IMG/VR virus record: IMGVR_UViG_3300045135_000898
Coordinates: 17,971 to 81,970 of that record
DNA length: 64,000 nt
Source of the DNA: a virus
Direction: 5' to 3' (one strand)
Below, piece after piece: positions 1-64,000 of the stretch (within the stretch, counting starts at the first letter, position 1; each line of letters opens with the position of its first letter). The notes under the pieces were generated by a model. The model saw only the letters and a program-made list of their open reading frames with translations, had not been told where the DNA came from and ran no database searches. The translations under genes and the position numbers were made by a program.

Positions 1-440
1 GAAGTAATCTCAGGAATGTCAAGCATTTCATCGAATACTTTACTTGGGTTACTATACACGTTACGAATAATGTGAGTGTATGAACGGCTGTGAATGGTTT
101 CAAAGAAAGACCAAGTTTCTACATTCGTCTCAAGTTCAGGAATAGAGACATACGGCAAGAATGCCAAGTTGGGCGAACGGCCCTGCACTGAATCCAACAG
201 AATCTGACGTTTCAGGTTAGATGTAAAGATATGCTGTTCAAATTCTGTTAGCTTACTAAAGTCAATCTTATCCTTCGTAACATCAACTTCTTCAGGACGC
301 CAGAAGAAACCTAGCATCTTATCAGTTAGTTTGTCGAGTGAAGGGTATTTGATTTGATCATAGCGAGCGATATCCACGGGCTCATCAAAAAACATATTAG
401 ATTCAAGATGAGATTTAGTCTTACGTTGGAATACCGACAT
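1..440 (-). CDS. nrdB: ribonucleotide reductase class Ia beta subunit (5' part, truncated by window edge)
   Basis: Manual translation [33 protein letters not shown]...[10 protein letters not shown]...[12 protein letters not shown]...[14 protein letters not shown]; SD GAGAGG upstream; near nrdA. Confidence 0.95.
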
Positions 441-494
441 TCGATTTTTTCCTCTCTTCATTTCACGGGTAAATTATATATCATATTAAGATCG

Positions 495-902
495 TTAAGC
501 GCCTCGGTAGAGACGCTCAATTTCTTGTTGTTTGGCGAAAGAGATATTCTTCTTCCATAACCAGTAACCGATGTCGCGTTCGTCGTCCTGAATCATCAGC
601 AGACCCATAGCACGTTTCCAATTACAACCTTCTTCGCGCATCATCAGCTTGAGCTCATCTTTGAACTCAACCAAAGCTTCTGCTTGCTCTTTTTCTTCAC
701 GTGCGATGTCTTCTAACATCATAGTCATCATTCGGTCAAGAGCCTCGTTGAATGCCACAGCCGACATCTCAACCCAAGATGTCCATTCACCCATACGCGG
801 ACGGTAACCGTAGACATCCTTATGGAAGTCTGAGAAGAAGATATCTTCCATTTCTTTAATACGAGCGTGAGTACCAGCTTTAGTAGTGATTCGCATAGTC
901 AT
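495..902 (-). CDS. hypothetical protein (FSDFHKDVYGYRPR motif)
   Basis: ORF; GGAG SD before ATG at 902; downstream of an early promoter. Confidence 0.75.
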   Translation of the reverse strand: MTMRITTKAGTHARIKEMEDIFFSDFHKDVYGYRPRMGEWTSWVEMSAVAFNEALDRMMTMMLEDIAREEKEQAEALVEFKDELKLMMREEGCNWKRAMGLLMIQDDERDIGYWLWKKNISFAKQQEIERLYRGA

Positions 903-904
903 AA

Positions 905-994
905 TTACTCTCCAAAAGTTCCGCCAATGATAACAAGTGTAACAGCTATGATAGCTGCCCAAGCAACAACATTTAGGATTTCGATTCTAGTCAT
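905..994 (-). CDS. small membrane protein, 29 aa (MTRIEILNVVAWAAIIAVTLVIIGGTFGE)
   Basis: Manual translation; AAGGA SD; first ORF after early promoter; single hydrophobic helix. Confidence 0.65.
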   Translation of the reverse strand: MTRIEILNVVAWAAIIAVTLVIIGGTFGE

Positions 995-1023
995 AACGTT
1001 TCCTTTCATTAATTTATGGATCT

Positions 1024-1052
1024 ATTATACAAAAAAGAAGGGGCAATGTAAA
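1024..1052 (-). promoter_or_regulatory. early sigma70-type promoter
   Basis: TTTACA-17-TATAAT. Confidence 0.85.
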
Positions 1053-1107
1053 CCCCTTCTTTAAGTTTTTTTAGATTAAATTATTCTAAAAGTAGAACGT
1101 TTTATTA

Positions 1108-3399
1108 TTAGATCTTACAGCTTTCGCATTCGCCGTCATCGTAATCAGACTGCTCAAGATCAGGAAGATCTTCGTCAGGTGATTCGCCTGCGCCGTCATG
1201 CGTATTGTTATAATAAAGCTGTTTACCACCGTACTTGTAGAAAGTAACGATATCTTTAAGCAATTGCGACATAGGTACCTTTGAATCATCAAAGTGCTCA
1301 GGATTGTAACTAGTGTTTACACTGATACCTTGGTCAATGTACTTCTGAAGTACAGCACAAACTTTAAGATAACCATCAGGTGATGTTTGATCCCAAAGCA
1401 AATCATATTTATTTTTAAGGTGGTGGTACCCAGGAACAACCTGTGCCATTACACCGTCCTTAGACTGCTTGTATGATACCAACGCGCGAGGTGGTTCAAT
1501 ACCATTCGTACTGTTACTAATCTGAGCTGACGTTTCAGCCGGCATTAATGCCATCAGAGTAGAGTTACGAATACCAGTTTGTTTGATCTTAGCTCGTAAA
1601 CCTTCCCAATCCATACGTTCTTTATGTGGAACAAGTTCATCTACATCTTTCTTGTATGTATTATTCGGGAATATACCGCGAGCATACTTTGTCTCACGAA
1701 TTAGTCCAGGTATACCACGTTCAGCAGCCAGATCAACAGATGCTTTAATTAGATAATAAGACCATGCCTCAGCGTATTCGTCGATTGTTTCAAGAGCGCC
1801 ATCATCATATTTAAGACCGCGTTTCGCCAAGAAGTAAGCTAGGTTAATAATACCTACACCTAATGGACGACGTCCCATTGTTGAAATCTCAGCTGCTTTA
1901 ACTGGATACGCTTGGTAATCCAATAGCGCATCTAGAGCTCGTACAGCAATGTTACAGTACTTTTCAAATTCTGACGGATGGTTAATGACACCCCAGTTAA
2001 TTGCCGACAACGTACATAGAGAGATCTCGCCTTCAGAATCATCAACAGAAGATAGAGGTTTTGTGGGTAAGTCAATTTCACAACATAGGTTAGACTGTTT
2101 AATTGGAGCAAGACTTTCAATGAATGAGCCATGTGTATTAGCGTGGTCTACGTTCATTAGGTAAATACGACCAGTGTCTTTACGTTCCTGTAAGAATGAA
2201 CTAAACACTTCCATAGCAGGTAAAGTCTTCTTACGAATATTCTTATCTGCTTCGTACTTTTCGTACAGACGTTTAAATTCATCTTGGTCAGCATAAAACG
2301 CATCCATAAGACCAGGAACATCATTAGGACTAAACAGTGTAATGTTACCACCCGTTAGTAGACGTTCGTACATTGTCTTATTGAATTGGAATGCATAGTC
2401 CATGTGGCGTACACGGTTTTCTTCAGTGCCTTTGTTATTTTTCAGTACAACAAGGTTTTCAAACTCAAGATGCCAAACTGGAAGGTAAATTGTAGCTGCA
2501 CCGCCCCTTACACCACCCTGTGAGCAGGATTTGACCGCCGCTTGGAAATATTTGAGGAAAGGTATAAGTCCCGTGTGTACAACTGATCCATCGCCGACTC
2601 TAGACCCTTCAGCTCGGATCGAACCTGCTCCAATTCCGATGCCAGCTTTCTTAGAGATATAACGAACCACAGAAGAGGCAGTTGAATTAATAGAATCAAG
2701 AGTATCACCGGATTCAATAAGCACGCAAGAACTAAACTGGCGAGTGGGAGTTCGTACACCGGCCATAATAGGTGTTGGTAGACTAATAGCGAAGTTGGAT
2801 ACCGCATCATAAAAGTCCTTTACATAATTTAAACGAGTTTCGGTTGGATAGTTACCAAATAAGGTAGCACCAATCATCATATAAGCAATTTGCGGAGTTT
2901 CATAGATTTTTTTAGTAGAACGGTCTTGTACAAGGTATTTACCTCGGAACTGTTCCATCGCTACATATGTGAAGCTGTCGTCACGAGAATGCTTGATATA
3001 AGCATCTAATTCATTTAACTCTTCTTCAGTGTATGTAGTAAGAATATCAGCATCGTATACGCCAAAATCAACGTTTGTTTTAATCACATCAATTAAAGGT
3101 AATGGCGTGTATTGCTGGTAAACCTCTTTACGAAGTTTGTAGTTTACCAAACGAGCTGCAACATATTGATAGTTCGGAGTATTCTCAGAAATCAGTTCAG
3201 CTGCTGACTTAATCAACAATTCGTGGATATCATCAGATGAAATTTTATCGTATAGCTGAATGTTAGCACGCATTTCAATCTCTGAAATAGAGACGCCATT
3301 AATACCTTCGGTGGCCCACTCTAGGACTCGATGTACTTTATCTAGGTCGAACGGCTCAAGAGATCCTTTGCGTTTGGTTATCTTGATGGTTTTGATCAT
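1108..3399 (-). CDS. nrdA: ribonucleotide reductase class Ia alpha subunit with ATP cone
   Basis: ITKRKG ATP cone, PTPIM, QFSSCVL, QSNLCCEI, LMPAETS, C-terminal CESCKI. Confidence 0.98.
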   Translation of the reverse strand: MIKTIKITKRKGSLEPFDLDKVHRVLEWATEGINGVSISEIEMRANIQLYDKISSDDIHELLIKSAAELISENTPNYQYVAARLVNYKLRKEVYQQYTPLPLIDVIKTNVDFGVYDADILTTYTEEELNELDAYIKHSRDDSFTYVAMEQFRGKYLVQDRSTKKIYETPQIAYMMIGATLFGNYPTETRLNYVKDFYDAVSNFAISLPTPIMAGVRTPTRQFSSCVLIESGDTLDSINSTASSVVRYISKKAGIGIGAGSIRAEGSRVGDGSVVHTGLIPFLKYFQAAVKSCSQGGVRGGAATIYLPVWHLEFENLVVLKNNKGTEENRVRHMDYAFQFNKTMYERLLTGGNITLFSPNDVPGLMDAFYADQDEFKRLYEKYEADKNIRKKTLPAMEVFSSFLQERKDTGRIYLMNVDHANTHGSFIESLAPIKQSNLCCEIDLPTKPLSSVDDSEGEISLCTLSAINWGVINHPSEFEKYCNIAVRALDALLDYQAYPVKAAEISTMGRRPLGVGIINLAYFLAKRGLKYDDGALETIDEYAEAWSYYLIKASVDLAAERGIPGLIRETKYARGIFPNNTYKKDVDELVPHKERMDWEGLRAKIKQTGIRNSTLMALMPAETSAQISNSTNGIEPPRALVSYKQSKDGVMAQVVPGYHHLKNKYDLLWDQTSPDGYLKVCAVLQKYIDQGISVNTSYNPEHFDDSKVPMSQLLKDIVTFYKYGGKQLYYNNTHDGAGESPDEDLPDLEQSDYDDGECESCKI

Positions 3400-3436
3400 A
3401 TGTTCTTCTCACTTGGTTTAATAATTTATAGAGCTA

Positions 3437-3465
3437 ATTATATATCATTAGCACTTCGATGTAAA
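3437..3465 (-). promoter_or_regulatory. early promoter for nrdA
   Basis: TTTACA-17-TATAAT. Confidence 0.85.
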
Positions 3466-3498
3466 TAGCCTTGGTGCATAAAAATGTAAAAAAACATA

Positions 3499-3558
3499 TT
3501 TACATCTGAAGAAAAGTGTGGTATAATAGATTAACGATCTGGGGGAAGGTAGATATAC
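3499..3558 (+). repeat. plus-strand promoter with 37-bp repeat, copy 1 (TATAATAGATTAACGATCTGGGGGAAGGTAGATATAC)
   Basis: TTTACA 3499-3504, TATAAT 3522-3527; 3522-3558 identical to 46245-46281. Confidence 0.9.
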
Positions 3559-3560
3559 CT

Positions 3561-3917
3561 TTATTCAGGCTTTACAGCCTCTTCGTAATAAAGTATAATT
3601 TCCTTTTGTTGTTCAATGTAACGACGCAGCTCAGCGAAGTTAAGAGATAGGTTTTCGTAGTCTTTAATTGAAATAGCAATGTAGACACGGTCGCCGTTTT
3701 TATCTTCGAACTCAGTAATGAACTCTTCGTAATTATCTTTTGTAACAACGTAGATCTTAACTCGATTGAGTTGAGCTTGTTTGGGTCTAGCTACAATTGG
3801 AACTTCAGTCTTTACAGTGTTAGTTACTGTTACTATCTTCGGTTCCGGTATCAGGCTGCTGCACCCCATTAGGGTTAGTGATGTCAGCAAGATCAGTCCA
3901 TAATTCATCAGTCGCAT
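3561..3917 (-). CDS. outer-membrane spanin (Rz1-like lipoprotein)
   Basis: Signal peptide with lipobox LMGC; overlaps 3' end of upstream TM/coiled-coil gene. Confidence 0.75.
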   Translation of the reverse strand: MRLMNYGLILLTSLTLMGCSSLIPEPKIVTVTNTVKTEVPIVARPKQAQLNRVKIYVVTKDNYEEFITEFEDKNGDRVYIAISIKDYENLSLNFAELRRYIEQQKEIILYYEEAVKPE

Positions 3918-4239
3918 TTTGCATTCTCTTTTCAATTAATCCTGGCTTCTTAAGAGCAAGCTGAGTTAAGTTATGCTTTTGTAGTGTGTTCCTTAACTCA
4001 TCGCCGTATTGTTCAGCCTTTTGTAAATCAGCGGAAAGCTGTAGGTTCATCTCATTAAGACGTTTAGTTTCAGATTCCATTAGCCTTAACGAGTCTTCAC
4101 TCAGTTTCACTGCGGTTTCCATCTTGGCGACATTTGCTCTTGCAGTTTCAAGATCGGACTGCAACTTGGTGACATACCAATAGCCACCAGCTGCTGCAGT
4201 AAGAACCGCAGTGATAATCATAATTCTAATATACATCAT
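3820..4239 (-). CDS. inner-membrane spanin (Rz-like)
   Basis: N-terminal TM helix then long coiled coil; overlapped by lipoprotein gene. Confidence 0.75.
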   Translation of the reverse strand: MMYIRIMIITAVLTAAAGGYWYVTKLQSDLETARANVAKMETAVKLSEDSLRLMESETKRLNEMNLQLSADLQKAEQYGDELRNTLQKHNLTQLALKKPGLIEKRMQNATDELWTDLADITNPNGVQQPDTGTEDSNSN

Positions 4240-4254
4240 ATAATTATATATCTC

Positions 4255-5034
4255 TTATTTTTCGTGTTTCTTAATCAATTTCTCAATGAAAGACATACCT
4301 TGTGCGCGACGGTACATGCGCTCCATATCGCCTTTCTTACGTTTGTCTCGTTTAGCATATCCCGTTGGATTAAGGTCTACACCACCGCCTGCTACTGAAT
4401 TAGCCGCGACTTCTTCTTTGATTGGTTTAAGATACTTACCAGCAGCCACTGTGGTTTTTCCATCGTCCCATTCTACTTCAACGCGGCCACCAGCTTTGTC
4501 ACCACCTTTCACAACAGTACCTTTATTACCGTTGTGAATATTTTGAACTCGCATGTTTTTAATTAGTTTACCTTCTTCAAGCTCAACCTCTTCCATCATA
4601 CCGTACATTTTATCCAACTCACGTGCATCGGTACCACGGAATAATTTGGCCGCATCAGCAGCGCTACGACCAGTGTCCTTCATCCATTCAAGAGCTTTGC
4701 TATAGTTCTTGTTGAACTTTTTACTTAGCATTACCTTAAGCTCTTCCCAAGGAGAACGTTCTTGAAGCTCCGTTGATTCTTTAACAGATTCTTTAGGTAC
4801 GCAATTAGGAACTTCCTTACCGTCTTTCTTTTTCGTACCTAATTGTACATAGCCTTTCCAGCAAGGATCGTCGTCAGACTTTTCAAGCTCTTCCTGCTTG
4901 TATTTCTTTTTACCTTTCTCTTTACGGAGTTCGTATTCTAATTCCTTTTTACGGAATGAAGAAGCACGAGAAGGGCCAATACGGTCACCAAACTTATCGT
5001 ATTTTGCTTCAGTGAATTGCTTAAATGTTTTCAT
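4255..5034 (-). CDS. probable internal head protein / polyprotein
   Basis: N-terminus MKTFKQFTE resembles T4 capsid-targeting sequence; internal acidic E-x-[LV]-x-E linkers; PCWKGY..PNCVP module; SH3/KOW-like module. Confidence 0.7.
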   Translation of the reverse strand: MKTFKQFTEAKYDKFGDRIGPSRASSFRKKELEYELRKEKGKKKYKQEELEKSDDDPCWKGYVQLGTKKKDGKEVPNCVPKESVKESTELQERSPWEELKVMLSKKFNKNYSKALEWMKDTGRSAADAAKLFRGTDARELDKMYGMMEEVELEEGKLIKNMRVQNIHNGNKGTVVKGGDKAGGRVEVEWDDGKTTVAAGKYLKPIKEEVAANSVAGGGVDLNPTGYAKRDKRKKGDMERMYRRAQGMSFIEKLIKKHEK

Positions 5035-5339
5035 TAGTTATCTACCTTTGCTCCTGCGCGCCACTGATAGCACGACCAATATTTAGCTTTCCATTTTGGG
5101 CCTGGATCTTTATCGCATCCATGGCGAGCACGGAATGATTTGCGACGTTCAGGATCATCTCGTTTGATTTCCATATTAGGATCACCAAATTTAACCATAA
5201 CGATGTTTCCTTTATCGTTACGAACGTATACACCGAACTTTTTCTTTTCGCCTGAAGGTAGACGGAAAGGATCGTTCAGTTTTACCTTACGTCCTTGATA
5301 TTCGGCTTGTTCAGAAATAAACTCTTTGAAATTGATCAT
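5034..5339 (-). CDS. basic probable internal head protein
   Basis: MINFKEFISE N-terminus; RRKSFRARH.C...YWSC motif. Confidence 0.75.
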   Translation of the reverse strand: MINFKEFISEQAEYQGRKVKLNDPFRLPSGEKKKFGVYVRNDKGNIVMVKFGDPNMEIKRDDPERRKSFRARHGCDKDPGPKWKAKYWSCYQWRAGAKVDN

Positions 5340-5923
5340 CGTTTTAAATCCTGTGCGGTAACATACAAATCTTGACCAGATATCATATGTTTAACTTTAT
5401 AGATGGATTGTCCTAGTACCGTATCGATAGGATCACTTACTGATTCTACGACAATCTTATGATTCTTTTTACCAATGATTTCTCCTGTAATTGGAGAAGC
5501 AATATCATACGTAAGTTTGTATTCGCCTTGGCCTAGCTTACCTTCAGTAACGATCCAAACATTCGTGTCTTCTACTAAAGTATCATTAAGGTCCATACCT
5601 AATTCAGCAAATACTTGCTCGAACTCATCATCGTTAAAATTGAAGTTTTCTCTTAGTAGGTATAATGCGGTCGCGTACGATGCAAGTTTGCTACGACCAC
5701 CTGGGAGCATTTCAATAGTACGCTTAATGTTAAAAGCAAGACGGTCGAATAAAGTGTAAGATTCTTTTTCTTCGACTGTCTTAAGATCTCGTGTTTTACG
5801 AAGCACTTTGCCTTTATCGTCGATGATGCCGTATTTGAACGCATCCATGTCTTCCCAATCCGTAGTCAATTTACGTAGGAACTTATAGACGAAAAACGCG
5901 CCAGCTGCGTTACTTAAACTCAT
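5336..5923 (-). CDS. conserved hypothetical T4-like protein
   Basis: YKF.R.LT.DW...AFKYGIID..G motif; 4-bp overlaps with both neighbours. Confidence 0.75.
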   Translation of the reverse strand: MSLSNAAGAFFVYKFLRKLTTDWEDMDAFKYGIIDDKGKVLRKTRDLKTVEEKESYTLFDRLAFNIKRTIEMLPGGRSKLASYATALYLLRENFNFNDDEFEQVFAELGMDLNDTLVEDTNVWIVTEGKLGQGEYKLTYDIASPITGEIIGKKNHKIVVESVSDPIDTVLGQSIYKVKHMISGQDLYVTAQDLKR

Positions 5924-6288
5924 ATCTTTCTCAGTGCCTCTACTATCTTAGTATCCAACGGGATTTCTGGTAATGCGTCATCGCCGATGTAATTAAGATA
6001 TATCAAAAATGTTTTAAGGTACGACCAATGTTTACGACTAACTTTGTAGAATGTTAGCTTATGACCGCCTTCTATACCAAACACATTATAAATTACAATC
6101 AGATGATTAAGAATTAACCTTTCTTGTAAATCATCGTTTACTTCGTATCTTTTAAACAATCGTTTAAGATACTTAAATCTGTTCAAGTCGTCGTTGAATT
6201 CGTCAACGCTTGTACATTGAGGATTATCGTATACATGCATAGCATACATAGCGAAGTTATCCTCATTAATGATGTCGAATAAATGCAT
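5920..6288 (-). CDS. conserved hypothetical protein
   Basis: YDNPQC...ERLILNHLIVIYNVFG; downstream of late promoter. Confidence 0.8.
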   Translation of the reverse strand: MHLFDIINEDNFAMYAMHVYDNPQCTSVDEFNDDLNRFKYLKRLFKRYEVNDDLQERLILNHLIVIYNVFGIEGGHKLTFYKVSRKHWSYLKTFLIYLNYIGDDALPEIPLDTKIVEALRKI

Positions 6289-6321
6289 AAAAACCCTATA
6301 AAGATCAACTCAATATAGGGT

Positions 6322-6329
6322 TATTTATA
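6322..6329 (-). promoter_or_regulatory. T4-type late promoter (gp55), with hairpin 6293-6322
   Basis: TATAAATA. Confidence 0.75.
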
Positions 6330-6334
6330 TGCTA

Positions 6335-6559
6335 TTACTTTTTCTTTTTACGAGATACTTTCTTAACAATCTTTTCGACAATTGTATCTTCGGCAGGTTC
6401 TTCTACTTCAGCAACTTCAACCGCAGGAGCAGGTTTAACACCGTTCCATTCTGCGATCTGTTCTGCTGTTAGGCGAGCAACCTTTAGTCGTTCGCCTTTT
6501 GCATTGTAGTAACCGTCTTCTTTTGCGATAGCATCTTTAAGCCAAGTTGGTTTAGCCAT
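6335..6559 (-). CDS. hypothetical protein with basic C-terminus
   Basis: ORF with GGAG SD in operon. Confidence 0.7.
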   Translation of the reverse strand: MAKPTWLKDAIAKEDGYYNAKGERLKVARLTAEQIAEWNGVKPAPAVEVAEVEEPAEDTIVEKIVKKVSRKKKK

Positions 6560-6561
6560 TC

Positions 6562-8283
6562 TTATTCTCCTAGTGCTTTTGCCATTAGCTTTTCAGCTTC
6601 CTTGGCACTTACTTTAAATTTCTTAACGATCATTTTAACTGCATCTTCAGGACGTTTAGCATTTGCCATGATATCAGCAACTGCGTCCATTGATACTTTA
6701 GCTTCAGAAAGATCAGAAACAAGGTTCTTTAGAGTTTCAGATTTGTAACCAGCGTTTTCAGGCAACTTACCACGTTTAACTCCGTTGCGAACCTTCCATG
6801 CGTCTTTCCCATAGTCACGCATTTTTACACCTTTCTTGGCTGCTTTCTTTTCAGCCTTGTCGATGTCAACCATATTGCGAGCGTGAGTCTTAGCGTGTTT
6901 AGGATCTTGCTTCTTGTGCTGATCCTGACGTTCTTTGGCTTTACGCGACATGTAGTCAGCGCCAGCTTTAGACTTAGGAATAGTGAAAGTAACTTCATCA
7001 ATTTGTTCAACTGACTCATTCATTTCAGGATCAAGCTTATCAGCTAGTTTATCAAAACGGTCCATGTAGTTAATCGAAGGATGACGTAAGTCGTAACCTT
7101 TTGCAGATAGCTCCATGTAAACGTCAGCATCAATAAAGTTCCAATTAACTTTACCGCCTTTGTAGTTGCCTTTATCAGCTAAAGCTTTCTTCATTGACTT
7201 TTCAAATTCTTTATCAGAAAGAACATTACGAAGTTTCTTACCTTCTGAAAGCTCAGAAGATTCAAGAATAAGATCTTTAGGATCGACATTCATCTGACCT
7301 GTACCAACCTTAACCATAACTTTAGAACCCATCATACCAACAACTGTTCCTTCGTCATCCTTTGCTAAAGCGTCATATTTTCTAACGTTCTTGATCTTAA
7401 CAGAGTCACCTTTGTTAAATTTGGCTTCTACAACTACTTCAACGCCTTCTTTAAGATCTACATTGCCTGTGCTAGTATAGAAGAACTTATCTCCAACCAT
7501 ACCATACACGTTACCACGTTTAGTATCAATAGCAACTTCATCGCCAGCTTTAAGATCAACGGTTGCAGTTTTACCTTTACGTGTAAAGTTCTTCAATACC
7601 GGAACATAGCCGTTATCTGTATCGAAACTATTGCCACGAACTGGCATAACTTTAGCTGTAACTTTTTGAGCAGAAGCAATCTTAGCAACTTCACCTGAGA
7701 AATCTTTGATAGCATCTTTAGCATCAAATTTCATAAATTCTTCTAACTGTTCAACTTCTTCGTTTATTTTCTCAACAGCTTTCTTGTAGTCAAGTTTTGG
7801 TTTAGAGTAATAAGCAACTTCTTTACCGTTCTCTTTAACTTTGATACCAACACCGTCGTTGACGATTTCGTAATCACCGTATTTGTATGAAGTGTAACCA
7901 GCTTTCTTAGAAACCTTACATTCGATGCCAGCTTTTTTCAGAGCACGTGGCATAATGTTGTCGACGTAATCGCGAGTAGAAGCTTCAGTTAATTCAACTG
8001 ATTCTTTTTTCATTGACTTTTTAATCGCTTTACGACGATTGGCAAGGTACTCATCAGAGTCATCTACGTCGCCATCGTTATCAACATCGGCATCAGCCTT
8101 TCCTACAGGATCAAGAGCTTCCTTTTTACCTTTACGACCACACGCTTCTTCAACGTCGTCTTTCTTTTCGTCTTCAGCCTGATCACCGCCAACAGGCTTT
8201 GCCGCTGGATCTTCCGCTTCGGCCTTCATTTTCATTTTCTTGTATGCTTCAGCAATACCGTTTAGTTTATCGTCAATAAACAT
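6562..8283 (-). CDS. multi-module probable internal head polyprotein
   Basis: Repeated acidic linkers ESVELTEA, EEVEQLEE, EGVEVVVEA, ESSELSEG, ESVEQIDE; DxDxDGDxD Ca-binding-like motif; highly expressed codon usage. Confidence 0.75.
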   Translation of the reverse strand: MFIDDKLNGIAEAYKKMKMKAEAEDPAAKPVGGDQAEDEKKDDVEEACGRKGKKEALDPVGKADADVDNDGDVDDSDEYLANRRKAIKKSMKKESVELTEASTRDYVDNIMPRALKKAGIECKVSKKAGYTSYKYGDYEIVNDGVGIKVKENGKEVAYYSKPKLDYKKAVEKINEEVEQLEEFMKFDAKDAIKDFSGEVAKIASAQKVTAKVMPVRGNSFDTDNGYVPVLKNFTRKGKTATVDLKAGDEVAIDTKRGNVYGMVGDKFFYTSTGNVDLKEGVEVVVEAKFNKGDSVKIKNVRKYDALAKDDEGTVVGMMGSKVMVKVGTGQMNVDPKDLILESSELSEGKKLRNVLSDKEFEKSMKKALADKGNYKGGKVNWNFIDADVYMELSAKGYDLRHPSINYMDRFDKLADKLDPEMNESVEQIDEVTFTIPKSKAGADYMSRKAKERQDQHKKQDPKHAKTHARNMVDIDKAEKKAAKKGVKMRDYGKDAWKVRNGVKRGKLPENAGYKSETLKNLVSDLSEAKVSMDAVADIMANAKRPEDAVKMIVKKFKVSAKEAEKLMAKALGE

Positions 8284-8293
8284 GTTTTTACCC

Positions 8294-8560
8294 CTAGTGT
8301 AAAATGATTAAAGCTGCAATAATACCGACTACGCCGGCGGCCAAAGCAGCACTGATGTATTTATGAGAATTGGCAAATGTCTTAAGGTTACCTAGTGCTT
8401 CCTCAAGATCTTTGATTCGGTTACTATGTTCTGTGGTTTTATCATCAAGATAATCAATACGACGTTCAGCTTCTCGGATAGACTCGATTACTTCACTGAT
8501 TTTGTCGATTTTCTTTTCAATACGATCAAGAATAAGATCTATATTATCGCTATTAGACAT
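8294..8560 (-). CDS. coiled-coil protein with C-terminal TM helix (XhlA/holin-like architecture)
   Basis: Coiled coil then ALAAGVVGIIAALIIL. Confidence 0.6.
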   Translation of the reverse strand: MSNSDNIDLILDRIEKKIDKISEVIESIREAERRIDYLDDKTTEHSNRIKDLEEALGNLKTFANSHKYISAALAAGVVGIIAALIILH

Positions 8561-9407
8561 CTTCTGTCACCGTGTCCTTTCCATCGAGAGATTCAACGTC
8601 GTCAAGCCACTTACGGATTTTCTTACCTTCTTGTGTCTCAACAATTAAGTAGTTCGCGCCACGTGATACAATAGTGGCAAGTTCACCGCTTTCTGAAATA
8701 ACAACGTGTTCGTCTTTTTCAAACAAATCGCCAGCAACGTATGCTTCTCGCGTTTCTGATACAGATTCAAACTGTACATGCTCTCGGAACGAACGTGATT
8801 CTTTAAGACCCATTGCTTTACGAAGATCGTTAAACAATTGTTGGCCTTCTTTGAATCCACTTGGTAAACCTTTATTAAATGAAAGTAGATCATTGGCAGC
8901 TGCAGCAGCTCGCATTTTAGATGCTGACATACCAGATACATCATCAGCGTCAGGATCGCGCTCACCTGCCGATACAATTACAACGCCGTTTTCAAAATTG
9001 TAAAAACCGTGACGACCTTCTACACCGTTATATTTGTTACATAGCGCGTCAAACTCATGGACACGGTCTGAGCCAACAACCATTTGAACTTCGGTGTAAC
9101 CTTTCTTGTATAACTGTACTAGGATATCGAATACCATGCGTACTTTTTTGTCAAGGATAATCTTACGAGCATGGCGCGGAAACATCTTGCGCATGTACTT
9201 GACTTTTGTTTGGTAATCGAAAGGATTCTTTTTAGCATCATTAGACTGAGATGCGTAAATGAAGTAGTCACCACCACGAGCTTCGTTTGCTACTTTATCG
9301 AGTAGCTTTTCGTGGCCTACTGTTGGAGGATTAAATCGACCAAATGTAAAGGTAGCTTTTTTACCTTTTTCTTCGGTCAAGAATTGGGAAAAAGACTTAA
9401 TGCTCAT
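8553..9407 (-). CDS. HIGH-superfamily nucleotidyltransferase (cytidylyltransferase/NMNAT-like)
   Basis: FGRFNPPTVGH, VVGSDR, MSASKMR motifs; N-terminal SFSQFLTE. Confidence 0.85.
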   Translation of the reverse strand: MSIKSFSQFLTEEKGKKATFTFGRFNPPTVGHEKLLDKVANEARGGDYFIYASQSNDAKKNPFDYQTKVKYMRKMFPRHARKIILDKKVRMVFDILVQLYKKGYTEVQMVVGSDRVHEFDALCNKYNGVEGRHGFYNFENGVVIVSAGERDPDADDVSGMSASKMRAAAAANDLLSFNKGLPSGFKEGQQLFNDLRKAMGLKESRSFREHVQFESVSETREAYVAGDLFEKDEHVVISESGELATIVSRGANYLIVETQEGKKIRKWLDDVESLDGKDTVTEDV

Positions 9408-9799
9408 TACTTATCACTGCCTCCGCCACGTTTCTTAGCAAGTTCTTGCTTTTTAACTTGTGGCAGTAGTTTACGAGCGATGCGATCGATTGCACCTTTC
9501 TTTTTATCAACTTGTTTTTCTAGGTTTTGGCGACCAGAGAATGATAGCTCGCTCTTGTCTTTACCTTTTAGCAGTTTCTTTTCTAATGAATCACGAGCTT
9601 GTTTACGAGCACGCTTTTTAAGCTTTTCTGGTGAAGCAATTCGTTTTTCAGCCTTCTTGCGTCCCATAGCAATCTTTGCTTTGTTCTTACGCATAGTTGC
9701 TTTAGCTTTCATGCGTTGCTGAAGTGTCATTGCTTCGTCGAGATCTGCGTCTTCGACCAAATCATCACAAATCTCTAAATATTCTTTTAATGATAGCAT
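9407..9799 (-). CDS. highly basic probable internal head protein
   Basis: MLSLKEYLE...LDE leader then K/R-rich body. Confidence 0.7.
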   Translation of the reverse strand: MLSLKEYLEICDDLVEDADLDEAMTLQQRMKAKATMRKNKAKIAMGRKKAEKRIASPEKLKKRARKQARDSLEKKLLKGKDKSELSFSGRQNLEKQVDKKKGAIDRIARKLLPQVKKQELAKKRGGGSDK

Positions 9800-9833
9800 T
9801 TCTTATTTCCCATTCGGATGCTGACCTACAAAA

Positions 9834-11072
9834 TTAGGCTCGAGACGGCGTGTCCCAGCCTTTCACAATTTCAGGACTGAAGTTATTAAAGCTAAACTCC
9901 ATTCGGTCAACCAGTTTAACGGCGCCGCCTTTCATATGGTCGATAGCCACGAACCCTTCGGCTCCTGTTACCTTGTAACCATTTTTAGTTTTTACAAAAG
10001 TATTTATACTATTTAATTTATTAAGTTTACGTATGATTATTAACTTAGCGTCAACAATTGCTTTTTGCAAATCAAACACAAGCTTTAAGTTAGCCTTATT
10101 TGATTCATCGAAAAACTTAAGGAATTCGTCACGTTTAGCCGATTGAGCAGACTTGCCTTTCTCAGTTTTACGTTTATCAATTTCCTTTTGATATTTATCA
10201 TGGATAAACTTCATCAGTCCGTCCACGTGCTTGCGAGTATCCTTAATGGTTTCGCCTTTACGAACAAATGAGTTATTAAAGGTTTCAATAGTTCGAGCAA
10301 GATCTTGGTTGGCTTCAATCTGCTTAAGAGTTGTACCACTAATCTTGCGGAAGATACGACCTGCATTTGAAAGAGCAGCAGTAACTTCATCAGTATCTTT
10401 CTTTGTAAATGTTACAGTACCGGACAAGTCGTGTAGACCTGCGTCAACAATCCAAGATGATGTTTTCTTGAACTTAGACGCGTCAACACCGTAACTTGCT
10501 TTCATTTCTTCAAAAGAAGCTCCGCTGTAAGAGGTGTGGAATACCACGCCAATTGGTGCTTTGGCGATACGTTTACCTTCTTCTGAGTCTTTTGGGACTG
10601 CGTACAAAATCGTGTTCGGATGAAATGTAACATATGATTCACCTTCGATTTTTTCTGTTTTAAGGTCATCGTTTGTGAACATAATATCGCCTTGAACGAC
10701 ACCCTTAATGCCAAGTTTTGATAACTCAGCAAGAGCAACCTTCATTTTGTTATTAAGTTCTCCATTTGCAATATCTTCGTCGATATCTGCATTCGTTTTA
10801 TACACCTTAGGGTTCTTATTAAAGATACCTTTTTTGGCTACAAAGAATTTACCGTCGCTTGGATCAATACCAGCAAATACGGCAGGAGCGCCATCCCACT
10901 TCACAGTCACGTCCGTAGCACCTTTCGAGGAACCGGCTAGCATGTCACGAAGCGACCTGAGAGCAAGGATGGCGTCCCTTGCACCTTTTACACCGCCATA
11001 GATCACCTGATCTTCAAGGTGAGTCATGTGAGTATTCTTTTCTTCAGTAATAAACGACTTAAAATCAATCAT
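9834..11072 (-). CDS. conserved phage protein with ligase/capping-type nucleotidyltransferase motifs (DUF6267-like)
   Basis: TVKWDG (KxDG), QGDIM, EGFV, VKLVDR; MIDFKSFITE N-terminus. Confidence 0.7.
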   Translation of the reverse strand: MIDFKSFITEEKNTHMTHLEDQVIYGGVKGARDAILALRSLRDMLAGSSKGATDVTVKWDGAPAVFAGIDPSDGKFFVAKKGIFNKNPKVYKTNADIDEDIANGELNNKMKVALAELSKLGIKGVVQGDIMFTNDDLKTEKIEGESYVTFHPNTILYAVPKDSEEGKRIAKAPIGVVFHTSYSGASFEEMKASYGVDASKFKKTSSWIVDAGLHDLSGTVTFTKKDTDEVTAALSNAGRIFRKISGTTLKQIEANQDLARTIETFNNSFVRKGETIKDTRKHVDGLMKFIHDKYQKEIDKRKTEKGKSAQSAKRDEFLKFFDESNKANLKLVFDLQKAIVDAKLIIIRKLNKLNSINTFVKTKNGYKVTGAEGFVAIDHMKGGAVKLVDRMEFSFNNFSPEIVKGWDTPSRA

Positions 11073-11073
11073 C

Positions 11074-12363
11074 TTAATGAGCCTTTAAATATGGACCGGA
11101 CATTTCAGATTCAGAAGCGGCATAGCCTAGAATCGCTGAAACGATATCTCGTTTCTTGTCGTCATTCTGTTTTAGGAAATGATATAGGAATTGAGATCCC
11201 ATAATCATTGAAGTAAAGAATGTATCGTCTTTCTGAGATAATTGCTGAACAAACTCTTCTTGAGACATGTTCTTGCCTTCGATGTAATTATGGAATGTCA
11301 AGAATTTCTTAACGTTTGCTTCAGTTCGCTGAGCAAGTTCTTTTTGTGGAATAAAATCAATGCCAGTGTGGCGTTTCATAATTGACGCAATTGGACCGCC
11401 TGAAATTTTACCTTGGTTTGCAAACTGACCTTTGATTTCGCCTTGCCAAGTTGAACCAAACGTGCGGAACTGGATTTCGCCACCATCGTAACGGATGTAA
11501 ATATCGTTAGAAAGGAAAAAGCCTTTCTTACCTGAAGTCCAACCGGTGTACTCGTATGACTTACGCGATTTATCAATGTTCTTAGGATCAAGACGTGCTG
11601 TACGACCAACCTTCTTAAGAGATACGCCAATGATATCGCCTGACATATACGCATCAAGCATCATGCCGTTCAATTCAACAAGAGTGCTTGCCTGGGTTAG
11701 GTCGATGTTTTCTCCTTTAGCCGTAACCATGTAAATGTCAGCAGGAGACCACTTATTCAAGTTAGAGAATTCCTTCTCCACTTTGTTTAGTTTCTTCCAA
11801 TGATTTTCAAGACGGTCTACCCAACGTGATCCGCGGTGGAATTTGTAACGCTTGGTACGGAATTTATTTTCAATGGCATCAGCGATGACGATACTTGAAT
11901 TACGCCAATCTTCTGGAAGATCGTTAATAATGCGATCAAGTTTATCATCAATATCGAAGTACTTGGTAACTTTACGGAATGTAGAAGCAGTGTAATCGCC
12001 TTTACCGTACCACGCTGCAGCGAGGTAAACACATTGAGCACATTCAGCCATTTTGGTAACATCAGCGCCAGCACCAGAGCCGCCTTTACCTTTTGGATGT
12101 TTTACTTCAATCTTCCAACCATCTTTGGTCTCAACACGACCAACTGATGAACTGCCACCTTTAGGATTATATTTAGCATCAAGCTTTTTAGCAATATCTT
12201 TTAAAGCTGCTTCACGGTCGCCTTTTACTTCAACGGTGATTTGTTTGCCTTTTACTCCGCGGATATCTTTATAACCCGCTTCCTTTAGACGAGTTTGCAA
12301 ATCGTCCTTGCTCATCGCTTCCTTAAGAAACGTTCTAAATAAAATTCCTACCGGTGCTACCAT
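11074..12363 (-). CDS. hypothetical protein, possible PD-(D/E)xK nuclease fold
   Basis: E(C)...WSPADIY...IIGVSLKK pattern; FRTFLKE near N-terminus. Confidence 0.55.
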   Translation of the reverse strand: MVAPVGILFRTFLKEAMSKDDLQTRLKEAGYKDIRGVKGKQITVEVKGDREAALKDIAKKLDAKYNPKGGSSSVGRVETKDGWKIEVKHPKGKGGSGAGADVTKMAECAQCVYLAAAWYGKGDYTASTFRKVTKYFDIDDKLDRIINDLPEDWRNSSIVIADAIENKFRTKRYKFHRGSRWVDRLENHWKKLNKVEKEFSNLNKWSPADIYMVTAKGENIDLTQASTLVELNGMMLDAYMSGDIIGVSLKKVGRTARLDPKNIDKSRKSYEYTGWTSGKKGFFLSNDIYIRYDGGEIQFRTFGSTWQGEIKGQFANQGKISGGPIASIMKRHTGIDFIPQKELAQRTEANVKKFLTFHNYIEGKNMSQEEFVQQLSQKDDTFFTSMIMGSQFLYHFLKQNDDKKRDIVSAILGYAASESEMSGPYLKAH

Positions 12364-12403
12364 TGTTCTAATCCGTTTAATTTAAAATTAATTATATTTA
12401 TAA

Positions 12404-12427
12404 CAAAAAAGCCCCTATGAAAGGGGC
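12404..12427 (-). terminator. rho-independent terminator
   Basis: GCCCC-TTTCATA-GGGGC followed by T7 on minus strand. Confidence 0.8.
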
Positions 12428-12442
12428 GAAGAGGCTTGGAGA

Positions 12443-12724
12443 TTAAGAACGGTTGTAGACATAAACATCGATCTTGGTGGCATTTGCGATACCTCCTACG
12501 ATGTTTCCTGCCCAATCATATGATAGTTTGGACATCTTACCAGTGTAAGGATTGTACTTATCCATTTTAACAAGAGGTTTACGGCCACGAAGAACAACTC
12601 GTTTCTTTACGCTTTTACCTTTATTCATAATTGATACCGCTTTACGAAGTTCTTCAATCTGAAGCATATCAGAAGCAGAGTTGATGTCAGCAGTAAAGAT
12701 GTAAGAAGTAGATGTACGTTTCAT
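12443..12724 (-). CDS. hypothetical early protein
   Basis: ORF with AAGGA SD, own early promoter and terminator. Confidence 0.75.
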   Translation of the reverse strand: MKRTSTSYIFTADINSASDMLQIEELRKAVSIMNKGKSVKKRVVLRGRKPLVKMDKYNPYTGKMSKLSYDWAGNIVGGIANATKIDVYVYNRS

Positions 12725-12755
12725 AATATAGTTTCCTTCAATTGATTATGGTTCT

Positions 12756-12783
12756 ATTATACCAAATTTTCGAAAGATGTAAA
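12756..12783 (-). promoter_or_regulatory. early promoter
   Basis: TTTACA-16-TATAAT. Confidence 0.75.
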
Positions 12784-12789
12784 TAGTTT

Positions 12790-12972
12790 TTACCAAGATC
12801 TTTTAGAATTGTTTGATCTAATACGCATATCTGATATAACGATAGGAATTAAAAATACAGCAAAAATAGCTGGGAATACGATCCAAGGAGGAGCAACTCC
12901 ATCAACAATTCTGAAGTAAACTGCGGTTGCAACAATCATAAGTGATAAGATTAATACTGTAATGTTATTCAT
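12790..12972 (-). CDS. small two-TM membrane protein
   Basis: Two hydrophobic segments; AGGAAGG SD. Confidence 0.65.
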   Translation of the reverse strand: MNNITVLILSLMIVATAVYFRIVDGVAPPWIVFPAIFAVFLIPIVISDMRIRSNNSKRSW

Positions 12973-13180
12973 TTTTACCTTCCTCACGGAGTTTCATAAT
13001 TAAGTCAGTGTAGCTTTCTTCGGTTAAGATGTTATGTCGTTCAAGCAAATTTAGAGTATTCGTTGACCCTGTTACAACACCTTGGTTATGTCCGAAGAAA
13101 AATCCTTTGCGATACATACTTACCATTGATGCAATCCACACTAGTCCTAGAGTTCCTAGCATCCAATAATTAAGAGTCAT
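12965..13180 (-). CDS. small membrane protein
   Basis: N-terminal TM helix. Confidence 0.65.
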   Translation of the reverse strand: MTLNYWMLGTLGLVWIASMVSMYRKGFFFGHNQGVVTGSTNTLNLLERHNILTEESYTDLIMKLREEGKNE

Positions 13181-13586
13181 TTCTAAATTCCTTATATAAC
13201 GATTCTTCTAAACCGTAAGCTTCAATCTCCCACGGCTGCTTTTCATACTTATGTTTGGAAATACGGCCTTTCCAAAGCATTTGCCAACTGCCGCGTTTAG
13301 TAAGTACATCTTTAAGGTGGCCTCGGACGTACTGTCGAACGTGAACCATTTCATGAAGGACTGTTCCAACCATTTCCTTATCAGTCATCTTAGAATTAAG
13401 AGTGATTACGAAATGACGTGGTCCAAGACGTTCGCAGTAGCCGTACTCATCAAGCTCCATTGGGTACGATTCTACCTCAATGAATAAAGTACTCGTCCGT
13501 GGCATCAGACGGGAAATAGCCCAACGAACTACCTTTTCAGGGTCCGTTGGGAATTTACGAGTTGAATCGACTGTAACCAAATTCAT
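13170..13586 (-). CDS. zinc metallopeptidase-like protein
   Basis: HEMVH (HExxH) plus PWEIEA. Confidence 0.75.
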   Translation of the reverse strand: MNLVTVDSTRKFPTDPEKVVRWAISRLMPRTSTLFIEVESYPMELDEYGYCERLGPRHFVITLNSKMTDKEMVGTVLHEMVHVRQYVRGHLKDVLTKRGSWQMLWKGRISKHKYEKQPWEIEAYGLEESLYKEFRNDS

Positions 13587-13610
13587 ACCATTTCTCCATT
13601 TGATATAGCG

Positions 13611-13639
13611 ATTATACTATAGAAAAACAGAAATGTAAA
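13611..13639 (-). promoter_or_regulatory. early promoter
   Basis: TTTACA-17-TATAAT. Confidence 0.85.
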
Positions 13640-13688
13640 TGGTTTTTACCATTAAATTTTTTAATAATAACAGTCTACAGTATAAATT

Positions 13689-14366
13689 TTATTTATCAGA
13701 TACTACCTGACTGGCATATGGGAAAATAGCCAAAATAGCCTCCGCTACAGCCTTAGCGACCTCGCGATGCTCCTTTTGAGTCTCTGGACCAGTTCGAAGC
13801 TCGATAAAGTGAATCCAGCTGCGTATAGAGCCTTGCATGTACATTCGCGATGGTGTTAGACCTTCGGGTAGCAGAGCTCGACGCTGTTCCTTGGCGATAC
13901 CAAGATTTGCCGCATTTGTGTATTCCTTTTTAACGAAACCAGCAACTCGCTGTTGGATTCTAAACCATTCTTCGTTAATTTTTTCGTCTTCTGTTGCATT
14001 TGAATTTTGACGGTTTTTATCGTCTTGAAGTCGAGCTTCACGGAACTCAAATTCAAATCCATCTTCCAATGGATCAGCATAACGCTGACTATATTCTTGG
14101 AAAGCAAACGATCGATGTCGAAGGATCTGACGAGCAATATCACGCGTCGTTTCAATCTCAATCGTAGCAGTAGCCATTTCAAATGGTGACCAATGCTTAT
14201 GTTTAATCAAGTAATTAAGAAGACGTTCTGTCGTCTCCATATTCATTTGGTTAGAAGGATTTGAAACACGGGCACAGTACGAAATAAGGTCTTGTACGTT
14301 CTCCATGTTCAGTTCTTCTTTAGCGCCTTCAGCGGGCTGAGTGTAACCAATTAGTCGTGCTTTCAT
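13689..14366 (-). CDS. thyX: FAD-dependent thymidylate synthase
   Basis: HWSPFE, RQILRHRSFAFQEYSQRY (RHRx7S), TQKEHR. Confidence 0.97.
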   Translation of the reverse strand: MKARLIGYTQPAEGAKEELNMENVQDLISYCARVSNPSNQMNMETTERLLNYLIKHKHWSPFEMATATIEIETTRDIARQILRHRSFAFQEYSQRYADPLEDGFEFEFREARLQDDKNRQNSNATEDEKINEEWFRIQQRVAGFVKKEYTNAANLGIAKEQRRALLPEGLTPSRMYMQGSIRSWIHFIELRTGPETQKEHREVAKAVAEAILAIFPYASQVVSDK

Positions 14367-14372
14367 TTTGCC

Positions 14373-15782
14373 TCACATTTTAAAATTTGAAAAATCTTTC
14401 CTATCACGTTCACCGAAACTATTTATCGGTCCATTATCGGCTGGTGCCGCTGCAGCATTACCACCGCTAATTAAAGTTTGAGCTGATGCTTCAACATCAT
14501 ACAGTTTCATCTTAGCACGATCAACTCCGATGACGAACCTTTTGTTATGACCTGGGTCGTTATAACGATTTTTTAACTGCTTGACCATAATTTGACCAAG
14601 GTTTTCTAGTTCTTCATTTGAAATAAGTGCGAACATAAAGTCAGCTGTCGCTGGTAGACCGAAGGATTCAGAAGTATCCTCGAGGCCAACATCTGTATTT
14701 CCATAACCTGAACGAGTGGTCTGAGTTGCGCTGACAATAGGTACATCATATTCGACTGCAAGTCCACGAATTTCCTCCGCAATAGATTTAATCAATGAAT
14801 ATGTATTCACCGAACCACCAAGACCTTTCATACGAGATGACGAACAAATGTTTAGGTAATCGATGAAGATAATATCTGGTTCAAACTTTTTCTTAAGTTT
14901 GATTTCATTAAGCAATGCTCTGAAATGACCAACATGGGCTGCACCTGTAGGATATTCCTTAATGATTAATTTACCATTTGTTTTGGCTGCAACTTTAGCA
15001 ACCTTAGATTCAAACATATCTTTTGATAACGTCTGAAGTTGGTCAATTGGAGTATTGAACAAGTTAGCATCGATACGTTCTGCGATACGTTCTTCAGCCA
15101 TTTCCATTGTAATGTAAAGAACATTCTTACCTTGCGATAAAGCAGAACCTGCCATATGACACATGAATAACGATTTACCTACACCTGTACCTGCCAATGC
15201 AATGTTAAGTGTTTTATTTGGTAAGCCACCTTTTGTGATATCGTTAAACAGTTCAAGATCGAATGGCATACGAGATTCATCACGGTGGTAGAACTCATAA
15301 CGGCCATCAGCATTTTCAATATAATCGTGGCCAACGTTAGTATCAAAGGTTACTGATAATGCTTTTGTAAGTAAGTCAGGTAACGCGTTCTTCGACAAAG
15401 ATTCATGGTTTCCATCAATGATGTTAATAGATTCCATGATTGCTAAGTAGATTGCACGATCCTGACACCACTTTTCGGTGTGTTCCATTAACCATTCAAG
15501 GTTTGTGTCATCAGGTTTAGAGATTTCGCCAATCACGACGGCAGCATCGGAAAACTGCTCGTCTGTAATATTGGTGTCTTGCATTTCAATTGATAGCGCC
15601 TCAGCGTTGGGAAGCTTGTTATACTTCCCAACGAACGCAACGATCTGATCAAATACAGCACGGTGAATACCTTCAAAGTAATCCTTTTTAAGGAAAGGAA
15701 TTACCTTGCGAGTAAACTGCTCATTATTTAGCAGGTTCCTCAGTATCGTTGTCTGTAGTGTCGGAGTCGTCATCATTACCAC
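14373..15782 (-). CDS. 41: replicative DNA helicase gp41
   Basis: AGTGVGKS Walker A, YITMEMAE, IFIDYLNIC, SATQTTRSG, KQLKNRY. Confidence 0.97.
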   Translation of the reverse strand: MVMMTTPTLQTTILRNLLNNEQFTRKVIPFLKKDYFEGIHRAVFDQIVAFVGKYNKLPNAEALSIEMQDTNITDEQFSDAAVVIGEISKPDDTNLEWLMEHTEKWCQDRAIYLAIMESINIIDGNHESLSKNALPDLLTKALSVTFDTNVGHDYIENADGRYEFYHRDESRMPFDLELFNDITKGGLPNKTLNIALAGTGVGKSLFMCHMAGSALSQGKNVLYITMEMAEERIAERIDANLFNTPIDQLQTLSKDMFESKVAKVAAKTNGKLIIKEYPTGAAHVGHFRALLNEIKLKKKFEPDIIFIDYLNICSSSRMKGLGGSVNTYSLIKSIAEEIRGLAVEYDVPIVSATQTTRSGYGNTDVGLEDTSESFGLPATADFMFALISNEELENLGQIMVKQLKNRYNDPGHNKRFVIGVDRAKMKLYDVEASAQTLISGGNAAAAPADNGPINSFGERDRKDFSNFKM

Positions 15783-16074
15783 CTATTCTATAATTTCCTG
15801 AATTAAGATTATCTTCAATAATAAACTGAAGTATCCGTCCAATGTATTCTTGGAATTCATCATCTTCAATTAAAGCATCATCGCCTTCAACGAGCTGCCA
15901 CGTAAACATAAGGCGAGCAGTTTCTTCGTAATCTTCTTCATCAACCTTAATACGAACATTTCCATACTGATACTTAACGTCCTTATACGGATCTTCAAGA
16001 ATCTGAACCGTATAGAACGTATCATCAGCACGTTCAACTAGCTTGAACGTATCATCGGTAATATTATACTCCAT
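15724..16074 (-). CDS. hypothetical acidic protein in the gp40 position
   Basis: Lies between uvsX and 41 as T4 gp40 does; identity not evident from sequence. Confidence 0.6.
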   Translation of the reverse strand: MEYNITDDTFKLVERADDTFYTVQILEDPYKDVKYQYGNVRIKVDEEDYEETARLMFTWQLVEGDDALIEDDEFQEYIGRILQFIIEDNLNSGNYRIGGNDDDSDTTDNDTEEPAK

Positions 16075-16075
16075 T

Positions 16076-17131
16076 TTATGACTCCTGTAAATCAATTTCT
16101 TCTAAGAAATCTTCAGATAGCTGTGACTTATAACCGATGGTGTATTGTTGCTTAATTGCTTCTTTGAACTTTTCGTTCTGAATCAATTTAGAATAGAATT
16201 CATTGTCAATTTGATTCGCACGGAGTTTCTTCTCTTGGATTTCACCGGTTGCAAAATCCATTACTTGGTACCATGAACCACTCTTAACTATAAACCCAAG
16301 AGCGAGCGCCAAGTCCAATAGTCCAGAATACTGCTCAATACCAGCGTCCCAGCTAACAGAAATAGGAATTTTCGATTTTTCTTTAACATATCGAGATTTT
16401 TCTACATTGATTACAAAGTCATAACCTGTAACCTCTGTGCCTGTTTTATTCTGACGACGACCAAGGATCCAAATATTATCAGCTGAGTAGTAAATACCTG
16501 TACCGCCTGAAACGACAGCTTTAGGAAACAGACCCATTTCTTGATACGTGTGGTTAATCGCCAATAGTGGAATGTCTTTCATTGCAAGATATGGAGTCGT
16601 CATACGGAACAGGCCTTTAAGGGCCTTAGCACGCGACATATCAGCAACGGACTTTTCGTTAATAGCATCTTCAAGTTCTTTCTTAGATGCAAGGTTACCA
16701 ATTGAGTCGATAACAACGATGACTTTTTCGCCACGCTCGATTGCTTCAAGCTGGTTAATCAAATCAAACTTAAGTTTCTCAACATCAGTGATAGGTGTAT
16801 GAAGTACTCGTTCGGTCGGAATTCCAAACGTTTCAAAGTATGCTTGCGGTGAACCAAACTCTGAATCATAAAACAGCATAACTGCTTCAGGATACTTACG
16901 AAGATATGCGCCTGCCATGAGTAGAGCAAACGATGTCTTAAAGTGTTTAGATGGACCAGCAAGTACAGTCAGACCTGGAGAAAGACCGCCGTCTACGCTG
17001 CCTGACAAAGCAACGTTAATCATAGGAACATCGGTAGTTACCATGTCCTTATCAGAAAAGAATTTAGACTCAGATAGAATCGCCGTTTGATCGATACGGC
17101 TGTTCTTTTTGAGTTTATCCATTAGTCCCAT
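16076..17131 (-). CDS. uvsX: RecA-like recombinase
   Basis: AGPSKHFKT, FYDSEFG, IDSIGNLASKKE, SGGTGIYYSAD. Confidence 0.97.
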   Translation of the reverse strand: MGLMDKLKKNSRIDQTAILSESKFFSDKDMVTTDVPMINVALSGSVDGGLSPGLTVLAGPSKHFKTSFALLMAGAYLRKYPEAVMLFYDSEFGSPQAYFETFGIPTERVLHTPITDVEKLKFDLINQLEAIERGEKVIVVIDSIGNLASKKELEDAINEKSVADMSRAKALKGLFRMTTPYLAMKDIPLLAINHTYQEMGLFPKAVVSGGTGIYYSADNIWILGRRQNKTGTEVTGYDFVINVEKSRYVKEKSKIPISVSWDAGIEQYSGLLDLALALGFIVKSGSWYQVMDFATGEIQEKKLRANQIDNEFYSKLIQNEKFKEAIKQQYTIGYKSQLSEDFLEEIDLQES

Positions 17132-17133
17132 TA

Positions 17134-17460
17134 TTAATCCTCTTTAAATTTTACAATCCACTGGTCTTTATCTGCCCAAGATCCACGGCTGGCAAAAAAC
17201 GATCCAACCACACCTGGGAAAGTAGCATTCAGACGATCACGTGGCATGGTCATCTGATATTCAAATAGCTCCTTAGAAGATACAGGCTCGGCGTCGCCTA
17301 GTTCAAATGTTTCGCCGGTTTTTGCGTTTTCCATCACGATGTTTTTTGCTGCAATGGCGTATTGACCACGATCAAGCGTTTTATAAACTGCAGTAGCTTT
17401 AAAACCTTTTTCGTGAGTAAGAGTCGAGCCTACATCGGCTGCAGAGATCGCACGTTTCAT
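17134..17460 (-). CDS. hypothetical protein
   Basis: ORF with GAGG SD. Confidence 0.7.
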   Translation of the reverse strand: MKRAISAADVGSTLTHEKGFKATAVYKTLDRGQYAIAAKNIVMENAKTGETFELGDAEPVSSKELFEYQMTMPRDRLNATFPGVVGSFFASRGSWADKDQWIVKFKED

Positions 17461-17475
17461 AATATAAGTCCTCAA

Positions 17476-17847
17476 TTAAAGAAGCACAGCTTCAACAGAT
17501 TGGCCTGAGCTATTTTCAAGAGCTACAGCAAAACGAAATGCAGTTGACGAGTTATTCACTCGAGCAATACCATGATGATTTGATGGTTCCAACGCGTCGC
17601 CTTTTGAACAAGCAGTTGCGATAAGAACAGTTGCACGACCTTTAATCGTAACATATACTCCAGTATTAAGACGATCATTCATACCTAATGCAGGCTTATC
17701 GGCAATTACACCAACCACTGAATGCGGTTCACGGTCGCTTACCGCCATTAATTCTGCGCTACCGCCACAGCCGACAACAGTACCAACAGGGTATTCTTTG
17801 TCTGTTGAATAACGCTCAGCTAAACTGGCATTCATTGGATTATTCAT
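17476..17847 (-). CDS. stand-alone homolog of tail-fibre C-terminal (peptidase G2/IMC-like) domain
   Basis: LAERY..D..Y.VGTVV..GG...VVGVI...PA..MN...V...GR..V...KGD.L pattern. Confidence 0.6.
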   Translation of the reverse strand: MNNPMNASLAERYSTDKEYPVGTVVGCGGSAELMAVSDREPHSVVGVIADKPALGMNDRLNTGVYVTIKGRATVLIATACSKGDALEPSNHHGIARVNNSSTAFRFAVALENSSGQSVEAVLL

Positions 17848-17880
17848 AATATAAGTCCTCTTTGTTTATTTGATAGATCT

Positions 17881-17909
17881 ATTATATCAAAGATAATGAC
17901 CGATGTAAA
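17881..17909 (-). promoter_or_regulatory. early promoter
   Basis: TTTACA-17-TATAAT; -35 inside inverted repeat ATGACCGATGT/ACATCGGTCAT. Confidence 0.85.
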
Positions 17910-17929
17910 CAACTTTTTTCACATCGGTC

Positions 17930-18014
17930 ATAATGTTTCTTATTGTGTATAATGTATACTATACTGAACATTATTACATATTTTCGTCATAATGTTCACT
18001 ATTCTTAACATTAT
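17930..18014. repeat. five ATAATGT heptamers at ~19-21 bp spacing, mixed orientation
   Basis: 17930, 17949, 17968(rev), 17989, 18008(rev). Confidence 0.7.
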
Positions 18015-19219
18015 AAGAAGGCTTCGAGAGTATTCGTAGCAAGATTGCCAACATCAATCGATTGGCGGTGATTGTTCTGTTTAACGAAGTCAGTTTCAGT
18101 CATTGGTAGTTCACCGCGGACAAACTTAATTGCTTCTTCAACCATAGATGCAGCAGTGCATACAGGAACGTTCTGAGCAATCATATTCATTTTAGCCAAA
18201 CCCCCTTGAAGCTCAAAATCATGCGGGAATGCCATCATATGTAATGCTTCACGGATATTCAAAGAACGATCTTCTTCAGGGTGTACTGTGTCAGCGAGGT
18301 TACGACCAATAACAGCATTCATAGCATCGTCAAAAATATGCGTTGAGCTATCCCAAATTCCCATACCTTTACTGAACTTCATAATAGCATGGTCAGCAAG
18401 CTGTACACCTTTCGTATCACCGGTTTCAGCAAACCAATCTCGAGCTTCATTAAGCAAACCGGCGCGCTGAATAAACGAAAATGCAGTATTACGACCTGCA
18501 CCAATTACAACTTCACGAGCATCTTTACCAAACTTGTGTTCAATAAACTTGAAGTATGATTCACGAGTACCTACACGATCGTTGATAACAAGGTCTTGTT
18601 GAATTGCATTTTTAGGAATTTCACGAAGGTATTCTTTAAAGTTTTTGCGAGGTTCTTTATACCAATGCATAATTGGTGCTTTGCCGCCTTTCCAAAAAAT
18701 ATAGAAAGTACGATCACGATTTTGAGGTACACCATGAAGAGAAGTAGTTGTCTTGTACAGTGTCATGGCATAGCCGTTTTCACGAGCAATTTCAAGAAGC
18801 TTATCAGCAACAGGTTTACCTTTGTTCGTATAAAGCGCAGGGGCATTCTCTCCAATGATTACGTCAGCTTTAAACTTTTGCATACCATCGGTAGCCGATT
18901 GATACATCCATTTGTTTACTTCGGCATCAGCGCCTTTTGCTTCTTTACTCTTACCAGTATTAAGCTGAGATAGGCCTGCACAAGGCGGGGTTGCAACGAG
19001 AATGTTAACCTTTGGTAGACTTGGAGTTTCATCTATAGTAACATACTGTAGACCACTTCGTCCAAGGGTTTCCTTTTGATAGTTAACGTATTGCCCATCG
19101 TTTCCGGCAAAACCGTCGTAAGAATAAATGTTAGTAGGTGGTACGCCTGTGGCCTTTTCAGCGCCTAGAGGTAAACCGCCAATAAGTGGAATTAGCGGTG
19201 CCCATGTAATATCGTTCAT
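18011..19219 (-). CDS. DNA cytosine-C5 methyltransferase homolog with degenerate motif I
   Basis: PPCAGLS (IV), GENAP (VI), VPQNRDRTF (VIII), RSLNIREA (IX), AQNVPV (X); motif I reads IPLIGG. Confidence 0.85.
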   Translation of the reverse strand: MNDITWAPLIPLIGGLPLGAEKATGVPPTNIYSYDGFAGNDGQYVNYQKETLGRSGLQYVTIDETPSLPKVNILVATPPCAGLSQLNTGKSKEAKGADAEVNKWMYQSATDGMQKFKADVIIGENAPALYTNKGKPVADKLLEIARENGYAMTLYKTTTSLHGVPQNRDRTFYIFWKGGKAPIMHWYKEPRKNFKEYLREIPKNAIQQDLVINDRVGTRESYFKFIEHKFGKDAREVVIGAGRNTAFSFIQRAGLLNEARDWFAETGDTKGVQLADHAIMKFSKGMGIWDSSTHIFDDAMNAVIGRNLADTVHPEEDRSLNIREALHMMAFPHDFELQGGLAKMNMIAQNVPVCTAASMVEEAIKFVRGELPMTETDFVKQNNHRQSIDVGNLATNTLEAFL

Positions 19220-19225
19220 AATTAA

Positions 19226-20470
19226 TTATCCAAAAAAGTCAGTCAAGTCAAAAGTTTCAATTACTTTCTTTTCAAAGTTAGCAAGGACAGGTGGTTCATA
19301 ACCTTCAATCAATTCCTGCATAACGACTTGGTTAAGTTGAGTTCCATCGTAGTATTCTGGCTTGCAGAACATATCCTGTAATTCCTGAATAGCTGAATTA
19401 TATATCTTATCATCTGACAGTGCAGCTACTGCTTTAGCAAGATCAGCTGGAGTTTCAGGTCGTAACCATTTAGGTACTTTTAGATTATCCTGCTCATCAT
19501 ATGTCGGATGGAAGAAAGGAATAACTCCAGCATGGATCATTTCCACGTATTTTGAAGTAGTCCAGCCTTTAGCAATTGGGATGATAAATGTTGCCCTAAC
19601 CGACTTAAGCTTTTCTTGCAAATCTTCAAGGGCCATAGAACCTTTAAAGCGATCATCTTCCAACGTGGCTTCGTGATCCCATTTTCCGTAGATTTCGACG
19701 TCGTCGTTTCCATCAAGTACCCACTCCTTTAGCATTTTGTATCGTGACGGTGTACCTTCATTTAACACAACCATAAAGTCGGTTAAACGAGTAAAAGCCG
19801 GACCTGGGTAAGGAGCTTCAGGTTTACCTCGACCGTACAAAAAGATTTTTTCCATTTCAGCATACTTCGCAGGCACTTCAGTTTCAACACGAGTTTGATC
19901 TGCATAGCTACGAGATGCCGTACGTTTGTAGTTATATGTATATTGCGAAAGGCTAATCTTAGGATCAACAAAACAGTCTTTGCTTTGCGCAAGAGTGTAG
20001 CGTGGATCATTGCAGATTTCAATGACATTCATTTCTGGATTTTCATTTAGCCATTTCGTAATAGGCGTAGTGTAGTTACGAGTCATGTCAATAATCGCAA
20101 CAGTCTTACTAGGATCTCGTTGACCCCAAATGCGATCAGGTATTGATACATTACCAACCTGACCCATCATCATAATAAAGTGGTCAGGCTGAAATCCAAG
20201 ATCATCAAAGTACTTAATTACTCGGTCTTGGTCAGCTGGACCTTTATGTCCTTCAAATGCATCTTTTACATTATCGTAAGGAAACAGATCAATTCGCTGT
20301 TCTTCGGTAAGACGGTTGAAGTCAGATCTACCAATGATATGAAAAGTAATATCTGGATTATTATTGGCAAGAATTCGTAACATCGAAGGTGCTTCATTGT
20401 CCCCTCCGACTGGACTAAACGCTGTTACGAATTTAATTGACTTGCCAAGTTTTGCAAATGCTATATTCAT
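19226..20470 (-). CDS. GT-B DNA glycosyltransferase (beta-glucosyltransferase-like)
   Basis: MNIAFAKLGKSIKF N-terminus, NDPR, C-terminal TTSKYVEMIHAGVIPF GT-B motif; next to sugar enzymes and dCMP hydroxymethylase. Confidence 0.75.
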   Translation of the reverse strand: MNIAFAKLGKSIKFVTAFSPVGGDNEAPSMLRILANNNPDITFHIIGRSDFNRLTEEQRIDLFPYDNVKDAFEGHKGPADQDRVIKYFDDLGFQPDHFIMMMGQVGNVSIPDRIWGQRDPSKTVAIIDMTRNYTTPITKWLNENPEMNVIEICNDPRYTLAQSKDCFVDPKISLSQYTYNYKRTASRSYADQTRVETEVPAKYAEMEKIFLYGRGKPEAPYPGPAFTRLTDFMVVLNEGTPSRYKMLKEWVLDGNDDVEIYGKWDHEATLEDDRFKGSMALEDLQEKLKSVRATFIIPIAKGWTTSKYVEMIHAGVIPFFHPTYDEQDNLKVPKWLRPETPADLAKAVAALSDDKIYNSAIQELQDMFCKPEYYDGTQLNQVVMQELIEGYEPPVLANFEKKVIETFDLTDFFG

Positions 20471-20820
20471 TTATCTGCCCATTCTATAAATTGTGAAAGG
20501 TTCATCGCCTTATCGTCAACATAATAAGTAGATGAGTACGGTTTACCGAAGATAAGATTATCATACGGTACGTTGTAAGTATTTAGCCAGTCTTCTGTAA
20601 CAACAAGTACGTCATCTAAGATTTTATTAAGGTCTCCATTATGAGTCAGCATACGACGAGCTGAACTGATCGTGATATGGAAACCTTCATTCTTAAGTTT
20701 ATGCATTCTTTCAATAATTGCAGTATTAGGTCTTGCCAACCCATACTTACGATACGTGGATTTTTCAGAATGATTTGGAAAACAAATTGTATCGTCAAGA
20801 TCAAACACTATACTCTTCAC
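20467..20820 (-). CDS. HAD-family phosphatase (capless)
   Basis: FDLDDTI, SSAR, FGKP, YVDDKA. Confidence 0.9.
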   Translation of the reverse strand: MKSIVFDLDDTICFPNHSEKSTYRKYGLARPNTAIIERMHKLKNEGFHITISSARRMLTHNGDLNKILDDVLVVTEDWLNTYNVPYDNLIFGKPYSSTYYVDDKAMNLSQFIEWADK

Positions 20821-22294
20821 TAAGGTACTCCTCTACATAATATTTAAAGCGTGACTGACGTTCAGGGTCGTCGTAATGAAGTGGTATGCAAGTAGCAATC
20901 AATAAACAACCTGCATCAATGATTTCTTTAACTGGTAAGTTGTACTCTTTAAGCTTACGCACAAAGATGTCTTTAACATACTCGTTATGTTTAACGTTTG
21001 CAACCATTGCGCCGTAGCCATGATACAAGTCATGTGCTAGTTTTGCAAAATCATAAATATGATCGCCTTCAGTACCAACATATGATCCGTACGCTCCTCG
21101 TGGGTCAATCAGTTTAATTTGATTCGTTTGTTGGTTATAAAGAATGTTACCGAAATGAAGATCGCCGTGCATACCTGTAATAGGACGAGTAATGCGATAA
21201 GCTGCTTCACTAATTTTCAACAGCTTTTGGCGATCATTCTCAGTAAACTTAACGTTACGTAAACGCTTAGTCGTTTTCGTTACCCACATGTCTTCAGCTA
21301 ATTGGTCAAACTCTCGGATGAATACTTCGTCATCACAAAGTTCATTGAAGTAATTGAGTTTGATTTTAAATACTTTATCTATGATGTATTCCCATGCCGA
21401 CTCGCTAAGGTTTTCATATAACATTAAGTCAGAAAGAAGCGTACCACTCTCGTACGACATTACAAGATCATGTTTGGTTTCAAGTACGCGAGGAACGAAC
21501 ATTGATTGTTCAGGAGTAAGCATACGGTACCACTTTTTCTCGGTACGAATAGTTTCAACTGAAGTGGCATTATGATAGTCAGGTGACTTACGAACAGTGC
21601 CAAGATCAGGATCATACATCATATCATTGAACGCACGACTCTTCAAATTCAGTAATTTTGCGCATGTTTCATAATATGTAGGTAAATCGCCGATATCATA
21701 CCACTTATTGGTCAGAACACGCTCGTATTTGCCGTAAACTTCAAGGGCATGTGAAATATCGTATTGTTCCACAGTATTAAAGGCGTTTTGGGCAGAAATC
21801 CCATTTTTAAATGAATATAGGCCGACTAAAGCAACCGCATCAGATATCTTATTGGTTGGCTTATTATAATACGCTTCGCCATCCCACATACACCAAGCTG
21901 ATTGATTATCTACCTCTTTACATAAAAGGAAGTCAGAACCAAATGGCATATCTTCTTCAAGAATGATTGCGTCGCCTAACCAAACAACGACAGGTTTAGA
22001 TGGATCCTCAAGAGCATTCATACCGCGAGCAATCGCATCGCGTGGGCCATCATAATTAGGTTGGTTCGCGAACTTGACATCAGGGTGACGTCTGCTGCAG
22101 TATTCACGGATATCGTTAAACTTACCATCAACGATTACAATCTCGGCGATATCAGCAGTCTTACGAGCTTGTTCAATAATATAGTCAAGACACGGCTTAC
22201 CGTTAACGCGAACCATAACTTTGGAAGTGTTACTAGAAAGCGGACGCAGCCTAGTGGCAGCACCCGCAGCTGGTATGATTAAATTTACAGACAT
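20801..22294 (-). CDS. sugar-phosphate nucleotidyltransferase fused to APH/choline-kinase-like kinase
   Basis: IIPAAGAATRLRP...SKVMV..NGKP, WLGD, WYDIG; C-terminal HGDLHFGNI, LIDPRG, YDFAKL. Confidence 0.9.
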   Translation of the reverse strand: MSVNLIIPAAGAATRLRPLSSNTSKVMVRVNGKPCLDYIIEQARKTADIAEIVIVDGKFNDIREYCSRRHPDVKFANQPNYDGPRDAIARGMNALEDPSKPVVVWLGDAIILEEDMPFGSDFLLCKEVDNQSAWCMWDGEAYYNKPTNKISDAVALVGLYSFKNGISAQNAFNTVEQYDISHALEVYGKYERVLTNKWYDIGDLPTYYETCAKLLNLKSRAFNDMMYDPDLGTVRKSPDYHNATSVETIRTEKKWYRMLTPEQSMFVPRVLETKHDLVMSYESGTLLSDLMLYENLSESAWEYIIDKVFKIKLNYFNELCDDEVFIREFDQLAEDMWVTKTTKRLRNVKFTENDRQKLLKISEAAYRITRPITGMHGDLHFGNILYNQQTNQIKLIDPRGAYGSYVGTEGDHIYDFAKLAHDLYHGYGAMVANVKHNEYVKDIFVRKLKEYNLPVKEIIDAGCLLIATCIPLHYDDPERQSRFKYYVEEYLSEEYSV

Positions 22295-22320
22295 AAGGCA
22301 TTACTCCAATTCATTTATCC

Positions 22321-22349
22321 ATTATACACTATGTATGCCTAAATGTAAA
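22321..22349 (-). promoter_or_regulatory. early promoter for the sugar/GT/MTase operon
   Basis: TTTACA-17-TATAAT. Confidence 0.85.
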
Positions 22350-22352
22350 TAG

Positions 22353-22814
22353 CTAAAAGTGATTTAATTCAACAACTTCAAAATCAATGCCAACTTCATT
22401 GAACATTGCTTTGGTATCCTCAAACGATACTTTCCACTTAACTCCCATTTTATCAAACGATAAAGGAAGCCCAATTACAACTCGCTTAGTTCCTACTTGG
22501 ATAAGTCCCTTTGCGCATTCAGAGCAAACAGGTAATCCATAAACGTAAACAGTCGAGCCGTCAAGACTTACGCCGTTATATGTAGCATTATAGATGACAT
22601 TCTTTTCAGCGTGTACGACATATGTGTATTTCTCTTCACGATTATTTAGCCTTTCAGAAGAATCATCAATACCACGAGGAAATCCGTTATAGCCTTGCGA
22701 AAGAATTCGTTTATTATCGTCTACAGCAATGGCGCCGATTTTAGCTGATGGGTCTTTTGACCACATCGCCACTTCTTTAGCCATTGCCATAAAGCGTTCA
22801 TCCCATTTATTCAT
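22353..22814 (-). CDS. cd: dCMP deaminase
   Basis: SKDPSAKIGA, GYNG, HAEKN, PVCSECAK. Confidence 0.92.
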   Translation of the reverse strand: MNKWDERFMAMAKEVAMWSKDPSAKIGAIAVDDNKRILSQGYNGFPRGIDDSSERLNNREEKYTYVVHAEKNVIYNATYNGVSLDGSTVYVYGLPVCSECAKGLIQVGTKRVVIGLPLSFDKMGVKWKVSFEDTKAMFNEVGIDFEVVELNHF

Positions 22815-23500
22815 TAGTCCCACAACGCCTCATAATATTTACCAAACAATCGGAAACCGTTACTGATGCGTTCTTGATATGCTTTACGACCTTCCATGTC
22901 AATTTCGAATGTATGGTTAGGTCCGTGTTTCATTTCAAAGTATTGAGCGTCTTCTTTAGCCACTTCATAACCGTCTTCATCGACAGGTGAAAAATAAACG
23001 TCATGTTCACCGCTACAGAATTGATCTTCCCAATCATCATTAAGTTTCGATTCAAAGGCAAAGATCATTTCGCCCATTACCCATTCCCAACGCTTAAAGA
23101 ATTTGTCATCAGTGGTACCATCTTTCTGGTATGCAGTCTCTTCAACCGATGTTGCCCATAGTTCTTCAGGCACATCTTCAGAGTCAACCTGTGGTGCTCC
23201 ATGTTTAGTCTCTTTAAGTTGCTTCAACATTGGCACCATAATATGTGCTAACGTATGGTCCATGCTCCAAGTATCCCACGGATCAAGTTTTACTTTAATC
23301 TTCTGCTCACGTTTATCCAAGAAGTAATTAATTGGACTATAAAGATTTTGTAAGATATCATCAAACTTATCAAGGAAGCGTTCAAACTTCGTCTGCTTGC
23401 TTTCGCTAGGCCAATGACTAAAGCCATACTTCTTAGTCATATAGTCAGCGTATATTGTTGCTCGTAAACGACTTGGATATGGGCCAATACGTACTTTCAT
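22814..23500 (-). CDS. conserved hypothetical protein
   Basis: WDTWSMDHTLA...GFRLFGKYYEALWD. Confidence 0.75.
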   Translation of the reverse strand: MKVRIGPYPSRLRATIYADYMTKKYGFSHWPSESKQTKFERFLDKFDDILQNLYSPINYFLDKREQKIKVKLDPWDTWSMDHTLAHIMVPMLKQLKETKHGAPQVDSEDVPEELWATSVEETAYQKDGTTDDKFFKRWEWVMGEMIFAFESKLNDDWEDQFCSGEHDVYFSPVDEDGYEVAKEDAQYFEMKHGPNHTFEIDMEGRKAYQERISNGFRLFGKYYEALWD

Positions 23501-23501
23501 A

Positions 23502-24191
23502 TTACTCTCCTAGAAGATGGAAGTGGCGACTATACACATGTAAATTCTGAACTTGCCAATGGATATCACCTGATGATAACAAAGGACCAAAAGTATCTTC
23601 TGCAAAGCTAGCATTGTAATTACTCACCATTAAGTCAAGTAAGTAGCGTTGCCAAGCGTAATCATTTTTGTAACCAAAGATTACATCGTTTGATCGCATC
23701 TGAACTACACAGTGCATTTTACCGTTGCGGATGTAGTATGTAACAGAGTTAGTACAAATGAAGTCAGATTTACCGTTTTCATTATACTCAGTCCAAATTG
23801 ATGGGCGAGTGTAAATCATCGAGGCGCGACGAGAATCAGGATTATTGATTAACTCATACAATGCTTTTTCAAACTGATTAAAGTACTTATTTGAAAACAC
23901 AAGAGTACCGTAGTTTGAATTAATGTTGCCATGATGATCGCCTGTCATTTTCCATGCAGCAGGAGGTTCTTTTTGTCCATGATAAATGTCGTTGATGTTA
24001 GTCGACATTGAGAGATACCAATCAATTTCAGAAGCAACGTACTCTTCATTCACTGTACCAAAGATGGATGGTTCGTCAGCTAGGAAAGATGCACCAAGCA
24101 TTTCGATAGTCTTACCACCGTTACGATCTTGTGTAAAACGCTCAGCCGCAAGTTCAGCTTTAAAATATTCGCGGATGTCTTGTACATTCAT
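23502..24191 (-). CDS. 42: dCMP hydroxymethylase (gp42-like)
   Basis: INSNYG, DFICTN, MRSNDVIFGYKNDYAW (Asp specificity residue as in T4 gp42), LHVYSRHF; ThyX encoded separately. Confidence 0.88.
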   Translation of the reverse strand: MNVQDIREYFKAELAAERFTQDRNGGKTIEMLGASFLADEPSIFGTVNEEYVASEIDWYLSMSTNINDIYHGQKEPPAAWKMTGDHHGNINSNYGTLVFSNKYFNQFEKALYELINNPDSRRASMIYTRPSIWTEYNENGKSDFICTNSVTYYIRNGKMHCVVQMRSNDVIFGYKNDYAWQRYLLDLMVSNYNASFAEDTFGPLLSSGDIHWQVQNLHVYSRHFHLLGE

Positions 24192-24195
24192 AATA

Positions 24196-24378
24196 TTACT
24201 CTTCCTCTTCAATTACAAGATTGCCTGGGATATGATATCCGCATGCTCGTAAGAATTCAGCATATGCTTCTAACATATGATCAAGATTTGCTTCATCAGC
24301 CAATTCCATTTTTACAGAATTCACTGCAGTATACGGAGAATGCATTTCTGGTCTTTTGTAAATTAGTTTAAATGGCAT
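24196..24378 (-). CDS. hypothetical protein
   Basis: ORF in operon, FLRACGY motif. Confidence 0.65.
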   Translation of the reverse strand: MPFKLIYKRPEMHSPYTAVNSVKMELADEANLDHMLEAYAEFLRACGYHIPGNLVIEEEE

Positions 24379-24689
24379 TACATATCTCCGTAAAAACGAT
24401 CGTCTTGTTCAGGGCCTTCGAGAGTCTGGATTTTAAGGATCATAAGCTGAGTGATGGCATGATCAAGATGAGGTAAGCCAGATTCTGGATCATTGTCTTC
24501 ACCAGCCCAGAATGCATTAAGATGACGCTGTGCCGATGAGTAAGTACGGCCAAATGAAGTATTGCCAACATCGTGGCGCCAATTGTTTTCACCGTACTTT
24601 TCAGCGCCAAATCCTAGAACGCGGGCTACTGCCATGATACATTCTGCAGGGATTAGGTGAATAGGCGCTTTGCCGTTATCATATTTCAT
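24378..24689 (-). CDS. dATP/dGTP diphosphohydrolase-family protein (DUF5664-like)
   Basis: KYDNGK..HLIP, FGAEKYG.NNW, RHL.AFW.GED.DPESGLPHLDHA. Confidence 0.85.
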   Translation of the reverse strand: MKYDNGKAPIHLIPAECIMAVARVLGFGAEKYGENNWRHDVGNTSFGRTYSSAQRHLNAFWAGEDNDPESGLPHLDHAITQLMILKIQTLEGPEQDDRFYGDM

Positions 24690-24877
24690 ACTTTTACCTT
24701 TTCAAATTTACGACGTGATTTATAAAATGCGAGTGGCTTTTTAAACTCAACAAGTTCGTTTGTACCTTCTTTTATATAGCCTGTAAGCTTGCCAGCTTGG
24801 TTAAGAAAGTAAATGTGCTCAGGGTAACGAAAACCATCAGCAGTACCAGTAATTTCTTTTAGACCTTCCATAAACAA
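24686..24877 (-). CDS. hypothetical early protein
   Basis: ORF with GAGGAG SD after early promoter. Confidence 0.7.
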   Translation of the reverse strand: MFMEGLKEITGTADGFRYPEHIYFLNQAGKLTGYIKEGTNELVEFKKPLAFYKSRRKFEKVKV

Positions 24878-24900
24878 AAACTCCTCGATTTGATATAGCT

Positions 24901-24929
24901 ATTATACCAAAACCGAGGACTACTGTAAA
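24901..24929 (-). promoter_or_regulatory. early promoter
   Basis: TTTACA-17-TATAAT. Confidence 0.85.
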
Positions 24930-24961
24930 TAGCTTTTTTAGAATAATTTGTTATAACCATA

Positions 24962-25888
24962 TTACTGATTTTTATATGCGTATTCTATCGCGCGGTCGGC
25001 TTCCAACTCAAGTGGTCGGTTTTCGTACCAATTACCAGTTTCCATATCTATTTCACGGGCAAGTTGAGCGATTTCTCGAGATGTAATTGGATAACCTGCA
25101 TCGATAGCTTTATAAGCAATTGATACCATCATCTTGTACATTCCGTGATACCAACCAGTGTCAGTGATATTACGATATGAATCAACGGCTACCTTAGATA
25201 CAAACGGGCAATCATGATATGACTTCCAAGAAAACTTTGTATTTTCCATTGAGTCTTTACGATGCTGCACAATCATTTGTTGCATAGAGTCAGGTAGTCG
25301 TTCAAAGAATGATTTGCCGCTTTTCTTTATCTCTATCGGATGCTTAGCAATAAGAGCATCAGGGTCAATATAAGACCCAGAATTGACGAAGATAAAATTG
25401 TTAGCACCATCATAATTCGCAGGCGTGTAGTACATTCGGCTAAGGTCTTTAGTTTGTCGATCTCCAACTGAGTCAAGCTCAGTGTTGAGAGCGTACCAAA
25501 ACTGTTTGATTCGATCCGCCTTAACAGCTCCTTTAAGTGGAAAGACGAGTCTAAACTTCGGATGATCGACAGTACTGCTAGCAGTGCTATAACAAACGTA
25601 ATACCAATCACCATACCTAGTACGTAATTCATTTTCTAGATCTCCTTCAAATACGTGTTCGTCTACGTCGACTGCAGCCCAACGACCCCACTCGGTAACA
25701 TTTCTGTTAGCACGAGTGGTACCGTCTTCGTAAACTGCTGGAGAGATGAGTTCAGCATCTTTCTTGTCTTTAATATCACGCTTAGACAATTTGAACAACA
25801 AGGCTTCAAATTCTTCCCAAGATTGGAAGGACATGTTCTTGTTAGTCTTGTTATCATAGATGCTTTTAAAGACAGTCAAAGAGTACAT
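24962..25888 (-). CDS. AEP-superfamily primase-polymerase-like protein
   Basis: AAVDVD (DxD), YSTASS..PKFRLVFP, D.QTKDLSRMYY.P; PriCT-like C-terminus. Confidence 0.75.
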   Translation of the reverse strand: MYSLTVFKSIYDNKTNKNMSFQSWEEFEALLFKLSKRDIKDKKDAELISPAVYEDGTTRANRNVTEWGRWAAVDVDEHVFEGDLENELRTRYGDWYYVCYSTASSTVDHPKFRLVFPLKGAVKADRIKQFWYALNTELDSVGDRQTKDLSRMYYTPANYDGANNFIFVNSGSYIDPDALIAKHPIEIKKSGKSFFERLPDSMQQMIVQHRKDSMENTKFSWKSYHDCPFVSKVAVDSYRNITDTGWYHGMYKMMVSIAYKAIDAGYPITSREIAQLAREIDMETGNWYENRPLELEADRAIEYAYKNQ

Positions 25889-26289
25889 TACAGGTCTCCG
25901 TGATTTCCTTCATGCGATGGCGCCTGCCATCCTTCAGGTTTAACAAGATCAGGCAGACCAAATGGATTTGGGCGACCTTCTTTAACACCAACGTTTTTAG
26001 ATAGGTTAGCATGTAGGACTTCATCCCATGCTTGATTTGCATCAACGCCAAATACGTTGAGCGTGCCAATTGCAAATACGCAAAGGTCAATCAAACCATC
26101 AACGATTTCTTCAGGGTCTCCTGCGTCAACCGCATCGTAAGTTTCGTATAGTTCTTCTTTACACATATCGATACGGAAACGAAGATACTTGGCCATCATT
26201 TCATGGTCATCTTTGTTTGCCTCAAACCAATCATGTACGCCAAACTTGACGTGCATATTGTCGATATCTTTTACCCAGTTATTAGACAT
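25888..26289 (-). CDS. MazG/HisE-like NTP pyrophosphohydrolase
   Basis: EELYE...EEIVDGLIDL, V.HANLSK, DLVKPEGW..P. Confidence 0.85.
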   Translation of the reverse strand: MSNNWVKDIDNMHVKFGVHDWFEANKDDHEMMAKYLRFRIDMCKEELYETYDAVDAGDPEEIVDGLIDLCVFAIGTLNVFGVDANQAWDEVLHANLSKNVGVKEGRPNPFGLPDLVKPEGWQAPSHEGNHGDL

Positions 26290-26318
26290 AATGTTCTCCT
26301 TTCATAATTTAGAATACT

Positions 26319-26348
26319 ATTATAACACACTTTTACTAGAAATGTAAA
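26319..26348 (-). promoter_or_regulatory. early promoter
   Basis: TTTACA-18-TATAAT. Confidence 0.75.
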
Positions 26349-26355
26349 CATGTTT

Positions 26356-27639
26356 TTAAAGTTTTTCACCGGCTTCAAATCCACGGAAACATTTAAAACG
26401 AGGGAAACGTAAGCTATAAGTACCATCTTGGTTTTGTGTAATGGCATCAGCTTTAATTTCCACGAGCTGACCGATTACTTCAGACTTGGAATTCCAAATG
26501 TTATCGCGGTCAGCATCAGTAAGGCCAGAGCCAACATTAACAGCGATTTCTCGACCAGTATCGGATCCTCGGCATACAAGCGCTCCAGTCGAACCCACAT
26601 ATTTACCAGTGCCTTCTTCAACATCGACGACCTCCAAAGTTACTTCGATGACGGGTTTAATTTTTAACCATGATTTTGTTCGTTTGGTTTCATAAGGCGC
26701 TTCAGGGTCTTTAAGCATAATCCCTTCATATCCACCTTCAATAGCTTTTGCATTAATTTCACGGAAGATACGTTGACCAATTTGAGTGTCGAGATCAACA
26801 GGAGTTTGCTGAACTACCTTAACACAATCTTCATCTTTGACTGTATTTTTAAGAATCTCAGAACGCACTCGTTGAGGAGCAGTATCGGTACCTTGACGGA
26901 ATGAACGATACGAAACAATGTCGAACAAATACAAACAAGCATCATCGGTCTGAACATCGTCTTTACGGTGTACCTGCTTCATCAGATCCTGAAACGAAGA
27001 AGACATAACCTCGCCATCAAGAACGAACGGAGTATCAATAGCATATTTGGATAAGGCTTCTTCAATTTTAGGAAAGTTCGTTAGTCGTTTACCATTACGG
27101 CTATGCATATCAACACGGCCATCTGGATGAACAATTGAGATTACACGTACACCATCAAGTTTAACCTCAACGTACTTCTCTCCACCGATTTTCTTTTCCT
27201 TTGCGCCATCCTTAGCAAGCTGACATGAAAAAACAGGTACAGCTTTATCGCCTGCTACTTTATTCCAAGTAGTCACGTTAACACCACAACGCATGTCTTT
27301 AAGTAATGCACGACGATAAAAGTTATTCCAATCATCGGCATTTACAAGTTCAGCCACACGAGAGATTTCTTCGGCCGCAGCATTGCCTGTAAGAGTACGA
27401 GATGAAAGGTCGTTCATTAAAGACGTAACATATTGAAGAGCATATTCTTCGTTAAGTCCTGCTGAATTGGTTGACTCAGGTACTTGTTTAACTCCGAATG
27501 TTTCATACGTGTCAAGTGCACGACGAAACATTTCGACAAAACCAATAGGAGGATTGTTAATAGCCTGAGTAAGGATTGCTTCTTTGTCAAGCCTGGAGTT
27601 GGTTGACTCCAGACGTTTCATAATATTTGCCAATGACAT
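26356..27639 (-). CDS. 30: ATP-dependent DNA ligase
   Basis: EVKLDGVR, SRNGK, LDGE, EGIMLK, WLKIK, VGSG, SLRFPRF. Confidence 0.95.
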   Translation of the reverse strand: MSLANIMKRLESTNSRLDKEAILTQAINNPPIGFVEMFRRALDTYETFGVKQVPESTNSAGLNEEYALQYVTSLMNDLSSRTLTGNAAAEEISRVAELVNADDWNNFYRRALLKDMRCGVNVTTWNKVAGDKAVPVFSCQLAKDGAKEKKIGGEKYVEVKLDGVRVISIVHPDGRVDMHSRNGKRLTNFPKIEEALSKYAIDTPFVLDGEVMSSSFQDLMKQVHRKDDVQTDDACLYLFDIVSYRSFRQGTDTAPQRVRSEILKNTVKDEDCVKVVQQTPVDLDTQIGQRIFREINAKAIEGGYEGIMLKDPEAPYETKRTKSWLKIKPVIEVTLEVVDVEEGTGKYVGSTGALVCRGSDTGREIAVNVGSGLTDADRDNIWNSKSEVIGQLVEIKADAITQNQDGTYSLRFPRFKCFRGFEAGEKL

Positions 27640-27650
27640 TATATAATTCC

Positions 27651-28034
27651 TTAGAAGTGTGGATCGTAGTAGTATTCACGAGTACCGACAGACAGACCGC
27701 CATCACTGATCTTGATCCAACGACCTGTGTCAGGGTTAACGAATACTTTCTGAAAACCTGAAGAGCCGTCAGTTTTGAATCGGAAAGTATCGAAGTATTC
27801 GCTTGTGCCATCGACGATGTCAAAGTTACCTGAACGATCTTCGTGGTATTTCACTTCGTCACGGCGAACATCAAGGTAAGTGTAAGCACCTTTCTTGAAT
27901 ACGTTAACGATAGTGCCAGGATGACGGTCTGTCCAAGAAAGGAAGGTAGCATGTGTACCTACTTTAATTTCTGAAGTAACCGTGTTAGACATAAGGTGGT
28001 TAACCAATGAGCCAGTCTGAGTACCAAGTTTCAT
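27651..28034 (-). CDS. hypothetical early protein
   Basis: WTDRHP...YYDPHF; follows early promoter. Confidence 0.75.
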   Translation of the reverse strand: MKLGTQTGSLVNHLMSNTVTSEIKVGTHATFLSWTDRHPGTIVNVFKKGAYTYLDVRRDEVKYHEDRSGNFDIVDGTSEYFDTFRFKTDGSSGFQKVFVNPDTGRWIKISDGGLSVGTREYYYDPHF

Positions 28035-28067
28035 AACGATGTTTCCTATTCATTAATTTATGGATCT

Positions 28068-28096
28068 ATTATACAAACTATTAATGAATGTGTAAA
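28068..28096 (-). promoter_or_regulatory. early promoter
   Basis: TTTACA-17-TATAAT; 28049-28077 identical to 1005-1033. Confidence 0.85.
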
Positions 28097-28161
28097 CAAC
28101 TTTTTTCACAATTTTTAGATCAATTGTGAATAAAAAGTGAGACTGTTAGAACGAAATGATA

Positions 28162-28392
28162 TTAGGCTTTTTTCCAAGTATACTCGACAAGACTGTTGTC
28201 TACAAAGATAGTCTCATCTTCAGTATTCTTAATTACCTTACGTACATCAAGTCGTTGGTGCTCATCTAGACGAAGGAAGTGTCCTTCAATGGGTGGTGAA
28301 TCGTAATGATATTGATAAACATCATTTTCTTTCTTAATCGCTGTTGATTCGTGTGTCTCTATGTGTCGGTAATCGCTTTCGATTATGTACAT
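28162..28392 (-). CDS. hypothetical protein
   Basis: ORF with AGGA SD. Confidence 0.65.
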   Translation of the reverse strand: MYIIESDYRHIETHESTAIKKENDVYQYHYDSPPIEGHFLRLDEHQRLDVRKVIKNTEDETIFVDNSLVEYTWKKA

Positions 28393-28432
28393 CTCAGTTC
28401 CTGCGTTAATAGTTAGTGTACATCGGTATTTA

Positions 28433-28537
28433 TCAATGGTACACTCTTGACGCTATGACTTCTTGTATAGCATCATGGATTGCGTGCAGTTCCTGAATAC
28501 TAATTTCCTCAAGAGGGATCTTTCCTTCAAGGATCAT
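28433..28537 (-). CDS. small hypothetical protein, 34 aa (MILEGKIPLEEISIQELHAIHDAIQEVIASRVYH)
   Basis: Manual translation; ATGA overlap with upstream stop. Confidence 0.5.
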   Translation of the reverse strand: MILEGKIPLEEISIQELHAIHDAIQEVIASRVYH

Positions 28538-28794
28538 TTGTACTCGTCCGGTATCAAGTCCGACCATTTCATCAACTTCTGTTTCTTCGCATCCGCGCAT
28601 TCTGTTAGTTCCTCTTCTGTAATATAACCATGCTCAATGAATAAGGCGAGCATACACGCGACGTCGCCTAATTCTTGTTTAAGATTTTCTTCGCTATCAG
28701 GAGAAAGGCCAAACCGTTTGATCTTAGACATAATCATAATAAGTTCAGCGCATTCTTCTCCAGTGACAGTGAATAGTTCGTCTTCTAAGTTCAC
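28534..28794 (-). CDS. MazG-like pyrophosphohydrolase
   Basis: EECAELI...QELGDV. Confidence 0.75.
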   Translation of the reverse strand: MNLEDELFTVTGEECAELIMIMSKIKRFGLSPDSEENLKQELGDVACMLALFIEHGYITEEELTECADAKKQKLMKWSDLIPDEYK

Positions 28795-31322
28795 CCAAAG
28801 AAATCCTCGAGGCTAACAACCTCTTCTGATGTCCAACCGATTGCATCAAGAATTGGTGTAACCGCATCTAGGAATGTTTTGTTGAACATTGTTTCGTAAT
28901 CGATGTACTTATGTAATTGCATTTCAACTGGAAGATAATCAGGAAACGAAATAACATTTTCACGAATAGGATTAGGTTTACGCAAGTAACAGAACTTGAC
29001 TTTATCGCCATTCTGAATCTTTTCGTATGCTTTAAGACCTTTATCCTCAAGCGTGTTATTGTACATCAGTGCGCCACGAACATGAATAGGAGTACCTTTC
29101 TTGTACACCGTTTTATTGTCGCGCCACTTGATTACATCGGATACCCCACGAGGAAATGATACGTCCTCAGGCGGCAACGTAGTAAAGTGATCTTTAAATT
29201 GCTGGATTGCTTTTTGAGTGTTAGACTCTGAACCTGTCATAATTACTTTGAACATATTCTTCATAGCAGAACGACATACTTCAGGAGTACTTGACTTAAT
29301 AGCCTCGATACCCATGATCTTAAGTTTAGGTTCTTTGTACTCAACGCCTTCAGAGTTATGTACATTAAGAATATAACGTTTCTTAGCAGTCCATACACCT
29401 TTATCTGCAATGACCTCACGTTCCATAACCATCTTCTGAGCATACGAATTCATATGTACAGCAAGTTCGTCGTAAGACTTTGCGATCATTGGTTCAAATT
29501 GGTCAGAGACCATCTTATCAACCAAATCAACTACTTCTTTGATTGGTTTTTTGTCGAAGCCAAGCTTTTTAACCAAAGGACCAAAGTTAACGTAGTTAGA
29601 GTCAGTATCAATAGCGATGACATAATCAAATTTGTTTGTACCACATATCTTGTTCATAAAACCGTTAAACGAGTGTTCAGCCCAACGAATAGCAAGCTGA
29701 CCTGTAAGCGTAATACCTTCGGCGACACGAAGATCGTAATAACGGAACCAACGGTTACCCATCGCACCATATAATGAGTTCATCAAGATCTTGGCAGCCA
29801 TTTGTTGGTTATCCAAAGTTGCTACTTGTTTTTCCAACTTATAAACTTCAATCTTGTTTGACTTATCAACGTTCACCAATTCTTGTTGAGCAGCTAGCAT
29901 CTTTTTCTTAGTTGCTTTACGCTCAGCATAAATGGTTTCGATGATTCCTGGAATAACTCCTTGCTTGTCTTTGCGATACAGTGTACCGTTAGCTGCCATA
30001 GCATATTCGTCAGGTCTAGGATTACTAGGATTAGTGCGAGTAAGACAGTTATCAACATTAACGCCTGGGACTACGTCATTTACGATAGTTTCAGGAGACA
30101 TGTTACATTGCATAATGATGTGTGGGTATAGTGAGTTCAAGTCGAACGAAACTACCCAGTCATGCATACCAACTTGTGGAGCTTTAACGTAACCACCTGC
30201 AAAGTCAGACTTCATCTTGTCTTCGTTAGGAGGTACGACTACACCTTTATCATGTAGGTCACGGTATAGAATAGAATCCCAAATCGCGGTTGTACCTAAT
30301 GTGTCACCATAATTGACACCACCGCGGTACGCAAGTGTCATAGCTAAGTTAATCAGACCAAGCTTGTCATCAAGTCGGTAAACAATGCCAACGTCTTTGA
30401 TGTTATAGTCACCAAACTTTTGAGGATCCTTTTCATATAGATCCTGGAGGTCTTTGTACTCTTCGTAAGACAATTTCTTTTCACCAAGTTCGACGTGTGC
30501 GATGTGGTCAAGCTTGTACGATTCCTGAGCCGTGTAAGTAAACTTTTTGTAAAGTTCAATGTAGTCAAGTTCAGTTACACCAAGGATTTCGTAAAACATT
30601 TGTTCACGACCATTTACCTTAATGTTGCGTTGATTGACCTTACCCCAAGGAGATAACTTCTGAGCAAAGTCTTCACCTAGCAAACGGAGGATACGATTAA
30701 TGACATACGGCGTATCGAAGAAACGACAGTTCCAGCCTGAAATGATATCAGGCGTATTAACCGGAGATGACCACCAACCTACGAATGCTGAAAGCAAGTT
30801 AGCTTCAGTTTCGCAATAAAAGTATTCAACATCCATACCTTCAAGATCAAGCTCAGTCTTAGACTTATCCCATTCTTTTAAGTACCAAAGGTAATACTTG
30901 TTTTCTTGGTTATTGCGGTATGCGATAGCGTTGATAGGGTTAAGAGCTTCAGATGGATCAGAGTAACCATCTTCAGTTTTCATAACCTCGATATCGTAAA
31001 AGCCAACGTTCACGGTGTCAGGATCAAACTCGATATGACCTGGGAAACGTTCTTGTAGATGCTGAACAACATAGTTGGTGTTACCGTACACCTTGAAGTT
31101 AGGCATATCTTTGTAACGCTCGATGAAGTCTTTAGCTTCACGCATGTCATCCAATTGGATAGACGAAACCCTTACGCCGTCAAGCGCAAAGGTTTCCGAT
31201 TTTGGATCCGGCACGAATAGTGTCGGTTTGAAACGAACCTTCTCATGGACCCGATGGCCATTCTTATAGCCGCGGTAAAGAAGGTTGTTTCCATAACGTA
31301 TAACTGATGTGTAAAATTCCAA
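28791..31322 (-). CDS. 43: DNA polymerase gp43 (family B)
   Basis: DIE exo I, SFDLNSLYP, KILMNSLYG, IDTDS; C-terminal SLEDFFG; TTG start after GGAGG. Confidence 0.98.
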   Translation of the reverse strand: MEFYTSVIRYGNNLLYRGYKNGHRVHEKVRFKPTLFVPDPKSETFALDGVRVSSIQLDDMREAKDFIERYKDMPNFKVYGNTNYVVQHLQERFPGHIEFDPDTVNVGFYDIEVMKTEDGYSDPSEALNPINAIAYRNNQENKYYLWYLKEWDKSKTELDLEGMDVEYFYCETEANLLSAFVGWWSSPVNTPDIISGWNCRFFDTPYVINRILRLLGEDFAQKLSPWGKVNQRNIKVNGREQMFYEILGVTELDYIELYKKFTYTAQESYKLDHIAHVELGEKKLSYEEYKDLQDLYEKDPQKFGDYNIKDVGIVYRLDDKLGLINLAMTLAYRGGVNYGDTLGTTAIWDSILYRDLHDKGVVVPPNEDKMKSDFAGGYVKAPQVGMHDWVVSFDLNSLYPHIIMQCNMSPETIVNDVVPGVNVDNCLTRTNPSNPRPDEYAMAANGTLYRKDKQGVIPGIIETIYAERKATKKKMLAAQQELVNVDKSNKIEVYKLEKQVATLDNQQMAAKILMNSLYGAMGNRWFRYYDLRVAEGITLTGQLAIRWAEHSFNGFMNKICGTNKFDYVIAIDTDSNYVNFGPLVKKLGFDKKPIKEVVDLVDKMVSDQFEPMIAKSYDELAVHMNSYAQKMVMEREVIADKGVWTAKKRYILNVHNSEGVEYKEPKLKIMGIEAIKSSTPEVCRSAMKNMFKVIMTGSESNTQKAIQQFKDHFTTLPPEDVSFPRGVSDVIKWRDNKTVYKKGTPIHVRGALMYNNTLEDKGLKAYEKIQNGDKVKFCYLRKPNPIRENVISFPDYLPVEMQLHKYIDYETMFNKTFLDAVTPILDAIGWTSEEVVSLEDFFG

Positions 31323-31347
31323 AGCTTACCTCCATAACAATAGTACA

Positions 31348-31376
31348 ATTATATCAAAGGATGAGGCTGATGTATA
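31348..31376 (-). promoter_or_regulatory. early promoter for gene 43
   Basis: TATACA-17-TATAAT. Confidence 0.7.
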
Positions 31377-31381
31377 TAGTT

Positions 31382-31669
31382 TTACACAATTATTTTCTGG
31401 TCTGGTACCACGATCTGAGATGGGTTAACGGCTTCAACGTACTGTTTAGCCATTTCTTCAACTGGGTTGATAACGAACATGATTGCATCAGTTTTAACAG
31501 TAACTGAATCGTCTGCGTTATACGGCATCCAAGAAGCAAACGTTAGACGACCTTCTTGCATAGGAATTAGTAGGAGTGGGTTTTTCAAAGTTACAGATGA
31601 ACCTTCCTGGGTTACTTCTGCGATTACTTCTTCACCTGTGGTTAGGCGTGTGATCTGTACTGTAGACAT
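31382..31669 (-). CDS. Sm-like fold hypothetical protein
   Basis: RLTTGEEVIAEV...LKNP...WMPY pattern. Confidence 0.65.
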   Translation of the reverse strand: MSTVQITRLTTGEEVIAEVTQEGSSVTLKNPLLLIPMQEGRLTFASWMPYNADDSVTVKTDAIMFVINPVEEMAKQYVEAVNPSQIVVPDQKIIV

Positions 31670-31772
31670 AATATATCCTCAAGATAAAATAGAGGCCGAC
31701 CAATTCGACCTCTGTGCATTATTTATTTACCAAACAATTCATCATATTCTTCGTTGGTATAAGGCCACATAA

Positions 31773-31994
31773 TTAGTCCTTTTTAGAAACGAATGAATAT
31801 AGTTCTTTTGCCTTTTCAGTAAGCTCGTCCATGCTGTATGGTTTCATAGCTTCCTGTAGTTCTTCAGCCGTTTTCTTACCTTCTTCAAACATCTTCTGAG
31901 TGAACTCCATGTTCATCGTCCAAGCGTTATCAAGGTAATCTTTAGCCATTGCTAGCATTTCTGTACGGATTTCGAAAGGGTTTTTATTAGACAT
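31773..31994 (-). CDS. conserved hypothetical protein
   Basis: KNPFEIR.EML.MAKDY...KAKELYSFV; AGGAG SD. Confidence 0.75.
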   Translation of the reverse strand: MSNKNPFEIRTEMLAMAKDYLDNAWTMNMEFTQKMFEEGKKTAEELQEAMKPYSMDELTEKAKELYSFVSKKD

Positions 31995-32028
31995 GTATAA
32001 TCTCCTGTGTGTGTATGTGTTATAGAAA

Positions 32029-32226
32029 TTAAATAGCGGCGATTTCGTCGAATTTAATTTCTTTCTTGCTAAGGATTGCTTTCTTCAATGAGTATTCACT
32101 TACATTGCGAAAGTCCTTATTCTGTGTAACAAGGTAGCGAGCAAGTTCTGCTGCAGCTTGTTCTTCACGAACTCGGATCATGCGGATCATTGCTCGCTTT
32201 AAAGCACGTTTAACTTTTCGTAACAT
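32029..32226 (-). CDS. hypothetical basic protein
   Basis: ORF with AGGA SD after late promoter. Confidence 0.65.
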   Translation of the reverse strand: MLRKVKRALKRAMIRMIRVREEQAAAELARYLVTQNKDFRNVSEYSLKKAILSKKEIKFDEIAAI

Positions 32227-32259
32227 TTTCTTTTCCTGTGTGAGTGTCAGTTACGAAGT

Positions 32260-32267
32260 TATTTATA
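32260..32267 (-). promoter_or_regulatory. late promoter
   Basis: TATAAATA. Confidence 0.7.
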
Positions 32268-32287
32268 CTTTAGTGTACGATTTTTAG

Positions 32288-32366
32288 GTAACTCGGCCGA
32301 GTATATTTATTAACCTTATGGTTAACTTTTATTAACTCATTGGCCGAGTTAACTATATGGTTAACC
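32288..32366. repeat. array of TTAAC/GTTAA and GGCCGAG palindromic motifs
   Basis: ACTCGGCCGAGT palindrome, TAACTC-ATTGGCC-GAGTTA, three GTTAAC. Confidence 0.65.
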
Positions 32367-32800
32367 TATTCGGCTAAGTATTGTTGCTCTTTACTCCGAC
32401 CAATAGGAATCATCTTAGGACGTTTCTCTTCAGGAATGATTTCTTGTAGAGAGATGCTAAGAATACCGTCTTCCATAGATGCGCCCATAACTTCGATGTT
32501 CTCAGAAATGGTAAATGATTTACGGAATTTTTTGGCAGAGATACCCTTATGAAGGAACGTCATAGAATCATCAGATGTAGTGTAGTTTTCTACAGTCTGA
32601 ACCGTAAGTACGCCTTTCTCAAGTTTAATCTCGACGTCGTCTTGATTATAACCAGCAAGTGCCAGTTCAAGAAGGTACTCAGAATCAGTAATCTTGATGA
32701 TGTTATGAGGTGGAAAAGATACTTGTTTGGCGGTGTTCATTCGCTCAAGTTCATTGAACAAACGGTCAAAGCCAACAAATGAAGGGTGTTGTAGAGTCAT
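32366..32800 (-). CDS. hsp20: small heat-shock protein Hsp20 (IbpA-like)
   Basis: GFDRLF, FPPHNI, ELALAG, LHKGISAKKFRKSF, MEDGIL, IPEEKRPKMIPI. Confidence 0.95.
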   Translation of the reverse strand: MTLQHPSFVGFDRLFNELERMNTAKQVSFPPHNIIKITDSEYLLELALAGYNQDDVEIKLEKGVLTVQTVENYTTSDDSMTFLHKGISAKKFRKSFTISENIEVMGASMEDGILSISLQEIIPEEKRPKMIPIGRSKEQQYLAE

Positions 32801-32860
32801 AGTTGTTTCTCCTATTTAAAGCAAGAATTAAATTGCGGACCAGATTATTCTGCATCCGCT
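32801..32860 (-). promoter_or_regulatory. ROSE-like RNA thermometer in hsp20 5' UTR
   Basis: 5' hairpin GCGGA..UCCGC then UUCUUGCU-UUAAAU-AGGAGA pairing over the SD. Confidence 0.65.
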
Positions 32861-32862
32861 AT

Positions 32863-32870
32863 TATTTATA
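32863..32870 (-). promoter_or_regulatory. late promoter for hsp20
   Basis: TATAAATA. Confidence 0.75.
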
Positions 32871-32875
32871 CAAGT

Positions 32876-33880
32876 TTATGGATTTATATCACTAACTTGT
32901 ACATTTTCAAATGCTGAAACTGAGTTAGTAGAACTCAATCCAGCTATTGGACCGCTAGCGGTCCATTGTTTTTCTTCTGTAGTATAAATTACTTGGCTAC
33001 TAAAAGTAGCCGTAAGATTATAAGTTAATAATCCACCGGAATTTGTAATGGTGCCAGTTGTTGATCCATCAGGACCATTGGACCAAGCAGGTACCGTTTG
33101 ACCATCTTCTACCCCATCAAACATTATTGGGCCGAGGTCCCATGTAAACCCAGGAATCACCCCTGTGGTACGAGGTTCAGTCGTTATATTTAGTACGACA
33201 GAAGAACTCATGTTTAACCATGCGTGCCAATCTAAAGCATTCCTAAGATCTGAGCTACGAGTGATTAGATTAGGATCAATGAAAATCTTAGGTTTATATT
33301 GTGCAATATTTTTTGGATCGCCATTATCAAACCATTCAACAAACCAGTCTGGGAAATGAGTCTTTGGGTCAAAGTCGTAAGCTGTGCCGCCAGTCCAAGT
33401 TACCTCTCCAGTAACTGGATCAACTTCCCATGTTGCACGTCCGAGTGTTACGGACCACGCCCAACCATCTGTTAGAGTTGAACCTAAGTAACCAATCCAA
33501 TCTGAAGATGTTTTCATTTGGCCAGGTGCTGTTGCTCTGAATTCAGTGGCAACACCGTAGTCATCATACCAAAGACCGCCTTCGAACTTTCCGTTTGTGT
33601 TTAATGTTGAATCATAATTATTGATCTTTTCTAAGATTTTATTTTGCATCCAAACATGCATATTGTTTGTAGCATAATCAATCAGCTGAGCTTCTTCTGT
33701 TCCGGTGTCACGGGTTAAAGCTTCAACAAATACCTTTGCTGCAGCATAAAAGTTCATCGGATTAAGAGTGAAATCGCCTAATCCGTTTGAAACTTTTGGT
33801 GCAGCTGCGTGAGCAAACCCTTCATTGTAATTGACAGCCGTTAGGGTTTCAGTAAGTGCTGAAGATTTCATTCCCATCAT
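32876..33880 (-). CDS. hypothetical late protein, T/G/W-rich
   Basis: 334-aa ORF downstream of TATAAATA at 33905-33912. Confidence 0.7.
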   Translation of the reverse strand: MMGMKSSALTETLTAVNYNEGFAHAAAPKVSNGLGDFTLNPMNFYAAAKVFVEALTRDTGTEEAQLIDYATNNMHVWMQNKILEKINNYDSTLNTNGKFEGGLWYDDYGVATEFRATAPGQMKTSSDWIGYLGSTLTDGWAWSVTLGRATWEVDPVTGEVTWTGGTAYDFDPKTHFPDWFVEWFDNGDPKNIAQYKPKIFIDPNLITRSSDLRNALDWHAWLNMSSSVVLNITTEPRTTGVIPGFTWDLGPIMFDGVEDGQTVPAWSNGPDGSTTGTITNSGGLLTYNLTATFSSQVIYTTEEKQWTASGPIAGLSSTNSVSAFENVQVSDINP

Positions 33881-33914
33881 TAAATCCTACTTAATATTTA
33901 AGTATATTTATACA

Positions 33915-34166
33915 TCAATCGATGTAAGCGAGAATAAATTTCTCACTAATGATGGCACCTTTAGTACCTTCGTGTGTTACAGGAGCAGCTTCACCCCATT
34001 TAACGTAACACTTTAGTCCAGGTTTTGCTTCAGCTTCTGGACCTGCTGCTAGGATCACCGCTGGCTTAATGCCAGTCTCAACTTCGCCGGTTAGGATAAT
34101 TCCTGCCTTTGTAGTTGATTCACGTTGAACCTCAGTAACGAAAAGATTATCATATGTTGGTTTCAT
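33915..34166 (-). CDS. GroES-like co-chaperonin
   Basis: MKP.YDN..V...TTKAGIIL, V.AAGP, IISEKFILA. Confidence 0.8.
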   Translation of the reverse strand: MKPTYDNLFVTEVQRESTTKAGIILTGEVETGIKPAVILAAGPEAEAKPGLKCYVKWGEAAPVTHEGTKGAIISEKFILAYID

Positions 34167-34167
34167 T

Positions 34168-34581
34168 TCACTTATTGCCTATATTATATTTGGGACACAG
34201 ATTCCAATCGTGTTTATCTTTAAAACCAATAACTTTAATTTGACGCAGTGGAGCTATGTTACTGGCTTGGTCACGATTCACGACATCGATTAGACCCCAA
34301 TCACTTAACAAAGTCGCAATCGTGTTACGACGCTGGATATCATTCTCCATCAGATTAGAAGGCTTTCCATCTAATAGGAACAATTCTTTAAAATGCACAA
34401 TGAAATAGCGACCTTGCTTATGTAGGATATGGCAAGATTGATACAGTGTACGATCTTTTCTTGATGCGACTCCGATACGAGTCAACGTTTCTCGGACTTT
34501 GAGGAAATCGTCCGGTTCATTGATGGTAACTTCCAGCATCATTGCCGGAGTCCATTCAATTGGTTTTTTATTTTCTTCCAC
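34168..34581 (-). CDS. regA: translational repressor RegA
   Basis: EPDDFLKVRETLTRIGVA, YQSCHILHKQGRYFIVHFKE, PKYNIG. Confidence 0.97.
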   Translation of the reverse strand: MEENKKPIEWTPAMMLEVTINEPDDFLKVRETLTRIGVASRKDRTLYQSCHILHKQGRYFIVHFKELFLLDGKPSNLMENDIQRRNTIATLLSDWGLIDVVNRDQASNIAPLRQIKVIGFKDKHDWNLCPKYNIGNK

Positions 34582-34945
34582 CTTTGTTCACCTTTTGCTT
34601 TAACATTTCAATTTGTTCATTATTTAGTAAGGTCAAAGCTTGGCGAGCTTTTTCATCATTATAGCCATAATATTCTTTGACCAATTCAATCGATTCAGAC
34701 TGCTCAGGTTTAAACCATTTTGAGAATCTTTTTCGTTTACGAATTGTATTTATAAGAAAATCGAATTGTAAACGATTGTCGATTTGATGGTATTTATTCA
34801 TCTCGTTGGCATAGAATATTGTGTCGTTAAAATAAGAAAGGCCACGATTGACCATGAATGCCGAGTACTTCTTTTCGGCATCGTCGTCAACCATGATATC
34901 CTTCTTGGTGGAGTTAATTGCATTGAGATATTCAAATGGATTCAT
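34568..34945 (-). CDS. 62: clamp loader small subunit gp62
   Basis: FMVNRGLS..DTI.YANEMN, IRKRKRFSKW; between 44 and regA. Confidence 0.92.
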   Translation of the reverse strand: MNPFEYLNAINSTKKDIMVDDDAEKKYSAFMVNRGLSYFNDTIFYANEMNKYHQIDNRLQFDFLINTIRKRKRFSKWFKPEQSESIELVKEYYGYNDEKARQALTLLNNEQIEMLKQKVNKGGRK

Positions 34946-35526
34946 GATATAGCCTGTGCAAGAGTTTGTAGTCGCATTACATCCATTGCGATATCATGAC
35001 GTGGATCATGAGCAATGAACTTATCATCAAGTCCTTCTGGAATAAACTTATTGCTAAGTCCAGATCCATAAGACATACCTTCAATCATTGAGCGAGTATC
35101 ACGAATAGTCCACCAAGGATATGGTTCAGGTTTACCAATATCCTTCATAATCTGTTCAGTGATAATAGGATCAAACGTATTACCGCGAGTGTAAATTGCT
35201 TTGACTCCTTCGCACCCTTCTTTGAAAATATCATACAGCGCAGTGATTGATAAATCGTCTGCAGTAGGAGTTAACTGTGCATCACGTAGTTCCTTAGGAC
35301 GTTCTCCCCACCAAGCAAGAGTATCTTTATCGATTTTCTTGCCGTAGTTTTTAACTTGATCTTCAACGTCAAATTTAAATTCAACGCATGATTCAACAAG
35401 TTCAGAGAATGAGTAAGGATTTGATGTAAAGCGGTCAGTATCAAACTCAACGACAGCCAAAGATAAAACCGGTAGGGTACTTGGGTCCTTACCTAAGGTT
35501 TCGTAGTCATAAATTGCGCATTTCAT
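34942..35526 (-). CDS. dexA: DEDDh 3'-5' exonuclease (DexA-like)
   Basis: DYETLG, TLAWW, RGNTFD, RDTRS, HDPRHD. Confidence 0.75.
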   Translation of the reverse strand: MKCAIYDYETLGKDPSTLPVLSLAVVEFDTDRFTSNPYSFSELVESCVEFKFDVEDQVKNYGKKIDKDTLAWWGERPKELRDAQLTPTADDLSITALYDIFKEGCEGVKAIYTRGNTFDPIITEQIMKDIGKPEPYPWWTIRDTRSMIEGMSYGSGLSNKFIPEGLDDKFIAHDPRHDIAMDVMRLQTLAQAIS

Positions 35527-35696
35527 ATTATTAATCCTATACCGTGATTTGCGATTGCATTCAAAATAATAAAGATACCAACAACGACTTCGAATAACAC
35601 AAGTACAGTCCTTACGATTGCAACCTTATCGGCTTCTCTGTCGGTTTTACCAGTTTTTGATCCTAACGCTTTTGCCCATATTTTCCACCACATCAT
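35523..35696 (-). CDS. small membrane protein (MMWWKIWAKALGSKTGKTDREADKVAIVRT...)
   Basis: Manual translation; ATGA overlaps at both ends; C-terminal TM. Confidence 0.7.
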   Translation of the reverse strand: MMWWKIWAKALGSKTGKTDREADKVAIVRTVLVLFEVVVGIFIILNAIANHGIGLII

Positions 35697-36631
35697 TTCC
35701 ACTCAGTGTTGGCCATGAGTTCAGTCATACAGGCAACGACGTTAAGTTCAGCATCAGCAACAAACGCTGCTTTATACTGATAGTCAGCAAGAATCAAGAC
35801 AATCTGAGGGACAGACTGTTGTTGAGCCTTATCAGCCATTACATCGTAAATTGAGCGGAAAATAACTTGAGGTTCAACATCAATATTATCAACAACCCAC
35901 TTACGCATTGTCTTGAAGTCTTTTTCCTTCAACGATTTGACCAAAGCATTAATGCTATCCTCAGTCATATCGACCAATGCGCCAGCATCGATCTTACCTG
36001 ATACGGAATAACGCTGTACTTCGTTTAGAACACGACGCCAATCTGGGAAGTGTTTTTCAACAAGCATAGCAAGTGCTTTAGGTTCAAAGTCAACGTTTTC
36101 GGTTTGGAGAATACCGCCTAAACGTTTGAAGAAAGATGCTGCGATCTGTGGCTTCTGTGAAACTGGAATCGCAAACTCATAAACTGAACATCGAGAATGG
36201 AGAGGCTCGATGATACGATTCTTAAAGTTACACGTGAGGATAAAGCGACAGTTATTACTAAACTCCTCAATGAAGCCACGGAGCGCAGGCTGAGTTGACT
36301 GAGGATTAAGGTAATCAGCCTCATCGAGGATAACTACTTTATAACCACCAGTCAGTGAGACTGTAGATGCGAATTGCTTGATCTTCCCACGAAGAGTATC
36401 AATGTTACCTTCTTCAGAACCGTTAATGATGATATAGTCGAGATCAAGCTCATTACATAATGCACGAGCAACAGTGGTCTTACCAACACCGGCAGTACCA
36501 CTAAACATCATATTAGGCAATTCACCGCCTTCTACAATCTTCGAGAAAGTATCCTTTAGCGATTGCGGCAGGATACATTCGTCGATCTTACGTGGACGAT
36601 ACTTTTCGACCCACAGGAATTCATTAGACAT
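35693..36631 (-). CDS. 44: clamp loader ATPase subunit gp44
   Basis: WVEKYRP, GTAGVGKT, ILDEAD, SRC. Confidence 0.97.
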   Translation of the reverse strand: MSNEFLWVEKYRPRKIDECILPQSLKDTFSKIVEGGELPNMMFSGTAGVGKTTVARALCNELDLDYIIINGSEEGNIDTLRGKIKQFASTVSLTGGYKVVILDEADYLNPQSTQPALRGFIEEFSNNCRFILTCNFKNRIIEPLHSRCSVYEFAIPVSQKPQIAASFFKRLGGILQTENVDFEPKALAMLVEKHFPDWRRVLNEVQRYSVSGKIDAGALVDMTEDSINALVKSLKEKDFKTMRKWVVDNIDVEPQVIFRSIYDVMADKAQQQSVPQIVLILADYQYKAAFVADAELNVVACMTELMANTEWK

Positions 36632-36658
36632 TTACAGATTCTCCATTATAAAAAACAT

Positions 36659-36688
36659 ATTATATCACATTCAACCAACAAATGTAAA
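36659..36688 (-). promoter_or_regulatory. early promoter
   Basis: TTTACA-18-TATAAT. Confidence 0.75.
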
Positions 36689-36705
36689 TAGCTAATTTGA
36701 AAAAT

Positions 36706-36781
36706 TGGTGCCGGCACCAAGAGTCGAACTCGGGACATCTTCATTACAAGTGAAGCGCTCTACCTACTGAGCTATACCGGC
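36706..36781 (-). tRNA. tRNA-Thr(UGU)
   Basis: GCCGGTA..AGCTCAG..GG..anticodon loop CTTGTAA..GTTCGA..CCA, 76 nt. Confidence 0.95.
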
Positions 36782-36786
36782 ATAAA

Positions 36787-36910
36787 ACCTCTTACGAGGT
36801 TGGTGCGATCTAATACGTGCCTAGATGCGCATGGCAGGGATGTAAGCTAGTTCCCTGTTTTTGATACACTCATTGACATGGCTTCACTCATAGTTAATCA
36901 ATGTATCGAA
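36787..36910 (-). ncRNA. structured inter-tRNA RNA with two hairpins ending in NCCA
   Basis: CAGGGA..TCCCTG-CCA and GCG(C)ATCTAG..TTAGATCGC-ACCA plus two more hairpins. Confidence 0.45.
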
Positions 36911-36913
36911 ATT

Positions 36914-36989
36914 TGGCTCCTCGACCTGGACTCGAACCAGGGACCAATAGATTAACAGTCTACTGCTCTACCAACTGAGCTATCGAGGA
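36914..36989 (-). tRNA. tRNA-Asn(GUU)
   Basis: TCCTCGA..AGCTCAGTTGG..loop CTGTTAA..GGTTCGA..CCA, 76 nt. Confidence 0.95.
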
Positions 36990-37050
36990 ATAAAGCCTTT
37001 TCGCGGCCAACGATCATTCACTATGTGGGGAATGATACCCAAATTATATA

Positions 37051-37365
37051 TTAACCGAACAATTCTTCGTAGAGACCTTCGATCTCTTCATACTCGGTTT
37101 GTACCTGGGCAAAAGTTTGTTTATGGTACATAGACGCCAACTTCTTGATGTATTTCTTATCTACACCAGTTTCATCGGCAACTTTATCTACAGCTTCTTT
37201 TTGAAAATCACGTTCAGCATCAATACGAGTCATGCTGTTGCTGATTTCGCCAATAGCTTTCGACAGACGTTCTTTATCTTTAGGATTGGTAATCATTTCA
37301 AGTAGTGCTCCAAATTGTTTACGGATTTCTGTACGTACGATATCGTCACGTGCTTCTGTGTTCAT
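37051..37365 (-). CDS. dsbA: DsbA-like dsDNA-binding protein
   Basis: EISNSMTRI.AE.D..KE...K.I.KLA.MYHKQ...E.LYE.LF pattern like T4 DsbA. Confidence 0.65.
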   Translation of the reverse strand: MNTEARDDIVRTEIRKQFGALLEMITNPKDKERLSKAIGEISNSMTRIDAERDFQKEAVDKVADETGVDKKYIKKLASMYHKQTFAQVQTEYEEIEGLYEELFG

Positions 37366-37393
37366 AATAAGGTCCTAAGATAAGTGCCGCGGA

Positions 37394-37633
37394 TTACTCC
37401 GCAGCGGTTTCTTCAGTTTCAGCTTCTTCAGTTTCTTCCTGAGCTGGGGCATTAGCCTGTACGAATGCAGCGATGCGACCACGTACTTGGCCAACAGATT
37501 CCAATTCAGCACCTTCGAATGCACCTCGTTTTGAGCATACATCGATGATTTGAATTACTGCAGCAAGATCGCCAAGGCCAAGGCCGACAGCTTGTTCTTC
37601 GGTTGCAGTTTCAGTTGCAGTGGTATCAGTCAT
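37394..37633 (-). CDS. conserved hypothetical protein
   Basis: DLAAVIQIIDVCSKRGAFEGAEL; AGGAG SD. Confidence 0.75.
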   Translation of the reverse strand: MTDTTATETATEEQAVGLGLGDLAAVIQIIDVCSKRGAFEGAELESVGQVRGRIAAFVQANAPAQEETEEAETEETAAE

Positions 37634-37634
37634 A

Positions 37635-38309
37635 TCATTCTCCTGTAGTTGATGACTTTTCAAGGGCGATGAAGTATTCAGTTCCATCTTCGTTAGTGAA
37701 TCGGGAGATTAGCTTCGAAGAAATATCAACGTTGTAATCACCTGATGTCAGTTTAAAATTAGCAATTGTAAATACATATTTGAAACCTGATGTTTCAGAT
37801 GTACCTGCCTGTAGTTCAATCTTGAACGAGTTAGCAGTTGAGTTTTTAGTGTCAGTAACAATACCAACAAGTTGTCCATCTTCTTCAGTGATAACCAACT
37901 CTGATACACCAAGAGCAGATGCCGCTTTACGAATAGAAGCAAGATCTTCGGAAGTAAGAGTAAAGTTAACATCAACTGCCGGCATATTTATATCCTTACC
38001 TGGAGTAGTGAGGATTTCCGGATCAGAGAAGAAGTAACGAACTGAACTGCGACCTTCGCGTACAGTTACGCTGTTCATATCAGGTGCAAAGTCAAGATCT
38101 GGGTCATTAAACATACCGTACACCGATAGGAATTCGCCAAGATCGTAAATACCAAATGTACCTTCGAATGTTTCAGCGACTTCAGCTTTAGCTAGAACGT
38201 TCTTAGCTTCAGCCATTGTACGAAGTACGTTACCTTCTTGGATAACGATGTTTGAGTTGATGGTCGCAAAGTTCTTAAGCAGATTGACCGTATCAGCAGA
38301 AAGTTTCAT
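37635..38309 (-). CDS. 45: sliding clamp gp45
   Basis: MKLSADTVNLLKNFATINSNI, FGIYDLGEFL, YFIALE. Confidence 0.96.
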   Translation of the reverse strand: MKLSADTVNLLKNFATINSNIVIQEGNVLRTMAEAKNVLAKAEVAETFEGTFGIYDLGEFLSVYGMFNDPDLDFAPDMNSVTVREGRSSVRYFFSDPEILTTPGKDINMPAVDVNFTLTSEDLASIRKAASALGVSELVITEEDGQLVGIVTDTKNSTANSFKIELQAGTSETSGFKYVFTIANFKLTSGDYNVDISSKLISRFTNEDGTEYFIALEKSSTTGE

Positions 38310-38345
38310 AGTGTAGTTCACCTTTTTTCATTAGACAGTAGAGCT

Positions 38346-38374
38346 ATTATACAACAGTTTAAACCAAATGTAAA
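38346..38374 (-). promoter_or_regulatory. early promoter
   Basis: TTTACA-17-TATAAT. Confidence 0.85.
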
Positions 38375-38377
38375 TAG

Positions 38378-38665
38378 CTAGCAAGGATTAAATGGGCCTT
38401 TTAATCGTTCTTGTTGAATTCTATATATAAGCAGATATCCAAGCAAGTCAAGAATAACATCTTCGCCTGCATTGTCTCCACGTTTCAGTCGACTGAGCTT
38501 GTCGTCAATACGAACGTTCAATTGCTCAAGTGCGTCTGACTTTGAAAAGATACGTACAGGGTCCAATGCCGAATCACCGTACGCTTCATTCTTTTTCGTT
38601 AGCAAATTTTCGATTTCAAATAAGACCGAAGCCAATTCACTTTTAAACTTTTCTTGATTATCCAT
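38378..38665 (-). CDS. nucleotide-modification-associated domain protein (DUF1599/Nmad1-like)
   Basis: KKNEAYGDS...VRIDDKLSRL...EDVILDLLGY. Confidence 0.75.
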   Translation of the reverse strand: MDNQEKFKSELASVLFEIENLLTKKNEAYGDSALDPVRIFSKSDALEQLNVRIDDKLSRLKRGDNAGEDVILDLLGYLLIYRIQQERLKGPFNPC

Positions 38666-38675
38666 TATATCTCCA

Positions 38676-39836
38676 TTAGTTAAATGCAGCAGAGATGGCG
38701 TCATCGATCGCTGATTCGCGGTCCATGATTTCGCCTTCAACTTCGGTGGTACCTAGGCTGCCATCTACTTTACTATATAAGTCAAGGAATGCTTCCTTAA
38801 CATCGGCGTCGAAACGATTCACACAAAGTTCAACAGCTTTCTTACGATCTTCGAAGATGCTGTACGTCTGTGCGATGTGACATAGACGGCGTGTCGAGAT
38901 TACCTCGTCCACACCACCATCATCGTAGGTCTTACGGATAGTTTCAGACCAAATTGCCAACAACTCTGCAAATTCGTTATCAGTAGCATTAAATTTATCA
39001 AGATGCTTATTGATAATCTTACGCTCAGTTGCAAGAGTTGGATAAGGCTGTTCCATTGTAATGGTAAAACGCTCTAGGAACGCCTCATCGATGATGGTAG
39101 CCGCGATAAAGCGACCGTCTTCAGAGCCACGACCTTTTGTGTTCGCAGTAGCGACCACGTTGAAACCTGGAGCAGGAGTAACCACTTCACCAGTTTTCTT
39201 AATCATTACCGGCTTACCTTCGAGGACGCCCTGCAAGGCCATGATCTTGTTGGAGCCACGATCGATCTCGTCAATTAGAAGCAAAGCACCAGCTTCCATG
39301 GCTTTCACAACAGGACCTTTAGCAAAAACTGTCTCACCTTTAATGAGACGGAAACCGCCTAGCAGGTCGTCCTCGTCGGTCTCAGGAGTAATCTGAACTC
39401 GAACGTACTCACGATTAAGTTTAGCACAAGCTTGCTCAACCATCGTGGTTTTACCGTTACCGCTCAATCCTGAGATGTAAGTCGGATAAAATTGTTTTGA
39501 TCCTACGATCATTTCGATGTCTTTAGAGTTACCCCATGCGACGTAACAGTCATCTTTAGAGGGAACATACACATCTTCGTTCATAACTGATTGTACAGCG
39601 GAAGCCAATGGTTTCTTCTCCTCGGTAATAGGGTTATCTTGACGGAATGCAACTACCGCACCGGCCATGTCATAAACACCACGACGAACCGATGGGAACT
39701 GCTTAACATATTTATAAGCCTCGGCATTACGCATACCGAGAGATTTTGTAACTTCAAGTACATGGCGAGGAGCGAATTCAGTCTGATCCACGAAGCGAGC
39801 CGCGAGTTCAGCAGTGATACGATCAAATGTAGACAT
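38676..39836 (-). CDS. MoxR/CobS-like AAA+ ATPase
   Basis: GLSGNGKT, TDEDDLLGG, LLIDEID, ATANTKG, LERF, ISTRRL. Confidence 0.92.
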   Translation of the reverse strand: MSTFDRITAELAARFVDQTEFAPRHVLEVTKSLGMRNAEAYKYVKQFPSVRRGVYDMAGAVVAFRQDNPITEEKKPLASAVQSVMNEDVYVPSKDDCYVAWGNSKDIEMIVGSKQFYPTYISGLSGNGKTTMVEQACAKLNREYVRVQITPETDEDDLLGGFRLIKGETVFAKGPVVKAMEAGALLLIDEIDRGSNKIMALQGVLEGKPVMIKKTGEVVTPAPGFNVVATANTKGRGSEDGRFIAATIIDEAFLERFTITMEQPYPTLATERKIINKHLDKFNATDNEFAELLAIWSETIRKTYDDGGVDEVISTRRLCHIAQTYSIFEDRKKAVELCVNRFDADVKEAFLDLYSKVDGSLGTTEVEGEIMDRESAIDDAISAAFN

Positions 39837-39870
39837 AATGTAATCCTCAGTTTTTCAAATTGATAGGGCT

Positions 39871-39899
39871 ATTATACCCCATCTCAATCATAATGTAAA
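39871..39899 (-). promoter_or_regulatory. early promoter
   Basis: TTTACA-17-TATAAT. Confidence 0.85.
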
Positions 39900-39938
39900 T
39901 AGTTTTGTTAGAATAATTTGTTCTAACAGAGAAGGTTT

Positions 39939-40160
39939 TTATACCTCCTCGATGAAGTCCTCGGCAGGAGTATAACCAAGTTGTTCAGTAAGTTCGGTGA
40001 TGTAATGAATGTTATCAGAAGAAAAGCGGTAAAGAGGATTGCCGCCGCCTGGGCCAAATTCTTTAATAAGTTCAGCGATACAGCCGTGATCTTCAGCGAA
40101 TTGTTTTACAGCAGAAAAAGAAGTTTCAGCAGTAATGTCAAGATAAGCAGTGTAAGTCAT
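39939..40160 (-). CDS. hypothetical early protein (GPGGGNP motif)
   Basis: AAGGA SD, own promoter. Confidence 0.7.
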   Translation of the reverse strand: MTYTAYLDITAETSFSAVKQFAEDHGCIAELIKEFGPGGGNPLYRFSSDNIHYITELTEQLGYTPAEDFIEEV

Positions 40161-40191
40161 GTGCGATTCCTTTTGTTTAATTGATGGAGCT

Positions 40192-40220
40192 ATTATACCC
40201 CACCATCTGCTACTTGTAAA
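40192..40220 (-). promoter_or_regulatory. early promoter
   Basis: TTTACA-17-TATAAT. Confidence 0.85.
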
Positions 40221-40261
40221 CATTTTTTTTCACCTTTTTAGAACTTTGAGGAATAACCTTA

Positions 40262-42385
40262 TTACGCTACGGCCTGAGCAAATTGTACGGCCATTGCGCG
40301 GTTACCTTTTTTCGATTTAGCGAACTTCTTGAATGCTCGAGCGATATCGCCTTTCTTAGCATTATCCTTGACATCAAACTCATCGTCAATAGCATCCTGA
40401 CGACCGTCAAGAACGAAGTAAGTATCATAGCCGATGGCACCAACCTGGGCAACCTTCTTATCACGAAGTTCTTTACGGATTTCAGAGTATTCATTGTAAA
40501 AGCGGTGGCGAATATCACGAAGGTTATTAATGATAAAGTAACCTACAATGTTAATACCACTCTTACGCATACACTCAAGAATTTCCTTAGTACCTGCAGA
40601 ACGGCTATGACGCTTGATTTTAACATTTTTGTTATTCATACGAAGAATGATATCGTTGTAGCCATAACTGCCATTACCAACAACGTCCAACCAACCGCCT
40701 TCACCATCCGTAATTGTAACTAGGTTGATCTTCTGAACTGCATTCTTACCTTTAAACTCTTTAATAAGTTCATTCATAATGATAAGAGTTTCATTCAGAG
40801 GAGTACCACCAAGCGCGTCGATATCCGACATGAATGGCATTGACCAACGATCACGGCTATAAGCAACGTACAAAGATTGGGCTGCTGCTGTGAAATCAGT
40901 CTTGTTCATAGTAGAAGATAACTGCTGTACAAGATTCAGTGAACTACAGTTAATTTCACCGTCTTTCTGATTCAGATTTTCGTGTTGGTTTTTCCATGAA
41001 TTAGTCGTAAATGAGTAAATCTCAAATGGGATACCAACTTTACGACAGAACATAGCAAGAACGATTGCTTGGTCGATAACATTACGAAGTACGTCTTGCA
41101 TAGAACCGCTGAAGTCAATTACAGCAACCAAGCCGTGGTTCTTAGCATCAGCAAGTGTAGTTGAACGAAGGAACAAATCATCATTGAACTTGTATGAATG
41201 TAGTTTAGTTACGTCAAGTGAACCTGATTTTGAAGTTTTAGCACGAGCATGTTGGAATGCAGCTTTACGCATTTCAAACTCTTTAGCCATAGTGTTAACG
41301 GTTTTCTTAGATTCATCCATGAAATTGTTAAACTCGTTAACGGCTTCTTCATACTGATTAGCAACATAGCGATCCGTTGCGATAACCGAAGAAACGTGTT
41401 CACGTCGCATAGCTACCGCTTCTTTAGCAGGAACCAATACGTTTTTGATAGTTTCTTTTGAAATACCAATAGTAACAGTAGGTAGATCACCACGTCCGTT
41501 TGTTTCAAGCAGCTCTTCTTCTTTTTCACGGAAAGCGTTATCAGTCATAACTTCATCGATATTGCCATCTTGACCAGCCGATTTAATTGGCTCTGACTTA
41601 GATTCTTCTTTTACTTCATCATTATTATCAGCAGGAGCTGTATCTTTTCCAAAATCTTCAGACTTATTTTCTGAACCTTCGTCTTGTTTGGAGTTGCTCT
41701 CAGCTTTGCTGCTTTCATCCTGACTTTCGTCGTTAGATTCAACTTCAACTTCAGTGTCTCCACTTGAAGGTGTAAAATCATCGTCATCACCCGATTCTTG
41801 AACCGACGGAGCTTCTCCTGGGTTACAACATTCATCTTTCTTTTTCTCCTTCAACCATTCGTAGATAGTTGCACAAGCTTCAAGTACTTCTTCAAATGTG
41901 GTAGGACTTGTAGCAATTTTTACGTAATCAAGCTCTTCAGCTGTAAATGGAACATCCATAAGATCACGAGCTTTAGCTTTAATGTTAAGACGATCCATGA
42001 AACCTAGAGATTCCATAGGACGATCAGCTGTACCAAAGAAATCACGTTCGATCAATTCCATGTAACCACGCTTAAATGAACCTTTTAGCCCAGGGTATTT
42101 AGCCTGCACCAAACGTTCAATACGGATATCTTCAATGATATTGATATATGAGCGAGGGAAGTCGTATGACTTGTCAGATTCGTGCCATCCTTCAGAAGGC
42201 GTATAAAGGGCGTGGCCTACCTCATGTCCTGTAAGTAGGTCTTCAAGGTCTTTGCCGATTTCCTTCCAAATCGGCATGTATAGTACACGATTTACGACAT
42301 CGAATGCTGCCGTACGAGTACCTTTGTATACTACATCTATATTTTCAGTGGCAAGTAGTTTGGCTAATACAGAAGTACGAGACAT
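40262..42385 (-). CDS. metallopeptidase-like plus VWA domain protein (CobT-like)
   Basis: HEVGH, EDIRIE, acidic linker, MIDAS DFSGSM, GGTPL, ITDGE. Confidence 0.88.
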   Translation of the reverse strand: MSRTSVLAKLLATENIDVVYKGTRTAAFDVVNRVLYMPIWKEIGKDLEDLLTGHEVGHALYTPSEGWHESDKSYDFPRSYINIIEDIRIERLVQAKYPGLKGSFKRGYMELIERDFFGTADRPMESLGFMDRLNIKAKARDLMDVPFTAEELDYVKIATSPTTFEEVLEACATIYEWLKEKKKDECCNPGEAPSVQESGDDDDFTPSSGDTEVEVESNDESQDESSKAESNSKQDEGSENKSEDFGKDTAPADNNDEVKEESKSEPIKSAGQDGNIDEVMTDNAFREKEEELLETNGRGDLPTVTIGISKETIKNVLVPAKEAVAMRREHVSSVIATDRYVANQYEEAVNEFNNFMDESKKTVNTMAKEFEMRKAAFQHARAKTSKSGSLDVTKLHSYKFNDDLFLRSTTLADAKNHGLVAVIDFSGSMQDVLRNVIDQAIVLAMFCRKVGIPFEIYSFTTNSWKNQHENLNQKDGEINCSSLNLVQQLSSTMNKTDFTAAAQSLYVAYSRDRWSMPFMSDIDALGGTPLNETLIIMNELIKEFKGKNAVQKINLVTITDGEGGWLDVVGNGSYGYNDIILRMNNKNVKIKRHSRSAGTKEILECMRKSGINIVGYFIINNLRDIRHRFYNEYSEIRKELRDKKVAQVGAIGYDTYFVLDGRQDAIDDEFDVKDNAKKGDIARAFKKFAKSKKGNRAMAVQFAQAVA

Positions 42386-42410
42386 ATGATTTCCTCCATT
42401 TGATAGAGCT

Positions 42411-42439
42411 ATTATATCTATAGTTTCGCCTTCTGTATA
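42411..42439 (-). promoter_or_regulatory. early promoter
   Basis: TATACA-17-TATAAT. Confidence 0.75.
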
Positions 42440-42496
42440 TAGCCAGAGTGAAAAAAGTTAGAATATTTAGGAATATCCTTAGAACTTTCAGGAATA

Positions 42497-44215
42497 TCAG
42501 GCTGACATAACGCTAAAATTATGTTCCTTCTTGAACTCGATTTTTGATCTAAACTTACCTTCAAGTAGGTCGCCTTTGTGAGAAATAACAAACACGTTAC
42601 TATCATCACCAAAGGTGCTAAGAATCTTTAGAAGGTTATCAACACCATCATGGTCTAGACTTGAGTCGAATGTTTCATCAAGAATCAGTAAGTTCGTATT
42701 GGTTGAGTTTTTCATACGAGCAATCTGACGCCATGCAAACAAAAGACTAAGGTCAATACGCTGCTTTTCGCCTTCAGAAAAAGAAGCATAGTTAAAAGCA
42801 TCGCGATGACGAGACTTGATTGTTTCATTGAAGTTTTCATCAAGATGGAATGCCACGAAGAAATCCATAACCTGAAGATACTGATTGATCAACTTGTTCA
42901 TTACAGGCAAGTATTCTTTAATGATCTTAGTCTTAATGCCAGTATCTTTTAGCATTTCAGATGCAGCATCATTATAGGCACGGTCTTCAAGTAATGCAAG
43001 TTTCTTTTCAGTAAGTGTATCACGATCTTCCATCATCGCAGTCAAATCTTCCGATGCTTTCTTGGCATCACCTGTAGTCGAAGATAAATTAGAAATGTCG
43101 GATTCAATTTCAACGATTTCAGATTGGATGCGAGCAATGTCTCGGTTATTCGCATTCATATCATTCTGCGTATCTTTTAGCTTTTGGTTATGTTCTTCAA
43201 GATCGCCGACTTTAGCGCCAATTTCATTCAATTCAATACGTGCTTTATCCATAACCTCAGACAGATCTTTAGCACGAGTCTTAGAGTCGGTGAGACGCTC
43301 TTCTTTTAGCTCTTCAGTCAATTCTTGATGACAAGTTGGACAATGATCGTTATCTTCAAAGAATTTAGCTTCTTCAGCAATCATACGCATCTTTTGTTTA
43401 AACTGACCGTTATACTCAACCATCTTATTATATTTTCGTTGAGTGATACGCAGGTTTTGGAGTACGTCTTCTTGATGCTGTTCAAGATAACTTGAAAGAT
43501 CGATGTTTTGCTGCTGCAGCTCAAGGATCGTTGCTTGCAACTCGTCAATCTTAGCTGTCTTTTGACGTACTTGCTCTTCATTCAAATCAGTAATGTCTTT
43601 AAGGTACTTGCGTTGAATACCAATCTTTTCTTTAATTACATCGATTTGATATGTTGCATCAGTAATCTGTTCTTTAAGCTTGGCTGCCTTTTCCCTAAGA
43701 ACTTGGTTCATTTTTGAAAAAATACCAATGTCAAGTAGATCCTCAATTACAGCACGACGAGTATGCGCAGGTAGTTGCATAAATGGAATAAAAGATGAAC
43801 TACCAAGAACCACGATCTGATGGAATGACTTATGATTAAGCTTCAGGATATTCTGCTCAAGGTACTTTTGGTAATCCTTTGCCGCAGCTGATTGGTTAAT
43901 CATATTACCATTCTGATAAATCTCAAATTTGTTTGGCTTCATACCACGAACAACTTTGAACTGATGGCTACCAATTTCAAATTCGACTTCAACAACACTT
44001 TGTTTGTTATTAATTGAGTTGACAAGCTGAGGTTTGTTAACTGCACGGTGTGGTTTACCAAACAAAGCAAATGACAGCGCATCAAGCATTGTCGATTTAC
44101 CTGCTCCGTTATGTCCAACAATAAGAGTAGTTGGTGAACGATCTAACTGGATTTCAGTGAACTTGTTACCAGTACTTAGGAAGTTCTTATAGCGAAGATG
44201 ACGAAATGTAATCAT
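42497..44215 (-). CDS. 46: recombination nuclease subunit gp46 (Rad50/SbcC-like)
   Basis: GHNGAGKS, CPTC zinc hook, FSEGE, LILDE. Confidence 0.97.
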   Translation of the reverse strand: MITFRHLRYKNFLSTGNKFTEIQLDRSPTTLIVGHNGAGKSTMLDALSFALFGKPHRAVNKPQLVNSINNKQSVVEVEFEIGSHQFKVVRGMKPNKFEIYQNGNMINQSAAAKDYQKYLEQNILKLNHKSFHQIVVLGSSSFIPFMQLPAHTRRAVIEDLLDIGIFSKMNQVLREKAAKLKEQITDATYQIDVIKEKIGIQRKYLKDITDLNEEQVRQKTAKIDELQATILELQQQNIDLSSYLEQHQEDVLQNLRITQRKYNKMVEYNGQFKQKMRMIAEEAKFFEDNDHCPTCHQELTEELKEERLTDSKTRAKDLSEVMDKARIELNEIGAKVGDLEEHNQKLKDTQNDMNANNRDIARIQSEIVEIESDISNLSSTTGDAKKASEDLTAMMEDRDTLTEKKLALLEDRAYNDAASEMLKDTGIKTKIIKEYLPVMNKLINQYLQVMDFFVAFHLDENFNETIKSRHRDAFNYASFSEGEKQRIDLSLLFAWRQIARMKNSTNTNLLILDETFDSSLDHDGVDNLLKILSTFGDDSNVFVISHKGDLLEGKFRSKIEFKKEHNFSVMSA

Positions 44216-44478
44216 TAGCACTTCCTCAATACATTAAGCTCGGCCGTTACACGATAACGCATACGCTCGTAATCGCGCTCTTTGTTAATGATTACCACTT
44301 TCTGATCAATAAGCATTTTGGCCAATTCATGAACCATTTTATCTCTAAGCATGGCACCAGCATCACCAGCACCCATATGTGCTAATTCAATATCATTAAT
44401 CCATACGTCTGTCGCAAACCCGTCGCATTCCCACAGGCCATTACGATATTCAATTTTCGATCCAGGTTTAAAACTCAT
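44215..44478 (-). CDS. hypothetical protein
   Basis: ORF between 47 and 46. Confidence 0.6.
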   Translation of the reverse strand: MSFKPGSKIEYRNGLWECDGFATDVWINDIELAHMGAGDAGAMLRDKMVHELAKMLIDQKVVIINKERDYERMRYRVTAELNVLRKC

Positions 44479-45539
44479 TATGCAATCTCCATATTTGACG
44501 CTTCAGTAAATAACGTACGCATTAGTACTTTCATCTTATCTTTATCAAGGTCAGTCTCAACAGCCTCAACGTAAGAATCAAGCAACGATGGCGTATCCTC
44601 TACCGAGATACTTTCATCTTCAACGTTTTCGCCCAAGAACTCAGAAAAAGTTTCAGCAATTTTCAATTCATGAGTATCAACATTTTGTAAGCGGTCAATA
44701 AACTTATCAAAAGAATACGGATCCGACTTCTTAACAACAACCACCTTAACGAATTTGTCTTTAACTGATTCAACGTCGTATGTACTATAATCGTTTTCTT
44801 CGTCGTTGTAAACAATCTTTTCAAACATAGTGATTGGATTGCGTACAGGAGTCAATTCACGTGTTTCAGTATCAAAAACATGGAAGTACTTAGGGTCGTC
44901 AGCATCAGCCCAGGTAAATTCCATTTGAGATCCAAGGTAGCGAATGTTGCCTTCTTCAGATGCAGTGTGGAAATGACCTGACCAAACATGCTCAAATCTT
45001 GATAGTACGCTTGCATCCATGCCGTGCATGTTCTTAACGCCTTTCATAAGATCAAACCCAGCAAGCTCAAAGTGGCCACCAAGAATTGACGCCTTACAGT
45101 TTTTAAGGAACTTCATGGAGTCGGTATAGTTCTCATTATTGATCCAAGGAATAAGAGCAATTGAACAACCATCGTAATCCATTACTCGTGGTTCCATAAT
45201 AATGTTAACATTGCCTGTGTAATAACCAAGTAGCTCTTTAAGCGAACATAAATCATTAGTGTTTTTGTAAAATACGTCATGGTTACCTGGGATAATATCC
45301 ATGGTAATACCTTCACGTTTTAGTACGTCAAGAAACACTTTACGGTTATGGTTCAATGCTTTAAAGTTTACATATTTACGATGTTCATAATAATCGCCCA
45401 GGTGGATAATGGTTTTGATACCATGTTCCTTTAGGTATGGAAAGAAGACATCCGAATAAAACGCCTCCTGATAGTTCATAAACACTTCAGAGCTGTTACG
45501 TGCTCCACAGTGAGTATCATTCAAAATCGCAATTTTCAT
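44478..45539 (-). CDS. 47: recombination nuclease subunit gp47 (Mre11-like)
   Basis: DTHCG, HLGD, GNHD, SGHFH. Confidence 0.97.
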   Translation of the reverse strand: MKIAILNDTHCGARNSSEVFMNYQEAFYSDVFFPYLKEHGIKTIIHLGDYYEHRKYVNFKALNHNRKVFLDVLKREGITMDIIPGNHDVFYKNTNDLCSLKELLGYYTGNVNIIMEPRVMDYDGCSIALIPWINNENYTDSMKFLKNCKASILGGHFELAGFDLMKGVKNMHGMDASVLSRFEHVWSGHFHTASEEGNIRYLGSQMEFTWADADDPKYFHVFDTETRELTPVRNPITMFEKIVYNDEENDYSTYDVESVKDKFVKVVVVKKSDPYSFDKFIDRLQNVDTHELKIAETFSEFLGENVEDESISVEDTPSLLDSYVEAVETDLDKDKMKVLMRTLFTEASNMEIA

Positions 45540-46126
45540 TAACCAAGTTCTCCAAAGAACAACTCAAGACCTTCTGGGTTGCTCTTATCTTCTTTCTTTT
45601 CGTATTTAGCGAATTCTTTAATTACACGGTCTTGGTCGTGTACTCGTTCAATGCGTGATCTCAATTCATCGACAAATGCGTATTCATCACCTGCTTCATA
45701 TCCATTTTCATCTTGGACTGTAAAGAAGTCTTCGTATCCACCTTTCTCAATGAATTTAAATTTTACGTCCTGCTGTTTCTTTTCCTTTTGGATTCGACGT
45801 AAGAACGCGTAATATGAGATCTGCGTAAAATACGCAAATGCATTTGGTAGACCAGTACGAGTTGCCTTCTCAATGTCATAGTTCATGATTGCCTTAAGAC
45901 TATTTTCAACAGCATCCATCACCATCTCTTCACGGTATGTGTACCTAATGAAGTTAGACTTGTATGATAGACCTTCTGCAATCTTAAGAAAACACTCAGC
46001 TATGTAATCTGGAATGATAGGAACAACTTCGTCTTTATCTTTAGCTTCGTTGACTGACTTGACGTAATCGCAAACTGCCAATGAGAACTCTTTATTGTTG
46101 ACGTAATGTGGTTTATCTTTTGCCAT
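45539..46126 (-). CDS. 55: late sigma factor gp55
   Basis: HYVNNKEF, KIAEGLS.K.NF..YTYREEM..DA.E, NAFAYFTQI.YYAF.RRI.KEK. Confidence 0.96.
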   Translation of the reverse strand: MAKDKPHYVNNKEFSLAVCDYVKSVNEAKDKDEVVPIIPDYIAECFLKIAEGLSYKSNFIRYTYREEMVMDAVENSLKAIMNYDIEKATRTGLPNAFAYFTQISYYAFLRRIQKEKKQQDVKFKFIEKGGYEDFFTVQDENGYEAGDEYAFVDELRSRIERVHDQDRVIKEFAKYEKKEDKSNPEGLELFFGELG

Positions 46127-46159
46127 AATTTAACACCTAAGGTTTTACTGTGTACTATT

Positions 46160-46188
46160 ATTATACTATAGTCTTCGCTAAATGTAAA
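46160..46188 (-). promoter_or_regulatory. early promoter for gene 55
   Basis: TTTACA-17-TATAAT. Confidence 0.85.
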
Positions 46189-46221
46189 TAGAAAAAAGTT
46201 AAAAAAATATGAAAAAAACTA

Positions 46222-46281
46222 TTTACATAATGATGTTTATGTGTTATAATAGATTAACGATCTGGGGGAAGGTAGATATAC
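46222..46281 (+). repeat. plus-strand promoter with 37-bp repeat, copy 2
   Basis: TTTACA 46222-46227, TATAAT 46245-46250; identical to 3522-3558; followed by hairpin ATGGCC-GAA-GGCCAT. Confidence 0.9.
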
Positions 46282-46309
46282 AACCAAAGGTATGGCCGAA
46301 GGCCATTTA

Positions 46310-46696
46310 TTAGTGTATAGTAGTATCGGTATTTGGAGTGTCAGGAATAGGATCTTCTTCAGGTTCTAATTTATCTATATCCTGTTGAGCAAGCGAGATT
46401 AACGCTTTAAGGTATTGTTCCTTTGCGTCTAATTCAAGTGTAGCGAATGCAACGATGTTGGACTTTTGAATGGACACCAAATTACGAACAGCCATTGGCA
46501 TCCATTCTTTAAACGTGTACGTGAACAAACCATCTTCAGTAGCGTACTCTCGTAGAGCCAAAGGCTCTTCAATTAGCATAACTGATTCATCTGTCTTATT
46601 ACGATTAATGATAGCAAAGACTTCATCTCCACTTGTGAGCTTAAGGTGCATTACCTTTAAAGCCTTTGCCTCTTCACGTATCAGTTCATCACTCAT
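46310..46696 (-). CDS. Sm-like fold hypothetical protein
   Basis: LKLTSGDEVFA...IEEPL...WMPM pattern, similar to 31382-31669. Confidence 0.65.
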   Translation of the reverse strand: MSDELIREEAKALKVMHLKLTSGDEVFAIINRNKTDESVMLIEEPLALREYATEDGLFTYTFKEWMPMAVRNLVSIQKSNIVAFATLELDAKEQYLKALISLAQQDIDKLEPEEDPIPDTPNTDTTIH

Positions 46697-48195
46697 ATAT
46701 CAATCTCAAAAATTTTATATCTGAACTTCTCTCTACTATATATCTTGATCCTTTCGGCTGCATGGTTCAAGGTATAGTTCTTTTTCTTTCGCCAATGGAA
46801 GTCATCAGCAATATCGTACAGTTTTGTTGTACGGTTATCATCTGACTTACGAAGACCTCGACCGATACTTTGAAGGATCTTGATCTGCGATTTTGACGGA
46901 GATGCAAATATAATATTATGTAGGTTCTTAATATTTATCCCTGTACTAAACGTACCGAGTGACGCTACAATAATTGCATTCTTTTCTTTTTCAGTAATCT
47001 TACGAACCGCTTCTCGAGTATCAACATCGGTTGCACCCGATACAAAAAATACCTTACGGCGATGATGCGCCTTTTCAAGTATTAAATCGTATAATGGTTT
47101 ACCGTGCTTCTCAACGAATTGGAATAACACAAGAGTATTACCGTCTTGGTCCAAAGCAAGATTACGAATGAAGTTATTTCGTTTTTGATGTTTAACGATA
47201 AAATCAACTTCATCTTGGTATTTCATTTTTACGACATTCTGACAAGTAACATCATCATACTTCATTAGTAGTACACTAATCTCAAGATCAGACAACGCAC
47301 CGCTATCCATAAGATCTTTTGTTGATGTAACTTTATATGATGGACCAAAATGTCCTTCCAATACTAATTTGTGTACCTGCGATCCATCGAGAGTACCTGT
47401 TGTACCAAATCGATATTCTGCTTCTTTACACTTACTTAGTATTGATGTTAATGATTTCGCTTTAAAGTTATGAGCTTCATCACCAATAACCATGCCAAAC
47501 TGCTCAAACCATGGAGTGTGCAATTTGTATATTGACTGCCATGTTGTAATTACGATCTTTTCTTCTTTCGCAATTTTAGGCTGTCCTGCGTAAATCATAT
47601 GACATAATTTACCCGCATCGAATCCATCGTCATGTTCGGAGTAATCAGCAAAGTCTCCGTACATCTGCTTAACTAACGACGTAGTCGGTACTACAAGCAA
47701 GATCTTCTTATTAGGATGCTTATCCAGAAAGTACCTTACCAAAGAGTAAATGATAAACGATTTACCCGACGCGGTTGGACTAATCAGTAGAGCACGTTTA
47801 TTACTAATACCATGATGAATGGCATCTAACTGATAGTCACGGTGTTCAATAGGTTCGCCTCTTGACGTAAAGGTACAATCATTAAGATAGTCAAGATTTA
47901 CGATACCTGTCTGAGATTCAGGAACCCCATAGTAATTATCGTGCTCAATTTCTATATCGTACTGACGAGCATTGGCGAATTCCTGAAGGTACTTAAAGAG
48001 TCCACCTGGGAGCTCTCTTTCACGGCTGTTCCATAACCGTATTTTGCCATCCCACATTTTATTCTTATATGCAGGATGGAACTGATAGCCTTCAGCATAA
48101 AAACAAAAGAAGTCCATCAATTCATTAGAGATGCCTGGGTCAGCATCAATATGCAAAAACGCGTGGTTCTTTTTACGAACCTTTATTGTATCCAT
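46693..48195 (-). CDS. uvsW: UvsW SF2 helicase
   Basis: SPTASGKS, GDEAH, GTTGT, FSTGINI, LQSIGRGLR. Confidence 0.96.
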   Translation of the reverse strand: MDTIKVRKKNHAFLHIDADPGISNELMDFFCFYAEGYQFHPAYKNKMWDGKIRLWNSRERELPGGLFKYLQEFANARQYDIEIEHDNYYGVPESQTGIVNLDYLNDCTFTSRGEPIEHRDYQLDAIHHGISNKRALLISPTASGKSFIIYSLVRYFLDKHPNKKILLVVPTTSLVKQMYGDFADYSEHDDGFDAGKLCHMIYAGQPKIAKEEKIVITTWQSIYKLHTPWFEQFGMVIGDEAHNFKAKSLTSILSKCKEAEYRFGTTGTLDGSQVHKLVLEGHFGPSYKVTSTKDLMDSGALSDLEISVLLMKYDDVTCQNVVKMKYQDEVDFIVKHQKRNNFIRNLALDQDGNTLVLFQFVEKHGKPLYDLILEKAHHRRKVFFVSGATDVDTREAVRKITEKEKNAIIVASLGTFSTGINIKNLHNIIFASPSKSQIKILQSIGRGLRKSDDNRTTKLYDIADDFHWRKKKNYTLNHAAERIKIYSREKFRYKIFEIDI

Positions 48196-48641
48196 TATAC
48201 ACCACTTGTAAACTTCCGCCATTCGATGGCATTACGAATATTTTGGTGCCTCCACTTAATGTTCTCCATAATATCTGACAATGTATCAATCATCGTCTTC
48301 AAGTATTCAATTTTGGCTTGAGCTTCTTGGATATGTGGATCAGAATCATAATAATAATCCATCTCACCTTTCAGGACTTTAAGACCGTTCAGCGCATCAT
48401 ATTCCCAACCTAGCTCGTCGATTTGATCTTTCGACATTTTGCCATTATACCATAACCACTTATTCTTCAATAGAACTTTAAAGTCGGCTTCTCTTTTCTT
48501 CAGTTGCAATTTATATATCGAGAGTATTTCGAGGTACTTCGAGTGTAGCTTTGCAGAGTTAAGACTCGCTTCGTCTAAATTGTTTTCATCAATTCGCGAG
48601 TCTTTTTTCCACATTTCGAGGATTTCATCCAATTGTAGCAT
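48195..48641 (-). CDS. uvsY: recombination mediator UvsY
   Basis: W.KDS.ID...L.E.S....KLHSKY...IRNAIEWRKF.SG. Confidence 0.92.
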   Translation of the reverse strand: MLQLDEILEMWKKDSRIDENNLDEASLNSAKLHSKYLEILSIYKLQLKKREADFKVLLKNKWLWYNGKMSKDQIDELGWEYDALNGLKVLKGEMDYYYDSDPHIQEAQAKIEYLKTMIDTLSDIMENIKWRHQNIRNAIEWRKFTSGV

Positions 48642-48656
48642 AATATAAACATCCTA

Positions 48657-49172
48657 TTAAATGATCTTGTAATATGAGTAGTTAAACGATACCGATGCAA
48701 CGAGATAGTCGACGTCTGTTGCTGTTGTGTCAAATGGAATAGAACTTAGATTCGTTGGGTACGCATCGACGAATTGAATCTGACGAGCTACGTTGTTATT
48801 TGAATCTAAAATTGACAAAGTCATATCACGCGTCTTTTTGGTATTACTATCGCTTTCAACGATTTGTGCCAAAATCCAATCGTGGATCTCTTTATAATTT
48901 ATTAGCTTTTCATCGATAAGAAACGTGCATTCAAAAGGAGAGTAGGTAATCTTATCAGCTGATATGCCAATGTTTCGCATAGGAGTAGCAAAGTTTGCAC
49001 CTTCTGCGCTAATGTCAGGCAAAGACATAGTTTGAATAAGAAACTGTGCGTTCTTAAATTTTATATTATCAATCGTCAGTTGGAAACCCGAAGGACTAAC
49101 AAAGGAAATGTCTTCGATGAAACTTTCCGATGACTCAACTGATGTGATATTGGTTTGAATATTATATGGCAT
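48657..49172 (-). CDS. 3: tail tube terminator gp3
   Basis: SP.GF.L, FLIDE.L.NY.EI.DW, DAYPTNLS; late promoter 49197-49204. Confidence 0.85.
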   Translation of the reverse strand: MPYNIQTNITSVESSESFIEDISFVSPSGFQLTIDNIKFKNAQFLIQTMSLPDISAEGANFATPMRNIGISADKITYSPFECTFLIDEKLINYKEIHDWILAQIVESDSNTKKTRDMTLSILDSNNNVARQIQFVDAYPTNLSSIPFDTTATDVDYLVASVSFNYSYYKII

Positions 49173-49209
49173 AATTCTACCTCATGGTTATACCACTATT
49201 TATACACAC

Positions 49210-49235
49210 AAAAAAGGGGAGGCCGAAGCCTCCCC
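49210..49235 (-). terminator. rho-independent terminator after gene 23
   Basis: GGGGAGGC-TTCG-GCCTCCCC plus T-tract. Confidence 0.9.
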
Positions 49236-49276
49236 GAACGGTCCCTAAGGTAGTAAGGGAACTGTTATACTATATC

Positions 49277-50584
49277 TTATGCAGCGTCAAGGATGTTGCT
49301 TACTGCGAAGATACGGTAGTAAGTGTTGCTACGAACAGCGCCAACTTCGTTAGTGTTGTCAACGAATGGGTTAGCAACCATGCCGTAACGAGTCTTGAAG
49401 CCGATCTTAGGCTGGAAGGTATTTTCACCAACCGCACGAACCATTGTTAGTGGTACGTATGGGCAGTAGAACAGACCAGCGTCGTAAGCAGAAGAACCTT
49501 TGTAACCAACAGTTACGTAGTTATCAGTTGCGTACGGATCCAAGTAAACTTTGATGCCACCAGTGATAGTACCAACAAGAGTTGTACCAGTTACGTCAGA
49601 ACCAACGCCTGCGTTACCAGCAAGAGCAGGAGTGTAATCAAGCATACCAGATGCAGACAGTGCAGCAGCAACGTCAGCAGATACTAGGATGAAGTTACCT
49701 TTACCGCGACGAGTAGTCTGAGCAATTGTGTTAGCTTCACGCTGTAGGTGTACAAGTAGACCTTTGTACTTCTCAACAGACCAACGGCCATCAGCGTCAG
49801 CAGCAAGGTCGAAAGTACCTTTAACAGCGATTTCGCTCTGCTGTGCACCAAGTACAGCGCGTGAGTTGATAGTACGAACAACTTCACGGTTGATCTCAGC
49901 AAGGATCTCACCAGAAAGGATGTTAGCAAGTTCAGACTCAGCGTCAAGACCGTGGATTGCTTTAAGATCCTGAGCAAGTTCCATTGTGTACTCAGCTTTC
50001 AGAGCGCGGCTCTTAGCAGTAACAGTGGTCTTCTCGATGCTGAAAGACATCTCAGCGAAATCAGGACCAGTACCGTCGCCTAGTGCTTCAGCTGCAGCAG
50101 TAGTCATACCCTGACCTAGAGCGAATGAATCATTAACGCCGTCAGCAGGAGTAGTATCAGTGCCACCAAGTGAAGAAGAAGACTCAGCCTGAGTACCAGT
50201 ACCAGAGAATGCAGAGTTCGCTTCGTCGAACAATGCTTCAGTACCGTTCTGTGCACCGTAACGAGATTTCATTGCGAATACAAGACCAGTAGGACCAGAC
50301 ATTGGCTGTACACCACATAGGTCGTATGCGATCAGGTTAGGCATAGCACGACGAACAAGAGAGATCAGGATAGGATCCCAGTTCGCGATAGCAGAACCAG
50401 TTGAGTTAGTAGGAGCAGCTTCAGATAGGTACTGAGACTGGCCACGCTCTTCAGCAAGTGCCTTTTCAGTGTTTTCTAGAAGTACTGCAGTTACCGCTTT
50501 GCGGTGAGAGTCCTGGAATTCTGGAGCTTCTTTTGCTTCCATTACAGGAGCCCATTTTTCCATGATTGTATCAGCTTTAAACAT
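49277..50584 (-). CDS. 23: major capsid protein gp23
   Basis: LVRRAMPNLIAYD.CGVQPM.GPTG, AQDLKAIHGLDAE.EL, FQPKIGFKTRYG. Confidence 0.99.
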   Translation of the reverse strand: MFKADTIMEKWAPVMEAKEAPEFQDSHRKAVTAVLLENTEKALAEERGQSQYLSEAAPTNSTGSAIANWDPILISLVRRAMPNLIAYDLCGVQPMSGPTGLVFAMKSRYGAQNGTEALFDEANSAFSGTGTQAESSSSLGGTDTTPADGVNDSFALGQGMTTAAAEALGDGTGPDFAEMSFSIEKTTVTAKSRALKAEYTMELAQDLKAIHGLDAESELANILSGEILAEINREVVRTINSRAVLGAQQSEIAVKGTFDLAADADGRWSVEKYKGLLVHLQREANTIAQTTRRGKGNFILVSADVAAALSASGMLDYTPALAGNAGVGSDVTGTTLVGTITGGIKVYLDPYATDNYVTVGYKGSSAYDAGLFYCPYVPLTMVRAVGENTFQPKIGFKTRYGMVANPFVDNTNEVGAVRSNTYYRIFAVSNILDAA

Positions 50585-50608
50585 TTTTATGTTTCTCCGA
50601 ATGATTGA

Positions 50609-51574
50609 TTAAGATTTTTTAAGTGCTTCAAGGTAGCTCATCATTGTAGCAGATACTTCTTGAGTAGTACCTTCTGACAATTCTTCAGCTTCTTCCTTGA
50701 TTTCAACAGTCTGTTTGAAGTAAGATTCTTTGATAGTTTCCAATTTAGACTGGAAAGTTTCAGCATCAACGAAGTCTACATCTTCAACTAGTGACTTAAG
50801 TTTTTCAGCTTGTGCTTCAGAAAGACCTGTAGCAGATTCGCGGATCAATTTTTCACGAGACAGTTCTTTAACAGACTCGCTCAATTCGATTGCTTTTTCT
50901 ACTTCAGCATTGTAAGATTCTTCCAAAGATTCTACACGCTGTGCAAGTTCTTCAACTAGGTCAGCCTTACCTTCTGGTACTTCGATGTAATGCTCAGCAA
51001 ATACACCATGTAAAGCACCGATGAATGATTCAGCAAGATCAGCACGTAGACCAGTTTCTACAGCAACCTTGTTATCTTCCATCCAAGATTCTACAACATA
51101 GTTAAGGTAACCGTCGACTTTGTCAACAAGGTCAGCTTTCATTGATGCAGTTTCTTCAGCAAGTTGTTCAGCGTAAGATTCTTCCAAACGCTCAACGTGC
51201 TCAGCCAGTTTAGACTTAAGCGCAGCTTCGAAGATTACAGAAGCTTTATCGCGGAACTGCTCAGATAGAGTAGCTTCGCCTTCTACAAGCGCGTCAAGAT
51301 CTTCTTTAAATGCGTCTTCTTTTACAGCAGCTTTAGCTTTAGGCTCAGCAGCTTTAGCAGGCGCAGACTTCTTAACGTTCTTGACAGTTTCAGCACCAGC
51401 GGCAACCGCGTCGTCTTCTACTGCTTCTTCCATATCTTCGTCTTCTTCAGATTCGTCTTCTTCAGACTCTTCTTCAGCGACTTTTTTCGCTTCCTCGAGT
51501 TCCTCGTCAACCGTAACTTCAACGTCTTCAACGAGTTCATCTTGGAGCTGTTCTTCAACGTCGTATTTAGACAT
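50609..51574 (-). CDS. 22: prohead core scaffold gp22
   Basis: LSEQFRDKASVIFEAA, KVDGYLNYVVESW.EDN; between 21 and 23. Confidence 0.93.
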   Translation of the reverse strand: MSKYDVEEQLQDELVEDVEVTVDEELEEAKKVAEEESEEDESEEDEDMEEAVEDDAVAAGAETVKNVKKSAPAKAAEPKAKAAVKEDAFKEDLDALVEGEATLSEQFRDKASVIFEAALKSKLAEHVERLEESYAEQLAEETASMKADLVDKVDGYLNYVVESWMEDNKVAVETGLRADLAESFIGALHGVFAEHYIEVPEGKADLVEELAQRVESLEESYNAEVEKAIELSESVKELSREKLIRESATGLSEAQAEKLKSLVEDVDFVDAETFQSKLETIKESYFKQTVEIKEEAEELSEGTTQEVSATMMSYLEALKKS

Positions 51575-51703
51575 TTCACACTCCTATTGAGTTAAAGTTT
51601 GAGAGGAAACTACTTGTTGCAATTTCAGTCCCACTTAATCAATGCACCCATAATAATTAGTTGCAGAGATAGCTCAATAATGCTATCCCCGCGATCTGTT
51701 TTA

Positions 51704-51711
51704 TATTTATA
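51704..51711 (-). promoter_or_regulatory. late promoter for 22-23
   Basis: TATAAATA overlapping the gp21 stop. Confidence 0.75.
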
Positions 51712-52366
51712 CTTTAATCGAATTCAAGAAATCTTTAAATAACTTGATTGATGTATCAGTATCCATACGTTTGTAATTTTCTTTTACGAACTTAGCTTGT
51801 TCTTCAACAACTTCCTGAGTCCAAATACCTAGGCTTTCATCAAAGATCCATTCACGGCCTTCCATGATACCGTTTACAAATGCTTCATGAGCAGATGGGT
51901 CTTGAACAATATCTACAGTGTTAAGAACGAAATCATCACCGACAGTAACGCTGCCGTCGCGTCCACGGATTACAGAACCCATACCGCGAGATGATACACC
52001 AAGTTGTACACCGCCTTCCATTAGACCTTTTGCGATCAATCCCATTGGTGTATTTAATAGCTTAGCTTTACCAATTACGTTGTCACCATCCCATTTTAAT
52101 TCGGTGATCAAATGAGATACTTTGTCTAGGTTTACGGTTGGACCTTCAGGGTGATTAAGTTCACCAACTGCGCGTCCTTTAGAGACCTGTTCGTCTACAT
52201 ATCGCTGAACAGCTTTCTCCATAATTGGTTTAGGGTATACTCGTCCATTTCGGTTTTTCATGTTTGACTGCAAGAAAATACCTTCAATGAACATATTTTT
52301 CTCACCGCCTTTACCTTCGGTGATATACTCCAACTCTTGGTCAAAGTGTTCAGTGATAAGCTTCAT
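51707..52366 (-). CDS. 21: prohead protease gp21
   Basis: MKLITE, NRNGRVYP, GELNHP, GVSSRGMGS, DIVQDPSA. Confidence 0.97.
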   Translation of the reverse strand: MKLITEHFDQELEYITEGKGGEKNMFIEGIFLQSNMKNRNGRVYPKPIMEKAVQRYVDEQVSKGRAVGELNHPEGPTVNLDKVSHLITELKWDGDNVIGKAKLLNTPMGLIAKGLMEGGVQLGVSSRGMGSVIRGRDGSVTVGDDFVLNTVDIVQDPSAHEAFVNGIMEGREWIFDESLGIWTQEVVEEQAKFVKENYKRMDTDTSIKLFKDFLNSIKV

Positions 52367-52367
52367 A

Positions 52368-52544
52368 TTAGTTCTCGTCTGTTACTTCTTCCTGACCGTA
52401 ATCAGGAGTGAATGATTTACCTACTTCTACTCGCATTGAATCGACTGCATCGTCAACACGACTTTTCATTTCAGCTTCAAACGCATCCTTCGCTGCAAGT
52501 TTATCGTTGTCAGCAAGCGCGTTAATCAGTGTTTCTATGGACAT
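52368..52544 (-). CDS. 67: prohead core protein (gp67-like), 58 aa
   Basis: Manual translation MSIETLINALADNDKLAAKDAFEAEMKSRV...; GGAG SD; late promoter 52566-52573; synteny. Confidence 0.7.
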   Translation of the reverse strand: MSIETLINALADNDKLAAKDAFEAEMKSRVDDAVDSMRVEVGKSFTPDYGQEEVTDEN

Positions 52545-52575
52545 AATATTAACTCCGGTTTACTATATTTATACT

Positions 52576-54087
52576 TTAAAATTCATCTTCACCATCTTCA
52601 ATAGCAGATCCTTCGTCTTCGATCTGCTTGATGATATCTTCGATTTCTTCATCAGTTTGCATTAAGATATTCTTACGTACCCATTGTGCTGAGTAGTAAC
52701 GACCAACATATTCATCAACTTCACGTAGTGTACCAATACGTTCACGAAGGATTTCAGCATCTTTAAGTTCTGAGAAATGTGAATCCTTAAGGAAGTCGAT
52801 CGCGATATCTTGACGAATATCTTTCCATTCTTCTTCTGTTACAATGCCTTTCAGAACAAGCTGTGTTCTTAATAGATCAATAAACAGTGCTGAAAACTTC
52901 TTACGTAAACGATCAATAAAACGTTGGAATTTTAATTCATCACGTGTAGTTTCAGATGAACGTCCTAAAGACACCATCGCCTGTTGTTCTGGATCAAGTC
53001 GGCTGACCGGTACATTAAGTGATTTATATAACTTACGCTGGAAGTATATAATATCATCGATCTGACCAAGGTTTTCACCGCCTGGAAGAGTCGAAATTTC
53101 AGTACCTCGACCACCTTCACGACGTGGCAACCAAAAGTCTTCAAGCATAGACATATGCTTTTTATCGTCTTTCATTTCGCCGCTGTTTGCATCGTATACC
53201 ATTTTGTTACGGTAACGATTCATAATACCTTGTAGGTATTGCTCAGCTTTACCTTTTGGCAAGTTACCTACGTCAATATAAAAGATACGACGTTCAGGCG
53301 CCCGAGCAAGACGGTAAATAACCAACGAATCTTCAAGCATACGAAGCTGGTTAACTGTCTTGACCGCTTTATGTAAGTAAGAACGAATCTGTGTACGGCT
53401 AGGATCAAACATCCCGCTTGTCACATGACAGATTGCATCTTTAGTAATTTTTAGACCTGTACCTGTAACACCGTTGCCGCCCATGCCATCTTTTTCATAA
53501 ACATAGTATTCTTCTGTACCTACAACGACTTCAGCTCCAGTACGAGGATCTTTATCTTTAATTAATTCTTTTACCTTACGAATCTTAGTCGCATCAATTG
53601 GACGCAAATCAATAAGACCGTTTTTAGGATTTTTGTTGTCGATGATTTTATGGAAGTATAAACGACCATCTACATACCAACGACGGAAAATGTCATGACC
53701 ATACCAATTCATATTGAGTAGTGCCAAAACATGATTAAATTCTTCGCGGATCATTTTCTTGATTTTATCAGGTTGATCCAAATCATCCATTACAATATCG
53801 ACAGGAGCGGAGTTTTCATCTGACACAATAGCTTCAGATACGATGTCATCAATAGCGGCATCACACTCTGCTTGTTCAGCCACATCACGGTATTTTAAAA
53901 TTAATTCGCGATCTGACTTTGCTCGACCACCTTCCATGTCAACGTACGAACCATAGTGTCCGCCTGCGTCGACAACATAGCCGCCTTCATAATCCTCTTG
54001 CGGAACAAAAGACTGTTTTTTCTTTTCTTCCTTTTCGGCCTGACCTTTTCTTACGATCTCAAAACCGAATAAATCAATTCCTGCCAC
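52576..54087 (-). CDS. 20: portal protein gp20
   Basis: WYVDGR, YRLARAPERRIFYIDVGNLPK, EDFWLPRREGGRGTEISTLPGG. Confidence 0.99.
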   Translation of the reverse strand: MAGIDLFGFEIVRKGQAEKEEKKKQSFVPQEDYEGGYVVDAGGHYGSYVDMEGGRAKSDRELILKYRDVAEQAECDAAIDDIVSEAIVSDENSAPVDIVMDDLDQPDKIKKMIREEFNHVLALLNMNWYGHDIFRRWYVDGRLYFHKIIDNKNPKNGLIDLRPIDATKIRKVKELIKDKDPRTGAEVVVGTEEYYVYEKDGMGGNGVTGTGLKITKDAICHVTSGMFDPSRTQIRSYLHKAVKTVNQLRMLEDSLVIYRLARAPERRIFYIDVGNLPKGKAEQYLQGIMNRYRNKMVYDANSGEMKDDKKHMSMLEDFWLPRREGGRGTEISTLPGGENLGQIDDIIYFQRKLYKSLNVPVSRLDPEQQAMVSLGRSSETTRDELKFQRFIDRLRKKFSALFIDLLRTQLVLKGIVTEEEWKDIRQDIAIDFLKDSHFSELKDAEILRERIGTLREVDEYVGRYYSAQWVRKNILMQTDEEIEDIIKQIEDEGSAIEDGEDEF

Positions 54088-54107
54088 AGTATAACCTCTC
54101 TTAAAAT

Positions 54108-54129
54108 TGGGGGAGGATGAACCTCCCCC
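54108..54129 (-). terminator. hairpin between genes 19 and 20
   Basis: GGGGGAGG-N-CCTCCCCC; late promoter 54142-54149 just upstream, so may be a leader hairpin. Confidence 0.55.
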
Positions 54130-54154
54130 TTCGCTTTATATTATTTATACACCA

Positions 54155-54682
54155 TTAAGAGGTCGTATTAGATTCCCAGTATTGTACCTGAAGCTCAACT
54201 GTGAATTCTTCGATTGTATTCTCAGAATCATAGCTTAGGTCAATTGCTGAAATGTTAGTTGGGAACGTACCACGGAAGGTGTAAGACTTAGTTACGTTAC
54301 CTTCTTTGTCAAGTTGCTCAACAATCATATCAGCTTGGTAATCTGTAGGATTTGCCAAACCAGTGTTAGCATTGTGCTGGTTGATACCATTCATCCAACG
54401 TTCAAACGCGTTACGAGTTTCCATAGCAACATCGTTGATTACAGTGATGGTCCATGGTTCAAACGTACGGTCACCTGCGATCTGCAATTGACGACCACGG
54501 AAAGGAATCGTGATCGGTGCGATTACAGACGAAGGTAACTGAGCGCCTTTGATAAGGAAAGATGCTAGTTCAGGGTTACCGCCTGCGTAACCTGGAAAGT
54601 TACAAGTAACCTTGAACATGTTGGCACGAGCGCCACCACCAGTCAGTTTAGATTTAAAATCATCTACGCCTAAGATAGCCAT
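54155..54682 (-). CDS. 19: tail tube protein gp19
   Basis: GGGARANMF, PFRGRQLQIAGDRTFEPW, IEEFTVELQVQYW. Confidence 0.97.
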   Translation of the reverse strand: MAILGVDDFKSKLTGGGARANMFKVTCNFPGYAGGNPELASFLIKGAQLPSSVIAPITIPFRGRQLQIAGDRTFEPWTITVINDVAMETRNAFERWMNGINQHNANTGLANPTDYQADMIVEQLDKEGNVTKSYTFRGTFPTNISAIDLSYDSENTIEEFTVELQVQYWESNTTS

Positions 54683-54692
54683 TTTTTACTCC

Positions 54693-56387
54693 TTACTGTC
54701 CAGTGATCTCTGAGAACTCAACGCCAGTACGAGTAGCAATGAAGTTCAGAGTGATGAAGTTAATTGAACGAGCAGGTTTGATGTAGATATCAGCAACGAA
54801 GTTGTTAGTATCAATAACCTGTCCAGTGTTGTTGGTTTCGTCACATACAACCAAGAAGTCAGTTACACCACGACGACCTTTAATATCGCGTAGGAACGGT
54901 TCTACCATGTTACGGAACTGAGCACGAGTGAACTCATCGTTAAGTTCGAACAACTGGAATTTAGCCGCAGTTGCAATCGCTTTCTCAAGAACGATGAATA
55001 GACGACGAACGTTAATACGGTCAAACGCTGAAGGGCGAGCCAACATAGTCTTATCACCGTAAAGAACTGTACCTTCACCTGGGAAAGAAACCACAGGGTT
55101 GATACGTGCTTTGTAAAGAGTATCACGTTGTGTACGGTTAGGGTTGTACGCAAGTTTAACTACACCAAGCAACTGACCGCGATTTAAACCAGCTGGAGAG
55201 AACCAAGCATCAGATACAGAGTCAGTGTATGCACAAAGACCAGCAGTATGACCGTTTGCGGGAATCCAACGGTAAACATCGTTGTACTTATCGTATACTT
55301 TTACTGCAGTCGAATCAGACACTGCGTAAGAAGTAGAAGTAAGTTGGTCGAAGTAAGCTTTAACCGCATTCGTTGGGTTAGAGTTACCAACTGTAGAGTT
55401 CATAGGTGGAGAGATGAACGCGACGATATCGCGACGTGCTTCAGCCATTGCGATAGCCGCGGATGCAGCAACAGTAGTAGCATCAGTTTCGTCAACAGTT
55501 GCAATCAGAAGGTTGATGTCAACAGTATCAGCATCAGAGAACAAGTCAAGAGCTTGCTGTAACTGACCGATAGTTGGAGTAGTACCGTCGAAACCACCAC
55601 CGAATGTGTAAAACACTGCGTCTTGCGTTACGAACGCATGAGTAGAGTCGTTAGAGTTAGATGCATCAACTACGTTAGCATCATGATCCATCCAGTAAAT
55701 GTAAGATGAACCGCTGTTAATTACATTTTTGTAATAGTTAGAGCTGCCGTCATTTTTCTTAGCATCGGTTGCTGCTGAAACATAAGCAAATGTTTCAAGG
55801 ATTGAACCAACAGTACCAGTGATCTTACCATCAACATCGTATACAACAACGTGCATTTCATCGTTCGAACCACCACGAGCTTCAACGTATTCAGACGTAC
55901 CTGGAGCAGTATCGAAGTTTGATGAGAAGTCGTAACCAGCTGCAGTCCAAGAAGCGAACTCAGTTGAGCTAGCAGGACATACAGTTACACCGATTGAGTT
56001 ACCAATAGTACCAGGAGCACGTGCTGCAAATGCACCTACGTTCGCTGAACCATCTTCGAAGTTATCTTCGTAATCGGTCATGTTTTTGATTTTAAGACCA
56101 GAGTTGTCGGCTGTAGCGTTAAGCTGACCGATGTCGGCACGGATAACTTTAAGAGCGTTACCGTATTTTAAGAATGACGCAGCTTGGAAAAATTCTACGT
56201 ATTTGTCATTGGTCGGTTGACCAAAAATAGAGACTAGTTCAGCCTCAGAAGAAACTGTTACAATTTCTTCGATCGGACCTGCAGCAAAGTCACCAACGAT
56301 CGCACCGATCGAAGTTGAAACGGCAGGTACCACGTTGGTTAGGTCGATTTCTTTGACCTGAACACCCGGAGATACTTGGAATGCCAT
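54693..56387 (-). CDS. 18: tail sheath protein gp18
   Basis: SPGVQVKEIDLT, WFSPAG.NRG, AFDRINVRRLF, IKPARSINFI; late promoter 56451-56458. Confidence 0.98.
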   Translation of the reverse strand: MAFQVSPGVQVKEIDLTNVVPAVSTSIGAIVGDFAAGPIEEIVTVSSEAELVSIFGQPTNDKYVEFFQAASFLKYGNALKVIRADIGQLNATADNSGLKIKNMTDYEDNFEDGSANVGAFAARAPGTIGNSIGVTVCPASSTEFASWTAAGYDFSSNFDTAPGTSEYVEARGGSNDEMHVVVYDVDGKITGTVGSILETFAYVSAATDAKKNDGSSNYYKNVINSGSSYIYWMDHDANVVDASNSNDSTHAFVTQDAVFYTFGGGFDGTTPTIGQLQQALDLFSDADTVDINLLIATVDETDATTVAASAAIAMAEARRDIVAFISPPMNSTVGNSNPTNAVKAYFDQLTSTSYAVSDSTAVKVYDKYNDVYRWIPANGHTAGLCAYTDSVSDAWFSPAGLNRGQLLGVVKLAYNPNRTQRDTLYKARINPVVSFPGEGTVLYGDKTMLARPSAFDRINVRRLFIVLEKAIATAAKFQLFELNDEFTRAQFRNMVEPFLRDIKGRRGVTDFLVVCDETNNTGQVIDTNNFVADIYIKPARSINFITLNFIATRTGVEFSEITGQ

Positions 56388-56470
56388 AAGCTTCTTTCCT
56401 CATTAGGATAATTTTAAGAATTCATAATACGATTTTGTTATCAACTAAGATATTTATAATATTCTTATTT

Positions 56471-58069
56471 CTACCACTTAGCTGATGAATCAAACGTACC
56501 GTCCCATACTTCTTCAGTGTATGGTTTTTGTTCTTCGTATGTAGTACCACCTATGAAACCAAATGGTACAAGTTCGTCTTCGATTAGTTTAATGTTCTCG
56601 GCGTGAATCATATTACGAACATCAATGTCGGTTAGTTCTTGGAAGTAAGCGTTTGTCGCAAACCAACCAAATAATACAAGGTTCATTACCAAGTCGTCAT
56701 GGTTACCTTTTGACGCCTCGAATGAAGAACCTCTTGCTTCAAAGGTAGAAAGCTCAATAATAGTTTCTTCGTCGACTACTTCAAGTTTACCTTCTTCAAT
56801 CAAATCTTTAAGATTAGAACAACCAATGCGTTTAACCTTTTTAGTCATGGTTACGCCTAGAGCATTGGCTTTTACCGATGATTCAGTAAATACGTTTTCA
56901 TACTCAAGTTCATAATATAAGCCATTACATACAACAGCGCCTTGGTCATTCGATTCAATAACCACGTACGCATCTTTATAAGTCTTGGCGTACTTATAAA
57001 TTATGTCAGGAAATAATAAAGGAGATATCATATTATCACGATAGATAGCAACCTGCCTGAACGGTCGTACACTGATGTCAATGATATTGAAGGTCGAGTA
57101 GTCCATTCCTCGGCCTTTCGCAACATCGACGAACATCATATATTCGCCATCTTCTCGTGGCTTTTCATACACTTTAATCGCGCCTTGTTGGTAAACTGGC
57201 ACCTTAGCTCGTAAACCTAACAGAGTATCGCCATCAATTAGAGTCGTACCATTACCTAGGAATGAGTTACCAAACTCCTGCATAAACTGAAGTTCAGATG
57301 TGTTGTCAATTGTCTGACGTTTCCACTCTTCGTCTCGTCCAGGAACGTCCCACCAATCAACACGGAACGGCGCATACGTGTTAGTCTTTTGAACAGCACC
57401 TTCCCAAATCTTATGGAAAGTATTACCAAGACCGTTTGCTGTAGACGTAATGATAACTCGTGATGTTGCACCAGATGATACTACAGGATATGTTGAAGTA
57501 TAGAACTCTACATCATTTTCAACGAATGCAAATTCGTCAAGAAATAGTAGTGAAATAGACATACCACGAATAGAAGAACCGGATGTTGCCGCTGCGATTA
57601 TACGAGAGTTATTACTAAACTCAATAGAACCTTTGTTAAGAGCTTTTGTTCCTGGTTGTAAAAAGAACGGAAGGTTTTCAAGCATCAGTGTAATGCGTCC
57701 TAACATTTCACGAGCGGTTGAACCTTTGTTCGCAAGAATAGCGATTGTCTTTTCAGGATTGAAACATGCATACCATAATAGATACGCCACAGAACTAATT
57801 GACTTACCTGACTGACGACAAGCAAGTACAATACTAAAGCGATTTTCATTAAAGTGCTTAAACATGTTTTCTTGATATGGATACAAGTCAAATGGGACTA
57901 AACCTTTATCAAGATGGATAACTTTTAGGTACGTCTTAGCAAAGTAAGCAGGATCATTCATACACTTTGTATATTCAGTGATCTCTTCTTTACTAAAATT
58001 TGAGACTACTCCGTCTCGTTTTACGTTAGGATTACCTAAGTAACTATCTGGGCTCTGTCTAAGCGTCAT
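56471..58069 (-). CDS. 17: terminase large subunit gp17
   Basis: YLGNPN, RQSGKS, FLDEFAF, ITSTANG, DVAKG, HDDLVM. Confidence 0.97.
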   Translation of the reverse strand: MTLRQSPDSYLGNPNVKRDGVVSNFSKEEITEYTKCMNDPAYFAKTYLKVIHLDKGLVPFDLYPYQENMFKHFNENRFSIVLACRQSGKSISSVAYLLWYACFNPEKTIAILANKGSTAREMLGRITLMLENLPFFLQPGTKALNKGSIEFSNNSRIIAAATSGSSIRGMSISLLFLDEFAFVENDVEFYTSTYPVVSSGATSRVIITSTANGLGNTFHKIWEGAVQKTNTYAPFRVDWWDVPGRDEEWKRQTIDNTSELQFMQEFGNSFLGNGTTLIDGDTLLGLRAKVPVYQQGAIKVYEKPREDGEYMMFVDVAKGRGMDYSTFNIIDISVRPFRQVAIYRDNMISPLLFPDIIYKYAKTYKDAYVVIESNDQGAVVCNGLYYELEYENVFTESSVKANALGVTMTKKVKRIGCSNLKDLIEEGKLEVVDEETIIELSTFEARGSSFEASKGNHDDLVMNLVLFGWFATNAYFQELTDIDVRNMIHAENIKLIEDELVPFGFIGGTTYEEQKPYTEEVWDGTFDSSAKW

Positions 58070-58403
58070 CGGCTGGCTCAATATCCTTCATTTTATTATG
58101 TAGCACACGTTGTAAATCAGTCGTTGATCCAACGAACAAATTGTTTTGTGTCACAGGAGCATTAAGCGATGGTAGGTTGGACTCTTTTTCCAAGTCTTTC
58201 TTTTTCTTTTGTAAGTCCATCAGCTTATCTGTAATTTCGGCATTCTGTTTTAACATGCCAGCCAAAACCTCAAATGCACGTGGGTGCTCAGACTCTCGTG
58301 CAAGGTCCATCATTAAATCGATAGCTTCTTGTCCTTTTTCAGCTAAGTTATAATACTGCGATCTCGCAAAATCATAATCGTCATTAGCATCTTCTTTACT
58401 CAT
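58059..58403 (-). CDS. 16: terminase small subunit gp16
   Basis: DYDFAR, ESEHPRAFEV, NNLFVGSTTDL. Confidence 0.93.
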   Translation of the reverse strand: MSKEDANDDYDFARSQYYNLAEKGQEAIDLMMDLARESEHPRAFEVLAGMLKQNAEITDKLMDLQKKKKDLEKESNLPSLNAPVTQNNLFVGSTTDLQRVLHNKMKDIEPADDA

Positions 58404-58419
58404 AATAACCTCGATTCAA

Positions 58420-59400
58420 TTACCAGATTTCGGTAAGACCTAAAATCTGAGTCGTATAAGAACCATCTTGATTTGAAAGCGACTCACCATCCGAATAATT
58501 ACCGTCCGGGAATTGAATAGTCAGCACTGTATGGTTAGCATTATTAGTATTTATAGCTTCAACTGATCCGCTTGCCAATGTGTTAGTCCCAAACACGATA
58601 TCACCAATTTCGAATTCATCGGTTAAAGCAACTTCAACTTCAACCTTTTCAGGGTATGCAACATAATTGTAATCAACATCAACAGTGTAAGGATCGGTTT
58701 CAGCCGTACCAAACGGATTGAGTATTTGAAGTTGACGTTCAATTAAAGATCCATCGTTTTGATTAATAGCATTAACTTGTGTCTTACGAATAATAGATGA
58801 TGTTCCAACTGGACCGTAAAAACGTACGCGTGTTTCAAAATCAAGTGTGTAAATGATTGAACGACGAGTTAAGTAATCGCCTTCGTAATCATCATTCATC
58901 GTTACACCCTGCAAAACAAATGGCATATCCGTTCTAAACTGATCTTGAACTTGCTTGATTGTTACGCTATACTCAGGCTGAAAGAATGGGACGATTTGTT
59001 CAAGAATCTGCAATGCGTCATCTTGATTTTTCGCCATGATGTTAAGTTGCATACCCATACGGTAACCAACAGGACCGATGACAGACTGATAAGAACCGTC
59101 ACTTGTCTGAATTCTTTGGCGTTGACCCTTTTGCATCTTGGTGTTTGTATCGTATGTTAAAGAAGTAATCTCAAAAGACATACGAGGCAACTTTAAAGCA
59201 ATCTTAGCGTCATCCAAATTAGCTTGCTGTTCAATGCGAGACAAGAACTTTTGACGTGGGCCGTATGCAAGAGGAACTTTAATCGCATTAAGAACATTTC
59301 CGTTCGAATCACGACGAACAACGCCGATGTCATTAAAAAGAGTACCAAACACCGCGACTGCGCGGCGAATGGTCTCGTGGTAAAAGTGTGTTCCAAACAT
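58420..59400 (-). CDS. 15: tail sheath stabilizer gp15
   Basis: FYHETIRR.V..FG.LFN.I, VPLAYGP..KF, LPRMSFE, EQIVPFFQP. Confidence 0.95.
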   Translation of the reverse strand: MFGTHFYHETIRRAVAVFGTLFNDIGVVRRDSNGNVLNAIKVPLAYGPRQKFLSRIEQQANLDDAKIALKLPRMSFEITSLTYDTNTKMQKGQRQRIQTSDGSYQSVIGPVGYRMGMQLNIMAKNQDDALQILEQIVPFFQPEYSVTIKQVQDQFRTDMPFVLQGVTMNDDYEGDYLTRRSIIYTLDFETRVRFYGPVGTSSIIRKTQVNAINQNDGSLIERQLQILNPFGTAETDPYTVDVDYNYVAYPEKVEVEVALTDEFEIGDIVFGTNTLASGSVEAINTNNANHTVLTIQFPDGNYSDGESLSNQDGSYTTQILGLTEIW

Positions 59401-60356
59401 TAGGTCGGTTCTCCAAACGGATTAGTTTCGCTAAAGTCGATTATGTCATCACCTTCTTGCTCAAACGTCCAGTTTTGAGCATTTTCATCATTGTGGAAAG
59501 TTTCGTCGATTGTATTATTTAAGTCGTAGATTTCGTACAGATTAGCGGATATCGTAGGAGTATTAATATCATCAACTAAGTATGTATCGATATCGTTAAG
59601 AGTCGATACAATGAATCCTGTTACATCTCCGTCATTGACTTCAAAGTCAGTAAGCTCAAGCTGAATCGCGTTAATAGATCCACCGATTGCCTCCATCGAC
59701 GCAATCTCTCCTGAGATCCATTTCGTAGGTGTACCATTATCATCACGGCTAATAACTTGGTACATACGCATACCTTTCTCGAAGTCACCTGTAATATCAT
59801 TAACTGCGACCGATAGTGTGTAAGCATACTGAGCTTCAATATCATCGATTTCTTCAATGCCTGTCGAGAAGTCTTCATCGTTGAATTCAAATAAACGAGC
59901 TTGAAGTTTATAGACTGGAAGATTAGCTAATTGATAAAATGGAGATTCATGCTCAACAAAAGATATCTCAAAGAATGATTGAGACATTGGCATATAAATT
60001 AGATCGCCTTCGTTTGGACGATTGTTTTCTAATGCGTTATTCCAAAGACCAACTAATTTATTCCAAGTACGGCGAGCAACAATAAATGTGGCTTCATCTC
60101 GGATTTCCAATCCAAATTTAGATAAGAGGTTGCCTTCGCCTTCAAATCCTTCGGTATTTTCAATGTACATTTCAATCATGTACGCATCGTCGAATTGAGC
60201 TTCAACATCTTCGTTAAGAATCATATCGCGTGTTAATATTTTACGCGGTAAGTAATAGACGTCTTGCCCATAGATCTTCAGTGCTTCAATCTGCAAGTCT
60301 TCATACAAATTCTGCTCTGGGATATGCGCCTGACTAAAGTATACATTACGTGGCAT
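59400..60356 (-). CDS. 14: neck protein gp14
   Basis: IYGQDVYYLPR, KFGLEIRD, PNEGDLIY, DFSETNPFG. Confidence 0.95.
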   Translation of the reverse strand: MPRNVYFSQAHIPEQNLYEDLQIEALKIYGQDVYYLPRKILTRDMILNEDVEAQFDDAYMIEMYIENTEGFEGEGNLLSKFGLEIRDEATFIVARRTWNKLVGLWNNALENNRPNEGDLIYMPMSQSFFEISFVEHESPFYQLANLPVYKLQARLFEFNDEDFSTGIEEIDDIEAQYAYTLSVAVNDITGDFEKGMRMYQVISRDDNGTPTKWISGEIASMEAIGGSINAIQLELTDFEVNDGDVTGFIVSTLNDIDTYLVDDINTPTISANLYEIYDLNNTIDETFHNDENAQNWTFEQEGDDIIDFSETNPFGEPT

Positions 60357-60360
60357 TTAA

Positions 60361-61116
60361 TTACCCCATGTAGAAATCAACTGGCATCTCGTATCGCAGC
60401 TGCATTTCTTCTTCGATTTTTAGAATTTCTTCGTTAGCTTGTTCTAGGATTTGCATGCCGTTCATAGTTACGCCACCAGGAAGTTGCATACCTTCAAACT
60501 TAGACATGTTTTGACCCCACTGACGTTTAATCAGCGCAGTTACATAACGCTTAACGAACATATCATTATATACATCAGTGTAAGTAGCAGGATCGACAAT
60601 AGCTGAACCTTCGACGATAATCCAATCGTCTTCTTTAATATCCACACCCCATTCAACGTCAAGGTGTAAGCGATTCATATGACGATTGAATCGAGTCGAA
60701 ATAGTTGCGTTACCAAACAGGCCATTCATTAACGTGATGTACTGTTGAGTCAAAGAATACTCAGCAAGATTACCGATGAAACCACCGCGAAGTAGGAATG
60801 CGTCGTTAAGAGCCATTTGGTAATTCACATTAAACATTCCACCTGAACCAGTCCCAACACTGTCAGGAAGCACTCGACGCACCACAGTCATCTGATCTGG
60901 AATATCGATATAACCATTCGTTACATCAGTTGCTGTAATCTGGTACTTCAGATAAGTATCTACGATGCCATCTGAATTATACTCTTGGAAGTATTGAAGC
61001 GCTTCATCAACACGATCCTCTAACTGATCTTCGTCGACGTTGACTTCTAACACAGGCGCGCCAAGTCGGCGTAGAGCGTAATCAATCAACTCTTGTCTTG
61101 ATGCTGGGTTCGCCAT
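60361..61116 (-). CDS. 13: neck protein gp13
   Basis: YALRRLGAPV..VNVD..Q, KRQWG.NM.KF.G.QLPGG; late promoter 61152-61159. Confidence 0.95.
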   Translation of the reverse strand: MANPASRQELIDYALRRLGAPVLEVNVDEDQLEDRVDEALQYFQEYNSDGIVDTYLKYQITATDVTNGYIDIPDQMTVVRRVLPDSVGTGSGGMFNVNYQMALNDAFLLRGGFIGNLAEYSLTQQYITLMNGLFGNATISTRFNRHMNRLHLDVEWGVDIKEDDWIIVEGSAIVDPATYTDVYNDMFVKRYVTALIKRQWGQNMSKFEGMQLPGGVTMNGMQILEQANEEILKIEEEMQLRYEMPVDFYMG

Positions 61117-61161
61117 AAAAATAATCCTAATTAGTTAAAATTCTATACGATTATTTATACT

Positions 61162-61587
61162 TTAAAGCTTCCCATCTTTTCGCATTTCAGCTCTGATTTT
61201 TGTAGCGCTGATGTCGTGAATTTCTTCGCCTAAATCATGCTCAGTAAAAGTGTAACCAACGCCACGTCCATAAGAAATGTCAACGATGTTAGGAACAACC
61301 ATAATGGTGTAATCCGAGTTATACGCATAGCCTTCTTTCCATAATGCTGCTACTATGTTAGTGTGAACGTCATCAACGCTGAAGGGATTATCGTCTTGCT
61401 TTGCTGTACGTCCTGCACCAGCATCTTCACCTACAATGCCACCGACATCGCGAATCATAATACATACTTGACCGGTTTCAGCTAATGCTTTTTTAAATAA
61501 CGCAGTATGCCCGTCATGCCAAGGCTGCCAACGACCTAACATCTGAGTTGTTGGTTTATTCCAATCGAAGGTTTTTAGAGAGTTCAT
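61162..61587 (-). CDS. small HIGH-superfamily nucleotidyltransferase
   Basis: GRWQPWHDGH, YGRGVGY, ISATKIR. Confidence 0.85.
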   Translation of the reverse strand: MNSLKTFDWNKPTTQMLGRWQPWHDGHTALFKKALAETGQVCIMIRDVGGIVGEDAGAGRTAKQDDNPFSVDDVHTNIVAALWKEGYAYNSDYTIMVVPNIVDISYGRGVGYTFTEHDLGEEIHDISATKIRAEMRKDGKL

Positions 61588-61966
61588 AGATTTCTTCATC
61601 AGTCATTAATTCCTTAATAATATAATCAGCATTTAAAGGAGGTTCAAATACCGCGTTGGTATTTTCATATTTTGATTCTTTGATAGTGTCTAACCAAATA
61701 ATAACGTCAGGATCAAACTGAGCTCGAGTATGTTCGGTCGGACAAATGAAATCGCATATTACTTGACGACCATTCGCGATTTCAAAGTTGGCAAATGTTT
61801 TCATGCGCGTTGCTTGACGTAAACGACCTTCAACTGAAAAGTCCCAATCATTAGCCATTTCACGTACTATGTCGGCATTATACCACGCGCATTTTAAATA
61901 TCGTTGGAGTTCTTTAGCAAGATACGATTTGCCTGAGCCAGGAAGGCCCATTACTAAAATTTTCAT
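61556..61966 (-). CDS. adenylyl-sulfate kinase-like P-loop kinase (CysC-like)
   Basis: GLPGSGKS, NAD.VR...DFS.EGR.RQ, DFICP, FEPP. Confidence 0.75.
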   Translation of the reverse strand: MKILVMGLPGSGKSYLAKELQRYLKCAWYNADIVREMANDWDFSVEGRLRQATRMKTFANFEIANGRQVICDFICPTEHTRAQFDPDVIIWLDTIKESKYENTNAVFEPPLNADYIIKELMTDEEIYELSKNLRLE

Positions 61967-62028
61967 AATAAAAAAGTCCTACAGGTTTTACTATAGGACT
62001 ATTTATTATGCTTTAGAAAGTTAACGGA

Positions 62029-62214
62029 TTACCATTTATTTAATGGGCACTCTCCAATTGGCTGAGTTACTTTTTCCTGAATTACTTTAGTACAGCAATG
62101 TTCAGTTAGTATACAATACTTATCATTAACATGCTCATGCTGGATAGCATGCTCGCATGAATAACATATATCAGATTTTCTTTTTTCTTCAGCTTTTCGA
62201 TCTATGGTTGCCAT
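62029..62214 (-). CDS. small Cys-rich protein
   Basis: ICYSCEH...C...CC...CPLNKW. Confidence 0.6.
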   Translation of the reverse strand: MATIDRKAEEKRKSDICYSCEHAIQHEHVNDKYCILTEHCCTKVIQEKVTQPIGECPLNKW

Positions 62215-63950
62215 GTCGTATTTTCCTTCATCCACATACCAACTTCCAATAAGTACGGTTCAGAAGCCCAACAAACAAATTGACATCTCATACGTGATTG
62301 CCCATCCGTATTATTATATGCAATCCAGTGCCTAGCACCCCAGCTTCTCATGTAGTTACTAGAACTTTGTCCCTCCGGATCAATGTAGTTAGCAAAACCA
62401 CGTGAATCACCGCTAATGTATAATCTATCTGTTGATCCATAGTTATATGTACCACCAGAACCTCCATAGTTACCACCATCAACATATAGCGTAACCTGAT
62501 TTGCCAGTACTGAAGAAGGAGAACCTCCATGAATTGTTGAGTAAATATGAGCAGGCGAGACACTAGAACCCATATCAAGTATATCGTATGCTTGACGGCT
62601 AATTCTAGAGTTGACATGGTTAATACCATTGGTGTTGCTATCGTTCATGTCATAATCAACAATCGAGTGAGAAGAATTGTACATATTATACGTTTTCATC
62701 ATCTTAACACCAGTTCTATTTTTAGAACTGATCCATACCTGAGTTCTACCAGCTCCATAACTGCTTCCATTATATCTTCTAGGAGATAGATTAGAAGTGT
62801 GACTGCTATTATTAAGGTTATCATAAAATGTACCAGTCTGCGTCATGTTTACGTTACCACCTTGGTTCATAAACAATAGCATCCAGCCGCCGCCTTCATT
62901 ATTCATATCACAGAAAATTTGCTGTGGGCTAGTCATATCTGGAGTTTGTATCCAGTAAAAACCATCTGTAGTAGTACCGGTTAGTTCCTTAATATATCTA
63001 GCACTTGGCGCAGCTCTATCTGAAGAAGAACCATCTATATATCTTTTAATTAAAAAACTAAATGATCTATACTCTGATTGAGTGTTCGCATTAGCTGAAA
63101 TCGTGAATGGATACGTAGTATCAGATGCAACATCTCCTGGATCACCAGTAATTGCTCCACTTGATGCGTTTAAAGATACACCCGAAGGAAAAGATCCAGA
63201 AACGACAGAGTATGTAACGGTATCACCATCAGGATCTGTAGCAGAAACCGACGTACTTATTGTTTGTGATCTATCGTAGTAAGTTCCTAAAGAACCAGAA
63301 GCTGTAGACCAAGATGGGTCTCTGTCTACTGTGCCAGCGGGCTCAAGAGTAGACGCTAGACCAGATGGATTTGTTACTTTAACAATAAATGATTGAGCGC
63401 CCGAGTAGTTAACATTACTAGCATTAGTATCTGCTGTCAATTCTACGCTAGACACATAAGTAGTAACTAGAGCTCTTGGAACACCTCCAACGGCAGCACC
63501 TTCAACATATACTATAGAACCAGACTTAAAGTTAGATCCGCTTATAGTAATAGTAGAACTAGTATTTTCATTAATCACACCGGAAAAAGAAGTAACAGTA
63601 GGAGGAGCATCGATACCTTGCCACCCAGAGGCATTATACTGTTCAACTAAGCCGGTATCAGTATTATATCTAACAGAGCCTAATGGAGGGCTAGATGGTC
63701 TTTGTAAGGTAGTCCCTTGAGGAAGAAGAATTGAATCTGTCCTTTCAGATAAATCTAAACTAGCATTAGGAGAATTAGGACCAATTCCAAGATTCCCCGT
63801 AACTGTCAAGTCACCATTCATCGCATCGCTAGTATCTTTTCTCAAAAACTGAGCCGAGTCAATACCATCAATTAAGTCTGCTGTTACGTTACCAGCTGAG
63901 TCAACCGCAGCTGCAGCTAGTGCTAAATTTCTTGCTTTAGTACCTGACAT
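62202..63950 (-). CDS. virion fibre/structural protein with Ig-like and fibrinogen-C-like domains
   Basis: LP.GT..QRP..RYN, IPT/Ig repeats, DPDGD..YS...G.SLN..GAI.G, DGFYWI...FCDM..GGGWML. Confidence 0.8.
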   Translation of the reverse strand: MSGTKARNLALAAAAVDSAGNVTADLIDGIDSAQFLRKDTSDAMNGDLTVTGNLGIGPNSPNASLDLSERTDSILLPQGTTLQRPSSPPLGSVRYNTDTGLVEQYNASGWQGIDAPPTVTSFSGVINENTSSTITISGSNFKSGSIVYVEGAAVGGVPRALVTTYVSSVELTADTNASNVNYSGAQSFIVKVTNPSGLASTLEPAGTVDRDPSWSTASGSLGTYYDRSQTISTSVSATDPDGDTVTYSVVSGSFPSGVSLNASSGAITGDPGDVASDTTYPFTISANANTQSEYRSFSFLIKRYIDGSSSDRAAPSARYIKELTGTTTDGFYWIQTPDMTSPQQIFCDMNNEGGGWMLLFMNQGGNVNMTQTGTFYDNLNNSSHTSNLSPRRYNGSSYGAGRTQVWISSKNRTGVKMMKTYNMYNSSHSIVDYDMNDSNTNGINHVNSRISRQAYDILDMGSSVSPAHIYSTIHGGSPSSVLANQVTLYVDGGNYGGSGGTYNYGSTDRLYISGDSRGFANYIDPEGQSSSNYMRSWGARHWIAYNNTDGQSRMRCQFVCWASEPYLLEVGMWMKENTTWQP

Positions 63951-64000
63951 TATTTAGCCTCCAATGCTTCAATACGTGCTTCTAAATCTGCGATTTTAGC
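63950..64000 (-). CDS. 3' end of upstream fibre-type gene (partial)
   Basis: ...AKIADLEARIEALEAK* coiled-coil tail. Confidence 0.55.
   Translation of the reverse strand, partial: AKIADLEARIEALEAK

Follow-up and report, generated by a model that had tools for sequence, protein, structure and literature searches.

A nearly purely viral C5-cytosine-methyltransferase-fold family with a rebuilt cofactor pocket probably performs an undescribed DNA modification step in hydroxymethylcytosine phages

The combined results of our analysis of a 64,000-nucleotide stretch of DNA from a marine, T4-like phage (the window) show that a gene with the fold of a C5-cytosine methyltransferase, at 18011..19219 on the minus strand, keeps the catalytic residues of that fold but has a rebuilt methyl-donor pocket, and for this reason its product probably performs a DNA modification step so far undescribed. 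We tentatively propose, at somewhat less than an even chance, that this methyltransferase-like (MT-like) protein is an enzyme that works after replication, tethered to the clamp, and that it attacks 5-hydroxymethylcytosine (hmC) at C6 and alters the 5-CH2OH group without methyl transfer from SAM. All other features located below also lie on the minus strand. An earlier note on the same DNA had listed a second modification step on hmC, editing of hmC, and methylation of residual cytosine or host DNA as possible functions; its premises of altered cofactor motifs with intact catalysis, a position at the end of an operon and an already occupied C5 are supported by the results below.

The coordinates assigned to the gene in that note coincide exactly with one ORF of 402 aa (P0001). 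Its product is a genuine PF00145 homolog (E 7.3e-19, 68.8 bits; cut-off 22) and matches PHROG 116, 'DNA methyltransferase', at 9.8e-22, but scores below the cut-off for TIGR00675 dcm (48.5 bits; cut-off 100.65). The PF00145 alignment covers no more than positions 50-321 of the 324 in the profile and so leaves motifs I and II of the model unmatched. A search of the ESM Atlas with PF00145 clusters excluded was uninformative, with a best score of 0.88. Annotators label proteins of this family cytosine methylases. Relatives were gathered as 516 sequences at 90% clustering and 1095 representatives at 50%, and conservation was assessed on a set of 151 sequences, the query plus the 150 best cluster representatives at 50% identity, with denominators that vary per column.

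Judging from the alignments, the family keeps the machinery for base flipping and attack at C6. Motif IV, Pro-Pro-Cys80 (PPC, aa 78-80; 18980..18988), carries the predicted catalytic nucleophile, and Cys80 is present in 140/140 sequences; the window protein reads TPPC, not the SPPC of CmoX, and position 78 is Pro in 80/140 and Cys in 58/140 relatives. In motif VI (ENA, aa 124-126; 18842..18850; canonical ENV), Glu124 is found in 149/149 and Ala126 in 148/149. Arg168 and Arg170 of motif VIII, Gln166-x-Arg168-x-Arg170 (QNRDR, aa 166-170; 18710..18724), are each conserved in 150/150, and motif IX (RSLNIRE, aa 318-324; 18248..18268) retains Arg318 in 146/148 and Glu324 in 145/149.

The cofactor motifs, by contrast, are non-canonical. 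Motif I, canonically FxGxGG, is IPLIGG (aa 10-15; 19175..19192), motif X, canonically GN(A/S)V, is AQNV (aa 348-351; 18167..18178), and Ser33 (19121..19123) stands where the ribose-binding Glu of motif II belongs. Residue-level alignments to M.HaeIII, plant DNMT1-type chains, 3g7u, CmoX (8yf3), E. coli Dcm and a canonical phage MTase gave the same mapping with every partner, placing I10 at the Phe, L12 at the first Gly and A348-Q349 at the G-N. The motif II Glu fell opposite Ser33 in the 3g7u alignment and opposite a gap in hhalign with Dcm, so the acidic ribose-binding residue is absent either way. Within the conservation set, Phe occurs at position 10 in 0/135, nor does another aromatic residue take its place; position 12 is Leu in 133/135 and Gly in 0/135; position 33 is Ser in 118/139 and Thr in 11/139; position 348, Ala in the window protein, is Gly in just 11/149; and position 349 is Gln in 145/149, with 3 Lys, 1 Arg and 0 Asn. 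All four canonical SAM contact motifs are changed, and the changes are fixed among relatives as distant as 32% identity; the deviations are a family-defining trait and not decay or chance. The combination of non-canonical cofactor motifs and intact catalytic motifs that the earlier note had described is thus confirmed by translation, alignments and the 151-sequence comparison. Arguing from the alignment only, Leu12 would obstruct SAM binding. The Gly-Gly of motif I is retained and Asn40 and Asp/Glu41 are conserved; together they could make an alternative adenosine site, a point against our preferred reading.

These residues bear on whether the protein is an ordinary SAM-dependent, sequence-specific 5mC methyltransferase with a diverged SAM site, directed at unsubstituted cytosine, host DNA or early DNA, which we consider unlikely. 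Membership of PF00145, the full set of catalytic motifs, the retained Gly-Gly and the annotators' label agree with such an enzyme; the loss of the Phe at position 10, of the first Gly and of the motif X Asn throughout the conservation set, the absence of an acidic motif II residue, the unmatched PF00145 positions 1-49 and the dcm score below cut-off argue against it. The region between motifs VIII and IX, in the position of the target-recognition domain (18284..18694), has few conserved columns among 119 sequences, and it differs between the paralogs at four loci with tandem MT-like genes. This arrangement is like that of multi-specific methylases, and its resemblance to ordinary sequence-specific enzymes counts against our preferred reading.

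The distribution of the family also bears on an ordinary methylase. It comprises 309 clusters at 50% identity (E <= 1e-30), a single subfamily is found on >590 viral contigs, and cellular occurrence is limited to 6 loci, all on MAG contigs, across genomes of 185,579 species; the clade is large and essentially viral, and the small number of loci in cellular genome bins speaks against an ordinary methylase. Among the neighbours of family members no restriction partner was noted, while a canonical phage methylase taken for comparison adjoins a restriction endonuclease gene. The genes are carried by widespread marine and freshwater myoviruses and by jumbo phages. The protein matched 9/50,697 phage records, with no T-even record among the 9, and cultured carriers include Pseudoalteromonas phage vB_Psh_XG4, cyanophage S-TIM5 and Bacillus phage G. 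Eukaryote-like relatives fused to a zf-CXXC domain retain this pocket. Since the zf-CXXC domain is a binder of unmodified CpG, these fusions hint at the use of unmodified cytosine together with a universal donor, in line with an ordinary methylase and against our preferred reading. No further domain was detected in the C-terminal extensions of the fused relatives by blastp against all locus ORFs; glycosyltransferase (GT) matches in these extensions were an artefact of one run-through ORF in L003.

The gene content of the window suggests full replacement of cytosine by hmC in the phage DNA. A gp42-type dCMP hydroxymethylase is encoded at 23502..24212 (T4 deoxycytidylate hydroxymethylase 1b49, E 5.1e-69; motifs SDFIC and MRSNDVIFGYKNDYAWQ). 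In the alignment, the residues of this TS homolog opposite ThyA L143 and N177 are both Asp and Asp169 is retained, and it is therefore of the hmC type and not the 5-hydroxyC type under the signature criteria given in PMC13326640. Also present are a dCMP deaminase at 22353..22823 (PF00383 4.9e-21; phrog_174 8e-43), an all-alpha dNTP diphosphohydrolase-like protein that may clear dCTP at 24378..24689 (PF18909 1e-29), a MazG/PRA-PH-type pyrophosphohydrolase that is a second candidate dCTPase at 25888..26289 (PF01503 1.7e-10), and ThyX at 13689..14366 (PF02511 6.9e-40), a supply of dTMP independent of the gp42-type enzyme. A PF01503-type domain is reported to co-occur with TS homologs on modified-cytosine contigs (PMC8670742). 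ThyX and two MazG-type NTP pyrophosphatases thus lie nearby. Given the hmC signature of the gp42-type enzyme, there are good grounds for taking C5 to be occupied already.

Similar gene content was found across the family. Among the TS homologs that neighbour MT-like genes, the gp42 signature is found in 95/99, the other 4 being ordinary ThyA, and the 5-hydroxyC signature in 0/99; a 5-hydroxycytosine pathway was rejected, as Asn occupies the Asp169 position in 0/99. The gp42 signature was present in 15/15 large records carrying the family, in 2/2 near-complete jumbo records and in phages XG4 and G; in the S-TIM5 homolog Asp169 is conserved and the N177 position is Asp, but Cys instead of Asp stands at the L143 position. 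The association of MT-like homologs with gp42, which the earlier note had proposed to check, therefore holds, with a gp42-type enzyme in 20/20 large or cultured records. This leaves little free C5, which again argues against an ordinary methylase. We also considered a route to hmC in which a methyltransferase is followed by a TET enzyme. A TET/JBP dioxygenase (PF12851) was found in 0/17 records and not in the window's own record; the route is only weakly rejected, because the control search gave a hit in no genome and the sensitivity is unverified.

The MT-like gene closes a block of four genes that overlap or lie 6 nt apart, and a terminator-like hairpin with a 14-bp stem follows its stop codon (17896..17931), a layout that fits its description in the earlier note as the last gene of a sugar/GT operon. 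A promoter-like site (TTTACA-17-TATAAT, 11/12 matches) lies ahead of the block at 22321..22349. Both sites come from a consensus scan only, and the scan totals alone are weak evidence for the operon ends: 34 promoter-like sites were found compared to 22.6 +/- 4.8 expected from shuffles, a modest excess only, and 4 terminator-like sites compared to 4.8 +/- 1.9, no excess. The other three genes encode a 414-aa GT-B glycosyltransferase resembling T4 beta-glucosyltransferase (19226..20470), with no Pfam match but with ESM Atlas structure rows in PF09198 and Glyco_trans_1_2 clusters (TM 0.59-0.64); a small HAD phosphatase (20467..20820; TIGR01689 capsule biosynthesis phosphatase 7.1e-24, below cut-off; PNKP-type HAD matches); and a fusion of a sugar-1-phosphate nucleotidyltransferase with an APH-type kinase (20801..22294; PF00483 5.1e-14, PF01636 1.7e-06; NCBIfam nucleotidyltransferase matches, every one below cut-off).

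The pairing with a glycosyltransferase extends well beyond the window. In 76/81 loci a BGT-like GT is encoded upstream of the MT-like gene, usually right next to it, and distant subfamilies have an AGT (PF11440), TAGT (PF20691), Glyco_trans_1_2 or GT4 enzyme as neighbour. A recognised DNA GT was found <=5 kb away in 53/88 dereplicated loci, and DNA GTs of at least five families adjoin MT-like genes, so that the co-occurrence with GTs raised in the earlier note is also seen. We rejected an association with hmC carbamoyltransferase in place of sugars, as PF16861 occurs in 1/50 records and there far from the MT-like gene. No nucleophile-supplying gene was constant across the MT-like neighbourhoods, which counts against our preferred reading.

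A further common feature is the C-terminal tail. The MT-like protein ends in NTLEAFL (18014..18034) and the adjoining GT in DLTDFFG, both resembling in a tail comparison the SLEDFFG end of the family B, gp43-like DNA polymerase of the window (28791..31322; PF00136 3.7e-31). The pattern is enriched in the family, being present in 41/88 dereplicated members compared to 290/3634 other ORFs. Pairing of tails ending in LF with PolIII-type replicases was not borne out, as 8 MT tails in PolIII loci end otherwise. The alpha-GT of T4 is reported to bind the gp45 clamp (PMC13216743).

Together, these results can be arranged into a mechanism for our preferred reading. The gp42 ortholog makes hydroxymethyl-dCMP and the resulting hmC DNA is glycosylated; the proposed substrate would therefore be 5-hydroxymethylcytosine in newly replicated phage DNA, or a glycoside thereof. 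The C-terminal tail would tether the MT-like enzyme to the sliding clamp, the base would be flipped out, and Cys80 would add at C6. The enamine could then expel the oxygen substituent of the 5-CH2 group to give an exocyclic methylene, which a nucleophile would join before Cys80 is eliminated. The product would be a 5-(X-methyl)cytosine, with X a presumed substituent and with the variable region determining the contexts in which it arises; the reaction would presumably be independent of SAM. C5-MTases without SAM are reported to couple thiols to 5hmC and to exchange its hydroxymethyl group (PMC7176277; PMC11347137). Gln349 aligns with Asn304 of M.HhaI and with Arg350 of CmoX, and it would sit where the 5-substituent points, because Arg350 of CmoX contacts the transferred carboxymethyl group of Cx-SAM (PMC12783734). 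T-even phages handle hmC and its glucosylation without such an enzyme, which counts against this mechanism.

The same catalytic residues would serve a DNA-level C5 transferase whose target is leftover unmodified cytosine and whose donor is not SAM but, for instance, methylene-tetrahydrofolate supplying hydroxymethyl, and which so mops up behind the replisome until every cytosine can be glycosylated; we regard this as more unlikely than an ordinary methylase. The intact carbanion-forming residues beside a rebuilt donor pocket, the clamp-type tail, the adjacent GT that an hmC product would supply and the preference for unmodified cytosine suggested by the zf-CXXC fusions are all consistent with it, and M.HhaI with formaldehyde is reported to convert cytosine to hmC in vitro (PMC7176277). 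It predicts, however, some phages with a GT but without gp42, whereas all 20 large or cultured records have a gp42-type enzyme, and the variable recognition region suits a general mop-up role poorly.

A non-catalytic partner that flips or reads hmC, presenting bases to the GT or marking replicated DNA, we hold to be improbable. It would account for the tight pairing with GTs of several unrelated families, for a tail common to the GT and the MT-like protein, and for the lost donor pocket; but the invariance of Cys80, Glu124, Arg168 and Arg170, in 140-150 sequences each, would be unusual without catalysis, and the T4 GTs are not known to require a helper.

We also weighed a carboxymethyltransferase of the CmoX type that uses carboxy-SAM. 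CmoX is likewise a phage C5-MTase homolog with an altered motif X residue, and a host CmoA could provide the donor, as reported for E. coli (PMC12783734). In the MT-like family, however, the key Arg is replaced by Gln, with Arg in only 1/149 sequences, and the adenosine contacts that CmoX makes through Phe25, Phe48, Glu47 and Asp69 (PMC12783734) are lost. CmoA (TIGR00740) was found in 0/17 large records, in 0/6 records at >=90% completeness and not in the window's own record (45% complete), and there was no amide ligase among the annotated neighbours. Lacking both the Arg and CmoA, this route was rejected and has, in our estimate, hardly any chance of being correct.

Should the preferred reading be true and the enzyme act on hmC, it would bring to light a cytosine hypermodification so far undescribed and add a reaction class to a much-studied fold. 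The wider claim, that this is the first natural enzyme family dedicated to SAM-independent C5-MTase chemistry, a replisome-tethered and cysteine-dependent conversion of hmC to a new 5-(X-methyl)cytosine base, is one that we put forward as doubtful; the base would then occur in thousands of abundant aquatic phages, and the family would have offshoots among eukaryote-like chromatin proteins. Site-specific derivatisation of 5hmC by a natural enzyme would also offer a direct means of mapping this base, for which engineered methyltransferases are currently used (PMC7176277). If the protein is instead an ordinary methylase, the carrier phages leave some cytosine unsubstituted, which would also be new knowledge of their DNA.

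The literature searched contained no paper treating this family and no description of a natural enzyme dedicated to SAM-independent C5-MTase reactions. Iyer et al. in 2013 reportedly may have noted such neighbourhoods. The main text of the MetaGPA paper (PMC8670742) uses 'methyltransferase' 0 times, and the 110 associated domains in its figures and supplements may include PF00145.

Compared to known systems, the MT-like protein has in common with the canonical C5-MTases M.HaeIII, M.HhaI and E. coli Dcm the fold family, Pro-Cys, Glu-Asn, Gln-x-Arg-x-Arg, motif IX and a variable region between motifs VIII and IX. Where these enzymes have FxGxGG, the motif II Glu and Gly-Asn-Ala/Ser, the family has PLxGG, no Glu and x-Gln-Asn, fixed family-wide, and unlike them it is essentially confined to viruses and goes with hmC synthesis and DNA glycosylation, not with restriction enzymes. 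CmoX (PMC12783734; 8yf3) is similar in being a phage C5-MTase homolog in which replacement of the motif X Asn changes what is added at C5, and its product is described as a handle for hypermodification; it differs in having Arg, preserved adenosine contacts, CmoA and an amide ligase, where the MT-like family has Gln, lost contacts and no CmoA.

The phage MT/TET(5mYOX)/GT clusters (PMC8256090; bioRxiv 10.1101/2023.12.21.572611) likewise join a C5-MT-fold gene to DNA GTs, some of the same families (TAGT, BGT-like), but their MTs are described as making 5mC from SAM, which TET then oxidises to hmC on DNA, whereas here hmC comes from gp42 before replication. The proposed chemistry corresponds to the SAM-independent 'atypical' reactions of M.HhaI and M.SssI, in which, by way of a Cys-C6 adduct, 5hmC can lose its hydroxymethyl group or have it condensed with thiols (PMC7176277; PMC11347137); those are reported as side reactions of SAM-dependent enzymes under artificial in vitro conditions. 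The closest likeness in organisation is to the alpha-GT and beta-GT pair of T4, two post-replicative enzymes that share the hmC residues of one genome, with the alpha-GT bound to the clamp (PMC13216743). Here the genes for the GT and the MT-like enzyme appear to be transcribed together and each product has a polymerase-like tail; in contrast to T4, the second enzyme has the methyltransferase fold of covalent catalysis instead of being another GT.

The 402-aa product (MT-like protein) of the minus-strand ORF 18011-19219 matched PF00145 (E 7.3e-19; 68.8 bits, cut-off 22) and PHROG 116 (9.8e-22), while its score against the NCBIfam dcm model (48.5 bits) lay below the cut-off of 100.65. Since the PF00145 alignment spans only positions 50-321 of the 324-position profile, the motif I/II part of the model is unaligned. 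Similarity to solved structures was weak, the top single-sequence match being M.HaeIII (E 0.0012) and the top profile match reaching 1.3e-07. Judged by these matches, the protein genuinely has the fold of cytosine-5 DNA methyltransferases. Residue-level alignments with M.HaeIII, plant DNMT1-type chains, 3g7u, CmoX (8yf3), E. coli Dcm, and a canonical phage methylase encoded next to a restriction endonuclease all gave a single consistent motif mapping. Pro-Pro-Cys80, Glu124-Asn-Ala, Gln166-x-Arg168-x-Arg170, and motif IX (RSLNIRE) are retained. In contrast, the protein differs from canonical enzymes at the Phe and first Gly of motif I (I-P-L-I-G-G instead of F-x-G-x-G-G), at the acidic residue of motif II (Ser33 or a gap, depending on the alignment), and at the Gly-Asn of motif X (A-Q-N-V instead of G-N-A/S-V). 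The earlier note's description of intact catalytic motifs with deviant motifs I and X is therefore correct, and motif II is a further deviation beyond its list. The retained catalytic residues say that a cytosine-type base would be flipped and attacked at C6.

We used relatives of the protein to assess how far these features are conserved. A homology search gave 516 relatives at E ≤0.001 from 3278 candidates, with PF00145 present in all 120 among the matches listed, and when the 50%-identity representatives were searched exhaustively there were 1095 matches (E up to 0.001), 507 of them at the 1e-10 level and 309 at 1e-30. Conservation was counted in the query plus 150 listed representatives of the 1095, with identity down to 32%. 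Catalytic Cys80 (140/140), Glu124 (149/149), and Arg168 and Arg170 (150/150 each) were invariant, and the Val of ENV at position 126 was Ala in 148/149. The pocket deviated just as uniformly. Position 10, canonically Phe, was never Phe (0/135; Ile 64, Val 39, Gln 20, Met 8); position 12, the canonical first Gly, was Leu in 133/135 and Gly in none; Gly14 and Gly15 were kept in 135/135 each; position 33, the motif II Glu, held Ser (118/139) or Thr (11/139); and the motif X Asn at position 349 was Gln in 145/149 (Lys 3, Arg 1, Asn 0), followed by Asn350 in 143/149. Deviations this uniform argue against mere decay and for a rebuilt pocket that selection maintains around invariant covalent-catalysis residues.

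The neighbouring genes described here are all minus-strand genes. Taken in order of transcription, a gp43-like DNA polymerase (28791-31322) is followed by a DNA ligase, a MazG/PRA-PH pyrophosphatase (25888-26289), a dNTP diphosphohydrolase-like protein (24378-24689; PF18909, 1e-29), a gp42-type thymidylate synthase (TS) homolog (23502-24212), a 228-aa protein of unknown function (22814-23500; phrog_11543, without a Pfam match), and a dCMP deaminase (22353-22823). The diphosphohydrolase-like protein, a stand-alone 103-aa match to the N-terminal domain of dATP/dGTP diphosphohydrolases adjoining the gp42 ortholog, may be a candidate dCTP-clearing enzyme in this phage lineage. The 228-aa gene, between those for hydroxymethylase and deaminase, runs into the start of the deaminase gene, and homologs occur in just 3 of the clustered loci. 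A four-gene block then comprises a nucleotidyltransferase/APH-kinase fusion (20801-22294), a small HAD phosphatase (20467-20820), a 414-aa glycosyltransferase (GT; 19226-20470), and the MT-like gene, with UvsX, a gp41-like helicase, and ThyX downstream. The block's genes overlap or lie 6 nt apart. A consensus scan placed the region's best promoter-like site (22349-22321, 11/12 matches) upstream and a hairpin with a 14-bp stem (17931-17896) downstream; as consensus matches only, promoter-like sites were in modest excess (34 against 22.6 ± 4.8 in shuffles) and terminator-like sites were not (4 against 4.8 ± 1.9). This layout fits the proposal that the MT-like gene closes a sugar/GT operon. Copies of a short AACATTATGAC-like word, several in number, occur in the spacer 17930-18010, ahead of the hairpin and of the promoter-like site that comes next. 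A profile search gave no Pfam match for the GT; its ESM Atlas model aligned with GT-B clusters, among them those of T4 beta-glucosyltransferase (PF09198), at TM 0.59-0.64, suggesting a GT-B-like fold.

The TS homolog matched T4 deoxycytidylate hydroxymethylase at E 5.1e-69 and E. coli ThyA at about 1e-06. It reads SDFIC...MRSNDVIFGYKNDYAWQ, with Asp at the ThyA L143 and N177 positions and Asp169 retained (the gp42 signature), residues described as distinguishing a dCMP hydroxymethylase from a thymidylate synthase and from a 5-hydroxy-dCMP synthase, the last of which carries Asn169 (PMC13326640, a 2026 NAR paper on 5-hydroxycytosine). ThyX provides a separate dTMP supply, and TS homologs, PRA-PH pyrophosphatases, and dCMP deaminases are reported together on MetaGPA contigs selected for modified cytosine (PMC8670742). 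From this gene set we strongly infer that the DNA of this phage contains 5-hydroxymethylcytosine (hmC), in support of the suggestion that C5 is probably occupied.

To follow this association beyond the window, we sampled 80 viral loci with close relatives, 80 + 80 with two distant subfamilies (some repeats), and six from cellular genome bins. In a tblastn search of the first set (81 loci) with window proteins, 76 loci had a GT homolog on the upstream side of the MT-like gene, in most cases immediately next to it; HAD (54), deaminase (39), transferase/kinase (38), and TS (34) homologs were found as well, many loci being incomplete. When 4035 ORFs from 235 loci were clustered, 239 were MT-like and fell into 88 groups at 90% identity. 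Around the representatives of these groups, the commonest genes within 8 kb were a gp42-like TS (52), a BGT-like GT (37), and dCMP deaminase (35). Among 99 homologs in the gp42-like TS cluster, 95 bore the signature, 4 were of ordinary ThyA type, and none had Asn169. Of 36 representatives flanked by 8 kb or more in both directions, 23 had a TS homolog in view; whole records searched for 11 of the remaining 13 held a TS-family match in 5 (four with the signature), and the six records without one were 9-25% complete. A signature-bearing homolog was present in 15/15 further records of 105-293 kb and in 6/6 records at least 90% complete, including two jumbo records. Of three cultured lineages with an MT-like member, XG4 and Bacillus phage G have the full signature; in S-TIM5 the annotated thymidylate synthase gp076 (L083:5715-6551) has Asp at the N177 position (dCMP-type) and keeps Asp169. 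Its L143 position holds Cys, against Asp/Glu or Leu, and phage G has a second signature-bearing homolog (locus L285). A gp42-type enzyme was thus present in 20/20 informative records. As none of the 20 carries the MT-like gene without a gp42-type enzyme, this co-occurrence indicates dependence of the MT-like enzyme on the product of gp42. An enzyme able to use unmodified cytosine and a widely available donor would be expected in some phages without gp42, and a non-SAM transferase mopping up residual cytosine, which would also suit the altered pocket, is unlikely. In some hmC modules, a 119-aa uracil-DNA glycosylase superfamily protein (PF03167, 4.4e-05; L027:1813-2172 and 11 other ORFs of its cluster) sits between the dCMP deaminase and sugar genes.

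In the distant subfamilies, the partner just upstream or nearby is PF11440 (T4 alpha-GT homolog), PF20691 (TET-associated GT), Glyco_trans_1_2, or GT4, and the adjacent sugar-nucleotide genes also vary (epimerase/dehydratase, UDP-galactopyranose mutase, cytidylyltransferase, HAD-kinase fusion). The type of partner GT varies and the MT-like gene is constant. With about 40 clusters annotated, counts are lower bounds: a recognised DNA GT lies within 5 kb of at least 53/88 representatives, and at least 71/88 have a GT or sugar-nucleotide gene nearby. An hmC carbamoyltransferase was ruled out as partner, being present in 1/50 records. The T4 alpha-GT is described as binding the gp45 clamp (PMC13216743). 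The C-termini encoded in the window are NTLEAFL (MT-like protein), DLTDFFG (GT), and SLEDFFG (polymerase), and a simple tail pattern occurred in 41/88 MT-like representatives, 102/162 GT homologs, and 290/3634 other ORFs. The C-terminal tail of T4 polymerase is a clamp-binding element. From these tails and the T4 parallels it is reasonable to infer that GT and MT-like enzyme may both be tethered to the clamp. A non-catalytic partner of the GT would suit such a pairing; set beside the invariant catalytic residues, it is very unlikely. ORF 45539-46126 carries a similar LELFFG six residues from its end.

The family is almost purely viral. A scan of 185,579 species (one cellular genome each), based on two peptide patterns and so not exhaustive, found six MT-like loci, all on MAG contigs, four with a TS-homolog match within 8-kb flanks and three (L097, L098, L100) with the gp42 signature. 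The 50,697 cultured phage records contained nine matches, one being a canonical methylase and none coming from a T-even phage.

The catalytic residues and the gp42 co-occurrence bear on function together with two reports: that the CmoX residue at the Gln349 position contacts the group under transfer (PMC12783734), and that canonical methyltransferases without SAM strip the hydroxymethyl from 5hmC or condense 5hmC with thiols (PMC7176277; PMC11347137). On these grounds we tentatively favour a reaction that would transform hmC, or the glycoside of hmC, independently of SAM and by way of an exocyclic methylene intermediate; in an hmC complex, the 5-CH2OH would be placed at Gln349. A CmoX-type enzyme is scarcely credible, with Gln here where CmoX has Arg.

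Several observations count against the favoured reading. Gly-Gly, Asn40, and Asp/Glu41 could form an alternative adenosine site, and MT-like neighbourhoods hold no constant nucleophile-supplying gene. Between motifs VIII and IX, 119 members share few conserved columns, which looks like an ordinary methylase; the resemblance to methyltransferase target-recognition domains suggests a sequence-context preference. Tandem full-length paralogs at four loci (L078:10001-12426, L108:9968-12404, L109:9962-12378, L182:6843-9253) have the same catalytic and pocket residues and diverge in this region. Some long relatives (P0170, P0138, P0144, P0195; 598-1462 aa), eukaryotic-looking and on short single-gene contigs without taxonomy, have Lys/Glu-rich, chromatin-protein-like C-terminal extensions, with a zf-CXXC domain in P0170 and a C2H2-like finger in P0138, and retain the PLIGG and QNVP pocket; zf-CXXC hints at an unmodified CpG target in that branch. 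A divergent SAM-dependent methylase would accommodate these features; against the replaced motifs and constant gp42, we consider it somewhat unlikely. The very distant gp301 of Bacillus phage G (L280:2755-4035, 22% identity) reads AFIFGG, CPCSGLS, ENAP, and AQGVP, with Met for the motif VIII Gln, and lies 3 kb from an alpha-glucosyltransferase gene.

Full-text literature searches, covering main texts, did not turn up any publication that treats this family. In a preprint about the DNA glycosyltransferases of viruses, methyltransferases are mentioned near thymidylate-synthase-linked GT-B enzymes and are not followed up (bioRxiv 10.1101/2023.12.21.572611). Among systems already described, CmoX and the MT/TET/GT clusters come closest. 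Under the SAM-independent transformation of hmC, the outcome would be a second cytosine modification alongside glycosylation, and the proposed pair of MT-like enzyme and GT would resemble T4, which uses two transferases.
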